A stretch of 58,626 bases of DNA from an uncultured Spirochaetaceae bacterium (GTDB lineage Bacteria; Spirochaetota; Spirochaetia; Treponematales; Treponemataceae): the NCBI GenBank assembly GCA_902772975.1, contig CACYCX010000116.1:1-58626 (forward strand), given 5' to 3'. Within the stretch, counting starts at the first letter, position 1. The number at the start of each line of letters is the position of its first letter. This document shows positions 1 to 58,626 of this stretch, piece after piece. A program made the position numbers and the translations under genes. The notes below the pieces were generated by a model. The model searched no databases. It worked only from the letters and a program-made list of their open reading frames with translations, and was not told the DNA's origin.

Positions 1-295
1 CCTTGTAAAACTTATCTTGAGTCTTTCCTTTTTTATCTCCGCCGGTAAGCAAAAAAGCTTTCCTCTTGGAATCAAAATAATAGGAAACTCTCAAAAGATG
101 TTGTTGAGTCTGATTTCTTAATTCTTTCAGGTTCTTATATTTTTTTGAACCATGAAGAACATCTGCATAAGGACGAGGAAGATTTGGGCCGTACTGTTGT
201 AGTAAAAGAACTCTTTGCAAAACGGCCTCTTTACTTTCATCGTCCAATGCTAAAAACCAAGCATCGAATTCATCTGATGAATCTACATTCCACAT
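1..295 (-). CDS. Type II toxin-antitoxin RelE/HigB-like (Gp49-type) toxin, partial (3' end runs off the window)
   Basis: Manual minus-strand translation from ATG 295: MWNVDSSDEFDAWFLALDDESKEAVLQRVLLLQQYGPNLPRPYADVLHGSKKYKNLKELRNQTQQHLLRVSYYFDSKRKAFLLTGGDKKG... It shows the GPxLxRPYAD, KNLKELR and LLxGGDK motifs typical of the family. Not in the ORF track because there is no stop in the window. Confidence 0.88.
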   Translation of the reverse strand, partial: MWNVDSSDEFDAWFLALDDESKEAVLQRVLLLQQYGPNLPRPYADVLHGSKKYKNLKELRNQTQQHLLRVSYYFDSKRKAFLLTGGDKKGKTQDKFYK

Positions 296-330
296 AAATT
301 ATTATATGAACTAAAGTGAATATTTGTCAA
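296..330 (-). promoter_or_regulatory. sigma70 promoter of the toxin gene (probably leaderless)
   Basis: Minus strand TTGACA (330-325), 18 nt, TATAAT (306-301), 5 nt, ATG; no Shine-Dalgarno. Confidence 0.7.
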
Positions 331-376
331 TAAGAATAAATATGGGACTTTTAAATAAGTCATATATCTGTTTATG

Positions 377-401
377 TGATATAATATTAAATATTCAGGA
401 G
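377..401 (+). promoter_or_regulatory. cas9 extended -10 promoter and RBS
   Basis: TGaTATAAT at 377-385; AGGAG at 397-401, upstream of ATG 411. Confidence 0.6.
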
Positions 402-410
402 ATTGTTGGT

Positions 411-3400
411 ATGAATTGCGGAAAGTGGCGTTTAGGCTTAGATTTGGGGACAAACTCAATTGGGTGGAGTGTTTTTTCATTAGATGATGATAATAATGTT
501 TTAGAACTTAAAGATATGGGTGTCAGAATTTTTTCTGATGGGCGAGATCCAAAAACAAAAGAACCTCTAGCTGTTGAACGTAGGACGGCACGGTCTCAGC
601 GAAAATTGTTTTACCGGAGAAAACTCAGAAGAAAGCAGACCTTCAGGTTATTACAAACGCAAGGACTTTTCCCAAAACGAAAAGAAGATTGCTTAAAACT
701 GAAATCTGAAGATCCATATTTATTTAGGATAAAGGCACTTGATTCAAAACTTGAACCTTATGAACTTGGTCGTGCATTATTCAATCTTGCTGTTCGAAGA
801 GGTTTTAAAAGTAATCGTAAAGACGGAAGTCGAGAGGAACTTTCTGAAAAGAAAACTACAGATGAAATCAAGTCTCAGTCGGATATGCAAACTAATCTTG
901 AAAAAGCCATCAGAGAAAGTGGTTGCAGAACTATTGCAGAATTTCTTGTTAAAAATCAAAAAGAAAATGGTGGTTTACGATTTGTTCCTGGAAGAATGAC
1001 TTATTACCCAACTAGAAAAATGTACGAAGATGAATTCTTCCAGATAAAATCAAAACAGATAAAGTATTATTCGAACATTGACTGGGATGCAATTTATAAA
1101 TCAATTTTCTATCAGCGTCCCTTGAAAGCTCAGACTCGCGGATATTGTATTTATGAAACTGATAGGGAAAGAACATTTAAAGCTATGCCTTGTTCTCAGA
1201 AACTCAGAATTTTACAGGATATAAGAAATCTTGCTTATTATGATTCAGCAAAACAAAAAAAAGAATTGAACTGTGATCATGATAAGATTTTATATGAATT
1301 ATTGAATTCAAAAGATAAAGTAACTTTTGATCAGATGCGAAAAGCATTGAACTTGTCAGAAAATATTACTTTTAATCTTGAAGAAAATCGTGATTTTCTT
1401 ATTGGAAATCCAACAGCGGTAAAGATGCGGAGTAAAAATCGCTTCGGAAAATTGTGGGATGAAATTCCGCTTGAAGAGCAAGATAGAATTATTGAGACAA
1501 TTATCACAGCTGATGAAGATGAGCAGGTTTATAAAGTAATTGAAAAGTATTCACTTTCTGAAGAACAAAGAAATTTCATTGTAGAGAATACAGTTCTGCA
1601 AGCTGGCACTTCAATGCTTTGTAAAGAAGTTTCAGAAAAACTTGTTAAACGGATGGAAGAAATTACAGATTTAAAGTTTCATGATGCAGTTTCATCGCTT
1701 GGATATAAGTTTTCTGACCAGAGCATAGAAAAGTGTGATTTATTGCCATATTACGGAAAGATTCTTACCGGTTCTACAATGGGTGTAAATCTTTCCGAGC
1801 CGGAATCAAATCCCGAAAAACGATATGGTAAAATCAGTAATCCTACAGTTCATGTTGCATTAAATCAGACCCGTGTCGTAGTTAATTCTCTGATTAAAGA
1901 ATATGGGAAGCCTTTTCAGGTTGCAATTGAATTAAGCCGTGATTTGAAAAACAGTGTAAAAGAAAAAGCTGAAATTTCAAGGAAACAAACTCAAAGGGCA
2001 AAAGAAAATATTAAAATAAATGAATCAATTTCAGATTTATATCATAAGGCTTTTCCTGGAAAAACATTTTTCCCAAACCGTACTGACCGTTTAAAATATC
2101 GTTTGTGGGAGGAATTGGGATTAGGAAATAAATGTCTTTATTGTGTTAAAGGAATAACAGCATCAGAATTATTTACAAAGGAAATTGAAATTGAACATAT
2201 ATTGCCTTTCAGTCGAACGCTTCTTGATTCAGAACATAATTTAACTTTAGCACATTCTTCATGCAATGCATTTAAGGCCGAACGTTCTCCTTACGAAGCC
2301 TTTGGCTCAAATCCTCAAGGTTATAATTGGAATGAAATTGTAACCCGTGCAAATCAATTAAAAGATGCATCTAAAAAGAATAAATTTTCTCCAACTGCAA
2401 TGGAAAGATTTGAAAAAGATTCAAGCTTCATCACCCGCCAGCTTACAGATAACCAGTACATTTCAAAAGCTGCTTTGCGGTATTTAAAATGTCTTGTAGA
2501 TAATCCTGCAGACGTATGGGCAACAAATGGAAGTATGACAAAACTTCTTAGAGATAAATGGGCAATGGATTCTATACTTTGCCGTAAGTTTACAGAAAAA
2601 GAAGTTGCTGCACTCGGTTTAAAACCTGAACAAATTGGAAACTATAAGAAAAACCGATATGACCACAGACATCACGCGGTTGATGCAGTTGTAATAGGAT
2701 TAACAGACAGAAGTCTTGTACAAAAACTTGCTAACAAAAATTCTCATAAATCAAACCGAATTGAAATACCTGAATTTCCTATTTTACGAGCAGATTTAAT
2801 TGAAAAAGTTAAAAATATTATTGTAAGTTTTAAGCCAGATCATGGTGCAGAAGGTAAGCTTTCTAAAGAAACACTACTTGGAAAAATCAAATTACACGGA
2901 AATGAAGTATTTGTTTGCCGCGAAAATCTTGTTTCTCTTTCAGAACAAAACCTTGATGACATTGTAGATGAAAAAATCAAACAAAAAGTAAAAGATTATG
3001 TATCAAAGCATAATGGCGAAAAAATTGATTCTATACTTACAGCATTTTCTCAAGAAACAGGTATTAAAAAAGTTCGTTGCAAAAATCGCGTTCAAAAGCC
3101 TATAGAAATAACCTCTGGCGAAGTGCCTAGATATTTAGCTCCAGAAGATTATTTTGCAGCTATAATTTGGGAAATACCAGGCGAGAAAAAATCTTACAAA
3201 GCGCAGTATATCAGACGAAATGAAGTTGAAAAGAATTCAAATGGTAAGAATGTCGTAAAACAAGATGTTTTGGAATCTGGCAAACCGCACCCAGCGGCAA
3301 AACAGATTTGTATGTTACATAAAGATGATTATTTGGAATTTAGTGATAATGGAAAATTGTATTTATGTAGAATTGCAGGATATGCAGCAACAAGTAATAA

Positions 3401-3590
3401 ACTTGACATTAGACCAATTCATGCGGTTACATATTGCGCAGACTGGATTTACTCAACAAATGAAACAATGCTTACTGGATATTGGAAACCTACTCCTGGA
3501 CAAAACTGGATATCAGTAAATGTACTATTTTCACAGCTTCAAGCTCATCCAGTTACAGTTTCTCCGATTGGAAAGGTTTTCAGAAAATAG
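411..3590 (+). CDS. cas9: Type II-C CRISPR endonuclease Cas9 (~1059 aa)
   Basis: RuvC-I GLDLGTNSIG, Arg-rich bridge helix (RRTARSQRKLFYRRKLRR), RuvC-II IELSRD, HNH EIEHILPFS...N...CN, RuvC-III RHHAVDA. Followed by cas1-cas2 with no csn2 or cas4. Start moved from 324 to 411 on RBS and motif position. Confidence 0.97.
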   Translation: MNCGKWRLGLDLGTNSIGWSVFSLDDDNNVLELKDMGVRIFSDGRDPKTKEPLAVERRTARSQRKLFYRRKLRRKQTFRLLQTQGLFPKRKEDCLKLKSEDPYLFRIKALDSKLEPYELGRALFNLAVRRGFKSNRKDGSREELSEKKTTDEIKSQSDMQTNLEKAIRESGCRTIAEFLVKNQKENGGLRFVPGRMTYYPTRKMYEDEFFQIKSKQIKYYSNIDWDAIYKSIFYQRPLKAQTRGYCIYETDRERTFKAMPCSQKLRILQDIRNLAYYDSAKQKKELNCDHDKILYELLNSKDKVTFDQMRKALNLSENITFNLEENRDFLIGNPTAVKMRSKNRFGKLWDEIPLEEQDRIIETIITADEDEQVYKVIEKYSLSEEQRNFIVENTVLQAGTSMLCKEVSEKLVKRMEEITDLKFHDAVSSLGYKFSDQSIEKCDLLPYYGKILTGSTMGVNLSEPESNPEKRYGKISNPTVHVALNQTRVVVNSLIKEYGKPFQVAIELSRDLKNSVKEKAEISRKQTQRAKENIKINESISDLYHKAFPGKTFFPNRTDRLKYRLWEELGLGNKCLYCVKGITASELFTKEIEIEHILPFSRTLLDSEHNLTLAHSSCNAFKAERSPYEAFGSNPQGYNWNEIVTRANQLKDASKKNKFSPTAMERFEKDSSFITRQLTDNQYISKAALRYLKCLVDNPADVWATNGSMTKLLRDKWAMDSILCRKFTEKEVAALGLKPEQIGNYKKNRYDHRHHAVDAVVIGLTDRSLVQKLANKNSHKSNRIEIPEFPILRADLIEKVKNIIVSFKPDHGAEGKLSKETLLGKIKLHGNEVFVCRENLVSLSEQNLDDIVDEKIKQKVKDYVSKHNGEKIDSILTAFSQETGIKKVRCKNRVQKPIEITSGEVPRYLAPEDYFAAIIWEIPGEKKSYKAQYIRRNEVEKNSNGKNVVKQDVLESGKPHPAAKQICMLHKDDYLEFSDNGKLYLCRIAGYAATSNKLDIRPIHAVTYCADWIYSTNETMLTGYWKPTPGQNWISVNVLFSQLQAHPVTVSPIGKVFRK

Positions 3591-3638
3591 TTTTCCTTCT
3601 GCAATCATAAAATTAGCTGTTTATGCCGATAAATAAGT

Positions 3639-4559
3639 GTGCTGAATAGATTGTTGGAGATTGCAGAAGAAAATCGCTATCTTTCTCTAAAGCGTGGCTT
3701 TATTGTCGTCCAGCAAGGTGAACAGGAACTTGGTTCTGTACCGTTGGATGATATTGCCGTTTTATTGCTTTCGGCACAAGGCGTCACAATAACAAAAAAT
3801 GTTTTAAATGCTCTTGCAGAAAAAGGTTGTATAACGATTTTTTGTGGGGCAAATTACATTCCTTTGAGTATGGTTTTGCCAATTGCCAGTCACACATATT
3901 TTACAAAAATCATAAAAACACAGATAAATGCGACAGAGCCATTTAAAAAAAGAATATGGCAGCAAGTTGTAATTCAGAAAATAAAAAATCAGGCATTGAG
4001 CTTAAAATATTGTTATAAAGAAAAAGATGTAAAACTTATTGAGAAAATTTCATCTATGGTAAAATCAGGAGATCCAGATAATCGAGAGGCTTATGCTGCA
4101 AAAATTTATTGGAAAGCATTGTTTGGTGATTCTTTTGTAAGGGATAAAGATGGAGTAGGAATAAATGCATTTTTGAATTACGGCTATGCGATTATGCGAG
4201 CAGGAATGGTAAGGGCAATTTGCTCACATGGTTTGATACCTTCTTTGGGCGTTCATCATGACAATAATCTAAATCAATTTTGTCTGGCAGACGATTTATT
4301 TGAAATCTACAGGCCAATAGTTGATACATTTGTTTATAAGCTTATAGAAAAAGGTGAAACTGAATTAAAGCCGGAAAACAAGAAAGTTTTGGCAAGCCTA
4401 TTAAAAGTGAAAGTTCGTACTTCCGAAGGTGAAAGTCCTGCAGTTCAAAGTATGCAATATATGGCTTCTTCTTTTGTAAATGCATTGGAAGTTGGAAAAC
4501 CTGATATTGAGTTACCGATTTGGGAAGGAAATGAAGATGGAATTACCATTGTTGAATAG
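3639..4559 (+). CDS. cas1: Type II CRISPR-associated Cas1
   Basis: NREAYAAKIYW, NAFLNYGYAIMR, LGVHH..N.FCLADDLFE motifs; position after cas9. Confidence 0.96.
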   Translation: MLNRLLEIAEENRYLSLKRGFIVVQQGEQELGSVPLDDIAVLLLSAQGVTITKNVLNALAEKGCITIFCGANYIPLSMVLPIASHTYFTKIIKTQINATEPFKKRIWQQVVIQKIKNQALSLKYCYKEKDVKLIEKISSMVKSGDPDNREAYAAKIYWKALFGDSFVRDKDGVGINAFLNYGYAIMRAGMVRAICSHGLIPSLGVHHDNNLNQFCLADDLFEIYRPIVDTFVYKLIEKGETELKPENKKVLASLLKVKVRTSEGESPAVQSMQYMASSFVNALEVGKPDIELPIWEGNEDGITIVE

Positions 4560-4872
4560 GTATGAGCTTATGTGGATGATAGTTTTATTTGATTTACCTG
4601 TCGTTGAGAAGAAAGAACGAAAAGAGGCTACGAAATTTAGAAATTATCTTTTGGATAATGGATTTTCAATGATTCAATATTCAATTTATACAAAAATGTT
4701 TTCCGGTAAAGATGCCTGCGAAAAATACTACAAAATGATAAGACAAAACTTGCCAGCAGAGGGAAAAGTAGATATTATAACTATTACGGATAAACAGTAT
4801 GGAAATATTATCAGCTATCAAGCTGCAGAGAAAATTGAAAAAAAACAGCAGGAACAGCTCGTTTTGTTCTGA
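4537..4872 (+). CDS. cas2: CRISPR-associated Cas2
   Basis: MWMIVLFDLPV, FRNYLLDNGFSMIQYSIY, ITDKQY motifs; exact start uncertain (4531-4570). Confidence 0.95.
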   Translation: MELPLLNRYELMWMIVLFDLPVVEKKERKEATKFRNYLLDNGFSMIQYSIYTKMFSGKDACEKYYKMIRQNLPAEGKVDIITITDKQYGNIISYQAAEKIEKKQQEQLVLF

Positions 4873-4881
4873 TTTTTTGAC

Positions 4882-4942
4882 AAAAAAAATACGTCTGACG
4901 CAACTTAATTCTATACAACAAAAGGAATTGCATCAGACATAT
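4882..4942 (-). terminator. Intrinsic terminator for minus-strand crRNA transcripts
   Basis: 17-bp arms at 4889-4905 and 4926-4942. All 3 mismatches become G-U pairs only in minus-strand RNA, and the stem is followed by a U8 run (A tract 4882-4889). Confidence 0.7.
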
Positions 4943-5372
4943 TATAACTGATTAATTTTTCCGGTCAACCTGCAACAAGTAGTTGACGGTGACGTTCTGT
5001 TCGGACATTATAACTGATTAATTTTTCCGGTCAACCTGCAACAAGCATGAGATTAAGCAGAATTGTATAAGCATTATAACTGATTAATTTTTCCGGTCAA
5101 CCTGCAACATAAAGCCTGTTATATCGCTTTTTAATTGAATTATAACTGATTAATTTTTCCGGTCAACCTGCAACAAAAAAATCACTTTCCATAAAAGAAA
5201 AGCAATTATAACTGATTAATTTTTCCGGTCAACCTGCAACAGAGCGTTAATCTTTTCATTCGCCTCGTCCATTATAACTGATTAATTTTTCCGGTCAACC
5301 TGCAACCTTTGGAACGTTGCTGCCAATCTCGTAATAATTATAACTGATTAATTTTTCCGGTCAACCTGCATC
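4941..5372 (-). CRISPR. CRISPR array: 7 x 36-bp repeats, 6 x 30-bp spacers
   Basis: Repeat ATTATAACTGATTAATTTTTCCGGTCAACCTGCAAC (+) at 4941, 5007, 5073, 5139, 5205, 5271, 5337; the last ends TGCATC (degenerate). The minus-strand form GTTGCAGG...GTTATAAT is typical of II-C crRNA orientation. Confidence 0.98.
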
Positions 5373-5378
5373 GCTTTT

Positions 5379-5699
5379 TTAATCAATTACAACTGCTGTG
5401 CCGCTGGCTGTGACCATAAGCATGCTGTTGTTCTGACCGAGAATTTCGTAATCAATATCTACGCCGACAATTGCGTTGGCTCCAAGTTCCCTTGCGCGGT
5501 CTTCCATTTCTTCGATTGCCTGTTCTCGCGCATCAATCAGTTCATCTTCATAAGTTTGTGAGCGGCCTCCGACAAAATCCCTTAAACGTGCCAGAGCATC
5601 TGAAATAAAATTCACGCCGGAAATTACTTCGCCAAAAACAATTTTTTTGTATTCAATTATGTTGTGCCCCTTAATGGACGGTGTTGTTGTAGTAATCAT
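5379..5699 (-). CDS. YbjQ/UPF0145 family putative heavy-metal-binding protein
   Basis: MITTTT...[10 protein letters not shown]...[16 protein letters not shown]...[13 protein letters not shown]...[11 protein letters not shown]; start set at 5699. Confidence 0.9.
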
Positions 5700-5767
5700 A
5701 ATTTTATTGTACATTCCGTTCTGCTTTTTTTCAACTTTATGCGCAGGAAATTAAAAGATTTTGAAAT

Positions 5768-5796
5768 TTGACTAATTTTAGAGAGAGGAATACAAT
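5768..5796 (+). promoter_or_regulatory. sigma70 promoter for 5847 gene
   Basis: TTGACT-17 nt-TACAAT. Confidence 0.55.
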
Positions 5797-5846
5797 ATTA
5801 CCGAATAGGTTAAAAATATACCACCATATTTTCCAGGGAGTTTGAT

Positions 5847-7142
5847 ATGAAAAAAGTCATAGTGCCAGTGTTGTTGCTCGTAACAGGATTTTCAGTTTTT
5901 TCTCAATCACAAGATTTGTACAAAAGAGAATTGCCTGAGATTCCAAAATCTTCTTCAGCTGATACTAGCGGTAGTTGTAAGGCAAATGATATTTCGACAT
6001 TAAAAGTCGATGACAAAATCCATTATATTGAAATTTCTTCAATCGAAAATATCGGCTTGATTCAGGTTGCAGCGATAAGTGATTTTGAAAATCTGATTTC
6101 TGAAAAAAATATTACGACACTTTACTGTCTTTATTCTGAAGGCAAAAATAGACTTTATGCGATTTCTGATAATGCAGGCTTTTGTCTTGATATCGGGTAT
6201 TATAAAAATCTGGCTGATATAGCAAACGGTTTTAATTCCGGTTACGAAAACGGAAAAGATTTTTATGAATCGAAAAACTTGAACATCACTAAAGCGGATG
6301 TTTACTACTATTATAAAGCAAATGATTTTTCTTCAGTTGAAGACTGTTATGATGCCTGGAATAACGAGTTTTTCTTTGTTCCTGATGAAATGAAAAATCA
6401 TTATGATGACCAGCCAAAAAAGAAATTGAGCGAAGTTTATTATGCGGCAAAAGAAAAAGGATTTTCGACTTATGCTGATTTTGCGGAATATCTTTTTTAT
6501 ACAAAATACGGATTTAAGAACAAGAAAGATTATTTGAGTGCAAAGGAAACTGGTTTTTCAGATGGTGGAAGTTATTATTACGCAATTGAAAATGGATTTG
6601 ACTTTGGAAAGGATTACTATCTTGCAAGTTCTGTTGGAATAAAAAATTTTGAGTCATATCAGAATTGGGCTCAGATGATTTGTGATATAGAAAAAATTTG
6701 TAAAACCAAAAGCTTTGATAAAAAGTATGGTTCAATTTATTATTTTCTCCAGTCTCTTCCAAAAGACGATTATTCAGTAAATGCGCTTTCTAACACGATT
6801 AAAGAAAATATTTTCCAAATGGATTCAAATATTATCCGCGCTTTGAATATGTATCTGAATAATATTGAGCGTGTTGATTCATATGAATATAAAATATCAA
6901 ACAAGCGGTATGGCGAACGGATAACTTTAATAGATGAAATTGTCTCAACTGAATCAATTATGAATTTTATTGAGAATGCTGATGTAAAGCCGCTCGGTTC
7001 ATATAACGCGAAAACTGATATTTTTAAGAAAAAACTTCAGCTGGATACAGGAATCAAAGGCAATATAAAAGATATTGAAAATATTCCTCTTTATACGAGA
7101 AAGGTTGCGCCTGCTTCAGCAGGAAATTCCAGTGCGCAGTAA
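5847..7142 (+). CDS. Secreted/periplasmic hypothetical protein with internal 14-aa GF-x5-Y repeats
   Basis: Sec signal peptide MKKVIVPVLLLVTGFSVFS; GGGAG RBS; repeated GFxxxxDY units. Confidence 0.75.
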   Translation: MKKVIVPVLLLVTGFSVFSQSQDLYKRELPEIPKSSSADTSGSCKANDISTLKVDDKIHYIEISSIENIGLIQVAAISDFENLISEKNITTLYCLYSEGKNRLYAISDNAGFCLDIGYYKNLADIANGFNSGYENGKDFYESKNLNITKADVYYYYKANDFSSVEDCYDAWNNEFFFVPDEMKNHYDDQPKKKLSEVYYAAKEKGFSTYADFAEYLFYTKYGFKNKKDYLSAKETGFSDGGSYYYAIENGFDFGKDYYLASSVGIKNFESYQNWAQMICDIEKICKTKSFDKKYGSIYYFLQSLPKDDYSVNALSNTIKENIFQMDSNIIRALNMYLNNIERVDSYEYKISNKRYGERITLIDEIVSTESIMNFIENADVKPLGSYNAKTDIFKKKLQLDTGIKGNIKDIENIPLYTRKVAPASAGNSSAQ

Positions 7143-7251
7143 AAATCATCCATCCTCCGGTTAGCCATCCTTGCTTTTGATTCGTATAAATAAGTGAGAG
7201 CGGACTGCGGGCGCGGAATGCATAACCGCGGAGCTTTATGAGGAGGGCATT

Positions 7252-7506
7252 ATGAACAAGGTAATCGAATTAAATGAGATGGAACTGGACGGAATCGTAG
7301 GCGGCAACATTTTTGAGGATGCGTGGGATTGGATTTCGGGAGATGCATGGGATTTTGTCAAAGATACTGGAAGTAAGCTTTGGGACAATTTCAAAGAAAA
7401 GTTTTGGGAGAAAGGAATAAAGGAAACATTCTGGACCGGCCCAAAAAAAGTGGTTGAAGCTTTTGGTGACATAATCGAGATTATCTGGAAAGAGTTGAGC
7501 AAATGA
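7252..7506 (+). CDS. Double-glycine-leader peptide precursor (bacteriocin-like)
   Basis: Leader MNKVIELNEMELDGIVGG fits the EL-x3-EL-x2-I-x-GG consensus; strong RBS GAGGAGG; own terminator. Confidence 0.8.
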   Translation: MNKVIELNEMELDGIVGGNIFEDAWDWISGDAWDFVKDTGSKLWDNFKEKFWEKGIKETFWTGPKKVVEAFGDIIEIIWKELSK

Positions 7507-7531
7507 AATTATGTGGCATGTTTATTTGAAT

Positions 7532-7565
7532 GGTTCCTGTTGCGAAATGCAGGAGCCTTTTTTTT
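7532..7565 (+). terminator. Rho-independent terminator after the peptide gene
   Basis: GGTTCCTGT-loop-GCAGGAGCC followed by T8. Confidence 0.8.
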
Positions 7566-7684
7566 ATCCGGGCTCAATTGAAAAAAAGTTGCGCTTATCA
7601 ATTCAAGGGGAATATTTGTCAGGCTCTTTTTTTTCTTTATAATTCGTGGTACAATCACTTTATAGATATTGGAGATTTTGATTT

Positions 7685-9718
7685 ATGAGTGATGATTTTA
7701 GGCCACACAAGCCAAGGGCAGTACTTGAACCTGGAACGCTGGAAAATACAAGGCGCAATATCGGTCTGATTGATGCAGAAGAAGCTGCTAAGATGACGAA
7801 AATTTTAGGCGGCGAAATCTTAACTGAAAAATCAGTTCCTATCGATTATTCAAAACTCCCAAAACGCCCGATTCAACGAAATCATGTCGCAAGGGCAACC
7901 GGTAAGACAAGTGCGTCCGGTTCTGTTCCGTCATCAGCAGGTGCAGCTCTTTCTTCTACTCATAAGGAAGAGCCAAAAAAGAATGTTACCCGTACAGCAA
8001 ATCTCCCTTCAATTTCATCTAAAGACAATCAGCTTATTGATAAGCTCATGATGTCTCCTGAATACGGCATTAAGAAAAATTACGGCTTTTTGAATTTCTT
8101 AAAGGGAATCCAGAAGGACGGAAGGGAACGCTTTATTCCTGAATTCGCTGAAATTACGCTTAAGTGTCATATGGAACACATCAATGCATTTATCACAGTA
8201 ATGAAGACTTTTATTCAGCTTGCGCCTGATACATACAAAGCAAAAATACAGAATGAAACTGAACTCAAATTCAAATTCCTCAGGACAGTTGCAGCATGGT
8301 CAACGCGTGACATTAAGCTCACTTATATAAATCTTGAAACACTCAAGGGAAATGTTGTAGTAGCCGATTTGATTCCGTTTGTAAAAATGACATACCGGCT
8401 GATTATAACTGTTTTGTATTTAGGTGAAGCGACAGTAAACAGGCTTGTACGCGAAATTTATACTGACATGATAAAATATCCTAAGGCAGATCAGGAAAAA
8501 TTTTCCAAGCTTTCAAAAGAAGCGCTTACCGAATGGATGTACATTTATGTAAAAATCGCTCGCGGAATGTATCCCCTTTTGATGCGTATGTGCGGAACTC
8601 CTTACGAGGAATTTAACCGTTTCTTTGTAACGCAGATTTCAACAGTCCTTAATTTTGTGGGACTTAAAAAATTTGATATTCTTCTCCCGGAAAAAAAGGT
8701 TGATCCTGAAGCAATCAAAAAGGCAAGGGAAGAGGAAGAGCGGAAAGCCAAGGAAGAACAGAAAAAGCGTGATGAGGAAGAAGAGGCGCGTCTTAAAAAT
8801 GATATGGTTGATACAGGCCTCAACCTTCTTGATAAGCTTTTCCCGCAGGCTGGATTTTTGCATCTGGACAGCTTCCCTGATTTGTACGGCTATTTTGATC
8901 CGCTGTATGATTTTGATGATGAGTTTGTTTATGTTGCGCCGGAAAATCCGATTCAGATAACGCTTGTGCTTGCAAGAATTATAGAGGATTTCCTGAATGC
9001 AACCCACAATATGAAATTTGAGCCTGAACAGAACGAAGCGCTTACTGATCCGCGCGATAATTTTGTTACTGCAATCGGAGAATGGCCGTTATACCGTGAA
9101 GATTTGTTTGATAAAAAATATGCGCCTTCATTAAAGCAGCTTGTTGACCAGACATATACTCAGGCAAATTTCGGACAGACTCAGGTAGGAAAAAAAGTAA
9201 TCACAGATTTGTACTGGATGACAAAGTGGAACTTTTTGCCGCAGTTTACATTCGACCAGCTTTTGCTTGAGCGTCCGATTAATGATAATAAATACATAGC
9301 GCTTAACATGCGTACTTCATTTTTCCGCAGGGCGTTTACATATCTTACCCAGCAGATTGCGTCGGCTGAGGCATCAAAGGGTTCTGTTGGCGGACTTGAA
9401 AATCCGTGGGAGCACTACCAGTTTGACTTTCCGTCACCAGTCAGCCGCCGCCTTGATGTCCTCTTGAATGGAAAGAATAAGGGCGCGAATTGTACGGCGA
9501 CAAACGCAAACCTCATAAAATATCTTGTCTGCATCGTATCTGTGCTTGACTGGTGGGTAAATGCAAAGGGAAGCCCTGCGTATAAGACTGACCCAAAGCA
9601 TATTTACCGTACTATGCCTGGTTCAAATGAACCGGCGTTTTCTGTCGAAGCGCGTAACGATCAGGATAAGCTTTTTGCCGAAGCCATAAAAAACAGCGTT
9701 CAGAAAAAAGCAGAATAA
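7685..9718 (+). CDS. Hypothetical cytoplasmic protein with central charged coiled-coil segment
   Basis: 677-aa ORF, GGAG RBS, EAIKKAREEEERKAKEEQKKRDEEEEAR; no family recognised. Confidence 0.75.
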   Translation: MSDDFRPHKPRAVLEPGTLENTRRNIGLIDAEEAAKMTKILGGEILTEKSVPIDYSKLPKRPIQRNHVARATGKTSASGSVPSSAGAALSSTHKEEPKKNVTRTANLPSISSKDNQLIDKLMMSPEYGIKKNYGFLNFLKGIQKDGRERFIPEFAEITLKCHMEHINAFITVMKTFIQLAPDTYKAKIQNETELKFKFLRTVAAWSTRDIKLTYINLETLKGNVVVADLIPFVKMTYRLIITVLYLGEATVNRLVREIYTDMIKYPKADQEKFSKLSKEALTEWMYIYVKIARGMYPLLMRMCGTPYEEFNRFFVTQISTVLNFVGLKKFDILLPEKKVDPEAIKKAREEEERKAKEEQKKRDEEEEARLKNDMVDTGLNLLDKLFPQAGFLHLDSFPDLYGYFDPLYDFDDEFVYVAPENPIQITLVLARIIEDFLNATHNMKFEPEQNEALTDPRDNFVTAIGEWPLYREDLFDKKYAPSLKQLVDQTYTQANFGQTQVGKKVITDLYWMTKWNFLPQFTFDQLLLERPINDNKYIALNMRTSFFRRAFTYLTQQIASAEASKGSVGGLENPWEHYQFDFPSPVSRRLDVLLNGKNKGANCTATNANLIKYLVCIVSVLDWWVNAKGSPAYKTDPKHIYRTMPGSNEPAFSVEARNDQDKLFAEAIKNSVQKKAE

Positions 9719-9851
9719 TTCGTGTTGAAAAGATCAATGACTTAGCGACTCACAGATTGCAGAAAATTATACTGTAAAAATTTCTTGTAAATTTTAATTT
9801 TTCGTGGTAAAATTTAACATTGAGAGTTTATGCTCGTCGGAGTGTGCAAAA

Positions 9852-11945
9852 GTGAATGTAAAGAAGTTCTTTCAGAGCCTTCAGTTCAGGCTCATCGCGA
9901 TTGTTGTTGCAATTTTTATCGTTTCAAATGTCATTGTTGTTTCTGCCGCTTTAAAGCTTGCAAAATCATCTACATCTGATTCAGTTGAACTGCTGCTTAA
10001 TTCCGTAACTGATTCAGCAGCCGGAAGAATCAAGGGCGAAACAGAAAAGCATTTCAGAATGCTTGAGGCTCTTGCATTGATGGATAATCTTAGAAATCCG
10101 GATATCCAATTGATAGAAAAATGCCGTGAAATGACTCGTATTTCAAAGAACAGTTCAGAATATGAGAATATAGGTTTTTATACTCTGAAAGGAGAGGGTT
10201 TTACTGCTGCCGGTCAGGCAATTCAAATTGAGCGCGCTTATATTGATGCTGCCCGTCATGGTGAAAATTTTCTTGCTGATCCTGCAATCAATCCTGTAAC
10301 GCATGTTCTGTTTCAGATTTATTCTGTTCCGGTATACGATGAAAACAAAAAGCCGGTTGCATGTCTTACGGCAAATGTAATGGGTGAGACGCTTTCAAAG
10401 AAAATTGAAGAGCTTTCATTTGGTGTTTCTGATTCAGTTATAAAAGTTATCAGCCGTAAAACCGGTCATGCCGTAGCTTCTACTCAGTTTGATGATGTAA
10501 TGGCATTTGATGATATTAATGAAATTGCTGATAAAAACCTCAAGCCGGTTCTTTCAAAGCTGATGAATGACGAGATTGGAAGCGACAGTTTTATTGATTC
10601 AAAAACTGGAAAGCAGATGCTTGCTGCATATCGTCCTATTGAGGGAACTGAATGGTCGGTTCTTGGTATATGCGCCTATGATGATTTCTATTCTCAGATT
10701 TCAAAGATGCAGGTGATTATCGGAACACTTGCGCTTGCAACGATTTTGATTTCGTTCATTGCTGTATGGCTTACAATGGCAATCAGCTTAAAGCCGCTTA
10801 AAACCGTTAAGGATGCAATCGATGATGTTGCAACAGGAGATGCTGACCTTACAAAACGTCTTGAAAAACACGGTGATGATGAAATTTCAGATGTTGTTGT
10901 TGAATTCAATGTCTTTATGGATAAGCTCCACGATATTATCAGTCAGGTTAAGAATTCAAAAGTTACGCTTGGATATGCCGGCGATAAGCTTCAGGAAAGC
11001 ACGCAGAACACGTCTGCTTCGATTACACAGATTCTTGCAAATATCGAATCCGTTCATTCGCAGATTAAGAACCAGTCAAAGAGCGTGCACGAAACTGCAA
11101 GCGCCGTAAACGAAATTGCGGCAAACATTGAGTCACTCGAAAAGATGATTGACAGACAGACAGCCGGAGTAACGGAAGCGTCTGCAGCGGTTGAAGAGAT
11201 GATTGGAAACATTCACTCGGTAACTGATTCTGTAGAGCGAATGTCTGCTTCGTTTAGTGAGCTTTTAATTAATGCACAGAACGGAATTGATGTTCAGAAC
11301 GGAATGAACGAAAAGATTGAGCTTATCAAGGGGCAGAGCGAGACGCTGCAGGAAGCCAATACCGCAATTTCGGCAATTGCTTCTCAAACAAACCTGCTTG
11401 CCATGAATGCCGCAATCGAAGCCGCACACGCCGGCGAATCAGGAAAAGGCTTTGCGGTTGTTGCTGACGAAATCCGTAAGCTTTCTGAAACATCAACGCA
11501 GCAGTCAAAGACAATTGGTGAACAGCTAAAGAATATTCAGACTTCAATCAGCGAAGTAGTTATTTCTTCCGAGCAGTCAAGCAAGGCGTTTAACGGCGTT
11601 ACTGAAAAAATCAAGCAAACTGATGAAGTCGTGCGCCAGATTAAGGATGCAATGCTTGAACAGAACGAAGGTTCACGCCAGATTAGCGATGTCCTTAATT
11701 TGATGAACGACAGCGCACATCAGGTTAAAACGGCCGGAACAGAAATGGCCACCGGAAACTCCGCTATTCTCGAAGAGGTCCGCAATCTTCAGGATGTAAC
11801 AACCGTAATGCAGCAGAGCGTTGACGAAATGAGTGTTGGTGCCAAGAAGATTAATGAGACCGGCGAAGAGCTCCGCTCAATTGCAATCGAGATGGAAGAT
11901 TCGATTAACGAAATCGGCGGCCAGATTGATTTGTTCAAAGTATAA
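9852..11945 (+). CDS. Methyl-accepting chemotaxis protein (Cache-like sensor, HAMP, signalling domain)
   Basis: Two TM helices, [52 protein letters not shown]; GTG start 9852 after GGAG. Confidence 0.95.
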
Positions 11946-12004
11946 GGCAAGCGTAAAATTGCTGACGGAGTTTATTTCCTGAAAACAATAAGATAAGAAA
12001 TAAT

Positions 12005-12059
12005 AAAGGCTGTCTGAACCAAAATGCAAATGCACTTCAAATCGGGCAGCCTTTTTTTT
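12005..12059. terminator. Terminator between convergent MCP and rubrerythrin genes
   Basis: AAAGGCTGTCTGA...TCGGGCAGCCTTTTTTTT inverted repeat. Confidence 0.7.
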
Positions 12060-12087
12060 AGCAGCTATGTTTTATTGACAGCTTTTA

Positions 12088-12624
12088 TCAGTAATTTTCT
12101 GCGCTGATTTCAAAATAGCTTTTCGGGTGAGCGCAAACAGGGCAAACCTCAGGAGCTTTTGTTCCTACAATTATGTGGCCGCAGTTACGGCATTCCCAAA
12201 CCTTAACTTCGCTCTTTTCGAATACGGCAGCCGTCTCGATATTTTTAAGCAGTGCGCGGTAGCGTTCCTCGTGGCGCTTTTCGATTGCAGCTACCATGCG
12301 GAATTTTGCAGCGAGAGAAGCAAAGCCTTCTTCTTCCGCGGTTTTTGCAAAGCCCTCATACATGTCAGTCCATTCAAAGTTTTCGCCGTCAGCGGCTGCC
12401 TTAAGGTTATCTGAAGTATCACCGATTCCTTCGAGTTCCTTGAACCACATCTTTGCGTGTTCTTTTTCGTTGTTTGCTGTTGCTTCAAAAATTGCGGCAA
12501 TTTGCTCAAACCCGTCTTTCTTGGCACGAGAAGCAAAGTAAGTATATTTATTGCGTGCCTGTGATTCTCCGGCAAAGGCTGCCTGAAGATTCTTTTCTGT
12601 CTGTGTTCCTGCGTATTTACTCAT
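12088..12624 (-). CDS. rbr: Rubrerythrin
   Basis: [28 protein letters not shown] di-iron motifs; C-terminal CRNCG...CPVCAHP; AGGAGG RBS. Confidence 0.95.
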
Positions 12625-12660
12625 AAGTTCCTCCTATTTTTATTTTCTCATTGAATTTTA

Positions 12661-14349
12661 TTATTCGTCAATTCCTTTATTGTCTTTTTCGCGAATTTCT
12701 ACACGGCGGATTTTTCCCGAAATGGTTTTTGGAAGCTCATCAACAAATTCGATGATGCGCGGATGCTTGTACGAAGCAGTCTGGCTTTTTACCCATTCCT
12801 GAAGTTCAATTTCGAGCGCATGATTGGGTTCGTAGCCCTTTGTAAGAACGATTGTCGCCTTTACCAGCTGGCCGCGTTTTGGATCAAGCACGCCTGTTAC
12901 CGCACATTCAAGAACGGCCGGATGCTGCTGCAAAACGCTTTCAACTTCAAACGGACTGATTCTGTAACCGGAGCTCTTGATGATGTCATCGCTTCTTCCA
13001 ACAAACCAGATATAGCCGTCTTCGTCCATAGTTGCCGTATCGCCGGTGTGATATATGCCGTTGTCAAATGCCTCGGCTGTAAGCGAAACATCCTGATAGT
13101 ATCCTGCAAAAAGTCCGAGCGGCCGGCCTTTGTCGAGCTTGATTACAATCTGGCCTGTTTCGCCAGGAGCACACGGACTGCCGTCAGATTTTACGATGGC
13201 GACATTATATCCAGGGGCGGGCTTACCCATTGAGCCTGGTTTTGGTTCCATGCCAGGGAAGTTACCTGCAATTACTGTTGATTCAGTCTGGCCGTATGCC
13301 TCAAACATTTTGATTCCGGTCTGTTCGTAGAAGCGGTTGTAAACTTCTGCATTCAAAGCCTCGCCCGCCGTAACGCAATACTTGAGCGAAGAAAAGTCGT
13401 ATTTAGAAAGATTCTGGCGGATAAGATAGCGGTAAACGGTCGGCGGTGCACAGAATGTCGTTACCTTGTAGTGCGACATTTTATTGAGCGTAAGGTCCGG
13501 CTTGAAAGAATCCATGTCGTATACAAAAACAGCGCTTCCTGCAATCCACTGTCCGTAGAGCTTTCCCCATACAGCCTTGCCCCAGCCTGTTTCTGCAATA
13601 GAAAGATGCAGTCCATCATCAACAACATTCTGCCAGTATTTTGCCGTTACGATATGACCGAGCGGATAAAGGAAATTGTGCTGAACCATCTTCGGATAGC
13701 CAGACGTGCCCGATGTAAAATAAAGCAGCATGATGTCATCATTGTGTGTTCCGCCTTCGCCACGGATCCTGTCAAAAATCGGAAGGCACATTTCGTATTC
13801 CTTGTGGAAATTAACCCAGCCTGGTCTGTCGCTTCCGACTGTAACGAGATTCTGAATCGATGGTGAATTAACGCGCGCTTTTTCGATTTCTTCCATTAAT
13901 TTTGGTTCTTCGGCTGCTACAAGCATTTTGATTTTAGCGGCGTTGTTCCTGTATTCAATGTCCTTGCGCAAAAGCTGATTTGTTGCCGGAACTGCAATGG
14001 CGCCGATTCGGTGAAGCGCAATCATAAACCACCAGAACTCATAGCGGCGGCGTAAAATAAGCATTACCGCATCGCCCTTACGGATTCCGTGTGCAGTAAG
14101 GAAGTTTGCAGTTTTCTTTGACATTTCCGAAATCTGCTTGAATGTAAAAATTTCTTCGCCGCCGTGATCATCGCACCAGACAAGCGCGCGTTTTTCAGGC
14201 TGCTCTTCTGCATAGCGGTCAACAATGTCGTATGAAAAGTTAAAGTTTTCCGGGATTTTAAATTTAAGGTTTTTCTTTAAATCGTCGTATCCGTTGTATT
14301 CACGCGGATCTTCAAAAAATTCATTTGCGAGATTCATATTTTTCCCCAT
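12661..14349 (-). CDS. AMP-binding acyl-CoA synthetase (acetyl-CoA synthetase-like)
   Basis: YFTSGTSGYPK, YGQTE, YHTGD, GRSDDIIKSSGYRI, PKTISGKIRR. Confidence 0.93.
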   Translation of the reverse strand: MGKNMNLANEFFEDPREYNGYDDLKKNLKFKIPENFNFSYDIVDRYAEEQPEKRALVWCDDHGGEEIFTFKQISEMSKKTANFLTAHGIRKGDAVMLILRRRYEFWWFMIALHRIGAIAVPATNQLLRKDIEYRNNAAKIKMLVAAEEPKLMEEIEKARVNSPSIQNLVTVGSDRPGWVNFHKEYEMCLPIFDRIRGEGGTHNDDIMLLYFTSGTSGYPKMVQHNFLYPLGHIVTAKYWQNVVDDGLHLSIAETGWGKAVWGKLYGQWIAGSAVFVYDMDSFKPDLTLNKMSHYKVTTFCAPPTVYRYLIRQNLSKYDFSSLKYCVTAGEALNAEVYNRFYEQTGIKMFEAYGQTESTVIAGNFPGMEPKPGSMGKPAPGYNVAIVKSDGSPCAPGETGQIVIKLDKGRPLGLFAGYYQDVSLTAEAFDNGIYHTGDTATMDEDGYIWFVGRSDDIIKSSGYRISPFEVESVLQQHPAVLECAVTGVLDPKRGQLVKATIVLTKGYEPNHALEIELQEWVKSQTASYKHPRIIEFVDELPKTISGKIRRVEIREKDNKGIDE

Positions 14350-14443
14350 TCAGTAAAAATGTGTAAAAAGTATCTATTTGTGTTCTATTATTATAGACCA
14401 TTTTTTCTTTAAAAAGTTGCATGAAAATGATATAATTTAAAAC

Positions 14444-15151
14444 ATGATTTATAAGAATGATTTATCAAAGCAAAAATCAGCAGAAAAATCATTTGTAATA
14501 CGATACATTTGTTCGTGGATTCCTGCCGTAGCTTTGAGCGGACTGTTTATTTATTTTCTGACGGGCGGAAAAGTGGTAAGCCTTTATTTTCTGGCAGGCG
14601 TTATGGCTTTTGTCGTTTTTGAAGGAATTGTCGTCATCTGGTTTACATTGAAGCGAAACCGCGCCCTTTATCCTAATTATGAGCTCGAAATTACCGATGA
14701 ATATATTGAATGCAGGAATATTTGCTTTTTGAGGCGAATTCAGAAAAGCGAAATTAAAGCGATAAATTTAGTTGCAGGAAAAAAATTAGAAATTATCGGA
14801 AGCTTTGGTGAAAAAATTTTTGTCGCTTCGACACTCGAAAAATTTGATGAACTGAAGGAAACGCTTAATTCAATTCGGCCTGTTACTGTAAAATTTTCAG
14901 GGCAGTTTATTCCGCTTGCACTTTTAGTGTCAGGCGTTTTGTATGCTGCGTCCCTTTATTTCAGGAACGTGCCGTTTTTCTTTGTGAGCGCGCCGCTTTT
15001 TGTAATCCTGCTTTCTGCTTCATTTATCAGGATGATGAATCAGTTTTCGTATCGTCCGATAGTAAAGATTTTGTTTGCAGTTGTGTATCTTAAAATTATT
15101 TATAATCTTGTTTCTGGAATTGCGACAGTCGTAAAGACTTTGTGGTTTTAG
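14444..15151 (+). CDS. Hypothetical integral membrane protein
   Basis: About 5 hydrophobic segments; TGaTATAAT 7 nt before the ATG. Confidence 0.7.
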   Translation: MIYKNDLSKQKSAEKSFVIRYICSWIPAVALSGLFIYFLTGGKVVSLYFLAGVMAFVVFEGIVVIWFTLKRNRALYPNYELEITDEYIECRNICFLRRIQKSEIKAINLVAGKKLEIIGSFGEKIFVASTLEKFDELKETLNSIRPVTVKFSGQFIPLALLVSGVLYAASLYFRNVPFFFVSAPLFVILLSASFIRMMNQFSYRPIVKILFAVVYLKIIYNLVSGIATVVKTLWF

Positions 15152-15196
15152 AAAATTTTTGAGCTTGAATTATTATTGTGGGCAGGAGTTTAGCGC

Positions 15197-18100
15197 GTGA
15201 AAAAAATCAGGAATTATTTAATTTTTCCGCTTGTAGTTTTTTCATCATTATGCGCAAATTCATTCTCGGAGCAGTGGCGCTGGAAAAACGACGGCGTTGA
15301 CGGAAGCTGGACTGACTCCGGGGTCTGGGAAAGCAGCTCGCTTGGAATTACATGGAGCGATTCTGACAGTTACCCTGACAGCTCAAGCGATACGGTTTAC
15401 CTGAGGGGAACTTCTGATACGGTAATCACAATACCGGCCGGAAAAAATATTTCTGTCGGCTATCTTGCAATGAACACAGATGCATCGTCCGGGAACGTTA
15501 CAATTACGGTTAACGGAAGTCTTTCAGTAAATTATCTTTATACAAACTACAAGGACGGAAGCTCAGGAAATTCAACTTTAGAAATTAACGGAGAAGCCTC
15601 AGTAACTAACTTCCGCGTAAAGATGAAGGGAACTGAAAAAAATGATTCTTCAACTTCAACCGGAAAAGCATATGTAAGCATTGCGTCAGGAAAAACTCTT
15701 ACCGTTACGAATTTCTGCATGGCGGCCGGTAATACTGCAAAGGCAAATACTTACATCGGACTGGCAGGCGCCGGAACTTTAGAGGCATCAAAATTTGATT
15801 TTCCAGAAAACTATACTCACGAAGTAAACATCAGCTCCGGCTCAACATTTAAAATTACCGGAAGCTTTATGGGTGACTCAAACACAGCCGGAAACATGAA
15901 ATTTACCGGAAGCGGAAATTTATATGTTCCTGCAAGCGGCGCCGATATGGGCTATGGTGAAATAATCGGACCGTCTTATGCATCTACGCTGAAAATATAT
16001 CCTTACGGAACGCCGTCGTATTATACAGTTTCTGTTTCAGGTCTTAACGGTTTTTCAGAATCATCGCCTGTTTCGATTGAAGTTACACGCGTTGTAGACA
16101 GCGCAAACCGCAAGGCAACAGTTCATTATCCCTACGAAATAATTGATGTGACATCAACTGCCACTGCGGTTTTCAGCTTTAACGGAACGGACGGAATTTC
16201 TTCAGGAGATACGGGAACGCTTGATCTTGATAAAAATACCGGCTCTGATACTTTTGAAATAAGCGTTAGCGATGGGATGGCGGAAAATGACGGATTTAAA
16301 ATTAAGATTCTAACTCCAGATAAATCGCGAGTGCTTGCCGAAGTAGAATGGTACAAGGGAAAACTCATCTGGACTGGTTCTGCATCGTCGGCTTGGGAAA
16401 ATGAAGATAACTGGTCTGGACTTGAAGCCGGTAAAACGCTCGCTGAAAATCTTGAAGGAAAAGACATCGTAATAAATTATGCTGTTTCAAACATGCCGTC
16501 AGTTTCAAGCGGCACATACAGCATAGCCTCGCTTGAGGTAAAATCAAATGCAAGCGTAAATTTAACAGGCGGAAATCTTTCGTGCGATGTTCTGACGCTT
16601 GCTGATTCTTCGGGGCGCGCCGTAATAAGCCAGAGCGGCGGCACGCTGACATTAAAAGAAGCGCACATAAACGGAAATTCGTCGTTTGCTTCGACATCTG
16701 GTACTGTGGTTATGGCGGGAAGCGCGCCGGTATTGGATGCGAATAAAAACGACAGCGCGGAATTTTATAATCTTACGATTGAATCAGGCGCGACCTTTTC
16801 ACCAGCCAAAACGATTACGGTAAAGGGAAGCCTTGAGAATAACGGCAATTTTAATCCGACAGGTGTGTGCTCGGTTGCCGGAAAGCTTTTGAATTACGGG
16901 AAGGCGGCGTTTAATCAGCTTGATTTTACTGGAACGCAAATTGTTTTTGGAGATGACAGTTCAGATACTTTTAAAATAAGCTCAAATGCTTTTTCAGTTT
17001 CAGCAGGAATTACCGTAAAGGCCGCAGGAAGGCTTACATTTACAAAAGGCTTTTCCTGTTCAAGTGCGATTGATTTAACTGCCGATACTACTGTTATAGT
17101 TCCTTCTTCATACAAGGCGGTTTTTTCCGGTGAGGTTAACAGCGCAACAAGCGGAGAAAGCAAGCTTGTTCTGGGGAATTCTTCAAATCCGACTGAATGT
17201 ACTTTTGAAGCTGGAATCGGAAAGTCGCGTGAATTAAAATCATTTACACAGGGAACAGGCGTAATTGAATTTTCTGCGGGCGCTGTCGTAAATACAAAGC
17301 GTGAACAAAATTATAATGCAAATGTAAATGCTGCCGGAGCGCTTTCTTTAAAGACAAGCTCATCATCAAATGGAAAGATAATCATAAAGGGCGGAACCAT
17401 AACTACAGGCGGCTCTTTCACTGTTATAAACGCAGGCATGTTCGACTTACAGGGAGATGCCTTAATTACCGTTTCAAGCGGCATGTTCACACAGACAGGA
17501 AATGGAAGCATTCAGTGTGCAGGAAACATAACTTCGACAAACGGAATATCATTCCGCAAAGACGCCTATCTCTATAGCAGTACCGGCGCTGGCGAAACTT
17601 CCATGACGCTTAACGCATCAAGCGGTGCTTCTTCATCTTCAGTCCCCAAAATAAATGCAGGCGGCACGCTCTATATAGCCGCGGCTTCTTCAAAAGAAAT
17701 TATTTTAATGTCACCGGTCAATGCTGTAAATTTTGTGCTTGCCGGCGGAAAAGTTTCGCCAGACGCCTCCGGTTCACAATGCACGGGAATTACAGCTACA
17801 AAGGATATCGTTCTTTTTGGTTCAAATTATTCTGAAGATGATACAGGTACCGGCGGTTCGGGGGTGACCGGGCTTTTTAAATATAATCATGCGCTCAGGA
17901 CAAGCGACAATCTTTGCGCAACGGTAAACGCTACGATTCAATCAAAGCGGCCGGACGGAACTTCAATTTCGTACAACGCAGGCTCGTTTACTTCGCTTTC
18001 AGGAAAGACGCTTAGTGCAGGAAAAAATTTTTATGCAAACGGAATTGATTTAAATGGCGGCGCTGAAGGCTGGACGCTTACGATTTTAAATACGAACAAT

Positions 18101-21100
18101 GCAAAACAATGCTTTGCCGAAATGTACAACCTTACGGTAAGCGGCTGCTCGGCTTCGTATTTTGTAAGCGCTGCGGAAGGCTGTACGGATGGTTCGGGAA
18201 ATACGAACATAGATTTTTCGCGTCCGGTGATTGCAGCAAATGATTCTTCAAAAGCAACACAGACTGGCGGAAGCGCCGTTGAGACTTCCAATTTAAGCGG
18301 AACTTATACTTTGTTTGATGACATAATCAGGATTGAGTTTAAAGATTCTGTAACCGGTGCATCAAAAAAAATTGAGAACACGAATAATGAAATTTCTAAG
18401 GCAATCGAAAATGCCGGAATAAAATTCAGCGGCGGCTCGTATAATTTTTCAAGCGCGTACATCGATGCAAACTGTACGGTTTCGACAGACGGCAAAGGCG
18501 ATCTGTCTGTTTTCTATCTTAAGGCATCGCGGAAATGGAATACGGACGCGACAGGCTCTTCAATCGGAAACGCCGACAGCTCTGATACAACCGCAGCGCA
18601 TTCTGAATTAAAGCCTGATATTTATTTACCAAAGGCGCTTTCGACCTTGTATGCCTCGCTGCGTGATGAACACAAAAACCGCGTGGCCCATTATGCATCA
18701 AGTCCGGCGGGAAGCTCGTTGTTTACAGGAACGGCAGACAGAACGCCGCCTTCGCTCGTTGCGGTAAGGCTCGGACAGGAGCTGCATGATTCAAATCTTT
18801 CGTCGCAGAAAGCTTACGATGCGCATAATTTTATTGAGCTTCAGTATTCCGAGCCTGTCGATTTGGGAGCTCTTTTACACGACGGTTCGGGATATGTAAA
18901 CCTTACGCCGCAAGCTTCCTTTACTTCTTCATCAAATTACGGCGGACTTATTTCAAACGACGCGACGGGATTTTCAATTGCAGGATACTGTTCAATTTCA
19001 AAAGGCGCAGTTCATACAGGTTCGCGTACAAAAGAAAATTCCGTCACATCTGAAAATCTGAACGTAAATTCACTTTACAGAAATTTTTCCATTACGCCGG
19101 GCGGAACGGAAGCGGTGCAGCCTTGCAGATTGAGGATAAGCGTTGCAGGTTACAAGGACGGCACTGTAAATGTAAACGGAACTTCGCTTAACTGGTGGCC
19201 TGGCTTTATCAGGAATACGACTGTTTCTCCTGAAGGCGGAATAGTTACAAGAACTGAAAATAATTTTATCATTGCGGCTGGTTATGGCGGACCTTCATCA
19301 GAAAATCATCTGGCAGTCTCTGGAAGCGGAAGCCGTGTTCTTCCTTCAATTACAGTTGATGCAGAAGAATCAGGCTTGTTCGGACCATGGGATTTGTCGC
19401 CGCCGTCAGTTGCGCATTACATCAAGGAAACTCAATGGAGCGAAAGCCATCCGTTTAAGGAAATCCTTCCGGTTGACCTTACGAATGCCGGATATGTAAA
19501 TTCGTTTGAGCTTCATATCCTTGATAATACGCCGGCATATTCTGCAAGTGATGCGTATCAGTGGTACACGCGTGAAGGCTGGTATGCCGGTTCTTCCAAG
19601 ATGAGCGTTGTTTCCGGGGAACCGCTTGATTTCAGGGGCGGCTCAAAAATGCAGGACGGCACGAACAAGACTAACGGCGGCCTCAGGACTTCTTCGCTTT
19701 ACAATTCGATTGGCGCATTTTCGTACCGCGACAACACGACAAATTACGACGGAAATGTTACAGGTGAATTTTATCAGAAGACAACCGTTGCATCGTTCTT
19801 TGGAGACAGCGGCTCACTTGAATATGACATCCCGTACATCGGATTAAAAATTACGGGACGCAGCTCTGATATTACTTCTGATGATTATTTGATTTCGTAC
19901 AGGGGAAACGCACAGCAGAACGGATTTGTAACTGACCTTGCCGGAAACCTGCTTGCTGATTTTGTGAACTTTGAGGCGCCTGACAAAAACCCGCCGAAAT
20001 TTTCGCTTTCAATTGCGCCGCTTGATTCAAGTAAAATTTACATCCTTTTTTCTAAGCGCATAAATTACAAGTCAACTGGTGCTGAAGAAAAAATCGTCCG
20101 CTCGCTAAGGCTTGTTGATTCTTCCGATAACGATACAAATTTGATTGACTGGGACAACGGTTCGAGAATCCTTACAGGAAAGACAACTGATACTGCACGT
20201 GCAACTGGATTTGTAATCACGCTCGCGAACGATGCCTGCCTTACTTACGAGCAGATTAAAACATTAAAGCTTAAGGTTAACACATTCCCCGGCATGGATC
20301 CGGTAACAGGCGGAAGCGGCAACTTCTCGCAGATTTACGACTGGTATGACAATCCTGTGCCGGCTGCAGACAGTCACAGAATCACAGACTTTGCAGTGAA
20401 TGTGATTGATGTTAATTACGCATACGACGGACGGAACAGTGATACGGCAATGCTTGGTAAAAATCTTATTACACCAGACGAATGGACTGTCCGTGATTTT
20501 TCCGGTTCCGGGCTTAATACAACAAAAGTCCTTTCTGAAAAAGATGTGTCCGTCGTATGCAGCGTGAACAAAAATGCAGCCGGCACAATCGCCGACGAGA
20601 TTGAGATGCGCCTTGATATAAATCCGACATCAGGCTGTAACGGCGATAACTTTACGCTCAATTCAGGAATCAAGACGCGCCTCTGGATAAACGACATGCT
20701 GGAGCCGTTCTCGACAATCGCAAATACTTCTTCTTCATGCAAGGCGCTTTTGCCGGAATCATGGAGCGGCACAAATGATAACGGGATCCGCCATTTTATA
20801 ATTCCGAATAGTCCCACGACAAACGGAGCATATTTGTGGCCGGTTGGTTCTGAGATACAGTTTACATTCAAGATTAATGATTCTACACTTTCTGAACCGT
20901 TGTATGCAGCGCGCCTTAAAGATTCAAGTGATATAACAAGCATTGATTTGTGGTCAATGGAAATTGCATCAGTTACAAAGCAGCGCGGCGGCGTAACTAT
21001 CCTTAATAATGTAATTGATGTGAATACGCGCGAAAAATGTACGGTGCTTGTTGACATGCCAAAGAGCGGCCGGCTTAATGTTATCGTGATGACGCTTGAT

Positions 21101-21271
21101 GGAAGCATCGTCAAATATTTGTGCAACGGTAATGTGGAAGCGGGCGAGCGCCTTTTCTATTGGGATGGAACGAATAAAAGCGGAACGCCTGTTGCGCGCG
21201 GCCTTTATTTTGTTCGTGTCGTCGGCCCGGACATAGACGAAACGCGTAAGGTCATGTGCGTGAAGGAATGA
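15197..21271 (+). CDS. Large secreted/surface protein (beta-rich passenger-like body, C-terminal FlgD-Ig-like domain)
   Basis: Signal peptide; Ser/Thr/Gly/Asn-rich beta repeats; WTG....W....NW motif; C-terminal GSIVKYL...WDGTNKSGTPVARGLYFVRV. Confidence 0.8.
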   Translation: MKKIRNYLIFPLVVFSSLCANSFSEQWRWKNDGVDGSWTDSGVWESSSLGITWSDSDSYPDSSSDTVYLRGTSDTVITIPAGKNISVGYLAMNTDASSGNVTITVNGSLSVNYLYTNYKDGSSGNSTLEINGEASVTNFRVKMKGTEKNDSSTSTGKAYVSIASGKTLTVTNFCMAAGNTAKANTYIGLAGAGTLEASKFDFPENYTHEVNISSGSTFKITGSFMGDSNTAGNMKFTGSGNLYVPASGADMGYGEIIGPSYASTLKIYPYGTPSYYTVSVSGLNGFSESSPVSIEVTRVVDSANRKATVHYPYEIIDVTSTATAVFSFNGTDGISSGDTGTLDLDKNTGSDTFEISVSDGMAENDGFKIKILTPDKSRVLAEVEWYKGKLIWTGSASSAWENEDNWSGLEAGKTLAENLEGKDIVINYAVSNMPSVSSGTYSIASLEVKSNASVNLTGGNLSCDVLTLADSSGRAVISQSGGTLTLKEAHINGNSSFASTSGTVVMAGSAPVLDANKNDSAEFYNLTIESGATFSPAKTITVKGSLENNGNFNPTGVCSVAGKLLNYGKAAFNQLDFTGTQIVFGDDSSDTFKISSNAFSVSAGITVKAAGRLTFTKGFSCSSAIDLTADTTVIVPSSYKAVFSGEVNSATSGESKLVLGNSSNPTECTFEAGIGKSRELKSFTQGTGVIEFSAGAVVNTKREQNYNANVNAAGALSLKTSSSSNGKIIIKGGTITTGGSFTVINAGMFDLQGDALITVSSGMFTQTGNGSIQCAGNITSTNGISFRKDAYLYSSTGAGETSMTLNASSGASSSSVPKINAGGTLYIAAASSKEIILMSPVNAVNFVLAGGKVSPDASGSQCTGITATKDIVLFGSNYSEDDTGTGGSGVTGLFKYNHALRTSDNLCATVNATIQSKRPDGTSISYNAGSFTSLSGKTLSAGKNFYANGIDLNGGAEGWTLTILNTNNAKQCFAEMYNLTVSGCSASYFVSAAEGCTDGSGNTNIDFSRPVIAANDSSKATQTGGSAVETSNLSGTYTLFDDIIRIEFKDSVTGASKKIENTNNEISKAIENAGIKFSGGSYNFSSAYIDANCTVSTDGKGDLSVFYLKASRKWNTDATGSSIGNADSSDTTAAHSELKPDIYLPKALSTLYASLRDEHKNRVAHYASSPAGSSLFTGTADRTPPSLVAVRLGQELHDSNLSSQKAYDAHNFIELQYSEPVDLGALLHDGSGYVNLTPQASFTSSSNYGGLISNDATGFSIAGYCSISKGAVHTGSRTKENSVTSENLNVNSLYRNFSITPGGTEAVQPCRLRISVAGYKDGTVNVNGTSLNWWPGFIRNTTVSPEGGIVTRTENNFIIAAGYGGPSSENHLAVSGSGSRVLPSITVDAEESGLFGPWDLSPPSVAHYIKETQWSESHPFKEILPVDLTNAGYVNSFELHILDNTPAYSASDAYQWYTREGWYAGSSKMSVVSGEPLDFRGGSKMQDGTNKTNGGLRTSSLYNSIGAFSYRDNTTNYDGNVTGEFYQKTTVASFFGDSGSLEYDIPYIGLKITGRSSDITSDDYLISYRGNAQQNGFVTDLAGNLLADFVNFEAPDKNPPKFSLSIAPLDSSKIYILFSKRINYKSTGAEEKIVRSLRLVDSSDNDTNLIDWDNGSRILTGKTTDTARATGFVITLANDACLTYEQIKTLKLKVNTFPGMDPVTGGSGNFSQIYDWYDNPVPAADSHRITDFAVNVIDVNYAYDGRNSDTAMLGKNLITPDEWTVRDFSGSGLNTTKVLSEKDVSVVCSVNKNAAGTIADEIEMRLDINPTSGCNGDNFTLNSGIKTRLWINDMLEPFSTIANTSSSCKALLPESWSGTNDNGIRHFIIPNSPTTNGAYLWPVGSEIQFTFKINDSTLSEPLYAARLKDSSDITSIDLWSMEIASVTKQRGGVTILNNVIDVNTREKCTVLVDMPKSGRLNVIVMTLDGSIVKYLCNGNVEAGERLFYWDGTNKSGTPVARGLYFVRVVGPDIDETRKVMCVKE

Positions 21272-21433
21272 TGAAAATTAAATCAACTTAAATATTTTGC
21301 GAATAACAACAAGGACGATTACATTTATTATTCCTTGTGTAATTGCTTTTTAGAAAAAATAAAGAACTTCCTGCTTTTTCGTTCCCTTTTTTTTGCAGTT
21401 GACCCATTCTTCTAATCCGTGCATAATTTACAT

Positions 21434-21820
21434 ATGTGTGCTAAAGCAAGAAAAGACCCGCGGTTCAAGGTCCTGGGACGAGTAGAGCCGTGTGAATTTT
21501 CAGCATTGTCAGGTTCCCTTATCGATATCAGTCTTCATGGCTGCAGGCTTCATTATGATTTTCCTGTAACAGTAGATTTGGAAAGTGACTATACAATTGT
21601 GGTAAGAATAGCTCATAATTCAATTACAGGCGACCTGAATCTTTTGTGCCATCCTGCATGGGCTTCAGAAGACAGCGGCTCGACGGATATTGGAATGACG
21701 ATAATGCGCTCGCTTGATACAGACAGGCTTACTTCATTTGTGAATGAACTTGAAATTGAGCGCAAAAAAGAAAACAGCATATCAGATCAGATTGTGGACA
21801 CAGAATGCCAGTTCGTATAG
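21434..21820 (+). CDS. PilZ domain c-di-GMP-binding protein
   Basis: RKDPR (RxxxR) and DISLHG (DxSxxG) motifs. Confidence 0.85.
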   Translation: MCAKARKDPRFKVLGRVEPCEFSALSGSLIDISLHGCRLHYDFPVTVDLESDYTIVVRIAHNSITGDLNLLCHPAWASEDSGSTDIGMTIMRSLDTDRLTSFVNELEIERKKENSISDQIVDTECQFV

Positions 21821-22797
21821 AAAAGCTTCCGGGAATTGCATATCTTCCTTTTGAAGAAAAAAATCATTTTTTAAAATCAGAAATTAAAGATCGTTTTGAA
21901 GCTGAACCAAATCCTGCTTTGTACGGTGACCTTGTTTATTTCGAAAATGCGCCTGCTTCTAAAATTTCAGGATTGAGTGAAATTCCGTATTTTTGCAGAA
22001 GCGCAATGCTTGAGCCGTTTTTGCTTCATTTTAATTCAATAGGCGAAGCGGCGAATGCGTTAAAGGAAATCCAGCGGAACTGGGCGCCTTATCAGTATCA
22101 GTTTTTCAGGCGTGCAAATTTGATTCAGGAAAAGCTTCCTTATATAAATTTAAAGACAAGAAAATTTCCGGTAAAAATTCCTGATTCGCCTATCGGGCTT
22201 TATACATTGATTGATGAAAACACGATGATCGCTTCGGCAAAGACGACCAGTTCCTTACCGGCAGGCGCAATTACATTCGAGGAAGACCACGAAAATCCTC
22301 CAAGCCGCGCATATCTGAAAATACAGGAAAGCTTGTCACTTGCAAGCCTTTATTTTGGGGCAAAGCTGCCCTCTGATGGTACAAGGTGCTTTGAGGCGGG
22401 TGCGTGTCCTGGAGGCTGGACATGGGTTTTGGTTACGCTCGGATCTGAAGTGGTCGCCGTGGACCGTTCTCCGCTTGCCCAGTCACTTATGGAAAATCCG
22501 CTTGTAACATTTCAGGCGCACGATGCGTTTACGCTGAAGCCTCAGGATATCGGGAAGTGTGACTGGGTTTTGAGCGACGTCATCTGTTATCCGGAACGCC
22601 TTCTGGAATGGATAAAGGTATGGCTTGAAAGCGGCCTTACAAAAAATATGATTTGTACGATAAAGATGCAGGGTGACATTGACTGGCCGCTTGTTTCAAA
22701 ATTTGCTGAAATCCCGGACAGCCGCGTCGTTCACTTGAATTATAATAAACACGAACTTACATTTATTCATTGCGAAAAAACAGCAGATTCTGTATAA
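21805..22797 (+). CDS. FtsJ-like SAM-dependent rRNA methyltransferase (RlmM-like)
   Basis: [32 protein letters not shown] motifs. Confidence 0.8.
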
Positions 22798-22805
22798 TGG
22801 GCGCT

Positions 22806-23306
22806 ATGAGCGAAAACGAAAATCTTTGCCCCTGCGGTTCAGGGAAGAATTACAGCGATTGCTGTGAACCGATTATCAAGAAAACAACAAAAGCTGCTAC
22901 AGCTGAAGCTCTTATGCGTGCGCGTTATACAGCGTATGTAAAACAGGAAATCGATTTTATTATTGAGACATGCGAGCATTCAGAGCAGATTGCAGAAATC
23001 GACAGAAAGGCAACAGAAGACTGGAGCAAAAATTCTACATGGCACGGACTTAAAATTCTTCGTACAGAAAAGGGAACTGAAAATGACGAGGAAGGCGTAG
23101 TTGAATTTGAAGCTACATATACATTGAAGCAGATTCGCGATGTTCACCACGAGACTGGATATTTCAAGAAGGTAAACGGCGAATGGCTTTATTCAGTTGG
23201 AAACCTTAAGACAACAACTGTCGTTCGTGAAGGCGCAAAAGTCGGCCGCAATGACCCCTGTCCTTGTGGCTCAGGAAAGAAGTTTAAAAAATGCTGCGGT
23301 CGATAG
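22806..23306 (+). CDS. YchJ family SEC-C motif protein
   Basis: [44 protein letters not shown]. Confidence 0.92.
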
Positions 23307-23320
23307 ACCGAAGCATTTTT
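23287..23320 (+). terminator. Hairpin/terminator overlapping the YchJ-family stop codon
   Basis: AAAAATGCTgCGGTC-gata-GACCGaAGCATTTTT. Confidence 0.55.
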
Positions 23321-23399
23321 CGTGAATTAACGCGGGAGCGTTAACCTTGCTGCGGAAGATAAAAATCTTCCACAACATTTATAGTAAATTAACGCAAAT

Positions 23400-24191
23400 A
23401 TGCAGATACTGACAGGATTTCATGCGGCAGAAGAAAAAATCCGTTCTGTTTACGGAAACGATACCGCCGCCTCAAAAATTACAGTTTTTTACTCAAATCC
23501 CGGCCCGCGCGTAAAGAAAATTTTACAGCAGGCAAAAGAGAATTCCGTAAAATGCTGTTCTGTCGATAAAGCTGCGCTCGATAAAATGGTTGCCTCACTG
23601 CCGGCGGCGGCTCGCGACCATCGCGGAATCGTCGTTCAGGTAGAAGGCGAAAAGAAAGCTTCACGCAATATAATTGATTTTGATATCTGGCTTAACGGCT
23701 TAAAGCAAAAAGAGCCGGCGCGCAATCTTGTAATCGTGCTTGATTCCGTTACAGACCCGCACAATGTTGGCGCTATAATCCGAAGCGCAGATCAATTCGG
23801 GGCATCGCTTGTGCTTTTACCTGAGCGGAACAGTGCGAACAATATTTCTGATAATGACATAATTGCGCGTTCGTCAGCCGGTGCAAGCGCCTGGGTTCCC
23901 GTAAGCATTGTTACAAATCTTGTGCGGGCGGTAAAGCAGCTCAAGGACGCAGGCTTCTGGGTATACGGCGCAGATGCAGGCGGCGCTTCCGTTGCAGAAA
24001 CGACTTTTGCAGAGAATACGGTTCTTGTAATGGGAAGCGAAGGCTCTGGAATCGGACGCCTTCTGGAAGAGCAGTGCGATTCGATTGTTTCCATACCTAC
24101 CTGCGGCCGGATTGACAGCCTCAATGTATCGGTTGCAGCGGGCGTGCTTATGTACGAAGCCTACCGTCAGAATCTGGCTTCTGCCCGTTAA
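23400..24191 (+). CDS. rlmB: 23S rRNA (guanosine-2'-O)-methyltransferase RlmB (TrmH/SpoU family)
   Basis: LDSVTDPHNVGAIIRSA, VMGSEGSG, IPTCGRIDSLNVSVAAG. Confidence 0.88.
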   Translation: MQILTGFHAAEEKIRSVYGNDTAASKITVFYSNPGPRVKKILQQAKENSVKCCSVDKAALDKMVASLPAAARDHRGIVVQVEGEKKASRNIIDFDIWLNGLKQKEPARNLVIVLDSVTDPHNVGAIIRSADQFGASLVLLPERNSANNISDNDIIARSSAGASAWVPVSIVTNLVRAVKQLKDAGFWVYGADAGGASVAETTFAENTVLVMGSEGSGIGRLLEEQCDSIVSIPTCGRIDSLNVSVAAGVLMYEAYRQNLASAR

Positions 24192-24250
24192 TGGCAGATT
24201 AAATCGTCCACTTGATTATTTTACTATATAATAGGTAAAATATTGTCAGT

Positions 24251-25276
24251 ATGATTCACTTTTATACTCTGCTTTATATCAATCCTGAAGATTCAGTTTT
24301 AGGAAACAATGTTTCCGGCGACTATTCTGAAAAAATCCGTAAATATGTCTGCTGCTGTTCACTTCTTTCAAAGAGCCTTGAATCATACAAGCTTCCTTCG
24401 CTTAAAATAATTACGAATGATTCTGCAAAAATTCACTCTATCGATCCTTCTCTTGATTGCAGGAAAATTGAATTCAAAACAGAAATTGATTCCGATATTG
24501 CTTTTTCAAGCGCGCACAGAAAACTCGATGTGCTTAAATATTTTTCAACTTTAGGCGATGGTGAATACAGCATTTTGCTCGACAGTGACATGGTTTGCAT
24601 TTCAGAAATCCCGTCATTGCTTCAGAAAATTGCGCGTGCAAAGCTTCCGTTGTATTACGATATCAGTGCACAGCAGATTCCGGCGTTTACGGCTGAACGA
24701 ATCTGTAAGGATAAAGAGCTTTTAATCAGAAAGGCATTTGGCGAAAACGATTTTTCTTCAACTTCATTTTGGGCGGGCGGAGAATTTATTGCAGGAAGCG
24801 TAGAGTTTTTCAGATTGCTCAGCGGCGCCTGTTTTAAAATCCTGCCGCATTATATTCAGAACGCAAAACGGCTTTTTCATAACGGCGATGAGATGATAGT
24901 TTCGTCAGCTCTTGAATATCTTATTCAGAAAAAAAAGGTTTCCTGCTTTGACGGCGGCACGATGCTGTTTGCAGGAAGATATTATGATTCTGGAACGAAT
25001 CACATTCAGAATGTGTGGCGATATTTCAAGCAGTGCTTTTTAATTCACCTTCCGATGGATAAAAATTTCCTTGCAGATTACGCATATAATTTAAAGCAGT
25101 TTGAACCGGCCGCCTTTATGAAAGCGCTTGAAAAGCATTTGTATTCAAATAATACTTTCTTAAATGCAACAGTCCGCGCCGATAAGCTTTTACAGAAGCT
25201 CACTTCTTTATATTACAGAACGCGCGCCCTTGCAAAAAAACTGACTGGTCACGGAAATGCGCCCGTCGAATATTAA
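24251..25276 (+). CDS. Putative GT-A fold glycosyltransferase (GT8-like)
   Basis: KL......ILLDSDM (DxD) motif; first gene of the glycan cluster. Confidence 0.6.
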   Translation: MIHFYTLLYINPEDSVLGNNVSGDYSEKIRKYVCCCSLLSKSLESYKLPSLKIITNDSAKIHSIDPSLDCRKIEFKTEIDSDIAFSSAHRKLDVLKYFSTLGDGEYSILLDSDMVCISEIPSLLQKIARAKLPLYYDISAQQIPAFTAERICKDKELLIRKAFGENDFSSTSFWAGGEFIAGSVEFFRLLSGACFKILPHYIQNAKRLFHNGDEMIVSSALEYLIQKKKVSCFDGGTMLFAGRYYDSGTNHIQNVWRYFKQCFLIHLPMDKNFLADYAYNLKQFEPAAFMKALEKHLYSNNTFLNATVRADKLLQKLTSLYYRTRALAKKLTGHGNAPVEY

Positions 25277-25303
25277 GGCTTGATATTAAGGCGGAAAGTA
25301 ATT

Positions 25304-26305
25304 ATGGAACAATACAAATTAAAAAATCCAGTTGCAATTATTATTTTTAACCGCTATGACTCTGCACATAAAGTTCTGATGCAGATAAAAAAAGCACAGC
25401 CGGAAAAGCTTTATATAATTGCCGACGGGCCGCGTGATAATAAACCGGGCGAAAAAGAAAAATGCCTTAAGGCGCGCTCAATTGCAGATGAAGTAGACTG
25501 GGATTGTTCAGTTCAAAAAATATTTTCTGATAAAAATTTAGGGTGTGCAAAGCGGGTAACCAGCGGACTATCAGAATTGTTTTCTAAAGAGGAAGCTGCG
25601 CTGATTTTTGAAGACGACTGCATTCCTTCGATGAGCTTTTTTGAATTCGCTGACCAGATGCTTGAGCGCTACAAGGATAACGAAAAAATCATGCTTGTAA
25701 GCGCTTCGAACAAATGCTTTGTGCCAGGAGCAAAAAATGCCGGCGGCAATATAAAATCTGCAAGCGAAGATAGAAGCGAAAGTTACTTTTTCTCGAATCA
25801 GGTTCAAATCTGGGGCTGGGCCACATGGCGGCGCGCCTGGAATAAAATGGATCTTAAAATGAAAGACTGGCCGCTTCTTAAAAAGCAGAAAATCGTAAAC
25901 AGGTTTTATAAAAAGGCATCGCACAGATATTACTGGAACAGCAGCTTTGATTATGTTTACAACAAGCACACAAATTCGTGGGCGTTTCCGTGGGTGCTTT
26001 CAGTCTGGAAATCAGGCGGGCTTTCTGTAGTGCCAAAAGTAAATATGGTAAAAAATGCGGGCTTTGATGCTGATGCAACTCATACAAGCGGCAAAAGTAT
26101 TTTTGAAAGACTTGAAGCAAAGGAGCTTTCGTTCCCGCTTGTTCATCCGCAGAAGATTGAAGCTGACAGCCATATGGATTTAATTGAAATGAAAAGCAGG
26201 ATAAAGGATGCAAAGCAGCTTCCGTATCCGTTCAATATGTTTGCGTCAAAGGCAAAATGGTTTTTGATTGGGTTGTTGAATTCATTCAAGAGTTTTAGGA
26301 GATAA
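25304..26305 (+). CDS. Nucleotide-diphospho-sugar transferase (GT-A)
   Basis: PVAIIIFNR, IADGPR, NLGC, IFEDDCIP, IWGWATWRRAW. Confidence 0.85.
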   Translation: MEQYKLKNPVAIIIFNRYDSAHKVLMQIKKAQPEKLYIIADGPRDNKPGEKEKCLKARSIADEVDWDCSVQKIFSDKNLGCAKRVTSGLSELFSKEEAALIFEDDCIPSMSFFEFADQMLERYKDNEKIMLVSASNKCFVPGAKNAGGNIKSASEDRSESYFFSNQVQIWGWATWRRAWNKMDLKMKDWPLLKKQKIVNRFYKKASHRYYWNSSFDYVYNKHTNSWAFPWVLSVWKSGGLSVVPKVNMVKNAGFDADATHTSGKSIFERLEAKELSFPLVHPQKIEADSHMDLIEMKSRIKDAKQLPYPFNMFASKAKWFLIGLLNSFKSFRR

Positions 26306-26339
26306 GATAAAAAGCCGTCTATATGGGAGATAAAAAAAA

Positions 26340-27476
26340 ATGATTCCGTTTAACTTGCCGCCTTTTATGGGTGGAGAAATTGAATATGTAAAAGATGTCT
26401 GCTGCAACAAACACAAGCTTTGCGGCGACGGTGAATATACAAAAAAATGTAATGCGCTGCTTGGAGATTTAACAAAAAGCCCGATGGTGCTTCTGACGAC
26501 TTCGTGTACTCATGCGCTTGAAATGGCGGCGCTTCTTTCTGAGGTCGGTCCGGGTGACGAAGTTATAATGAGCCCGTTCACTTTTGTTTCAACTGCAAAC
26601 GCGTTCAGCCTTCGCGGGGCAAAAATAAAATTTGTAGACATCCGTCCTGATACGATGAATATTGACGAAAAGCTTATCGAGCAGGCAATCACGCCGCACA
26701 CAAAAGTAATCGTTCCTGTTCACTATGCAGGTGTTGCATGCGAAATGGATACTATAAACAAAATTGCACGCGAGCATAATTTGCTTGTAATCGAAGATGC
26801 GGCGCAGGGCGTTACTTCAACATATAAGGGAAAGCAGCTTGGTGCAGTCGGCGATTTAGGCTGCTATTCTTTCCATGAAACAAAAAATTACAGCATGGGC
26901 GAAGGCGGCGCAATTTTAGTAAACAACAAAAAATTTGAGGAAGCCGCAGAAATTATCCGTGAAAAAGGAACTGACCGTTCAAAATTTTTGCGCGGCCAGA
27001 TTGATAAATATACCTGGGTTTCGGTAGGTTCGTCTTATCTTCCAAGCGAAATGAACGCCGCCTATCTTTTCTATCAGCTTGAAAACTGGAAAAAGATTTT
27101 TGATGACAGAATGAAAAGCTGGAATTATTACAACGAGCTTCTTGCGCCGCTCGCATCGCAAGGAAAAATAGATGTACCGTTTATCCCGGAGGAATGCGGC
27201 CATAATGCGCACATGTATTATATTAAGGCAAAGAACATTGATGAGCGTACGCGTCTTATTTCTTTCCTTCGCGAAAATGATGTGAACAGCGTTTTCCATT
27301 ATGTTCCGCTCCATACTTCTCCGGCAGGGAAAAAACTTGGCGAGATGGTCGGTGAGGATAAATATATTACGAAAGAAAGCGAGCGGCTATTGCGTTTGCC
27401 GCTGTATTACGGACTGAGCATGCCGGATATCGAAAAGGTTGTTCAGGCGATCGAAGAATTTTACAAGAAGGCGTAA
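26340..27476 (+). CDS. rffA: dTDP-4-amino-4,6-dideoxygalactose transaminase (RffA/WecE)
   Basis: TTSCTHALEM, EDAAQG, SFHETKNYSMGEGG, REKGTDRSKFLRGQIDKYTW. Confidence 0.92.
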   Translation: MIPFNLPPFMGGEIEYVKDVCCNKHKLCGDGEYTKKCNALLGDLTKSPMVLLTTSCTHALEMAALLSEVGPGDEVIMSPFTFVSTANAFSLRGAKIKFVDIRPDTMNIDEKLIEQAITPHTKVIVPVHYAGVACEMDTINKIAREHNLLVIEDAAQGVTSTYKGKQLGAVGDLGCYSFHETKNYSMGEGGAILVNNKKFEEAAEIIREKGTDRSKFLRGQIDKYTWVSVGSSYLPSEMNAAYLFYQLENWKKIFDDRMKSWNYYNELLAPLASQGKIDVPFIPEECGHNAHMYYIKAKNIDERTRLISFLRENDVNSVFHYVPLHTSPAGKKLGEMVGEDKYITKESERLLRLPLYYGLSMPDIEKVVQAIEEFYKKA

Positions 27477-27500
27477 CGCATTTTAGCGCGGAGAATTTTT

Positions 27501-28811
27501 ATGAAGGTTATTCATCTTGCAACAACAAATGCTGGCGGCGCGGGAATTGCTGCTGTAAGGATTCACAATCTGCTTCGTGAGATGGGGCACGAGTCGCACC
27601 TTTATGTTCAGCATAAGGACGCAGATTCGGAAGAGACGACTGAGCTTGGCGGAAAATCAGGGCAGGGAAAAAAATACATGGTGCTCATGCGCCTTGCCCG
27701 GAAGCTTTCAAAATTGAAATCGCGTTCTTCAAATTCAGCTGACTGGAAAAAATTCCGCAAGGATGATGTTTACTGCTACAACGATTGGGATGAAGAAAAT
27801 CCAGACGGTTTTTTTCCTGGGATAGAAAACAAAATTGATTTAAAGAATGTTGATGTAATTTTCGTTCATCAGATAATCGGATTTTTAAATACATTTGACA
27901 TCAAGCGGCTTTACGAAAAAAGCGGAGCGCGCGTTATTTTTACGATGATGGATATGGCTCCGATAACGGGCGGCTGTCATTACGCGTGGGATTGCAGGGG
28001 CTTTACAAAAGCGTGCTTTAATTGTCCGGCACTTCCTTATTCACTGAATACAAGAAGCCATTTTCAGCTTGAAGCAAAAGCGCAGAACATAATGTATATG
28101 AATGCAGAAATCATGTCGAACGCAGATTACGATTTGCAGTTTGCGCGTGCTTCTGCAATTGAGTTCAGCAGGTACTGGCAGTATTTTTATCCGGTTGATG
28201 AAAATGTTTTTGCGCCTGATGTTTCATCTGATTCAAAGAAATCAAATGCTTCTGAAAAACAGAAAAATGCAAAATATATTTTCAGCATCGCGAATTTTGC
28301 AAATGATGTTCGGAAGGGATTTACTTATGTACTTCAGACTTTGCTCTATCTTGATTCGCATGCGCCGAAGGGAGAAAAAATTATTTTCCTTTGTCTTGCA
28401 CCGGAGCTTTTTGCAAATTACAAATTTAAAAACGTGATGTTTGAAAGGTTTGCGTTCTGCAGGAATGTAAACGATCTGGCGGCAGTTTATAAAAAGGCAG
28501 ATTTATTTTTGTGCACTTCTGTTGAAGATTCTGCGCCGATGATGCTTGAGGAAGCGCTCCTCTGCGGTGTCCCGTGCGTTTCGTTCGATGTTGGAACTGC
28601 CAGACAATTCATTACTGACGGCAAAAACGGATATGTCGCAGAAAGATTTAACGCACTTGATTTTGCCGAGAAAGCGTATGGCATGCTCTATCAGCCGCCG
28701 CGAACATTGCAGTCAGCCGCGAAAATCCATGACGGCATGGTAAAAATTTTAGGAAAGAAAGCAATAATCAGTCAGTTCGAAAAAATTCTTTCTGGGGAAA
28801 AAGCCAAGTGA
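27501..28811 (+). CDS. Glycosyltransferase family 4 (WcaC-like)
   Basis: GGAGIAA.RIH, TGGCHYAWDC..F...C.NCP, S.EDSAPMMLEEALLCGVP. Confidence 0.85.
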   Translation: MKVIHLATTNAGGAGIAAVRIHNLLREMGHESHLYVQHKDADSEETTELGGKSGQGKKYMVLMRLARKLSKLKSRSSNSADWKKFRKDDVYCYNDWDEENPDGFFPGIENKIDLKNVDVIFVHQIIGFLNTFDIKRLYEKSGARVIFTMMDMAPITGGCHYAWDCRGFTKACFNCPALPYSLNTRSHFQLEAKAQNIMYMNAEIMSNADYDLQFARASAIEFSRYWQYFYPVDENVFAPDVSSDSKKSNASEKQKNAKYIFSIANFANDVRKGFTYVLQTLLYLDSHAPKGEKIIFLCLAPELFANYKFKNVMFERFAFCRNVNDLAAVYKKADLFLCTSVEDSAPMMLEEALLCGVPCVSFDVGTARQFITDGKNGYVAERFNALDFAEKAYGMLYQPPRTLQSAAKIHDGMVKILGKKAIISQFEKILSGEKAK

Positions 28812-29710
28812 AAATCATAAAATACACCGGCGGTTTAGGAAACCAGATGTTCCAGTATGCATTTTCGCTTGTGCTCAAGTCACATGGCGAAACCGTCCTC
28901 GCAGATATTGATTTATACAAACGCCATCAGTTTCGCGGCGGCATTGACATGAACCACGGCGGCTTTGAACTGGAAAGGGTATTTGCGCTTGATATTCCAA
29001 AGGCAACTTTAAGCCAGGTGAATAAGCTTGGAACGCTTGCCGACACTTTTGTTCATCGCGTAATGCGCAAATTTTTTACTAAGAAAACACACATCATCGA
29101 ATATTCGTCCGCCTACAATCCGGCTCTTTTAACTGATTCACGGGATTTATATCTTGAAGGATATTTTCAGAATCCGCGTTACTTTACCGGAAACGAGGAA
29201 AAAATCAAGAAGGCGTTTTCATTCGTGCTTTCGTTTAACGAGCAGTCAAAGCTTCTGGCGGACGAAATTGAAAGGCAGAAAGCCGCCGGCTGCAATATGG
29301 TTTCTGTTCACGTAAGGCGCGGCGATTATTTGAATTATCCGGCGCTTAATCTTTGCGGAAAAGAATATTTTGATAACGCAATAAAACGGATGCGTGAATT
29401 ATGCAGCTTTAGTGGCAATATGCGCTTTGTGATTTTTTCTGACGATATAGAATGGTGCAAAGCCAACCTTGATTTTGGAACGAGCCGCGCCGATTTTGTT
29501 TGCTGGAATAAGGGCGCAGACAGCTGGCAGGATATTGCGCTTATGTCTAAGTGCTCGCACAATATTATTCCGAACAGCTCGTTCAGTTTCTGGGGTGCGT
29601 ATCTTAATTCTAATCCGCGCAAAATTGTAATCGCCCCTGAAATCTGGAACGCGAATGGCTTTGCGGAAGTGAATGCGCCCGGCTGGATTACGGTTCCAGT
29701 CGGAAATTAA
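28808..29710 (+). CDS. alpha-1,2-fucosyltransferase (GT11)
   Basis: GGLGNQMFQY, GYFQ, HVRRGDY, FSDDIEWC, NSSFSFWGAYL. Confidence 0.93.
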   Translation: MKIIKYTGGLGNQMFQYAFSLVLKSHGETVLADIDLYKRHQFRGGIDMNHGGFELERVFALDIPKATLSQVNKLGTLADTFVHRVMRKFFTKKTHIIEYSSAYNPALLTDSRDLYLEGYFQNPRYFTGNEEKIKKAFSFVLSFNEQSKLLADEIERQKAAGCNMVSVHVRRGDYLNYPALNLCGKEYFDNAIKRMRELCSFSGNMRFVIFSDDIEWCKANLDFGTSRADFVCWNKGADSWQDIALMSKCSHNIIPNSSFSFWGAYLNSNPRKIVIAPEIWNANGFAEVNAPGWITVPVGN

Positions 29711-29715
29711 GAAGC

Positions 29716-30735
29716 TTGAGGGAAATAGATTTGACAAAAACGGCTTCCGTAAAAAAATCAGAATCTGTAAAAATTTCAAAATCTTCAAAATCAGAAAAAG
29801 AAATTTTTCTTTCTGTCGTTATTCCTTGCTATAACTGTGCGCCTACAATTGAAAGGGCAGTTGAATCGGTCGTAACAGAAATTGCTTTTTTAAATAAAGA
29901 AAAAAAATACGCAGAAAATAAATCGGAAATCATTCTTGTAGATGACGGCTCTGTTGACGGAAAAACGCCGGCGCTGCTGGATGAGATTGCAGAAAGCGTC
30001 AGCAGGAAAAATAAAAAGGCCGGAATTGAAGCAGTTGTGCTTCATGCAAAAAACGGCGGTGTTGCGACTGCGCGAAATACGGGAATAAAAAAGGCGCGCG
30101 GTAAACTGATTGCTTTTTTAGACAGCGATGATAAATGGGTTACAGGCTCGCTTTTAGAACGCGTCCAGATATTGGAAGGATTTCCTGAGGCTGGTTGCGT
30201 GACAGGCGTTCACGATGCGGAAAGCCAGATTGTTTTGGGACTGGAGCGCGCCGGGGATGGTACAGGGCGGACGGATTCTTGGAATGCGGATGGTTCTGCA
30301 AAAGAGGCTGGTTCCGGTATGGCATCTGATGGTACAGGAAAGCTTTATTTTGTTACAGTGGAAAAGGAGCTTTTTAAAAATTACCTTACTGTTCAGAATG
30401 CGGTAATGCGCCGCTCTGTTTTTGATGAAGGAATTTATTTTAAGGACGGCATGCGGTATTGCGAGGAGCTTTATCTGTGCGCTCAGATTGCTTCAAGATT
30501 TAAAGTTCTTTTTTTGAACAGACGGATTTCGGAAAGTATTTTAGGAAAAGGCAGGTTCGGAGACTGCGGCTTGAGCGGAAATCTTTTTAAGATGGAAGCC
30601 GGAGAATTAAAAAGCATCTGCCTTGTGTGTTCAGAGTTTAAAATAAATTTCGGGACAAAAATAAAGGCAGTTTGTTTTTCACTTATAAAATTTTTAAGGC
30701 GGATTGCCATAACTATGGTTAAGAGGTGTAAATGA
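29716..30735 (+). CDS. Glycosyltransferase family 2
   Basis: SVVIPCYN, ILVDDGS, NGGVATARN, AFLDSDD. Confidence 0.9.
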   Translation: MREIDLTKTASVKKSESVKISKSSKSEKEIFLSVVIPCYNCAPTIERAVESVVTEIAFLNKEKKYAENKSEIILVDDGSVDGKTPALLDEIAESVSRKNKKAGIEAVVLHAKNGGVATARNTGIKKARGKLIAFLDSDDKWVTGSLLERVQILEGFPEAGCVTGVHDAESQIVLGLERAGDGTGRTDSWNADGSAKEAGSGMASDGTGKLYFVTVEKELFKNYLTVQNAVMRRSVFDEGIYFKDGMRYCEELYLCAQIASRFKVLFLNRRISESILGKGRFGDCGLSGNLFKMEAGELKSICLVCSEFKINFGTKIKAVCFSLIKFLRRIAITMVKRCK

Positions 30736-31571
30736 TAACTGCATCAATTGTTTTGTATAATTCACCGGTTGATAAATTGTATGATGTAATAAATTCTTTT
30801 TTGCCGGAAGACGAAAATATTGCGGGAAAAAAGCTTTATTTAATCGACAATTCACCTGCAAAAATGTCAGAAGATTCTTTGATGTCTGTAACAGGCGGCC
30901 GTGATATAGAATATATTTTTAATGACGGAAAAAATCTGGGCTACGGCGGCGCTCATAATATTGCACTTAGAAAATCAATTGAGTGCGGCGCAAAGTATCA
31001 CGTTGTTTTAAATCCAGACGTCCGTTTTGAGCCTTCTGTAATTACAGAGCTTGAAAATTATTGCGATGAAAATCAGGATGTCGTTTACATTCTTCCAAAG
31101 GTTGTTTATCCCGACGGCGAGCTTCAGTATCTTTGCAAGCTTCTTCCGACTCCGTTCAATTTGATTTTCAGGCGCTTCCTTCCTAAAACGGCATTCACGC
31201 AGAAAATTGACGACAGGTATACGCTTAAAATCAGCGGCTACGATAAAATAATGAACCCTCCTTGTCTTTCGGGCTGCTTTATGTTTATGCGGACAGGCGC
31301 GCTTAAAGAGCACAATATTTTCTTTGACGAAAGCTACTTTATGTACTGCGAGGATTTTGATATAATTAGGCGTTTGCATAGAATCGGAAAAACAGTATAC
31401 TATCCGAATACGACTATCATTCACGATCATGCAAAGGCGTCGTATAAAAGCAAAAAAATGCTGATGATTCACATTAAATCGGCAATAAAATATTTCAATA
31501 AATTCGGCTGGTTCTTTGATTCAGAACGCGCGCGAATGAACAGACAGATTCTGAAAGAGGTAACAGAATGA
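30732..31571 (+). CDS. Glycosyltransferase family 2 (WbbL-like)
   Basis: [42 protein letters not shown]. Confidence 0.88.
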
Positions 31572-32659
31572 GTGACAAAATCGCATTAATCACAGGTATT
31601 ACAGGACAGGACGGTTCTTTCCTTGCAGAATTCCTTCTTGATAAGGGATACGAGGTTCACGGAATTATCCGCCGTTCATCATCGTTCAATACAGGACGCA
31701 TTGAGCACCTTTACATTGATGACTTGATTGAAGACCTTCACAAAAACCGCAAGGTAAAGCTTCATTACGGTGACATGACAGACTCTATGGCAATCACACG
31801 CCTTATCCGCGAAATTAAGCCGACAGAAATTTATAACCTTGCAGCACAGAGCCATGTTCAGGTTTCTTTTGAAGTTCCTGAATTCACTGCTGACACAGAT
31901 GCAACAGGCGTCCTCAGAATTCTTGAGGCGGTTCACTTCCTTGGAATGGAAAAAACATGCCGCATTTATCAGGCATCTACTTCTGAACTTTTCGGACTTG
32001 TTCAGGAAATCCCGCAAAAGGAAACTACTCCGTTCTATCCGCGCTCACCGTATGCAGTTGCAAAGCTCTACGGTTACTGGATTATGAAAAACTACCGCGA
32101 GTCTTACGGAATGTTCTGCGCAAACGGAATCCTTTTCAATCACGAATCAGAGCGCCGCGGCGAGACTTTTGTTACAAGAAAGATTACTCTTGCAGCAAGC
32201 CGCATTGCACACGGATATCAGAAAAAGCTTTATCTTGGAAACCTCAATTCACTGCGCGACTGGGGATATGCAAAGGATTATGTTGAATGCATGTGGCTTA
32301 TTCTTCAGCAGGACAAGCCGGATGACTTTGTTGTTGCAACAGGCGAGCAGTATTCAGTACGCGATTTCTGTAAGCTTGCGTTTAAGGAAGCTGGAATTGA
32401 GCTTGAATTTAAAGGCGAAGGCGTTGATGAAAAGGGATACAACAAGGCTACAGGTGAATGCCTTATCGAAGTTGACCCGAAATATTTCCGCCCGGCAGAA
32501 GTTGAAACTCTTCTCGGCGACCCGACAAAGGCAAAGAGCGTTCTCGGCTGGAATCCTAGAAAGACAAGCTTTGAAGAGCTCGTAAAGATTATGATGAAGC
32601 ACGATATGGATTTTGTTGTTCGCGATCATATGGCGCGCGGCAAGATTGCTTCAAACTAA
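31568..32659 (+). CDS. gmd: GDP-mannose 4,6-dehydratase
   Basis: [55 protein letters not shown]. Confidence 0.97.
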
Positions 32660-32689
32660 TTTTCCGGCACGAACTTAAAGGAACGCGAT

Positions 32690-33526
32690 TTGATTAAGCT
32701 CCCGGAATCAAAGCTGGATCCGGCGCTCATTGCGCTTGATTTGGATGATACGCTTCTCAATAAAGAATGCACGATTACTCCCCGTACAGTTGCCGCGCTT
32801 CGACAGGCGGCAGCGCAGGGGATATACATTGTGCTTTGCTCAGGGCGCGCCGAAAGCGGAATCCTTCCGTTTGTGCGCATGCTTGACCTTGCAGGAACTG
32901 AGCAGGGAAGGTATTTGATTGCCGTAAACGGAACGACGATTTTTGATTTGCATGCGCGTCAGAATATTTTTACGGCAAAGGTTCCGGGGGAGACTTTAGT
33001 GCGCGCCTTCGAGATGGCGCAGGCGTATGGATTTCCGGCTCAGGTTTATGATTCGACGACTACATACGCAAACGAAGACAATGAGTTTTCGCGCCTTGAT
33101 GCCGAGCTGTGCCACTTAAATCTTAAGATTGTTCCTGATTTTAAAAACTATCTTATGAGCGGGCATACAAAAATGCTTGTTCCGGGCGAGCCTGAAAAAA
33201 TCAAGCAGCTTGAGGCCGAGCTGAAATCAGAGCTTGCCGGAAAAGCGGTTGTTTTTGTAAGCAAGCCGTTCTTCCTTGAAATAATTCCTGTAAACGCAGG
33301 AAAGGGCGAGGCAATTCTCCGTCTTGCTGATATCATAAAAATTCCGCACGATAAGACAATGGCATTCGGTGACAGCATGAATGATGAGACAATGCTGCGG
33401 CTTTCGGGCTATTCCGTTGCGATGTGTAACGGCCTTGAATACATTCAGGACATCTCAAAATATGTTACGCGCAGGTCAAACAACGAAGACGGAATCGGCG
33501 ATTTTTTAGAGCAGTTTGTACTGTAA
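32690..33526 (+). CDS. Cof-type HAD-IIB hydrolase
   Basis: ALDLDDTLL, CSGR, KG, FGDSMND motifs. Confidence 0.9.
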   Translation: MIKLPESKLDPALIALDLDDTLLNKECTITPRTVAALRQAAAQGIYIVLCSGRAESGILPFVRMLDLAGTEQGRYLIAVNGTTIFDLHARQNIFTAKVPGETLVRAFEMAQAYGFPAQVYDSTTTYANEDNEFSRLDAELCHLNLKIVPDFKNYLMSGHTKMLVPGEPEKIKQLEAELKSELAGKAVVFVSKPFFLEIIPVNAGKGEAILRLADIIKIPHDKTMAFGDSMNDETMLRLSGYSVAMCNGLEYIQDISKYVTRRSNNEDGIGDFLEQFVL

Positions 33527-33535
33527 AATGTTCAT

Positions 33536-33591
33536 CAAAAAGCGACCATAAAAAAGCGTCCGTAAAAAAGCACCCATAAAAAATTATCCAT
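33536..33591 (+). repeat. Four 14-bp tandem units (consensus AAAAAAGCnnCCRT)
   Basis: cAAAAAGCGACCAT / AAAAAAGCGTCCGT / AAAAAAGCACCCAT / AAAAAATTATCCAT. Confidence 0.65.
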
Positions 33592-33662
33592 AATTAAAAA
33601 TCTGTGATATAATAGAAGAAATAAAGGAAACTTTTGATTAGTAATTGAAGTCGGAGGATGAG

Positions 33663-35951
33663 TTGAAATTACTGTTCATTAGTATACTCTTTGTTGAATT
33701 GATTGCCACGGCAATTTGTATGGTGCTTTCAGCAAAGAAAAAACAGCAGATTTCTTCTCGTCTTGCAGGGCTTTATTCTTCGGCCTGTCTGTGCATCATT
33801 TTTCAGATGCTTTCCTATTCAGTAAGCAATGTTTTCTGGGGAATTTTTTTTGTTTCGTTTTATTGGATAAGCTTTGATTTTGTACTTTACTTTATGCTTT
33901 CCTTTACGGTTGTCTTTACGACGGCGAAAGGTAAAGGCGAAAAGGGAAAGGATTTACAGCTTATCGTTTTGATTCTTCTTTTTGTTGATATTCTGTTTAT
34001 TGCCATCAATCCGTTCATGCAGAACGCATTCAAGCTGCAGCCGGTTTATGTGAACGAGCATTTCGGTTACTGGATTATGGAAAAAGCGCCTTTGTTTACG
34101 ATTCACGATTATTTTAATTATATTCTGGCGCTTGATACGATTCTTTTGCTTTTGATAAAAATCATTAAATCGCCAAGATTTTATTCGAGCAAATATCTTT
34201 TGATTTTAATCGGATATGTTGCCGCTGTTGTGCTTGATTTTGTTTTTGTTCTTGGAAATGCGCCGTTTGATTTTGCGCTTCTTGTGTTCGCGCCGCTTGC
34301 CGTAGGAATTTATTATTTTGCTTTTACGACAATTCCGTTAAAAATCCGGCAGAGGCTTCAGAGAATCGTTACGGACAAAATGGATAATGCGGTTGCGACC
34401 TTTGATTGCCGGGGAAAGTGCATTTACATAAATGAATCGTGCCGCGCATTGTTTGATGTTTCGGACAATGATTTTTCTGTTCTGGAAAAATTCGTAGCGG
34501 ATTTCAGCCGCGATATTCATGATGATTTTGGTGTAAAGAATGTTACGCTTTTAGTTAATGGCGAAGAAAATATTTTTGCCGTTGAATATCAGAAGCTCAT
34601 GGACAAAAAAGGCCAGCTTGAGGGAAGCTATATTAATATGCAGAATCAGACTGATGAAGTAAGAAAGCTTGAATTGGAAAAATTCAGGGCAAGCCATGAT
34701 TCGCTTACTGGTCTTTTAAATAAGAATTCGTTTTTTACGATTGCGTCGCAGATTATAAAATCCGCACCTGATATTCCGCGCTATCTGGTTGCGACAGATA
34801 TAAAGGATTTTAAAATCGTCAATGATTTATTCGGAACAAAATTCGGTGACGACTTACTTAAGCAGCAGGCCGAGATGCTTCTGGAATCAGACTCTGATGG
34901 CTGCATTCAGGGCCGTATTTCGGGCGATAAATTTGCGATGCTCATAACAAAAGATAAATTCAATGCGGCAACGGCTGTACGGAATACAAACCGCGTGATT
35001 CAGCTTTCAAAAGGCGTTGATTTTAAGTTCCATGTTTACATCGGAATTTACGAAATTATAAATCCTTACGAAAGCATCCGCTCAATGTACGATAAGGCAA
35101 ATCTTGCAATTCAAAGTATCCACGGAAATTTTCAGCAGAGCATTGCGTTTTACACGACTTCGTTAATGGAGCAGCTTTTAACCGAAAAAAATATTATAAG
35201 TGAATTTGATGCGGCGCTCGAAAAGGAAGAATTTAAGCTTTTCTTCCAGCCGCAGGTTGATAAGGACGGAAAGCTTTTGGGCGCGGAAGCACTTGTCAGA
35301 TGGCTTACAAGCGAGCGCGGTCTGGTTGCACCGGGAATGTTCATTCCGATTCTTGAAAAGGCTGGCTTTATCTTTAAGCTTGATAATTACATATGGGAGA
35401 AGGCCGCGCAGAAACTTGCTGAATGGAAAAAAGCGGGCAGGGATGAGCTTTATATTTCCGTAAATATTTCTACAAAAGATTTTTATTATATGGATCTGTA
35501 TAAGATTTTTACGGAGCTTGTACAGCGGTACGGCTTTTCTCCAAGGAACTTAAAGCTTGAAATTACGGAAACAGTTTTGATGCATAATATCCAGCATCAC
35601 CTTGGAGTGCTTACGCGGCTTCAGCAGGCTGGCTTTGAAATCGAAATGGATGATTTTGGAAGTGGCTTTTCTTCGTTGTGCCTGTTAAAGGAAATATCCG
35701 TTGATGTATTAAAAATTGACATGGGCTTTTTGCGGCAGACACAGAATCCTGCCCGCAGCAAGATCATCTTAAAGTCTATTATTTCGATGGCGCAGACTTT
35801 GGGAATGCAGATTGTAACGGAAGGCGTTGAAACTATAGCGCAGTTAAAAATGCTTTGTGATATGGGCTGTAAGGTTTTTCAGGGCTATTATTTTTCTTCA
35901 CCTGTCAGCGTAAGGGATTTTGAACAGAAGTATATGGGAGGAAAAAAATGA
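33663..35951 (+). CDS. 7TM sensor - PAS-like - degenerate GGDEF - EAL protein (probable c-di-GMP phosphodiesterase)
   Basis: About 7 TM helices, HDSLTGLLN, ISGDKF in place of GGDEF, EALVRW, EITE, DDFGSGFSS, EGVE, QGY; TTG start 33663 after GGAGG (ORF track 33645). Confidence 0.88.
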   Translation: MKLLFISILFVELIATAICMVLSAKKKQQISSRLAGLYSSACLCIIFQMLSYSVSNVFWGIFFVSFYWISFDFVLYFMLSFTVVFTTAKGKGEKGKDLQLIVLILLFVDILFIAINPFMQNAFKLQPVYVNEHFGYWIMEKAPLFTIHDYFNYILALDTILLLLIKIIKSPRFYSSKYLLILIGYVAAVVLDFVFVLGNAPFDFALLVFAPLAVGIYYFAFTTIPLKIRQRLQRIVTDKMDNAVATFDCRGKCIYINESCRALFDVSDNDFSVLEKFVADFSRDIHDDFGVKNVTLLVNGEENIFAVEYQKLMDKKGQLEGSYINMQNQTDEVRKLELEKFRASHDSLTGLLNKNSFFTIASQIIKSAPDIPRYLVATDIKDFKIVNDLFGTKFGDDLLKQQAEMLLESDSDGCIQGRISGDKFAMLITKDKFNAATAVRNTNRVIQLSKGVDFKFHVYIGIYEIINPYESIRSMYDKANLAIQSIHGNFQQSIAFYTTSLMEQLLTEKNIISEFDAALEKEEFKLFFQPQVDKDGKLLGAEALVRWLTSERGLVAPGMFIPILEKAGFIFKLDNYIWEKAAQKLAEWKKAGRDELYISVNISTKDFYYMDLYKIFTELVQRYGFSPRNLKLEITETVLMHNIQHHLGVLTRLQQAGFEIEMDDFGSGFSSLCLLKEISVDVLKIDMGFLRQTQNPARSKIILKSIISMAQTLGMQIVTEGVETIAQLKMLCDMGCKVFQGYYFSSPVSVRDFEQKYMGGKK

Positions 35952-38218
35952 GAGACTTATTCTGCATATCGACTCTTGTGCTTTCCTTTATAATGTTCAT
36001 TATCGTCGTAAAGTTGATGCGCATGTCTTCCGAATACAAGAAAGACGTTGTGCCGCTTATTGTAGTTGCGATTGCCGCTATGTTTGTTTACAGCGCTTTT
36101 GTTGTCTGCAAATCATACCAGGCCGCACTTTTTCTGAACGCACTTTATTTTATAGGAACTGACTGGCTTGCATTTTACATGCTGCGTTTTGCAATAAGCT
36201 ATTCGGGTTACGGTGTTAACCTCAGGCCGCTGTTCAAGCCGTTTATTTTCCTTGCCGCAATAGATTCGATGTCGCTTGTGATTAATACTTTTACGCGACA
36301 CACTTTTGATTTGTCGACAAGATTTAATGGAAAAGAAATTTTCTGGATAAGTGAGCTTTATGGAGTTCACTGGATTCATCTTTCTTTGTGCTATGTGATG
36401 GTGCTTTCAGCGATGATTCTTCTTGCGTATGCCGGAAGAAAAGCGTCTTCATTGTATAAGAAAAAATTCTTTATCATATTAACTGCGTTTACGATTGTCG
36501 TTACGACAAACTTTTTCTGCTATACGCTTGCAACTCCGATTGACTATTCGGTTCCGATGTACGCAGTTCTTGCGGTGTTTATCGCCTATTACACCATTTA
36601 CAGCTTCCCGATAAAAATTGTTGCAGAATCGCTCGGGCTTTTAAGTGATTCAATAAGCGACGGAATTTTTTATTTTGATGTGGACGGAAACTGCATTTTT
36701 GCAAACCACAACGGATTTGAAAGCTTTGGTAAATTGGAAAAAGAAACTCATGCAAGTGCTGATGAATATTATCTGGCCCAGTCTAAATCCCAGAATTTTT
36801 CAGAGAATGATTTTTGTGAGTGGAACGAAGATTTTATTGTTGACGGACAGCTCAAGCAGTATAAAGTAACGTACAATGTGCTTGTCCACAAAGGCGAAAA
36901 AATCGGTTCAGTACTGCGCTTTTCGGATAAGACTGACGAAATCGATAAATACCTTCGCGAAAAATATCTTGCTACCCACGATGAGCTTACTGGAATTCTT
37001 AACCGCGAAGGATATTTTGAGGAAGTAAAGAAAGCGCTGGAACAAAATCCAAATGATGAATGGGTAATGATTTCTTCCAACATAAAGGATTTTAAGCTTA
37101 TCAACGAGCTTTTTGGTGAAGAGCTTGGCGACCGGGTTTTGATGCGCGAAGCAAATCTGCTTCAGGTGCGTAGCCATCCGGAAAGCGTTTACGGAAGAAT
37201 TTCAAGTGACAAGTTTTCTTTATTCTGCAAGCAGGAATATTTTAACGAACGGATTTTTACAGAATGCATTGAAACGATGCGCGCCGTTATCGAAGAAAGC
37301 ACGTTCAAAATGTTTATAAGGACAGGCGTTTATTTTATCAAGGACAGAACGGAAGATCCGCAGGTAATGTACGATAAGACGCTCCTTGCGATTTCGAATG
37401 ATTCTGATTATCAGAATGTCTTCAGATATTACGATTCGGCGCTTCTGGAAAAAACAATCGAAGAAAAGAAAATAATCACGCAATTTGAAACTGCAATAGA
37501 GCAGAATGAACTTGAAGTTTACCTTCAGCCGATGACTGATGCGGGGGGCAATGCTTTTGGAGCGGAGGCGCTTGTACGCTGGCATCATCCTGAAAAGGGG
37601 CTTTTATTGCCGGAAGCTTTCCTTCCGATTCTGGAAAAATCAGGCCTCATTACAAAGCTTGATGTCTATGTCTGGGAAGAAGTTGCAAAGATTCTTGCTG
37701 ACTGGAAAGCAAAGGGTATTGAAGATAAGCATATTTCGGTAAATGTTTCGGCAAAGGATTTTTATTACACGAATATATGCGAATATTTTACTGAGCTTGT
37801 AAAGCGTTACGGCATCAAGCCTTCTTCGCTTAAGCTTGAATTCTCTGAAAGCGTGCTTATGTCAGATTTTGAAAAGTCGTCTGAAATATTTGCTTCTTTG
37901 CAGCTTAATGGTTTTGAAGTTGAGATTGACGATTTTGGAAGCGGCTATTCTTCGTTGAATATGCTTAAGGATATCAGGGCGAACATCCTTAAAATTGACA
38001 TGGTATTCTTACAGGAAACTGTTAACCGCGAACGAAGCAGGATAATTCTTGCGGCGATTATTTCTATGGCAAATGAGCTTGGGCTTAACATTATTACTGA
38101 AGGCGTTGAAAATACGGAACAGCTTTCAATGCTGCAAAAGCTTGGATGCAAATATTTCCAGGGCTTTTATTTTGGACAGGGACTTCCTGTTAAAGAATTT
38201 CAGGAAAAATATTTATAA
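35948..38218 (+). CDS. 7TM sensor - PAS-like - degenerate GGDEF - EAL protein, paralog
   Basis: HDELTGILN, ISSDKF, EALVRW, DDFGSGYSS, EGVE, QGF; ATGA overlap with previous gene. Confidence 0.88.
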   Translation: MRDLFCISTLVLSFIMFIIVVKLMRMSSEYKKDVVPLIVVAIAAMFVYSAFVVCKSYQAALFLNALYFIGTDWLAFYMLRFAISYSGYGVNLRPLFKPFIFLAAIDSMSLVINTFTRHTFDLSTRFNGKEIFWISELYGVHWIHLSLCYVMVLSAMILLAYAGRKASSLYKKKFFIILTAFTIVVTTNFFCYTLATPIDYSVPMYAVLAVFIAYYTIYSFPIKIVAESLGLLSDSISDGIFYFDVDGNCIFANHNGFESFGKLEKETHASADEYYLAQSKSQNFSENDFCEWNEDFIVDGQLKQYKVTYNVLVHKGEKIGSVLRFSDKTDEIDKYLREKYLATHDELTGILNREGYFEEVKKALEQNPNDEWVMISSNIKDFKLINELFGEELGDRVLMREANLLQVRSHPESVYGRISSDKFSLFCKQEYFNERIFTECIETMRAVIEESTFKMFIRTGVYFIKDRTEDPQVMYDKTLLAISNDSDYQNVFRYYDSALLEKTIEEKKIITQFETAIEQNELEVYLQPMTDAGGNAFGAEALVRWHHPEKGLLLPEAFLPILEKSGLITKLDVYVWEEVAKILADWKAKGIEDKHISVNVSAKDFYYTNICEYFTELVKRYGIKPSSLKLEFSESVLMSDFEKSSEIFASLQLNGFEVEIDDFGSGYSSLNMLKDIRANILKIDMVFLQETVNRERSRIILAAIISMANELGLNIITEGVENTEQLSMLQKLGCKYFQGFYFGQGLPVKEFQEKYL

Positions 38219-38285
38219 TTTGCGGATAATTAAAAGCCAGCGATTTACAGTGATTGTATAAATCATTGTATAATGATTGTATAAA

Positions 38286-41021
38286 TTATGAAACAAGCTC
38301 GTCGAGCAGCCTGTAGATTCCTTCTACATCAATATTTGCTACTGCGTCTTTTAGTGCTTCAGCTGCTGCCTTTTTATTTTCAGGGAAGCTGAATTTAGAC
38401 ATTTCCTCGTAAATCTTATCAACTGTATCAGTATCAAGATTGTCGTTCGCTTCCTTCATCCTGGAAGCAAAATCCTTTAACTGCTCGGCGGTAATCTCCT
38501 GCTTTGGTTCATTCTGAACTTTTTCGGCGCAGTAATTACGCAGAATTGGAATGTAGGAAAGATATTTTTCCAGGAGAGCAGGAGTTTTTTCGTGGATGAG
38601 CGCGGCATCTTCCTCATTGCCGGCCTGTTCCATTCTAGCGGCAAGCTCCGAAAGCTCTGTGGCACCAATCTGTCTTGAAGAACTTTTAAGTGCATGAACT
38701 TCGATTGTATATGATTTCCAGTTTTCTGCTTTTTCGTATTCCTTAATCAAATCGAATTTTTTGGGTATTACGCGGTAATAATCCTTGAGTACCGTCCAGA
38801 AAAGATTTTCGGTGCCAAGCATTTTGATGGCGCCTTCTATGTCTAAATCGCCTACTTTCGGGAGCGCTTTAACTTCTGGAACTTGCTGGATGTCGAGAGC
38901 GCTCTTGCTGCTGGGCGGTGGAAGCGAATTTTCTGAATTGGCAATGATTTTTTCCGGCGGAAGCCACTGCCTTACTTTTTCGACAATCGTTTTGACTTCG
39001 ATAGGCTTTGCTACAAAGTCATTCAGTCCGGCTTCCAGGAACTTTTCGCGGACATTGCCGAGCGCGTTTGCGGTAAGCGCGATAATAGGAACTGATTTGT
39101 AATCCGGGTTTTCGCGGATATGCTGTGTTGTTTCGATGCCGTCCATTTCCGGCATCATGTGATCCATAAAGATAATGTCGTACTTGTTTTCTTTTGTTTT
39201 TTGAACCGCAATCTTTCCGCTTTGAACGCAGGTGATTTTCATTTTGAGCGGCTCAAGAAGACCTTCTGTAACGGTAAGGTTTACGGAATTGTCGTCTACA
39301 ACAAGAATCTGCGCTTCCGGTGCCGTAAATGTAAAGTTCTCCTCGACTGTATTTTCTTCTTCCGGTATGTATTCTGCGATATCTTCCTTGTTGAAAATGT
39401 TTGCAAAATTCAAAATCGAAACAGGCTTTTTCATGATGTGGAGGTTCTTAAGCGTGCGGTTAACGCTGTCATAAAAATCTACGAGAACCGTTGCATTAAT
39501 TGCCGGGAAATCAGTCAGCTCCTGTTCAATCTGCTTTGAATAAACTGATTCATTCATAAACAGATAAATCGTTCTTCCGTGGGATTGCTTTAAAATTGAA
39601 TTCAAGCTTCCGCGGATTGATTTTAAATCTGATTTTAAATGGGCAAAAGCTATATGAAGCAGGCGGCAGTCCTGACTGAATTGCTCCTGTGCGATTTTTC
39701 TTGAAAAAAAGCCGATTGCAATAATCGATTTTGGATTTCGAATTGAAACGCTTGGGGTAAAATCTTTTACAGGCTGCTGGATTGAAAAATAAAATTTACT
39801 TCCGATTCCAAATTCACTTTCAACCCAGATGTTTCCGTCCATGAGCTTAACAAGCTGCTTTGTAATTGAAAGTCCGAGGCCTGTTCCTTCAACATTTCGG
39901 TTACGCTTACTGTCAACCTGCTGGAACGAATTGAAAATTATTTCAAGGTCCTTTTTCTTAATTCCGATACCCGTATCTTCAACGCAAACCGTAAGGAGAA
40001 CCGTATTGTCTGATATTTTTTCGCTTCCTACAGAAAGCTTTACCATTCCCTGATTTGTAAATTTGGCCGCGTTGTTCAGAAGGTTTATGAGAATCTGCCT
40101 GATGCGTGTCGTGTCGCCGATTAATTTTAATGGAATATTCGGATCAATATCCAGAATCAAGAGAACGTCTTTTTCAACAAGACGCGTCATGATGATGTTT
40201 CCGATATCGTTAAAAAGAGAAAGCGGCTCATATACTTCCGGGATAAGCTCCATCTTGCCCGATTCCATTTTAGAGAAGTCGAGGATATCGTTTATGATAT
40301 TCAAAAGAGCGCGGCCTGATTCCTTAATCTGCGTAATATAATTTTTTGCGTTTTCAGAAAGATTTTCGCGTAAGGCAAGCTCTGCCATTCCGATTACGGC
40401 ATTCATCGGCGTTCGGATTTCGTGGCTCATGTTGGCAAAGAAATTTGTTTTAATCGTGGCCGCGTGTTCAATTTCCTTGGACGCGATAATTGCCTGATGC
40501 TTTTCGTACGCCATATCAGAAACAGTAGATGCAATCGTAGAAAGCAAATCGGCAAATTTAGTAACTTTGTCTTCAGGAAAAGTCGGAATTAACTGGGCAT
40601 ATTCCCAAAGCTGATCGGAATTAAGCCCGAGCGCAGTTGCAACTCCCTTGATGTCAGATTCATTCGGTGGTGCAGTCAGAACCTGTCCGCCGCCAAGACA
40701 TCCGATAAGGACACCGTCAGCAATAATCGGAGCCACAAAGTCCACAAGACCGGCATGGCATATGTAAGAAGTTGTCTCACCGCCCTGCAATATTTTTTGA
40801 GCAGCATTCAGATTACAAAGCTCGCAGCGATGATTTCCTTCGGGAGTGCTCCGGATATAGCTGCAGAATTTAGACTGATGCGAGGGAGTCGTTACATGGA
40901 TACCGTTTTCGTCGGAAGTTCCCGTACTCATTCCGGTCGCATTGGAGAATGAATCCTGAATTTGCTGCAGATAATTTACAGGGATTAAATCTGTAATCTT
41001 GAGCTTGTCGTCTTTTACCAT
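38286..41021 (-). CDS. Hybrid histidine kinase (PocR sensor, HisKA, HATPase, REC, HPt)
   Basis: QDSFSNATG..FC...C...CHAGLVD (PocR), NMSHEIRTPMN, NAAKFT, GTGLGL, FMDHMMP, VHALKSSS. Confidence 0.92.
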   Translation of the reverse strand: MVKDDKLKITDLIPVNYLQQIQDSFSNATGMSTGTSDENGIHVTTPSHQSKFCSYIRSTPEGNHRCELCNLNAAQKILQGGETTSYICHAGLVDFVAPIIADGVLIGCLGGGQVLTAPPNESDIKGVATALGLNSDQLWEYAQLIPTFPEDKVTKFADLLSTIASTVSDMAYEKHQAIIASKEIEHAATIKTNFFANMSHEIRTPMNAVIGMAELALRENLSENAKNYITQIKESGRALLNIINDILDFSKMESGKMELIPEVYEPLSLFNDIGNIIMTRLVEKDVLLILDIDPNIPLKLIGDTTRIRQILINLLNNAAKFTNQGMVKLSVGSEKISDNTVLLTVCVEDTGIGIKKKDLEIIFNSFQQVDSKRNRNVEGTGLGLSITKQLVKLMDGNIWVESEFGIGSKFYFSIQQPVKDFTPSVSIRNPKSIIAIGFFSRKIAQEQFSQDCRLLHIAFAHLKSDLKSIRGSLNSILKQSHGRTIYLFMNESVYSKQIEQELTDFPAINATVLVDFYDSVNRTLKNLHIMKKPVSILNFANIFNKEDIAEYIPEEENTVEENFTFTAPEAQILVVDDNSVNLTVTEGLLEPLKMKITCVQSGKIAVQKTKENKYDIIFMDHMMPEMDGIETTQHIRENPDYKSVPIIALTANALGNVREKFLEAGLNDFVAKPIEVKTIVEKVRQWLPPEKIIANSENSLPPPSSKSALDIQQVPEVKALPKVGDLDIEGAIKMLGTENLFWTVLKDYYRVIPKKFDLIKEYEKAENWKSYTIEVHALKSSSRQIGATELSELAARMEQAGNEEDAALIHEKTPALLEKYLSYIPILRNYCAEKVQNEPKQEITAEQLKDFASRMKEANDNLDTDTVDKIYEEMSKFSFPENKKAAAEALKDAVANIDVEGIYRLLDELVS

Positions 41022-41028
41022 GCTGCTT

Positions 41029-41808
41029 TTAGTTGATTGCTTTGTCTATCGCTGCAATAAGCTTTTCTTTATCGATTGGCTTAAGTACATATCCTTGAGG
41101 ATTAAGCTGAATTACAGATTTGATTTTTTCCTTATCGTTTACGCCTGTAAGGAATATTACCGGAAGGTCCTTGTGATTTTCTGATTCGCGGATTGCACGA
41201 AGTACAAACGGACCGCTCATTTCAGGCATTTCGTAATCAAGGAGAACTAAATCTACATCTTTTGTTTCAAGGAATTTAAGGGCAACGCTTCCGCTTGGAG
41301 CTGCTGCAATTTCATAAATTTCACTGAGCTGTTCCTTTATCAGGCGGAGCATAAGCGGATCGTCATCAACAACGAGAACGCGTTTTTTATCAGGCTTTAC
41401 AGCATCTGCCGTAAGATCATTTGCCGGATTATGATTTTCGCGCTCGTCGATTCTTTTTTTGAGACGGTCAAGAATTTCGTCTTCAGTAACAGGCTTTCTG
41501 AGCTCAAGGTCAGAGGCAAAAGGAAGAAGTCGCTCAATTTTATCACAGTCATCGCCGGAACCTGTTATTGTGAACATTATCTTTTTGTCAAAGCACAGCT
41601 GACGCAATGTAGCAATTACAACCAGATCATCTTCTGATTCAGTTGACATGCAGTATACAAGCGCCTTTGGCATAATCAGATTGATGTGGTTTGTAATATC
41701 TGATGCGTTTGTAGAGCAGGAAAGCGCTTCAAAATCATTTTCGCCTTTCTGAATCAGTTCCTTAATAAGACCTTTGTTTCGTCCTATGTATAAAATCCTG
41801 TACTTCAT
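41029..41808 (-). CDS. Response regulator (degenerate N-terminal receiver plus intact C-terminal receiver)
   Basis: VLVVDDD, LLDYEMP, IFLT, YVLKP; no DNA-binding domain seen. Confidence 0.85.
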   Translation of the reverse strand: MKYRILYIGRNKGLIKELIQKGENDFEALSCSTNASDITNHINLIMPKALVYCMSTESEDDLVVIATLRQLCFDKKIMFTITGSGDDCDKIERLLPFASDLELRKPVTEDEILDRLKKRIDERENHNPANDLTADAVKPDKKRVLVVDDDPLMLRLIKEQLSEIYEIAAAPSGSVALKFLETKDVDLVLLDYEMPEMSGPFVLRAIRESENHKDLPVIFLTGVNDKEKIKSVIQLNPQGYVLKPIDKEKLIAAIDKAIN

Positions 41809-41881
41809 TTTGATTGAGCCTCGTCTCCGTACAATTGAATAGCGCTTAAGATTTTATTCACTATTCTTGTTTATCCTTAAA

Positions 41882-43885
41882 TTATATTACAGTTTCCAAA
41901 AAAAGCAAGAAATCCCAATCGTTAATAGAAAAATTTGTTCCTTTTGGAGCATCCTTTCCTGAAATAAGTTCGCGGGCATTTTCAAACGGAACTGTAAAAT
42001 TTGCCTTCTTCGAAGAATAATTGAACACATAATGGAGCGCCTGGCCTTTTTGATTTTTGCCGCTTCGCATTATTATAGGGAAGCTGAATTCAGGCGTTTG
42101 GATTCCCGCTGAAGAAAGCGCATCGAAAAGAAATTTCCGTAGGGCATTTTTTGAGGTGTAGGCGCCAAAATAATATGCCGTTCCTTTTTTGTATTTATTT
42201 TTTGTGACGGCGGCATACCGCGACCAGTATTTATGCTCATAATATGAAAGGGCATTTTCTTCGGAAAGCGGTTCGATAAGCTCGACATAATGCTCAGCCT
42301 TTTCTCCGCAGATTGAAACGCCTTCTGCCTGAGTGATAAGCGTGTAGGATGCGCCAAAGACTTCCGTAAGGTTGTAAGGATGAGAATCAGGCCAAACGGT
42401 GCCTTTTGTGTCTGAATAAAAAGAGCGGAATGTTGAAAAAAGCGTGCCGCCGTCTTCCACATATTTTTTGAAGGCGGCTGTATTTTCTTCTGAAATGCAA
42501 TAGAGCGCAGGCGTAATGACAAGCTTGTATTTTGAAAGAAGTTTGCCTTGCTGTGTAGAATCAGAAATTGCGTTCACATCGATTATGTCACATTCGACAT
42601 TCATTTCGTAAAGCGTATCGTAGACCCAGCGTACGACATCATTGTAATTAAAATCCTTGTCCATCGGAAAATAATCGAGCGCACTCAGCGAATCATTATC
42701 AACAACGATCGCAACGCTGTTTGATTTTTCGAGGTTAATTATCGTATCGCATAATTTGGAAAATTCATTCCCGATTTTTTTTGCCTCGCCGTAAATCGCG
42801 CCGGGCATCAGGTCGTGTCCAAGAACGCCCTTCCAGTAAGTTTCAAAGCTGTTGTGAATCGAGTGCCAGTTCCAGTACATAAGACCGTTTGCACCATTTG
42901 CAAGATGACTGAATGCCTGAAGCCTGAGCTGTCCCGGAAACGGAGTCCATTCCTTAAAGCCCTGCGCTTCTGTTTCGAGTACTAAATAATTGGTGCGTTT
43001 TAGCGAGCGCATTAAATCACCGCCGAACGCAATTTCTTTTCCTGTAAGTGAAAATTGTGACGGATGGTAAATATCGCAGCCGGCGACTGTAACAGCATCA
43101 CAGGCGTGTTTGTGATAAATACCTGGCTGAACTCCGTGCGAGTAGCCGCGCCATTCGTAATCAAAGTTGTGAGTGACAAACTGGTCGGGGCGTTTGTATT
43201 CCTCGATGATTTTCCTTTGCCAAATCAGGTAGTCGCCGGCGGATTGGCGAAGAAAGTGCAGATATTCGAGGCGGAGATTATGGTTGATTGTGTTTGAGAT
43301 GTCGGGCATATCGTCCCACGAGCTGATTGAGTTGCTCCAGTAGGCGAGCGTGAATGCCCGGCTGAAATTTTCCGGTGAATTATATTTTTGTTTTAAATAT
43401 TCAACGAATTTTTCCTGCGCATATTTTCCGTAATTGTCGTAGTGTTTTGTTTCGTTATCAAGCTGGAAACCGATTACGCATTTTCTTCCGGCGGTATGTT
43501 CAGCGAGCTTTCGGACGATGCGTTCGGCATAGCGTAGAAAATCAGGATTGAAAATATCCATGCTCTGACGCGGTCCGTATTTTACCTGGCCGTCTTTATT
43601 GGTGACCATAATCTCCGGAAATTTTTTTACGAGCCATGAAGGAACTGCGTATGTTGGCGTTCCGATAATTACGTTAATCGAATGTTTTTCGGCTGCATCT
43701 AAAACTGCGTCAACATAAGAAAAGTCAAAAACGCCGTCTGACGGTTCTTCGGTGCTCCAGGTCGATTCTGCAATTCTGATTGTGTTCATGCCTGCTTCCT
43801 TCATCAGACGAAGGTCAGTGTCAATCCGATTGTAAGGCATATATTCATTGTAATATGCCGCTCCGAACATTAATTTTTCCTGCAT
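41882..43885 (-). CDS. beta-galactosidase, GH42
   Basis: GAAYYNEY, IRIAESTWS..EP, QLDNE, LETE; trimerisation-domain-like C-terminal half. Confidence 0.9.
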   Translation of the reverse strand: MQEKLMFGAAYYNEYMPYNRIDTDLRLMKEAGMNTIRIAESTWSTEEPSDGVFDFSYVDAVLDAAEKHSINVIIGTPTYAVPSWLVKKFPEIMVTNKDGQVKYGPRQSMDIFNPDFLRYAERIVRKLAEHTAGRKCVIGFQLDNETKHYDNYGKYAQEKFVEYLKQKYNSPENFSRAFTLAYWSNSISSWDDMPDISNTINHNLRLEYLHFLRQSAGDYLIWQRKIIEEYKRPDQFVTHNFDYEWRGYSHGVQPGIYHKHACDAVTVAGCDIYHPSQFSLTGKEIAFGGDLMRSLKRTNYLVLETEAQGFKEWTPFPGQLRLQAFSHLANGANGLMYWNWHSIHNSFETYWKGVLGHDLMPGAIYGEAKKIGNEFSKLCDTIINLEKSNSVAIVVDNDSLSALDYFPMDKDFNYNDVVRWVYDTLYEMNVECDIIDVNAISDSTQQGKLLSKYKLVITPALYCISEENTAAFKKYVEDGGTLFSTFRSFYSDTKGTVWPDSHPYNLTEVFGASYTLITQAEGVSICGEKAEHYVELIEPLSEENALSYYEHKYWSRYAAVTKNKYKKGTAYYFGAYTSKNALRKFLFDALSSAGIQTPEFSFPIIMRSGKNQKGQALHYVFNYSSKKANFTVPFENARELISGKDAPKGTNFSINDWDFLLFLETVI

Positions 43886-43912
43886 GGCCGCCTCGCAATT
43901 TTATGTAAAATT

Positions 43913-45589
43913 CTAGATTTCAAAATTAGAAATCTGTTCGATTAATTTAAACGGTGTGAGTGCAAAATTGTTTTTAATTTTCCGTGAAGCAAGTGCATGG
44001 CAGAGTGAGGCATTGATTGCGGCACGGAGCGGCTCCTGGTTTTGTGCAAGGAGCGCGGCGCATAATCCTGAAAGTACATCACCGCTTCCGGCTTTGGAAA
44101 GCGCATTTGTTCCGAATTGATTTATGAAAATCTGCGTTCCAGTCTGGAAGCGGCTTTCGGCGATGCGCTGGTTGTTCTGAAGCATTTTTGATGCTATGAG
44201 CACGTTTGCGCCTTTGAGGATTAAGGTCGTGTTTGGGAACGCTTCGCAGAATTTTTTTACAAGCTCAATTCTGTTTGAAACGATTTCCTGAACTGAATAT
44301 TTTCCGAGTCCGCAGATTTCAAGAAGTGAAGAAAATTCTTTTGGGTGCGGAGTAAGGATTAATTTCTGCTTTATGGAGCCGCCGGAATTCCTGCTTGAAA
44401 TTTTGTCTGAATTATCGGAGGCGTTTTTTAAAAGCTCAGTTATTTCCTTGTAATAAAAAATATCTGCATCAAGGACTGCGCTTACATTTGGATTCTGTAA
44501 AAGGAAATTTATAAACTGAATGCCCTGTTCTGTGTTCCTTCCAAGTCCGGGGCCAAGTATTAATGTGTTTGCATTTTCTGGAATTGAATCTGCGCTCATC
44601 AATTCAGGCGGAATCGAAGAACAAAAATTATTCTGAAAATGATTTTGCGCTGGAGCGTCCTTTTGCGAAGCTACTACACTAACAAGCCCGCATCCAAAGT
44701 TCAAAGCTGCCGTACCTGCAATTAACGCCGCGCCGTTTTTCTCACCGGCAATTACTGCAACATGCCCGAATGTTCCTTTGTGAACGCAATTAAGTTTTCG
44801 TGTCGGGAGTATCAAATCGCTTTCGTTTAAAAGATACGCCTCCGGAGACAGCGCTTCAGAGCATCCCGCCTCCTGCAAACATCCAAACTCCTTCGAGCAT
44901 CCCGCCTCCTCTGTATATTCCGCCGCTTTCATATCAGCAGACTGAATTACCGTTCCGGCTCCTTCAAAAACCGCGCGGCTTATTCCCAGATCAGCGACAA
45001 TAATTTTTCCGCATATATCTTTTGCTTCATCGCCAAAAAGGCATGTTTTGAGCGCGCCCATCGTGACCGTAATATCAGCATTGAATTTTAGACCGCTCGG
45101 AATGTCACATGCGATTTTTCTGGCAGAGTCAATCTTATTCACTTCCTGAATAGCTGCGGCGGCTTCAGGGGGGAGCGTTCCGTGAAAGCCGCTTCCGAAA
45201 ATGCAGTCGCAGATTATTTTTAAGTCAAAGCTTTTTTCTTCGATGTAAGAATCGAGGCTGTAAATATCGATAAACTGAACGCCTGTTTTTTTTGTGCGTT
45301 CTGCCTGAATGATGCACATCTGACTTTTTGGTTCAAGCACCTGACATACTGTAACAGAAAGCTCATGCGACTGCAGCCTTCTTGCAAGTGCGTAACCGTC
45401 TGCACCATTATTTCCGCTTCCTGCAAGGATAAGTGCGGCCGGGCGGTTTATGTAATTTTTTTCCTGTTCAAAAAAACATTCTTTTTCGAGAGCCGCCGCA
45501 GCGTTTTCCATCATTATGTCTTCGGAAAGATTAAAGGCCTTGCGTGCAATTTTATCAAGGGCGCGTGTGTCAGAAAAAACCTGTTCCAT
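43913..45589 (-). CDS. nnr: Bifunctional NAD(P)H-hydrate epimerase/dehydratase
   Basis: MMENAA, GSGNNGADG, DIPSG, HKGTFG, GPGLG, LTPHPKEF, AGSGDVLSG. Confidence 0.93.
   Translation of the reverse strand: MEQVFSDTRALDKIARKAFNLSEDIMMENAAAALEKECFFEQEKNYINRPAALILAGSGNNGADGYALARRLQSHELSVTVCQVLEPKSQMCIIQAERTKKTGVQFIDIYSLDSYIEEKSFDLKIICDCIFGSGFHGTLPPEAAAAIQEVNKIDSARKIACDIPSGLKFNADITVTMGALKTCLFGDEAKDICGKIIVADLGISRAVFEGAGTVIQSADMKAAEYTEEAGCSKEFGCLQEAGCSEALSPEAYLLNESDLILPTRKLNCVHKGTFGHVAVIAGEKNGAALIAGTAALNFGCGLVSVVASQKDAPAQNHFQNNFCSSIPPELMSADSIPENANTLILGPGLGRNTEQGIQFINFLLQNPNVSAVLDADIFYYKEITELLKNASDNSDKISSRNSGGSIKQKLILTPHPKEFSSLLEICGLGKYSVQEIVSNRIELVKKFCEAFPNTTLILKGANVLIASKMLQNNQRIAESRFQTGTQIFINQFGTNALSKAGSGDVLSGLCAALLAQNQEPLRAAINASLCHALASRKIKNNFALTPFKLIEQISNFEI
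44857..44928. repeat. 18-bp in-frame tandem repeat (3-4 units) in the nnr linker
   Basis: cagagcatcccgcctcct / gcaaacatccaaactcct / tcgagcatcccgcctcct / ctgtatattccgccgctt, encoding EEAGCS-KEFGCL-QEAGCS. Confidence 0.7.
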
Positions 45590-45608
45590 GAATTAGATTA
45601 TAAAGCAT

Positions 45609-47450
45609 CTATATTGGCTTGTACATTGCTTCACGGATTACTGAAATTATTTCGTCGCCCATCTTTTGTGCTTTTGCTTCACCGATGCCGTGAACGGCTA
45701 AAAGAGCGCCGCGAGTTGTCGGTTTTTTTAATGCAAGGTCAGATAACGTTTTGTCGCCGAAAATTATGTAAGGCGGTAAATTTAATTCTTCTGCCTTGTG
45801 CTTTCGCCATACGCGTAATGATGCTTCGATTGCAATTGTCCTTGGGTCACTTGCGAGCGGCGCGGGGCGTGATTTGGGAAGTGACTTTGAATACGAGCCT
45901 TGGCCGCCGGCAAAATCAATTTGTACATCAAGCTCGATTTTGTCACGCGTTGTAAGGAGTTCACGTCCGAATGAAGTTACATTGAGCACATTGTATTCAC
46001 CAACCTGCCGTATGATTCCTGCATCAAGCATTGCGTTTGCAAGCTCGTACCATGCGTCTTTTTTTAATTCCTTTCCGATCCCGTAAGTTGAAAGCGAATC
46101 GTGACCGTTGTCCAAAATGCGCTGGCTTTTTGATCCGAGCAGAATGTCAATCAGGTAAGTAATTCCGTAACGCTCGTCAGTTCTGTAAATGCATGACATA
46201 AGCTTTTGCGCCGGAATCGTAACGTCTGTAAGCTTTGGTCCGCTCATGCAGATATCGCAGCAGCATTCGGGCGGAACATTTTTTGCTGAATAGGACTCGC
46301 CAAAATATTTTAGAAGCGCGGCTCTCCTGCATTTTCTTGATGAAGCGTAATCTATCATTCCCTGAAGAAGCTTTTCGGCTTTGGAAGAGTCTGCGCTTTC
46401 GTCAAAGAAATATCTGATTTTCCTTATGTCAGCCGGACTGTAAAAAAGAAGCGCCTCTGCCTTGTTCCCGTCACGGCCGGCCCGTCCGATTTCCTGATAA
46501 TACTGCTCAAGCGATTTTGGTAAATCGTAATGAATTACAAAGCGTACGTTCGGCTTGTTGATTCCCATTCCGAATGCAACTGTTGCTACCATTACATCAA
46601 CTTTGTCGCGAATAAATTTTGTCTGATTTTCAAAACGCTTTTCATCGGTAAGGCCAGCGTGATAGTTCAATGCGGAAATTTTATTTCGCTTAAGCTCAGC
46701 TGTAAGTTCATCAACCTGCTTTCGTGAAAAGCAATAAATGATTCCGCTCTGCCCGGAATGTTCACGGATAAATTGAATCGTTTTTTCGAGAGTGTTCCGC
46801 TTAGGTAAAACTGAAAGAAAAATATTTTCGCGGTTAAAGCTTGCAACAAGAACTGCCGGCTTTTTTAAATTTAAGTGAGTTATGATGTCTTCGCGAACCT
46901 GCTGTGTTGCGGTTGCTGTAAGTGCAAGGCAGACTGCTTCCGGAAATTCTTCGCGGAACGACGCTATTTCCATATAGTCCGGCCGGAAATCGTGTCCCCA
47001 TTCGCTTATGCAATGTGCTTCGTCAATCGTAATGCAGTTCACGCCAAGCGCGCTTGAATGGAGGATGCTCTTAATCCTGCCTGCCGCCAATCCTTCAGGA
47101 GAAGCGTAAATGATTTTCACTTCACCATTTTTTATTTCTTCTGCGGTCTGGCGGTACTGTTCGGCATCAAGACTTGAGTTCAAGAAAACGGCATTCACTC
47201 CGGCTTCATTCAGCGCGGACACCTGGTCCTGCATCAGCGCAATCAGCGGAGAAACGACAATCGTAATTCCCGGGAAAATCAGCGCCGGAATCTGATAGCA
47301 GAGGCTTTTTCCGCCGCCGGTCGGCATTATGGCAAGCGTGTCTTTTTTGGAAAGGATGTTTGAAATGATTTCTTTTTGTAACGGCCTGAAGCTGTCGTAA
47401 CCGAAAACTTCTTTGAGGATTGACTCGGGTGTCTTGCTTGCTTTCTCCAT
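45609..47450 (-). CDS. recQ: ATP-dependent DNA helicase RecQ
   Basis: MPTGGGKSLCYQ, DEAHCISEWGHDFRP, QEIGRAGRDG, Zn-binding CRR...CCDIC, HRDC tail. Confidence 0.97.
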   Translation of the reverse strand: MEKASKTPESILKEVFGYDSFRPLQKEIISNILSKKDTLAIMPTGGGKSLCYQIPALIFPGITIVVSPLIALMQDQVSALNEAGVNAVFLNSSLDAEQYRQTAEEIKNGEVKIIYASPEGLAAGRIKSILHSSALGVNCITIDEAHCISEWGHDFRPDYMEIASFREEFPEAVCLALTATATQQVREDIITHLNLKKPAVLVASFNRENIFLSVLPKRNTLEKTIQFIREHSGQSGIIYCFSRKQVDELTAELKRNKISALNYHAGLTDEKRFENQTKFIRDKVDVMVATVAFGMGINKPNVRFVIHYDLPKSLEQYYQEIGRAGRDGNKAEALLFYSPADIRKIRYFFDESADSSKAEKLLQGMIDYASSRKCRRAALLKYFGESYSAKNVPPECCCDICMSGPKLTDVTIPAQKLMSCIYRTDERYGITYLIDILLGSKSQRILDNGHDSLSTYGIGKELKKDAWYELANAMLDAGIIRQVGEYNVLNVTSFGRELLTTRDKIELDVQIDFAGGQGSYSKSLPKSRPAPLASDPRTIAIEASLRVWRKHKAEELNLPPYIIFGDKTLSDLALKKPTTRGALLAVHGIGEAKAQKMGDEIISVIREAMYKPI

Positions 47451-47607
47451 AAAATGATTATATTCAAAATCGGGCTGCGTGAATAGGACGCGAGAATTTG
47501 AATATGAATTGGACAGCGCAAATCAATTCAATAATTGTTTTCTTTTTTAATCAACTATATTGAAGTGAACGGCGATTTTATGGATAATTAAGCAACATAA
47601 TTTTATC

Positions 47608-48339
47608 ATGGAGTCGCAAATAAATATGAAATCAGTTTCATTGAGTTCAGAACTTAAATCAACATCTTATCCGGGACGCGGAATCGTACTTGGAAAATCA
47701 AAGGACGGAAAGTTTGCCGTAGCAGCTTATTTTATTATGGGAAGAAGCGAAAACAGCCGCAACAGAGTTTTTGTTGAAGAGGGTGAAGGAATCCGTACTC
47801 AGGCTTTTGATCCGTCAAAGATGAAAGACCCGAGCCTTATTATTTACGCTCCTGTAAGGGTTCTCGATAATAAGACAATCGTAACAAACGGTGATCAGAC
47901 AGATACGATTTATGACGGAATGAAAAAAGGACTCACTTTTGAACAGTCACTTCGTTCAAGGGAATTTGAACCTGATGAACCGAACTTTACGCCGCGCATT
48001 TCAGGACTCATGGAATTTGAAAACGGAAAGTACAACTACTCAATGTCAATTTTAAAAAGCGACAACGGAAATAAAGAAAGCTGCAACCGTTTTACTTTTT
48101 CATATGAAAATCCTGCATGCGGAAAAGGCCGCTTTATTCATACTTATATGGGCGACGGAAATCCTCTTCCGAGCTTTGAAGGTGAACCAGTGCTTGTAGA
48201 TATCGAAGGAACAATTGATGAGTTTACAAACACAGTATGGACTTCACTCAATGAGGACAACAAGGTTTCGCTTTTCGTACGCTTTATTGAAATTGCGACA
48301 GGAAAGAAAGAAACAAGAATCGTAAACAAAAATAAGTAA
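47608..48339 (+). CDS. IMP cyclohydrolase-like protein (PurO-like)
   Basis: YPGRGIVLG, YFIMGRSENSRNR, TNGDQTD, FEPDEPNFTPRISG, IHTY; start may be 47626. Confidence 0.85.
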   Translation: MESQINMKSVSLSSELKSTSYPGRGIVLGKSKDGKFAVAAYFIMGRSENSRNRVFVEEGEGIRTQAFDPSKMKDPSLIIYAPVRVLDNKTIVTNGDQTDTIYDGMKKGLTFEQSLRSREFEPDEPNFTPRISGLMEFENGKYNYSMSILKSDNGNKESCNRFTFSYENPACGKGRFIHTYMGDGNPLPSFEGEPVLVDIEGTIDEFTNTVWTSLNEDNKVSLFVRFIEIATGKKETRIVNKNK

Positions 48340-48365
48340 GCTTAATGTTTGAAGGGCGCTGTCGA

Positions 48366-49442
48366 TTACTTGACGGCGCTTTTTTTATTTCTTCTTTTGT
48401 TTTGTTTTTCTTCGGCCTGTTTTTTATAAAGCTCTTCTGCCTGCTTTTCGGCTTTGCGCCTTGCAGCAATAATCAATTCGGGATGATATTCAAAATGCAT
48501 GTTGTCCCAGATTGCCCAGTAGCCGCCCCAGATAAAGCCTTCCGCTTCAAAAGCGTCGATTACAGGTTTAGGCGGCATCCATCTGTTCTTAAGCGGAATG
48601 AGCATCCATTTTTCGTTGCCCTTTTGTTTTTCAAATCCCCAGTAAGTAATCTTTCTTCCCCAGCCGCGTGGAAGTACGTCAATTGCAATTCCAAAGCTGT
48701 GGAAGGATTTTGTGTGGCTGTCACGGATTTCGCGCCAGTTGTAGGCATCGCAGCTTAGAAGCTGTGAGAGAAATGCTTTTACTTCGGGATCAGTTTTTGC
48801 AAGCTCGTATACGCGCTCTTCCACGCGGTCAAGCGGCTTTACGATATCAGCATGTATTCCGGTTGGGCGGCCCCAGAGCGTCCTGCTTTTTAAGTGCGAT
48901 TCGGTGCTGGCGCGTGTCCAGCAATCGTGAATTGCGTCAAAAATAAATTTTGATGAGACCGCGCCCTTCTGCCTGTTTTCGGTGGAGCTGTATGCTATTA
49001 TGCGCTGCTTCTGCTCTTCGGTAAAATCTGCCGGGTCTGCAAGCTGATTCTGGTAATTGTAAATAACGCGCCAGTAATGTGATTTTTCGGCCAGATATTT
49101 TTTTGGAAGGTAAAGGCCGCCTGCGTGATAGAGAACAGTTTTTTTCCCGTATGCAGTTACGGTAAGCGTCCAGTCTTCAACTTCGCGGTCATAGCCGAAT
49201 TGAAAATGAACGTCGGGATATGCTTCCTTAAAAATTTCGTATTCTTCATAGGGAGTCCATTCACTTTCGGAAGACCAGCTTACATTTTCGTTTGCAAGCG
49301 GATCGGGTTTTAAATCTTCCTGAGTCGGCGAAGTTTGAGAAGTCGGAGAAGAAGCTGACAGCTGAATTGAAGCGAATAATGAAATAGTCAGTAGATTAAT
49401 GGCGGTTAAGAAAAATCTTTTTACGAAAATCCGTTTTGTCAT
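48366..49442 (-). CDS. M15 family D-Ala-D-Ala carboxypeptidase-like metallopeptidase, exported
   Basis: Signal peptide; SFHSFGIAID (SxHxxGxAxD), WGGYW...DNMHFEY. Confidence 0.88.
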   Translation of the reverse strand: MTKRIFVKRFFLTAINLLTISLFASIQLSASSPTSQTSPTQEDLKPDPLANENVSWSSESEWTPYEEYEIFKEAYPDVHFQFGYDREVEDWTLTVTAYGKKTVLYHAGGLYLPKKYLAEKSHYWRVIYNYQNQLADPADFTEEQKQRIIAYSSTENRQKGAVSSKFIFDAIHDCWTRASTESHLKSRTLWGRPTGIHADIVKPLDRVEERVYELAKTDPEVKAFLSQLLSCDAYNWREIRDSHTKSFHSFGIAIDVLPRGWGRKITYWGFEKQKGNEKWMLIPLKNRWMPPKPVIDAFEAEGFIWGGYWAIWDNMHFEYHPELIIAARRKAEKQAEELYKKQAEEKQNKRRNKKSAVK

Positions 49443-49457
49443 TTTTTTTAATCCTGA

Positions 49458-50129
49458 TTAAATTTTTTTTAATCCAATAAAAGCTGTAACTGATTTTTCC
49501 GGAGCCATAATCAGAGTCTGCATGAGCGAAAGCCCGATTCTTGTGCATGGCAGCATCGAAAAAATATTTTTCTGTAAATCAAGCGGAACATCTCCATAGC
49601 CCGGACTGTAGCGCGGTTTGGTCTGAAATCCTTCTTGAGCTGCATCTGACTTTATCCTGCTGTTTACAAAATCAACGAATTCTTCTATAAACATTGCGCC
49701 GGTAGCCTGCATTACTGAAGCGAGAGCCGAATTTATTGCGCCAGTCCGCCTTATTAGGGAATCAACCTGCGGTCCGATTGTGCAGGCGGCAACACAAACC
49801 TTTTTGCAATCCTTAAAAAGCGGCCACAGATACTTTGAAGAGATTTTTATTTCGCCGAATTGAATTTCTGGAATTGACTGAGTTTCGTTCTGGGCTTCAT
49901 TTTGTGTTTGCGCCAATTTTTTTTCTTCCGGTTCAGAAAAGCTCAAATCGTAAAAGTCATAAACTGCCTGCGGCATTATAATGGAACGCATCTTTTCAAT
50001 TGCTTTTTCTGCCAGAGCCTTTACGGTTTCATCTGGCGTGGAATTAACATTGTAGCCAAGATAGCGGAAAACTTCTTTGTGGTTCGGAGTGATTTGTTCT
50101 GCTTCAAGATGAATGAAAGTCGCGGACAT
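49458..50129 (-). CDS. Stand-alone B12-dependent methionine synthase activation-domain protein
   Basis: EVFRYLGY, ACTIG, RYSPGYGD, M.PEKSVTAFIG; start set at MSATF (50129). Confidence 0.85.
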   Translation of the reverse strand: MSATFIHLEAEQITPNHKEVFRYLGYNVNSTPDETVKALAEKAIEKMRSIIMPQAVYDFYDLSFSEPEEKKLAQTQNEAQNETQSIPEIQFGEIKISSKYLWPLFKDCKKVCVAACTIGPQVDSLIRRTGAINSALASVMQATGAMFIEEFVDFVNSRIKSDAAQEGFQTKPRYSPGYGDVPLDLQKNIFSMLPCTRIGLSLMQTLIMAPEKSVTAFIGLKKI

Positions 50130-50174
50130 TTGTTTAAGTTTAACATGGTTTAAGGAAAAATGTAAGGCAAAATC

Positions 50175-50327
50175 ATGAAAGGGCTTGCACAAGGATTAGC
50201 ACAAGGTGCCAGACAAGCTCGAGAAGAAGATGCCCGAAATTTAGTTGCAAATAATGTTCCCGTTGAAGTAATCGCAAAATCTCTGAATATGACAGTCGAA
50301 GAAATTAATCAGCTCATAGCAAAATAA
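50175..50327 (+). CDS. 50-aa ORF resembling the C-terminus of Rpn/PD-(D/E)XK 'transposase' proteins (RpnS-like or relic)
   Basis: Manual translation: MKGLAQGLAQGARQAREEDARNLVANNVPVEVIAKSLNMTVEEINQLIAK; below the ORF-track cutoff. Confidence 0.65.
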   Translation: MKGLAQGLAQGARQAREEDARNLVANNVPVEVIAKSLNMTVEEINQLIAK

Positions 50328-50391
50328 ACCAAGCCTATACAAAAATTCACACTGCCTTGAACAGAATCCGGTTGAAGTATAAAATAGCAGA

Positions 50392-50799
50392 ATGAAGACT
50401 AACGGTGCATTAATTTCAGTATTAAAAAAAATATATAGAAAAATAACAGGTTCAAAGCGCGAATCACCGGAGAGCATAAAGGCAGCCGAAGAATCCATGC
50501 AGCATATTCTTCAGGCATTTGAAATCCTTTCGCAGAAGGCAGTCGGCTTAAAAGAAAAATATCCCGAACAGGCAAAGCTGATTGAAGAATATTACGAGGA
50601 AACTAAATCAATCGAACCGAGTGCAAGCGTCCGTGCCGGAAAATTTGAACAGGCTCTTGCTCAGGAAATTACAAAGGTGAGCTCGTCTTGCGATAAGATT
50701 TTTGAAAGCGGTGATACTTCTATTCTTGACGAAAATTTAAAATATCTGGCCCGCTTTATCCGTGAACGCAAAAATGCCGACATTCCCGAAGAAGAATAA
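50392..50799 (+). CDS. Hypothetical helical protein
   Basis: 135-aa ORF preceded by TTGAAC-17-TAAAAT-6-ATG. Confidence 0.7.
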   Translation: MKTNGALISVLKKIYRKITGSKRESPESIKAAEESMQHILQAFEILSQKAVGLKEKYPEQAKLIEEYYEETKSIEPSASVRAGKFEQALAQEITKVSSSCDKIFESGDTSILDENLKYLARFIRERKNADIPEEE

Positions 50800-50820
50800 G
50801 GGCATAACTTAAAAAAAATA

Positions 50821-51870
50821 ATGACAGCGGAAGAAGTCGCACAAAAGCTAATTGAACACAAACAGCTTTTAATGGAAGAAATCGTTTTTTTAATTGAAAG
50901 CAGAAGCTTATTGTCCGACAATCTGGCATCAGCTGCCCGCGCAATTGAAGTAAAGAATTTCGGAAAAAAAATATTTGTGCGCGGCCTTATAGAATTTTCA
51001 AATTACTGCCGGAATGACTGCTATTATTGCGGAATCCGAAAAAGCAACAAAAATGTAAGCCGCTATCGTCTATCCCCCGACCAGATTCTGACCGCCTGCA
51101 AAGCCGGATACGAGCTGGGCTTTAAGACATTTGTCCTCCAATCCGGCGAAGATTCCTATTATACAGACGGCTTGCTTTCAGAGATTGTCTCTTCCATTAA
51201 AAAGGAATTTCCTGAATGTGCAGTTACGCTTTCTGTCGGGGAGCTTGATTCTGAAAAATACAGGGCATTGCGTCTAGCCGGCGCCGACAGATTTTTATTG
51301 CGGCACGAGACCGCCGACGAAGAGCATTACAAAAAACTTCATCCGTCTAATATGTCGGCGGCTAACCGGAAATCTTGCCTGTTTACCTTACGCGACTTAG
51401 GTTACCAGGTCGGCGCCGGATTTATGGTACAGAGCCCGTATCAGACCGCCTTGAATCTGGCAGAAGATATTTTATTTTTGCAAAAACTCCGGCCGCACAT
51501 GATTGGAATAGGGCCGTTTATTCATCACAGGGACACGCCGTTCGCAGGTTTTCCTGATGGCAGCGCGGAACTGACATTGTATTTAATTTCTATTTTGAGG
51601 ATAATGTTTCCGTCGGCGCTTATTCCCGCAACAACTGCGCTTGGTACGATAATTCCAGACGGCCGGGAACGCGGAATATTATCGGGCGCTAATGTGCTTA
51701 TGCCGAATCTTTCGCCGGTTGGGGTACGGGAAAAATATTCGCTTTACGAAAATAAAATTTGTACCGGAGCCGAAGCCGCTGAATGCATTAAGTGTCTTGA
51801 AAAGCGCATCGCGTCTATCGGGTATGAGATTTCGTATGATAGAGGAGATTTTGTAGATTATGAGCAGTGA
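50821..51870 (+). CDS. hydE: [FeFe]-hydrogenase H-cluster radical SAM maturase HydE
   Basis: RGLIEFSNYCRNDCYYCGIR, LLRHETA, MIGIGPFI, PATTAL, GANVLMPNLSP, YSLYENK. Confidence 0.88.
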   Translation: MTAEEVAQKLIEHKQLLMEEIVFLIESRSLLSDNLASAARAIEVKNFGKKIFVRGLIEFSNYCRNDCYYCGIRKSNKNVSRYRLSPDQILTACKAGYELGFKTFVLQSGEDSYYTDGLLSEIVSSIKKEFPECAVTLSVGELDSEKYRALRLAGADRFLLRHETADEEHYKKLHPSNMSAANRKSCLFTLRDLGYQVGAGFMVQSPYQTALNLAEDILFLQKLRPHMIGIGPFIHHRDTPFAGFPDGSAELTLYLISILRIMFPSALIPATTALGTIIPDGRERGILSGANVLMPNLSPVGVREKYSLYENKICTGAEAAECIKCLEKRIASIGYEISYDRGDFVDYEQ

Positions 51871-52441
51871 TATAAAACAGAATGAAATCCTGATGGCAAA
51901 AAACAAATTCAAAATGTGTCCTATGTGCGGCTCTGCAAAAATTGAATACAAGGATGCGCGTAAATGGATTTGTCCTGATTGCGGTTTTGATTTGTACAAC
52001 AATGTGGCTTCGGCGGTTGGCGTTATTATCTGCGATGTTGACGGAAGCGTCCTGTTTGAGAAAAGGGCTAAGGAACCTAAAAAGGGAATGCTTACAATTC
52101 CGGGCGGCTTTTGCGATTATGACGAAACGGCAGAAGAGGCCGCGTTACGGGAATGCCGCGAAGAGATTTCACTTGTTCCGTCTGAGATAAGATATATTGC
52201 AAGCTTTCCGAATAATTATGAATACAAAAATGTTCATTACAAAACGTGTGATATGTTTTTTTCGGCAAGGCTCGAAATTCCCGATGGAAAAAAATTGATT
52301 GACTTGATTCATGCGCAGGAAACGGAAGTAACAGGCTTTGTTACGGAAAAAATTTCCTGTGAAGAAGATATACAGCGTCTTCCGATTGCATTTGATTCTG
52401 TAAAAAAGGCTCTTGCAGTCTGGCTGAAAACAAAAAATTGA
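51860..52441 (+). CDS. NUDIX hydrolase with N-terminal zinc ribbon
   Basis: CPMCG...CPDCG; PGGF...ETAEEAALRECREE Nudix box. Confidence 0.9.
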   Translation: MSSDIKQNEILMAKNKFKMCPMCGSAKIEYKDARKWICPDCGFDLYNNVASAVGVIICDVDGSVLFEKRAKEPKKGMLTIPGGFCDYDETAEEAALRECREEISLVPSEIRYIASFPNNYEYKNVHYKTCDMFFSARLEIPDGKKLIDLIHAQETEVTGFVTEKISCEEDIQRLPIAFDSVKKALAVWLKTKN

Positions 52442-52953
52442 GGATTGGTATGAACAGTAAAATAATAATAAAAATCGCAGTATTAGCTTCACTTGCAATT
52501 TACGGAGCGCTTCTTGCGTATCAGCCGTTAAGAAGAAAGTCACTCAGAGTCAAAGCGGGAAATCTTATTAGATCAACAAAAGAGAATATTTTTACATTTA
52601 CGGTTATCTCCTGGATTGTCTTTCCTGTATTTTTTATTCTGTGCCTTTTTGTAAAGCTCGGAGTTGTGGTAACAGTCGTTATGTGCGGTGCCGGAATTCT
52701 TGGAATGATTACGACTTGCAAAGAGGACGCGGTTTGTGCAGAAAGCGGAATTTATGATGCGGGCTTTATCAATTGCAAGGAATTGATTTTGTTTGATGAA
52801 ATAGAATCGATTAATCCGCCTGATAAAAAATATCCTTTTTTGATGGTGCTGAAAATGAAGTCAGGCAAGAATCTTATGGCTTCGTTTATGACGGAAGAGG
52901 ATTTTAAAATTGCGCAGGATGCACTTTTTGCGCGCCGCCCTGATTTAAGATGA
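52438..52953 (+). CDS. Hypothetical membrane protein
   Basis: Three hydrophobic segments; overlaps the NUDIX stop. Confidence 0.65.
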   Translation: MRIGMNSKIIIKIAVLASLAIYGALLAYQPLRRKSLRVKAGNLIRSTKENIFTFTVISWIVFPVFFILCLFVKLGVVVTVVMCGAGILGMITTCKEDAVCAESGIYDAGFINCKELILFDEIESINPPDKKYPFLMVLKMKSGKNLMASFMTEEDFKIAQDALFARRPDLR

Positions 52954-53033
52954 GCGGAAGTTTTTATAAACGGGGTACAAGCGGTGCCGGGTATAGACAA
53001 AAAGTTTTATATCTGTTATAGTTAAAAAACCGT

Positions 53034-53105
53034 GGGGTCTTACCCAAATGGGAAGGGACTGGTCTGCAAAACCATCATGAAGCGGTTCGATTCCGCTAGA
53101 CCCCT
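53034..53105 (+). tRNA. tRNA-Cys (GCA)
   Basis: Acceptor GGGGTCT/AGACCCC, D arm CCC/GGG, anticodon loop CTGCAAA, T arm AGCGG-TTCGATT-CCGCT, U73; CCA not encoded; upstream TAGACA-17-TATAGT promoter. Confidence 0.93.
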
Positions 53106-53109
53106 GATA

Positions 53110-53146
53110 GAAAAAGTCCGTGTTTATCGCGGACTTTTTCTTTTTC
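53110..53146 (+). terminator. tRNA-Cys terminator
   Basis: GAAAAAGTCCGTG-ttta-tCGCGGACTTTTTC followed by T run. Confidence 0.8.
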
Positions 53147-53207
53147 CGGAATGTGAGGCTGGTTTTATACCGTGCCGTAGCAAAGCTGCATTCCGTTTAA
53201 GATATAT

Positions 53208-53246
53208 AAAAAAACTGCGTTTCAGAACTGAAGCGCAGTTTTTTTT
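53208..53246. terminator. Bidirectional terminator downstream of the 53280 gene
   Basis: AAAAAAACTGCGTTTCAG-aa-CTGAAGCGCAGTTTTTTTT. Confidence 0.8.
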
Positions 53247-53279
53247 AATCAGAAAATGACTTGAAGTTCCCGGAACTAA

Positions 53280-53708
53280 TTAGAGTCCAAGAGCGCTTTT
53301 GTTATCCTGATTGTTAAGAAGCTTGTATTCAATCTTTGCCTTGTGATCTTCGTTGTAGTATGTGTTGTGAACTTCAAGCTGAAGACCTGTGTCAAAATTT
53401 ACAGGCTTTGTGAATTTGTATTCGCGGTTCTTTGCGCGGCACTTCCATGAAACAGAAATACCATCATTTGATGGAGTTATTGCGAAATCCTGAACATTTC
53501 CCTTTGTAAACTTGTAAATAAGTTCACCGGAATCCCTGTCACGAAGCTCGCAAATTGTGTCAGATTCTGTGTTAATCTGGAATGTCCAGTCTGCATTGTA
53601 CTTGGTGTCTGTCCATGTTCCCTGTGGAAACTGGTTGTCAGCTGCCTGTGCGAATGCCCCTGTTGCTGTGAGTGCTGCTACTGCTAGTACGACCAAAAAC
53701 TTTTTCAT
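53280..53708 (-). CDS. Small secreted/periplasmic beta-rich hypothetical protein
   Basis: Signal peptide MKKFLVVLAVAALTATGAFA; GGAGG RBS before ATG 53708. Confidence 0.8.
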   Translation of the reverse strand: MKKFLVVLAVAALTATGAFAQAADNQFPQGTWTDTKYNADWTFQINTESDTICELRDRDSGELIYKFTKGNVQDFAITPSNDGISVSWKCRAKNREYKFTKPVNFDTGLQLEVHNTYYNEDHKAKIEYKLLNNQDNKSALGL

Positions 53709-53808
53709 AAAATACAACCTCCGAATGATGTATTATACCTACGATTTTACATCAATCCAAAAAAATCTGCAATTTTATTCTCCTTAAATACAAAAAAATC
53801 TGAAAAAA

Positions 53809-53958
53809 AAGTGGTATCTCCCGGCAGTTAATGAATATAACGCCATGTATGACAATTTCAGTGTCGTTTCAGCCGCGCTTGCATTGATTGGAAATGAATA
53901 TGCAGATCCAATAGTAACAGCTGGAAAGACTGAATCTGTTGATTTTTGGTCAAAATAG
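53809..53958 (+). pseudogene. Start-less fragment resembling a DUF1566/Lcl-C (CLec-fold) domain
   Basis: Manual translation KWYLPAVNEYNAMYDNFSVVSAALALIGNEYADPIVTAGKTESVDFWSK*, which resembles WYLPSxxEL...N...V..AL...G...YWSS; in-frame stop at 53785 and no ATG/GTG/TTG before the motif. Confidence 0.5.
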
Positions 53959-53999
53959 GGTAAGATATAAAGAAACAGAATTATTTCGGAGGAAATTAA

Positions 54000-54785
54000 A
54001 TGGTAGATTATACAGAGGGCTCGGGAAAACAGTATCACACTGGCGTTGGCCCGAACGATATAGGAAAATATATTATCATGCCGGGTGACCCGAAGCGCTG
54101 CGCAAAAATTGCAGAGCATTTTGATAATCCTGTGCTCGTGGCAGATGTCCGCGAATATACAACTTATACTGGAACTCTTGACGGCGTGAAGGTCAGCGTT
54201 ACTTCAACAGGAATAGGAGGCCCTTCTGCGGCAATTGCAATTGATGAGCTTGCAAAATGCGGTGCACATACTTTTGTCCGTGTCGGAACATGCGGCGGAA
54301 TGCAGGAAGATGTCTGCGGCGGTGATGTCGTAATCGCAACGGGAGCCGTCAGAATGGAAGGAACAAGCCGCGAATTTGCGCCGATCGAATATCCGGCCGT
54401 CGCTAACCTTGACGTCACAAACGCGCTCGTACAAAGCGCCTCTAAGCTCGGTCAGAAACATCATGTCGGCGTCGTTCAGTGCAAGGATTCCTTTTTCGGG
54501 CAGCACGAGCCGGAGGTTATGCCGGTAAGCTATGAGCTTGAAAACAAATGGAACGCGTGGCTCAGAATGGGCTGCCTTGCAAGCGAAATGGAAAGTGCCG
54601 CACTTTTTATCGCAGGACAGTTTTTGCGTGTAAGAGTAGGCTCGTGCTTTCTCGTTGTAGCAAATCAGGAGCGTGCCAAAAAAGGATTACCCAACAAACA
54701 GGCGCACGATACCGAATGCGCGATTTCTGTTGCGGTTGAGGCGCTTAGAATCCTTATCCAGAAAGACAAGGAAAGCCAGAAATAA
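54000..54785 (+). CDS. udp: Uridine phosphorylase
   Basis: [38 protein letters not shown]. Confidence 0.92.
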
Positions 54786-54811
54786 GCTGCCGTTTTTAAT
54801 CAGGGACGCGC

Positions 54812-55723
54812 TTAGTTTGTAAATCCGAACGGCGTTTCCTGATATACGTAATAGTTAAGCCAGTTTGAATAAAAAAGGTGCGCCGTACTACGCCATGTCG
54901 AATGCGGCGTCTGGCACGGATCGTTGTCAGGAAAATAATTTACCGGAAGCTCAATGGGAAGTCCCTTGTTCTTATCGCGGTAATATTCGTCAGAAAGCGT
55001 ATTCGTATCGTATTCAAGATGACCGGTCATAAAAATTGAACGGTTATCTTTTGTTTTTATAAGGGTGACGCCGACATCTTCCGAGCGCGAAAGAATAATC
55101 AAATCATCGTGCTGCTTGATGTCCTCTTCGTGTATCGTAGTATGGCGCGACTGTGGAATCGGGAATATATCGTCAAACCCGCGAAGCAGCGGCTCTGCAA
55201 TCGTAGTGCGCCTGTTCTTAAAAATACCGAACATCTTCTTATCGAGCGGATATTTTGGAATGCCGTAGTGATGGTAAAGTCCGGCCTGCGCACCCCAGCA
55301 AATATAAAGCGTGGAGTAAACATGTTCTTTTGCCCAGTCCATTATTTTGCAAAGCTCTTCCCAGTAATCAACTTCTTCAAACGGAATCTGCTCCACAGGC
55401 GCGCCGGTTATTACGAGGCCGTCAAAATTGTGCTTATAAAGTTCTGTTGAGGGAACATAAAATTTTTCGAGGTGTTCTGCCAATGTGTGAACCGAGCTGT
55501 GGCTTTCCATTCGTACAAGTGGGATTTCAACCTGAAGCGGAGTGTTTCCTAAAAGCCTGAAAAGCTGAGTTTCTGTCGTGCTCTTTACCGGCATCAAATT
55601 TACGACGGCAATTTTAAGAGGGCGGATATCCTGAGTGGAAGCGCGCTGCTCTGTCATTACGAATATGTTTTCGTTTTCGAGAATTTTTCTTGCTGGTAAA
55701 TCAGACTGTATTTTTATTGGCAT
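54812..55723 (-). CDS. metA: MetA-family homoserine O-acyltransferase (probably O-acetyltransferase)
   Basis: [28 protein letters not shown]; Glu in TGAPVE indicates acetyl-CoA preference. Confidence 0.95.
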
Positions 55724-55773
55724 ATTGAGGAGAATATAGCATAAAATGCGCTTTGTTGCTATACTTTTCTGAT

Positions 55774-56778
55774 ATGAATAAAAATGACGACAGAAAGGCC
55801 GCGGTTAAAAAATTACGGTCGCTTGTATATTCCACAAAGCAGAATGTAGAAGTTTACAGAAAAAAACTTGATGAAACTTTTTATGTTCCGGTACTCCCCA
55901 ATCATGTTGAATTTACAGAACATGCATATAACGGAATTCAGTGTGATGTACTCATGCCTGTTGTCTATTCTTCAAACAGAATTATGATTTATGTTCACGG
56001 CGGTGCATTTGTCGGCGGTTCCCGGAAGGCGTGGCGCGGATTTTGTTCCTCGGTTGCGACTGCATGCTCGTGCCGCGTAGTTGTTCCTGAATACAGATTA
56101 GCCCCGGCTTATGCATTCCCGGCTGCAATGGAGGATTTGCAGAGCGTGTTCCGTTCTGTTTTTACGGAAGAGCAGATTGCATGCTCGCTTGATTCCGGTG
56201 ATGGAAAAGGAAATATGCTCCCTGAAATCGTGATTGCTGCAGACGGGTCCGGGGCGTCGATTGCGATGGCGCTTGTTTTGAGCTTGCGTGAAAGATACCG
56301 CGCCTGCATCAGCAATGTGATTCTGTTTTCTCCATGGCTCAACATGTCGCCGGATTCTGAAATCATTAAAGGAAAAAAAGTACATGATGAAATTCTTTCC
56401 GGTGACTGCATTCGTCGCGGCGGTGATGTTTATACTTACACTGGAAATCTTGAAAATCAGATGGTGTCGCCGGTTTTTGCTTCAGAAGAAAATTTAAAAG
56501 GCTTCCCTGATGTTTACATTCAGATGGGTGAAAAGGAAATCCTTCTTGAAGACGCAAAAACATTTAAGACAAAAATTGAAGCCTGCGGCGGAAAATGCGT
56601 GCTTGATGTAGTTCCGGATATGATGTTCATGTTCCAGATGGCGGACGAATATCTTTCAGAAGCTCACCTTGCAATTGAACGGATTGGAAAACTGATTACC
56701 TCACGACAGGACGAGACTGACGAGGAAACCTTGAACCGCGCTCCTGTACTTGAAGACAGCCTTAAATCGGAGGCGTAA
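55774..56778 (+). CDS. HSL-family alpha/beta hydrolase fold protein with degenerate catalytic motifs
   Basis: YVHGGAF, YRLAP...FPA..ED, SPW motifs; ADGSG in place of GDSAG. Confidence 0.85.
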
Positions 56779-56783
56779 TTTTT

Positions 56784-58256
56784 ATGGAACTTTTGTCGCC
56801 GGCCGGAAATGTCGAAAAGCTTTACTATGCCTACGCGTATGGCGCTGATGCCGCTTACATCGGACTTAAAAAATTTTCATTGCGGATTAAGGCTGATAAT
56901 TTTTACGAGGATGAATACAAGCGCGTAATTGAACTCAAGGAAAAATTTCCCGGAAAAAAATTATTCTGCGCACTCAACATTGCTTTCCACAATCGCGACA
57001 TCGATTCGTTTTTAAACAACCTTGATTATTTTAAACAGTATCCGATTGATTCGTTTATCGTTCAGGATTTGGGAATTGTTCCGATTTTACAGCGTGAATT
57101 CCCGAATGCCGCGCTTCATTTAAGTACGCAGGCAAGCTGCATTAACCGCGAGGCAGTTAAAATGTACAAGTCGCTTGGCTTTAAGCGCGTCGTGCTTGGA
57201 CGCGAAGCCGGGCTAAAGGAAATACGCGAAATAAAAGACGCCGTTCCTGATATGGAAATCGAAGTATTCGTGCACGGCGCGATGTGCATTGCGTATTCCG
57301 GCCGCTGCCTTATGAGCGCATACCTTACTAATCGCAGCGCCCAGAGCGGCTTCTGCTCTCATTCATGCCGCTGGAATTTTGATTTGATGAGCGATGCGCA
57401 TGGAATTGAGAAAGCTGCGAAGGAAATTGCAGAAAGCGGCCGTCTTGTCTTGCAGGAGCATTCGCGGCCGGGAGAATATTTCCCGGTATACGAAGGCGAT
57501 GATTTTACGGCGATTCTTTCCAGCAAAGATATCCGCATGATCGAGCATCTTGACGACATGCAGAAAGCCGGCGTCGACGCCCTCAAAATCGAAGGGCGCA
57601 TGAAAAGCATCTATTACGTCGCGCTTGTAACCCGCGCGTACCGCAAGGCAATTGACGCGCTCGAAGGCAAAATCAAATCACAAGACGCTGCTCCGTTTGT
57701 AGCGGAGCTTGATAATGTAAGCCACCGCGAATCTACGACTGGTTTTTATTACAGCGCCGCCGATGCAAATCTTACTACAACCGGAGCATCTGACAGTCCT
57801 TACGAGCTTTCTGCCACAATCGGAAAAAAGCTTACGCCTTCGGAAATGGAAGATGTTTTTACTAAGGGCACGGAATCCATAAATGCGCGGCAGAAAGAGC
57901 TTGATGCAATGCATCCGGCCGCAAGGGAAGCGCGGCTTCGTGATTACGAAAAGCATCCGGACAGAGCGCCGGGCGTACCGCATAAAAAAGACGGCTGGAA
58001 TATGTATTCATACCGGCCGCTTAATATGGTAAAAAGCGGCGACGAAATAGAATTTATTTCGCCGGGAATCGTTTCGCTTAAAAGTGAAAAGGACAGCTGG
58101 TATTTTATCGATCCGGAAACAGGCCTTAATATGGACTGGTCCTGCGACGGCCACGACTGCTGGCTTTATACAAAATATGATCTTGAAGAGGGAACGCTTG
58201 TACGGACAAAGGACAGGGATTTTGTTCCCGGGAAAATTCGCGATACAGGCCGGTAA
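56784..58256 (+). CDS. U32 family protein (TrhP-like tRNA hydroxylation)
   Basis: MELLSPAG, GADAAYIG, HLSTQ, EVFVHGAMCIAYSGRCLMS...CSHSCR, LKIEGRMKS. Confidence 0.92.
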   Translation: MELLSPAGNVEKLYYAYAYGADAAYIGLKKFSLRIKADNFYEDEYKRVIELKEKFPGKKLFCALNIAFHNRDIDSFLNNLDYFKQYPIDSFIVQDLGIVPILQREFPNAALHLSTQASCINREAVKMYKSLGFKRVVLGREAGLKEIREIKDAVPDMEIEVFVHGAMCIAYSGRCLMSAYLTNRSAQSGFCSHSCRWNFDLMSDAHGIEKAAKEIAESGRLVLQEHSRPGEYFPVYEGDDFTAILSSKDIRMIEHLDDMQKAGVDALKIEGRMKSIYYVALVTRAYRKAIDALEGKIKSQDAAPFVAELDNVSHRESTTGFYYSAADANLTTTGASDSPYELSATIGKKLTPSEMEDVFTKGTESINARQKELDAMHPAAREARLRDYEKHPDRAPGVPHKKDGWNMYSYRPLNMVKSGDEIEFISPGIVSLKSEKDSWYFIDPETGLNMDWSCDGHDCWLYTKYDLEEGTLVRTKDRDFVPGKIRDTGR

Positions 58257-58262
58257 ATCAGA

Positions 58263-58626
58263 ATGAAAAAAACAGCCGCGCTTTTTGTTTTGACAGTTGT
58301 CTTTTTTGCTTTTCAATTATTTGCAGGTGAATCAGATGACAGCTCAGAAAATTCAAAACAATTACGGCAATGGATTTCTTATTCTGTCGGAAATTATGCT
58401 GCAAAGGGTATGGAAAAAGATGCCCAGTTTGTTAATGTAATTTACGATGCGCAGTTCCTTGATGCGGAAATAAAGACTGGAGTTCAGACAACGGGCGATG
58501 CTTTTGATGCTTCAGTTTTTTCAAGATATCATCCGTTCATCTGGGAATTTTCAAAACGCTATTTAAAAATCGGATTTCAATCGCAGCTTCACTTTCAGCG
58601 TTATCAGAGCGTATATGACGAATACG
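58263..58626 (+). CDS. Exported hypothetical protein, partial (runs off the window)
   Basis: MKKTAALFVLTVVFFAFQLFA signal peptide; open frame to the window end. Confidence 0.7.
   Translation, partial: MKKTAALFVLTVVFFAFQLFAGESDDSSENSKQLRQWISYSVGNYAAKGMEKDAQFVNVIYDAQFLDAEIKTGVQTTGDAFDASVFSRYHPFIWEFSKRYLKIGFQSQLHFQRYQSVYDEY

What the first reader, a model, noticed from the sequence alone, without database searches (positions are those of the whole stretch)
7252..7565. Orphan double-glycine-leader peptide with an anionic, Trp-rich 66-aa core
Seen: an 18-aa GG leader followed by a Cys-free core with 7 Trp, 14 Asp/Glu versus 10 Lys, repeated DAWDW/DAWDF/LWDNF/FWEK units and amphipathic periodicity. 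It has a strong RBS and its own terminator. No C39-peptidase ABC exporter, modification enzyme or obvious immunity gene is in the window. Known: GG leaders are cleaved and exported by PCAT transporters, and most class II bacteriocins are cationic. Inference: an undescribed spirochaete bacteriocin, signalling peptide or RiPP family served by a distant exporter, located next to a defence island. This is the strongest novel-system candidate in the window.
Basis: partly seen in the sequence, partly recalled or inferred. Interest (0 to 1): 0.75.

Follow-up and report, generated by a model that had tools for sequence, protein, structure and literature searches.

The report
Secreted peptide in a hidden regulon
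This small gene of a gut spirochaete encodes an acidic, tryptophan-rich peptide with an export tag and shares a rare upstream DNA motif with five other tagged peptide genes scattered over the genome, so it is likely switched on by one dedicated sigma factor, likely cut and secreted by a distant pump, and possibly acts on neighbouring bacteria.

Summary
The ORF, composition, RBS and terminator are as described, and the amphipathic pattern beats shuffles. The gene is an orphan only locally. The genome holds one complete NHLM-type exporter (HlyD, C39-ABC, ABC; contig C44) headed by an ECF sigma gene, and nine GG-leader precursors. A bipartite motif, TAGCC-N15-TCGTATAA, lies 62 nt upstream of this gene. 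It occurs six times in the genome, each time before a GG precursor (0 in 11 simulations). In the genus it tracks the ECF gene (18 of 18 genomes against 21 of 320) and precedes the ECF's own operon in 13 of 17 other carriers. So this is likely one cargo of a dispersed, ECF-controlled peptide-export regulon. Acidity is no anomaly: most microcins are neutral or anionic. The core's start recurs in anionic Bacteroidales GG peptides. There is no immunity gene beside it, no defence-island link, and killing is untested. Earlier scan notes describe the sigma/leader-mimic module on other DNA, but not this peptide or promoter. Verdict: new variant of a known kind, interest 0.5.

The parts
7162..7189 (+). 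Bipartite ECF-type promoter motif TAGCC-N15-TCGTATAA (predicted -35 and -10 boxes), shared with five other GG-precursor genes of the genome
   Evidence: genus-wide
7241..7246 (+). Ribosome-binding site AGGAGG, 5 nt before the ATG
7252..7305 (+). 18-aa double-glycine leader (Leu-12, Glu-8, Leu-7, Ile-4, Gly-Gly)
   Evidence: consensus from PMC6363468
7306..7506 (+). 66-aa core plus stop codon: Cys-free, 7 Trp, net -4 (acidic first 20 residues), amphipathic helical periodicity; start shared with Bacteroidales-type GG peptides
7532..7565 (+). Intrinsic terminator (9-pair stem, run of 8 T)

Best explanation
The gene is a stand-alone cassette (promoter motif, RBS, GG-leader precursor, terminator) that is likely transcribed by the ECF sigma factor encoded at the head of the NHLM-type exporter operon on contig C44, and its product is predicted to be cut after Gly-Gly by that exporter's C39 domain and secreted, through HlyD and a TolC-like channel, as an unmodified, anionic, amphipathic helical peptide that probably acts on the membranes of other gut bacteria like a class II microcin. 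Shown: the cassette, the leader consensus, the exporter genes, the shared motif and its co-occurrence with the ECF gene. Inferred: that the ECF reads the motif (about 0.85), that C44 cleaves and exports the peptide (about 0.85), that it stays unmodified (about 0.85), and that it is an antagonist entering through a receptor rather than by charge (about 0.5-0.6, the weakest step).
For: The only C39 match in the genome is a full NHLM cassette over all three cut-offs (TIGR03794 282.6/156.2, TIGR03796 999/853.3, TIGR03797 765.9/709.4). Its Gln/Cys/His/Asp motifs are present, an ECF sigma is the gene before it, and TolC-like genes lie on three contigs. The strict motif has 6 hits in 2.47 Mb, all 6 before GG precursors, against 0,0,0,1,1 in 5 simulations (13-16-nt spacer) and 0 in 11 of 11 (15-nt spacer). 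A matrix trained on 37 sites from other genomes gives the same 6 hits above 14 bits and no others. Two more of the 9 precursors lie in the same direction behind a motif-bearing one. No sigma-70-like promoter precedes this gene. In 338 genomes of the genus, 18 carry the ECF and 17 of these carry TIGR03796. At least one 15-nt site is found in 18 of 18 against 21 of 320 others; two or more in 15 of 18 against 3 of 320. In 13 of the 17 other ECF genomes a site precedes a small peptide gene that lies before the ECF, the autoregulated layout of ECFs; CGTAT is also the -10 box given for the SigW group in the PMC7826278 supplement (passage). LahT150 cleaves short and long leaders using the last 13 residues and tolerates any core (PMC6363468, passages). 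Leader length, core length and charge fit class II microcins (PMC10233263, passages). A related Bacteroidales peptide lies 1.2 kb before HlyD and C39-ABC genes (L018).
Against: No immunity-like gene lies beside this or any of the 9 precursors, whereas class II microcins have one adjacent; bacteroidetocins lack one. The core is 36% charged, 12% Gly+Ala, with no hydrophobic segment, unlike the Gly/Ala-rich long-leader cargo of the same regulon. T. denticola GG proteins are secreted but showed no killing (PMC11879956, abstract and discussion). Of the 54 sites in other ECF genomes, 20 were not classed as GG, Nif11-like or ECF-operon; one of them is a GG precursor my pattern missed, others look like lipoproteins or secreted proteins, so the regulon is wider than peptide export. 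One precursor (C194) has no motif. In this assembly C44 begins 80 nt before the ECF, so the exporter's own promoter and the small peptide gene are not seen. The motif and its spacer were defined on this genome. The training sites were chosen by the same pattern, and kin are not independent, so the statistics overstate. The genome is 85% complete and a second exporter could be missing.
Confidence: 0.5

Rival explanations
1. Same promoter and export route, but the core is a signal or regulator. It is sensed by the periplasmic binding protein encoded behind the exporter, or it feeds back on the ECF regulon, and it does not kill.
For: A periplasmic binding protein (Peripla_BP_6) follows the second ABC gene in 14 of 16 exporter stretches examined. 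No immunity genes. T. denticola GG proteins are secreted without detected killing.
Against: The core is confined to this species and one 69%-identical cluster while the binding protein is conserved across the genus. Nine unrelated cores in one genome suit an arsenal better than one signal. 66 residues is long for a pheromone (own knowledge).
Confidence: 0.2
2. Same export route, but the peptide is a non-toxic amphipathic surface or lipid-binding protein (membrane or vesicle coating, surfactant, cation binding through its acidic start), part of a cell-envelope regulon.
For: Strong amphipathic periodicity with no transmembrane segment. In other genomes the motif also precedes apparent lipoproteins and secreted proteins. 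24 of 25 related Bacteroidales-type cores are anionic.
Against: In this genome all 6 sites precede GG precursors and none precedes an envelope gene. A structural role would be expected to be more widely conserved than 1 of 338 genomes.
Confidence: 0.15
3. The core is a RiPP precursor whose Trp residues are cross-linked in trans by the radical SAM/SPASM enzyme on C223.
For: The core has a Trp-x-Trp motif; darobactin has an ether link between two Trp made by a radical SAM enzyme (PMC9055067, search listing only; the spacing is recalled). One SPASM enzyme exists in the genome.
Against: That enzyme sits behind its own Cys-containing GG precursor and a terminator-like hairpin. It scores best with Cys-rich-peptide maturases (202.9 bits) and far lower with DarW (49) or cyclophane models. 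It was found in 0 of 250 other genomes of the genus at E<=1e-40.
Confidence: 0.08
4. A recently acquired, functionless or decaying cassette, or an accessory of the neighbouring CRISPR-Cas9 locus.
For: No GG peptide lies before the downstream core gene in 29 other genomes. The gene sits at the edge of a low-GC stretch that holds cas9.
Against: Promoter motif, RBS, frame and terminator are all intact. A homologue cluster at 69% keeps the leader, the first 16 core residues and the amphipathic pattern. Contigs of five runs from four studies cover parts of the ORF with no listed difference inside it (one may be the source).
Confidence: 0.07

Closest known systems
NHLP/Nif11 precursors with the NHLM export cassette TIGR03794/03796/03797 (Haft et al. 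2010, PMC2887384, passages read)
   Same: The genome's exporter is this cassette. Several sister precursors have Nif11-like long leaders (4 PF07862 matches, 2 over cut-off). The paper already notes precursors distant from their export genes.
   Different: This precursor has an 18-aa leader and a charged, Cys-free core with no linked modification enzyme. 'sigma' has 0 occurrences in that paper's main text.
Class IIa microcins (MccV system CvaC/Cvi/CvaB/CvaA/TolC; PMC10233263, passages read)
   Same: 18-aa GG leader, 66-aa core, anionic charge, PCAT + membrane fusion protein + TolC in a two-membrane producer.
   Different: No adjacent immunity gene, exporter on another contig, no disulphide, a far more charged core, and a three-gene NHLM exporter; activity untested.
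LahT/LahA1-9 of Lachnospiraceae C6A11 (PMC6363468, passages read)
   Same: One tolerant PCAT serving nine diverse GG precursors; same leader determinants.
   Different: There the precursors are encoded in the exporter's cluster. Here they are spread over seven contigs and tied by a promoter motif.
T. denticola TepA1-B1 and bacteriocin-type signal proteins TDE_0416/0422/0424 (PMC11879956 abstract and discussion; PMC4947327 abstract)
   Same: GG-leader proteins secreted by a spirochaete with ABC/HlyD exporters.
   Different: Clustered with the exporter and with lipoprotein genes, and no killing was detected. I did not compare their sequences with this peptide.
Unnamed Bacteroidales-type GG peptides (P0009-P0033; one beside HlyD and C39-ABC in Ca. 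Symbiothrix, L018)
   Same: Core begins with the same motif (6 with N[IV]FEDAW right after the cleavage site); anionic and often Trp-repeating.
   Different: 23-26-aa leaders of another type and unrelated C-termini. The similarity rests on about the first 10 residues, so homology or convergence is open.

Membership tests
Double-glycine (PCAT/AMS) cargo | Leu(-12)-X3-Glu(-8)-Leu(-7), hydrophobic -4, Gly-Gly | tested here: met
   consensus in PMC6363468
Double-glycine (PCAT/AMS) cargo | Leader conserved in homologues | tested here: met
   all 5 homologues keep it
Double-glycine (PCAT/AMS) cargo | C39-ABC exporter with catalytic residues in the genome | tested here: met
Double-glycine (PCAT/AMS) cargo | Cleavage and secretion shown | not testable with these tools
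   needs biochemistry or peptidomics
Class IIa microcin | 15-18-aa GG leader and core of 60-90 aa | tested here: met
   18 and 66 aa; ranges
Class IIa microcin | PCAT, membrane fusion protein and TolC available | tested here: met
Class IIa microcin | Immunity gene adjacent to the precursor | tested here: not met
   terminator follows at once
Class IIa microcin | Precursor close to PCAT and MFP genes | tested here: not met
   exporter on C44, gene on C116
Class IIa microcin | Antibacterial activity | not testable with these tools
   bench test needed
NHLP/Nif11 (N11P) precursor | Long leader (GG near residue 70-83) matching TIGR03793/03798 or PF07862 | tested here: not met
   lengths
NHLP/Nif11 (N11P) precursor | Low-complexity core rich in Cys, Gly, Ser | tested here: not met
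   0 Cys, 5 Gly, 3 Ser of 66
NHLP/Nif11 (N11P) precursor | NHLM three-gene cassette in the genome | tested here: met
Gram-positive class II / IIb bacteriocin (PF10439, TIGR03949, TIGR01847) | Match to the family models | tested here: not met
   no match at E<=1; homologue P0006 only a sub-cut-off leader match to NF038035
Gram-positive class II / IIb bacteriocin (PF10439, TIGR03949, TIGR01847) | Adjacent partner peptide (IIb) | tested here: not met
   single gene between promoter motif and terminator
Radical-SAM-modified RiPP | Maturase linked to the precursor | tested here: not met
   sole SPASM on C223 beside another precursor
ECF sigma regulon member | Bipartite fixed-spacer promoter shared with the ECF's own operon | tested here: met
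   motif before the ECF operon in 13 of 17 other carriers; not visible in this assembly because C44 ends there
ECF sigma regulon member | ECF-dependent transcription from the motif | not testable with these tools
   needs start-site mapping or a reporter

The most novel reading that the evidence does not exclude
Gut spirochaetes run a genome-wide secreted-peptide library: any cassette that carries the ECF promoter and a GG leader plugs into one exporter. The ECF is held by a small co-encoded peptide that ends in a leader mimic and is removed by the exporter itself, an FlgM-like checkpoint. This gene is a recruited member of an undescribed anionic, Trp-repeat class of GG peptides whose starting module is shared across phyla with Bacteroidales, and which kills or signals by a charge-independent route. 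The promoter would then serve as a search key for orphan cargo.
Probability: 0.25. Interest if true: 0.75.

Novelty: new variant of a known kind. Interest (0 to 1): 0.5.

Why it matters
GG leaders, NHLM exporters and distant precursors are known. What this adds is a testable link. One promoter motif assigns scattered orphan peptides to one exporter and one sigma factor, so cargo can be mined by promoter rather than by gene cluster. It also gives a first handle on why many Nif11/NHLM systems lack modification enzymes and neighbouring precursors. The core is a candidate anionic antimicrobial from cattle-gut spirochaetes, with relatives in Bacteroidales. I found no paper on this regulon. Searches: Treponema/double-glycine/bacteriocin/Nif11 (15 papers); NHLP/ECF sigma/double-glycine/regulon (0); ECF/PCAT/leader/promoter/rumen (0); ECF/promoter/AGCC/CGTAT/Spirochaetes (67, 20 listed, none on it by title or abstract start); Nif11/sigma factor/Lachnospiraceae/promoter/precursor (0); rumen/Treponema/bacteriocin/MAG/RiPP (3). 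Subscription journals are mostly not covered.

Tried and rejected
Family scans of the peptide: no Pfam match; NCBIfam only NF038167 at 12.3 bits against a cut-off of 32, on the leader. The phmmer search of 1.84 billion representatives gave only P0002 and two repeat-protein artefacts. The genus search (338 genomes) gave two weak hits inside unrelated long frames, and the 60-relative search three. The genome-collection scan with the window protein found nothing; with P0006 it gave L018 and one 10-residue hit, L019, which I did not follow up. I could not obtain the DNA context of the 69% homologue cluster, so its promoter and dN/dS are untested. AlphaFold gave three helices at pLDDT 47, too low to use. 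Foldseek against the PDB gave no match, and a PDB sequence search nothing below E 0.17. The ESM Atlas was unreachable. A complex prediction of the ECF with its small partner peptide was not available, so that binding is untested. The one RNA run (X15) had no contig on the gene but only shallow cover nearby, which is uninformative. A tenth leader-like hit on C51 is a YbaK deacylase and was dropped. A relaxed promoter pattern (98 hits against 60-81 simulated) is mostly noise. The 5' untranslated region has no notable structure (z -0.7). The ECF tree of 9 rows added nothing and is not used. The ECF could not be placed in a published group: the PMC7826278 supplement is cut in storage, has no TAGCC, and motifs drawn as logos cannot be read.

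Full report
Observation. The ORF at 7252-7506 encodes 84 aa: an 18-aa leader ending Gly-Gly and a 66-aa core with 7 Trp, 14 Asp/Glu, 10 Lys and no Cys. The RBS (7241-7246) and terminator (7532-7565) are real. The leader carries Leu-12, Glu-8, Leu-7 and Ile-4, the residues that PMC6363468 (passages) gives for PCAT recognition. The core is amphipathic beyond its composition (moment 0.41 against 0.22 +/- 0.05). Its acidity lies in the first 20 residues. The host is a spirochaete (three FlaA matches, 0 of 14 control genomes). Runs holding the DNA are mostly labelled bovine gut. The genus name Treponema is my inference and comes from no call.

Homologues. One other cluster exists among 5.8 billion proteins, with five members at 68-70% identity. 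All keep the leader, the first 16 core residues and the amphipathic pattern. No orthologue was found in 337 other genomes of the genus, and none of 29 other genomes has a GG peptide within 1.5 kb before the conserved downstream gene. The cassette is therefore lineage-specific. Contigs from five runs of four studies cover parts of the ORF with no listed difference inside it (one may be the source).

The exporter. The genome's only C39 match is on contig C44. The order there is ECF sigma, HlyD (TIGR03794), C39-ABC (TIGR03796), ABC (TIGR03797), periplasmic binding protein, PPTase and STAS protein, with the three NHLM models over cut-off. The C39 catalytic motifs are present, and TolC-like genes lie on three contigs. 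Nine small ORFs carry a GG leader, against 0 in 11 of 11 simulations. Five have long leaders of 66-97 aa, of which four gave PF07862 matches, and four have short leaders. Their cores differ, apart from two near-identical paralogues. A tenth candidate was a YbaK gene and was dropped.

The shared promoter. Reading the upstream DNA of the nine precursors showed one bipartite motif before six of them. As TAGCC-N(13-16)-TCGTATAA it has exactly six hits in the genome, all with a 15-nt spacer and all 62-93 nt before a GG precursor, this gene included (7162-7189). Simulations gave 0,0,0,1,1 and, for the 15-nt form, 0 in 11 of 11. A matrix from 37 sites of other genomes returns the same six above 14 bits and nothing else, with the window site at 29.5 bits (prefiltered on either box, training sites picked by the same pattern). 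Two of the remaining three precursors follow a motif-bearing precursor on the same strand; C194 has no motif. The scan found no sigma-70-like promoter before this gene, only one before the next.

Across the genus (338 genomes), TIGR03796 is in 35 and a close orthologue of the C44 ECF in 18 (E<=1e-45, my threshold), 17 of which have the exporter. Of 118 motif hits, 85 have the 15-nt spacer. At least one such site occurs in 18 of 18 ECF genomes against 21 of 320 others; two or more occur in 15 of 18 against 3 of 320. I read all 54 sites of the 17 other ECF genomes: 13 precede a small peptide gene that lies before the ECF, 14 a GG precursor, 6 a Nif11-like start without a GG in the 700 nt read (two of these are complete precursors), 20 other genes and 1 a contig end. 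Of the 25 sites in ECF-negative genomes, 7 lead to GG or Nif11-like genes. Of the 33 sites with other spacers I read 17; 0 of the 14 in ECF-negative genomes lead to a GG leader. Kin are not independent, so the Fisher values overstate. By one marker gene, though, the nearest genomes in a 60-genome sample (G026, G271, G013; 57-60%) gave no ECF match, while carriers G004, G022 and G247 are at 43-45%, which suggests a patchy spread. A fixed-spacer motif with CGT in the second box, sitting before the sigma gene's own operon, is what an autoregulated ECF promoter looks like (own knowledge; CGTAT is given for the SigW group in the PMC7826278 supplement). In this assembly C44 starts 80 nt before the ECF, and the small peptide is not found, so that link is seen only in relatives.

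The core. PMC10233263 (passages) gives class II microcins 15-18-aa GG leaders, 60-90-aa cores and mostly neutral or anionic charge, so acidity is not a surprise in a two-membrane producer. Unlike microcins, the gene has no adjacent immunity gene or exporter, nor does any of the nine precursors have an immunity-like neighbour. Iterated searches found Bacteroidales-type GG peptides whose cores start the same way: 8 of the 42 hits (two of them the spirochaete peptides) begin N[IV]FEDAW, 24 of 25 of the closest are anionic, and one lies before HlyD and C39-ABC genes. A core-only profile of 19 of them scores this core at 19.1 bits, against at most 11.4 for 1000 shuffles and 3.4 for 21 other cores of the regulon. 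Without the first ten residues the score falls to 6.9. The rows were collected with profiles seeded on this peptide, so the test is partly circular, and homology or convergence stays open. The sole SPASM enzyme sits beside another, Cys-containing precursor, resembles Cys-rich-peptide maturases and was found in 0 of 250 other genomes, so modification is unlikely. The CRISPR-Cas9 locus is 1.9 kb away with no sign of a link.

Mechanism. Shown: cassette, leader, exporter, motif and co-occurrence. Inferred: the ECF transcribes the dispersed precursors together with the pump, and the C39 domain, which in LahT needs only the last 13 leader residues, cuts after Gly18. The core then leaves through HlyD and TolC, and its Trp-lined helices insert into a target membrane after receptor-mediated access. 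The last step is the weakest: T. denticola GG proteins are secreted without detected killing. The small peptide before the ECF ends in a leader-like motif with Ala-Gly in place of Gly-Gly, matches no NCBIfam model, and in a 251-genome sample of the order was found only in this genus (2 genomes). It could be an export-removed anti-sigma factor; binding could not be modelled here. Earlier scan notes on other DNA propose the same coupling. They are unchecked AI notes and one of them prompted my look at the ECF; none covers this peptide or motif.

Verdict. A genuine gene and a likely cargo of a known exporter type. It works like a class II microcin precursor but fails that family's gene-layout tests, and it is not a Nif11 precursor. 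The dispersed, promoter-linked regulon and the anionic Trp-rich core class are the new parts: new variant of a known kind, interest 0.5.

Noticed in passing
window 324-5372: Type II CRISPR-Cas locus: cas9 (1088 aa), cas1, a cas2-sized ORF and an array with 66-nt spacing, in a low-GC stretch.
   Followed up: partly
window 2-295 (-): Gp49/DUF891 (RelE-like) gene running off the contig end; probably a toxin-antitoxin toxin.
   Followed up: no
window 7685-9718: 677-aa protein with no Pfam or NCBIfam family over cut-off, present in 59 of 61 genomes of the genus; in most relatives preceded by a conserved protein of about 360 aa that is absent from this position here.
   Followed up: partly
window 5847-7142: 431-aa ORF with a signal-peptide-like start and Tyr/Asp-rich repeats, no family over cut-off; no terminator found between it and the peptide gene.
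   Followed up: no
window 15197-21271: 2024-aa predicted secreted protein with a C-terminal FlgD-like Ig domain.
   Followed up: no
L003 1-6695 (G000:C223): The motif lies between divergent units: MATE + NRPS on one side; Nif11-like precursor, DUF7005, Cys-containing GG peptide and radical SAM/SPASM on the other. The SPASM gene's open frame is 411 aa, longer than the 364 aa I used.
   Followed up: partly
L002 7735-13790 (G000:C44): PPTase, STAS protein and a convergent NRPS ending in a reductase domain directly behind the exporter; not seen in the other 15 exporter stretches apart from one STAS.
   Followed up: partly
L084 5569-5787 and 13 similar loci (alignment A6): Conserved 66-80-aa peptide before the ECF, with a conserved N-terminal half and a leader-like C-terminal motif ending Ala-Gly; candidate anti-sigma factor.
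   Followed up: partly
L008 1166-1429 (G000:C117 4765-5028, -): Nif11-leader precursor (TIGR03798 over cut-off) with a 21-aa cationic, Trp/Phe-rich core, a good antimicrobial-peptide candidate.
   Followed up: no
L104, L107 (G138:C10, G296:C28): A second exporter subtype with a distant ECF (31%) before HlyD and short GG peptides nearby, without the motif.
   Followed up: no
L014 50-724; L018 8480-14685: Tandem Bacteroidales-type GG peptides; in Ca. Symbiothrix two precursors, HlyD and a C39-ABC in one stretch.
   Followed up: partly
window 7565-7619: One contig of run X4 replaces the 53 nt behind the terminator with 16 other letters; a variable spacer between the cassette and the next gene.
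   Followed up: no
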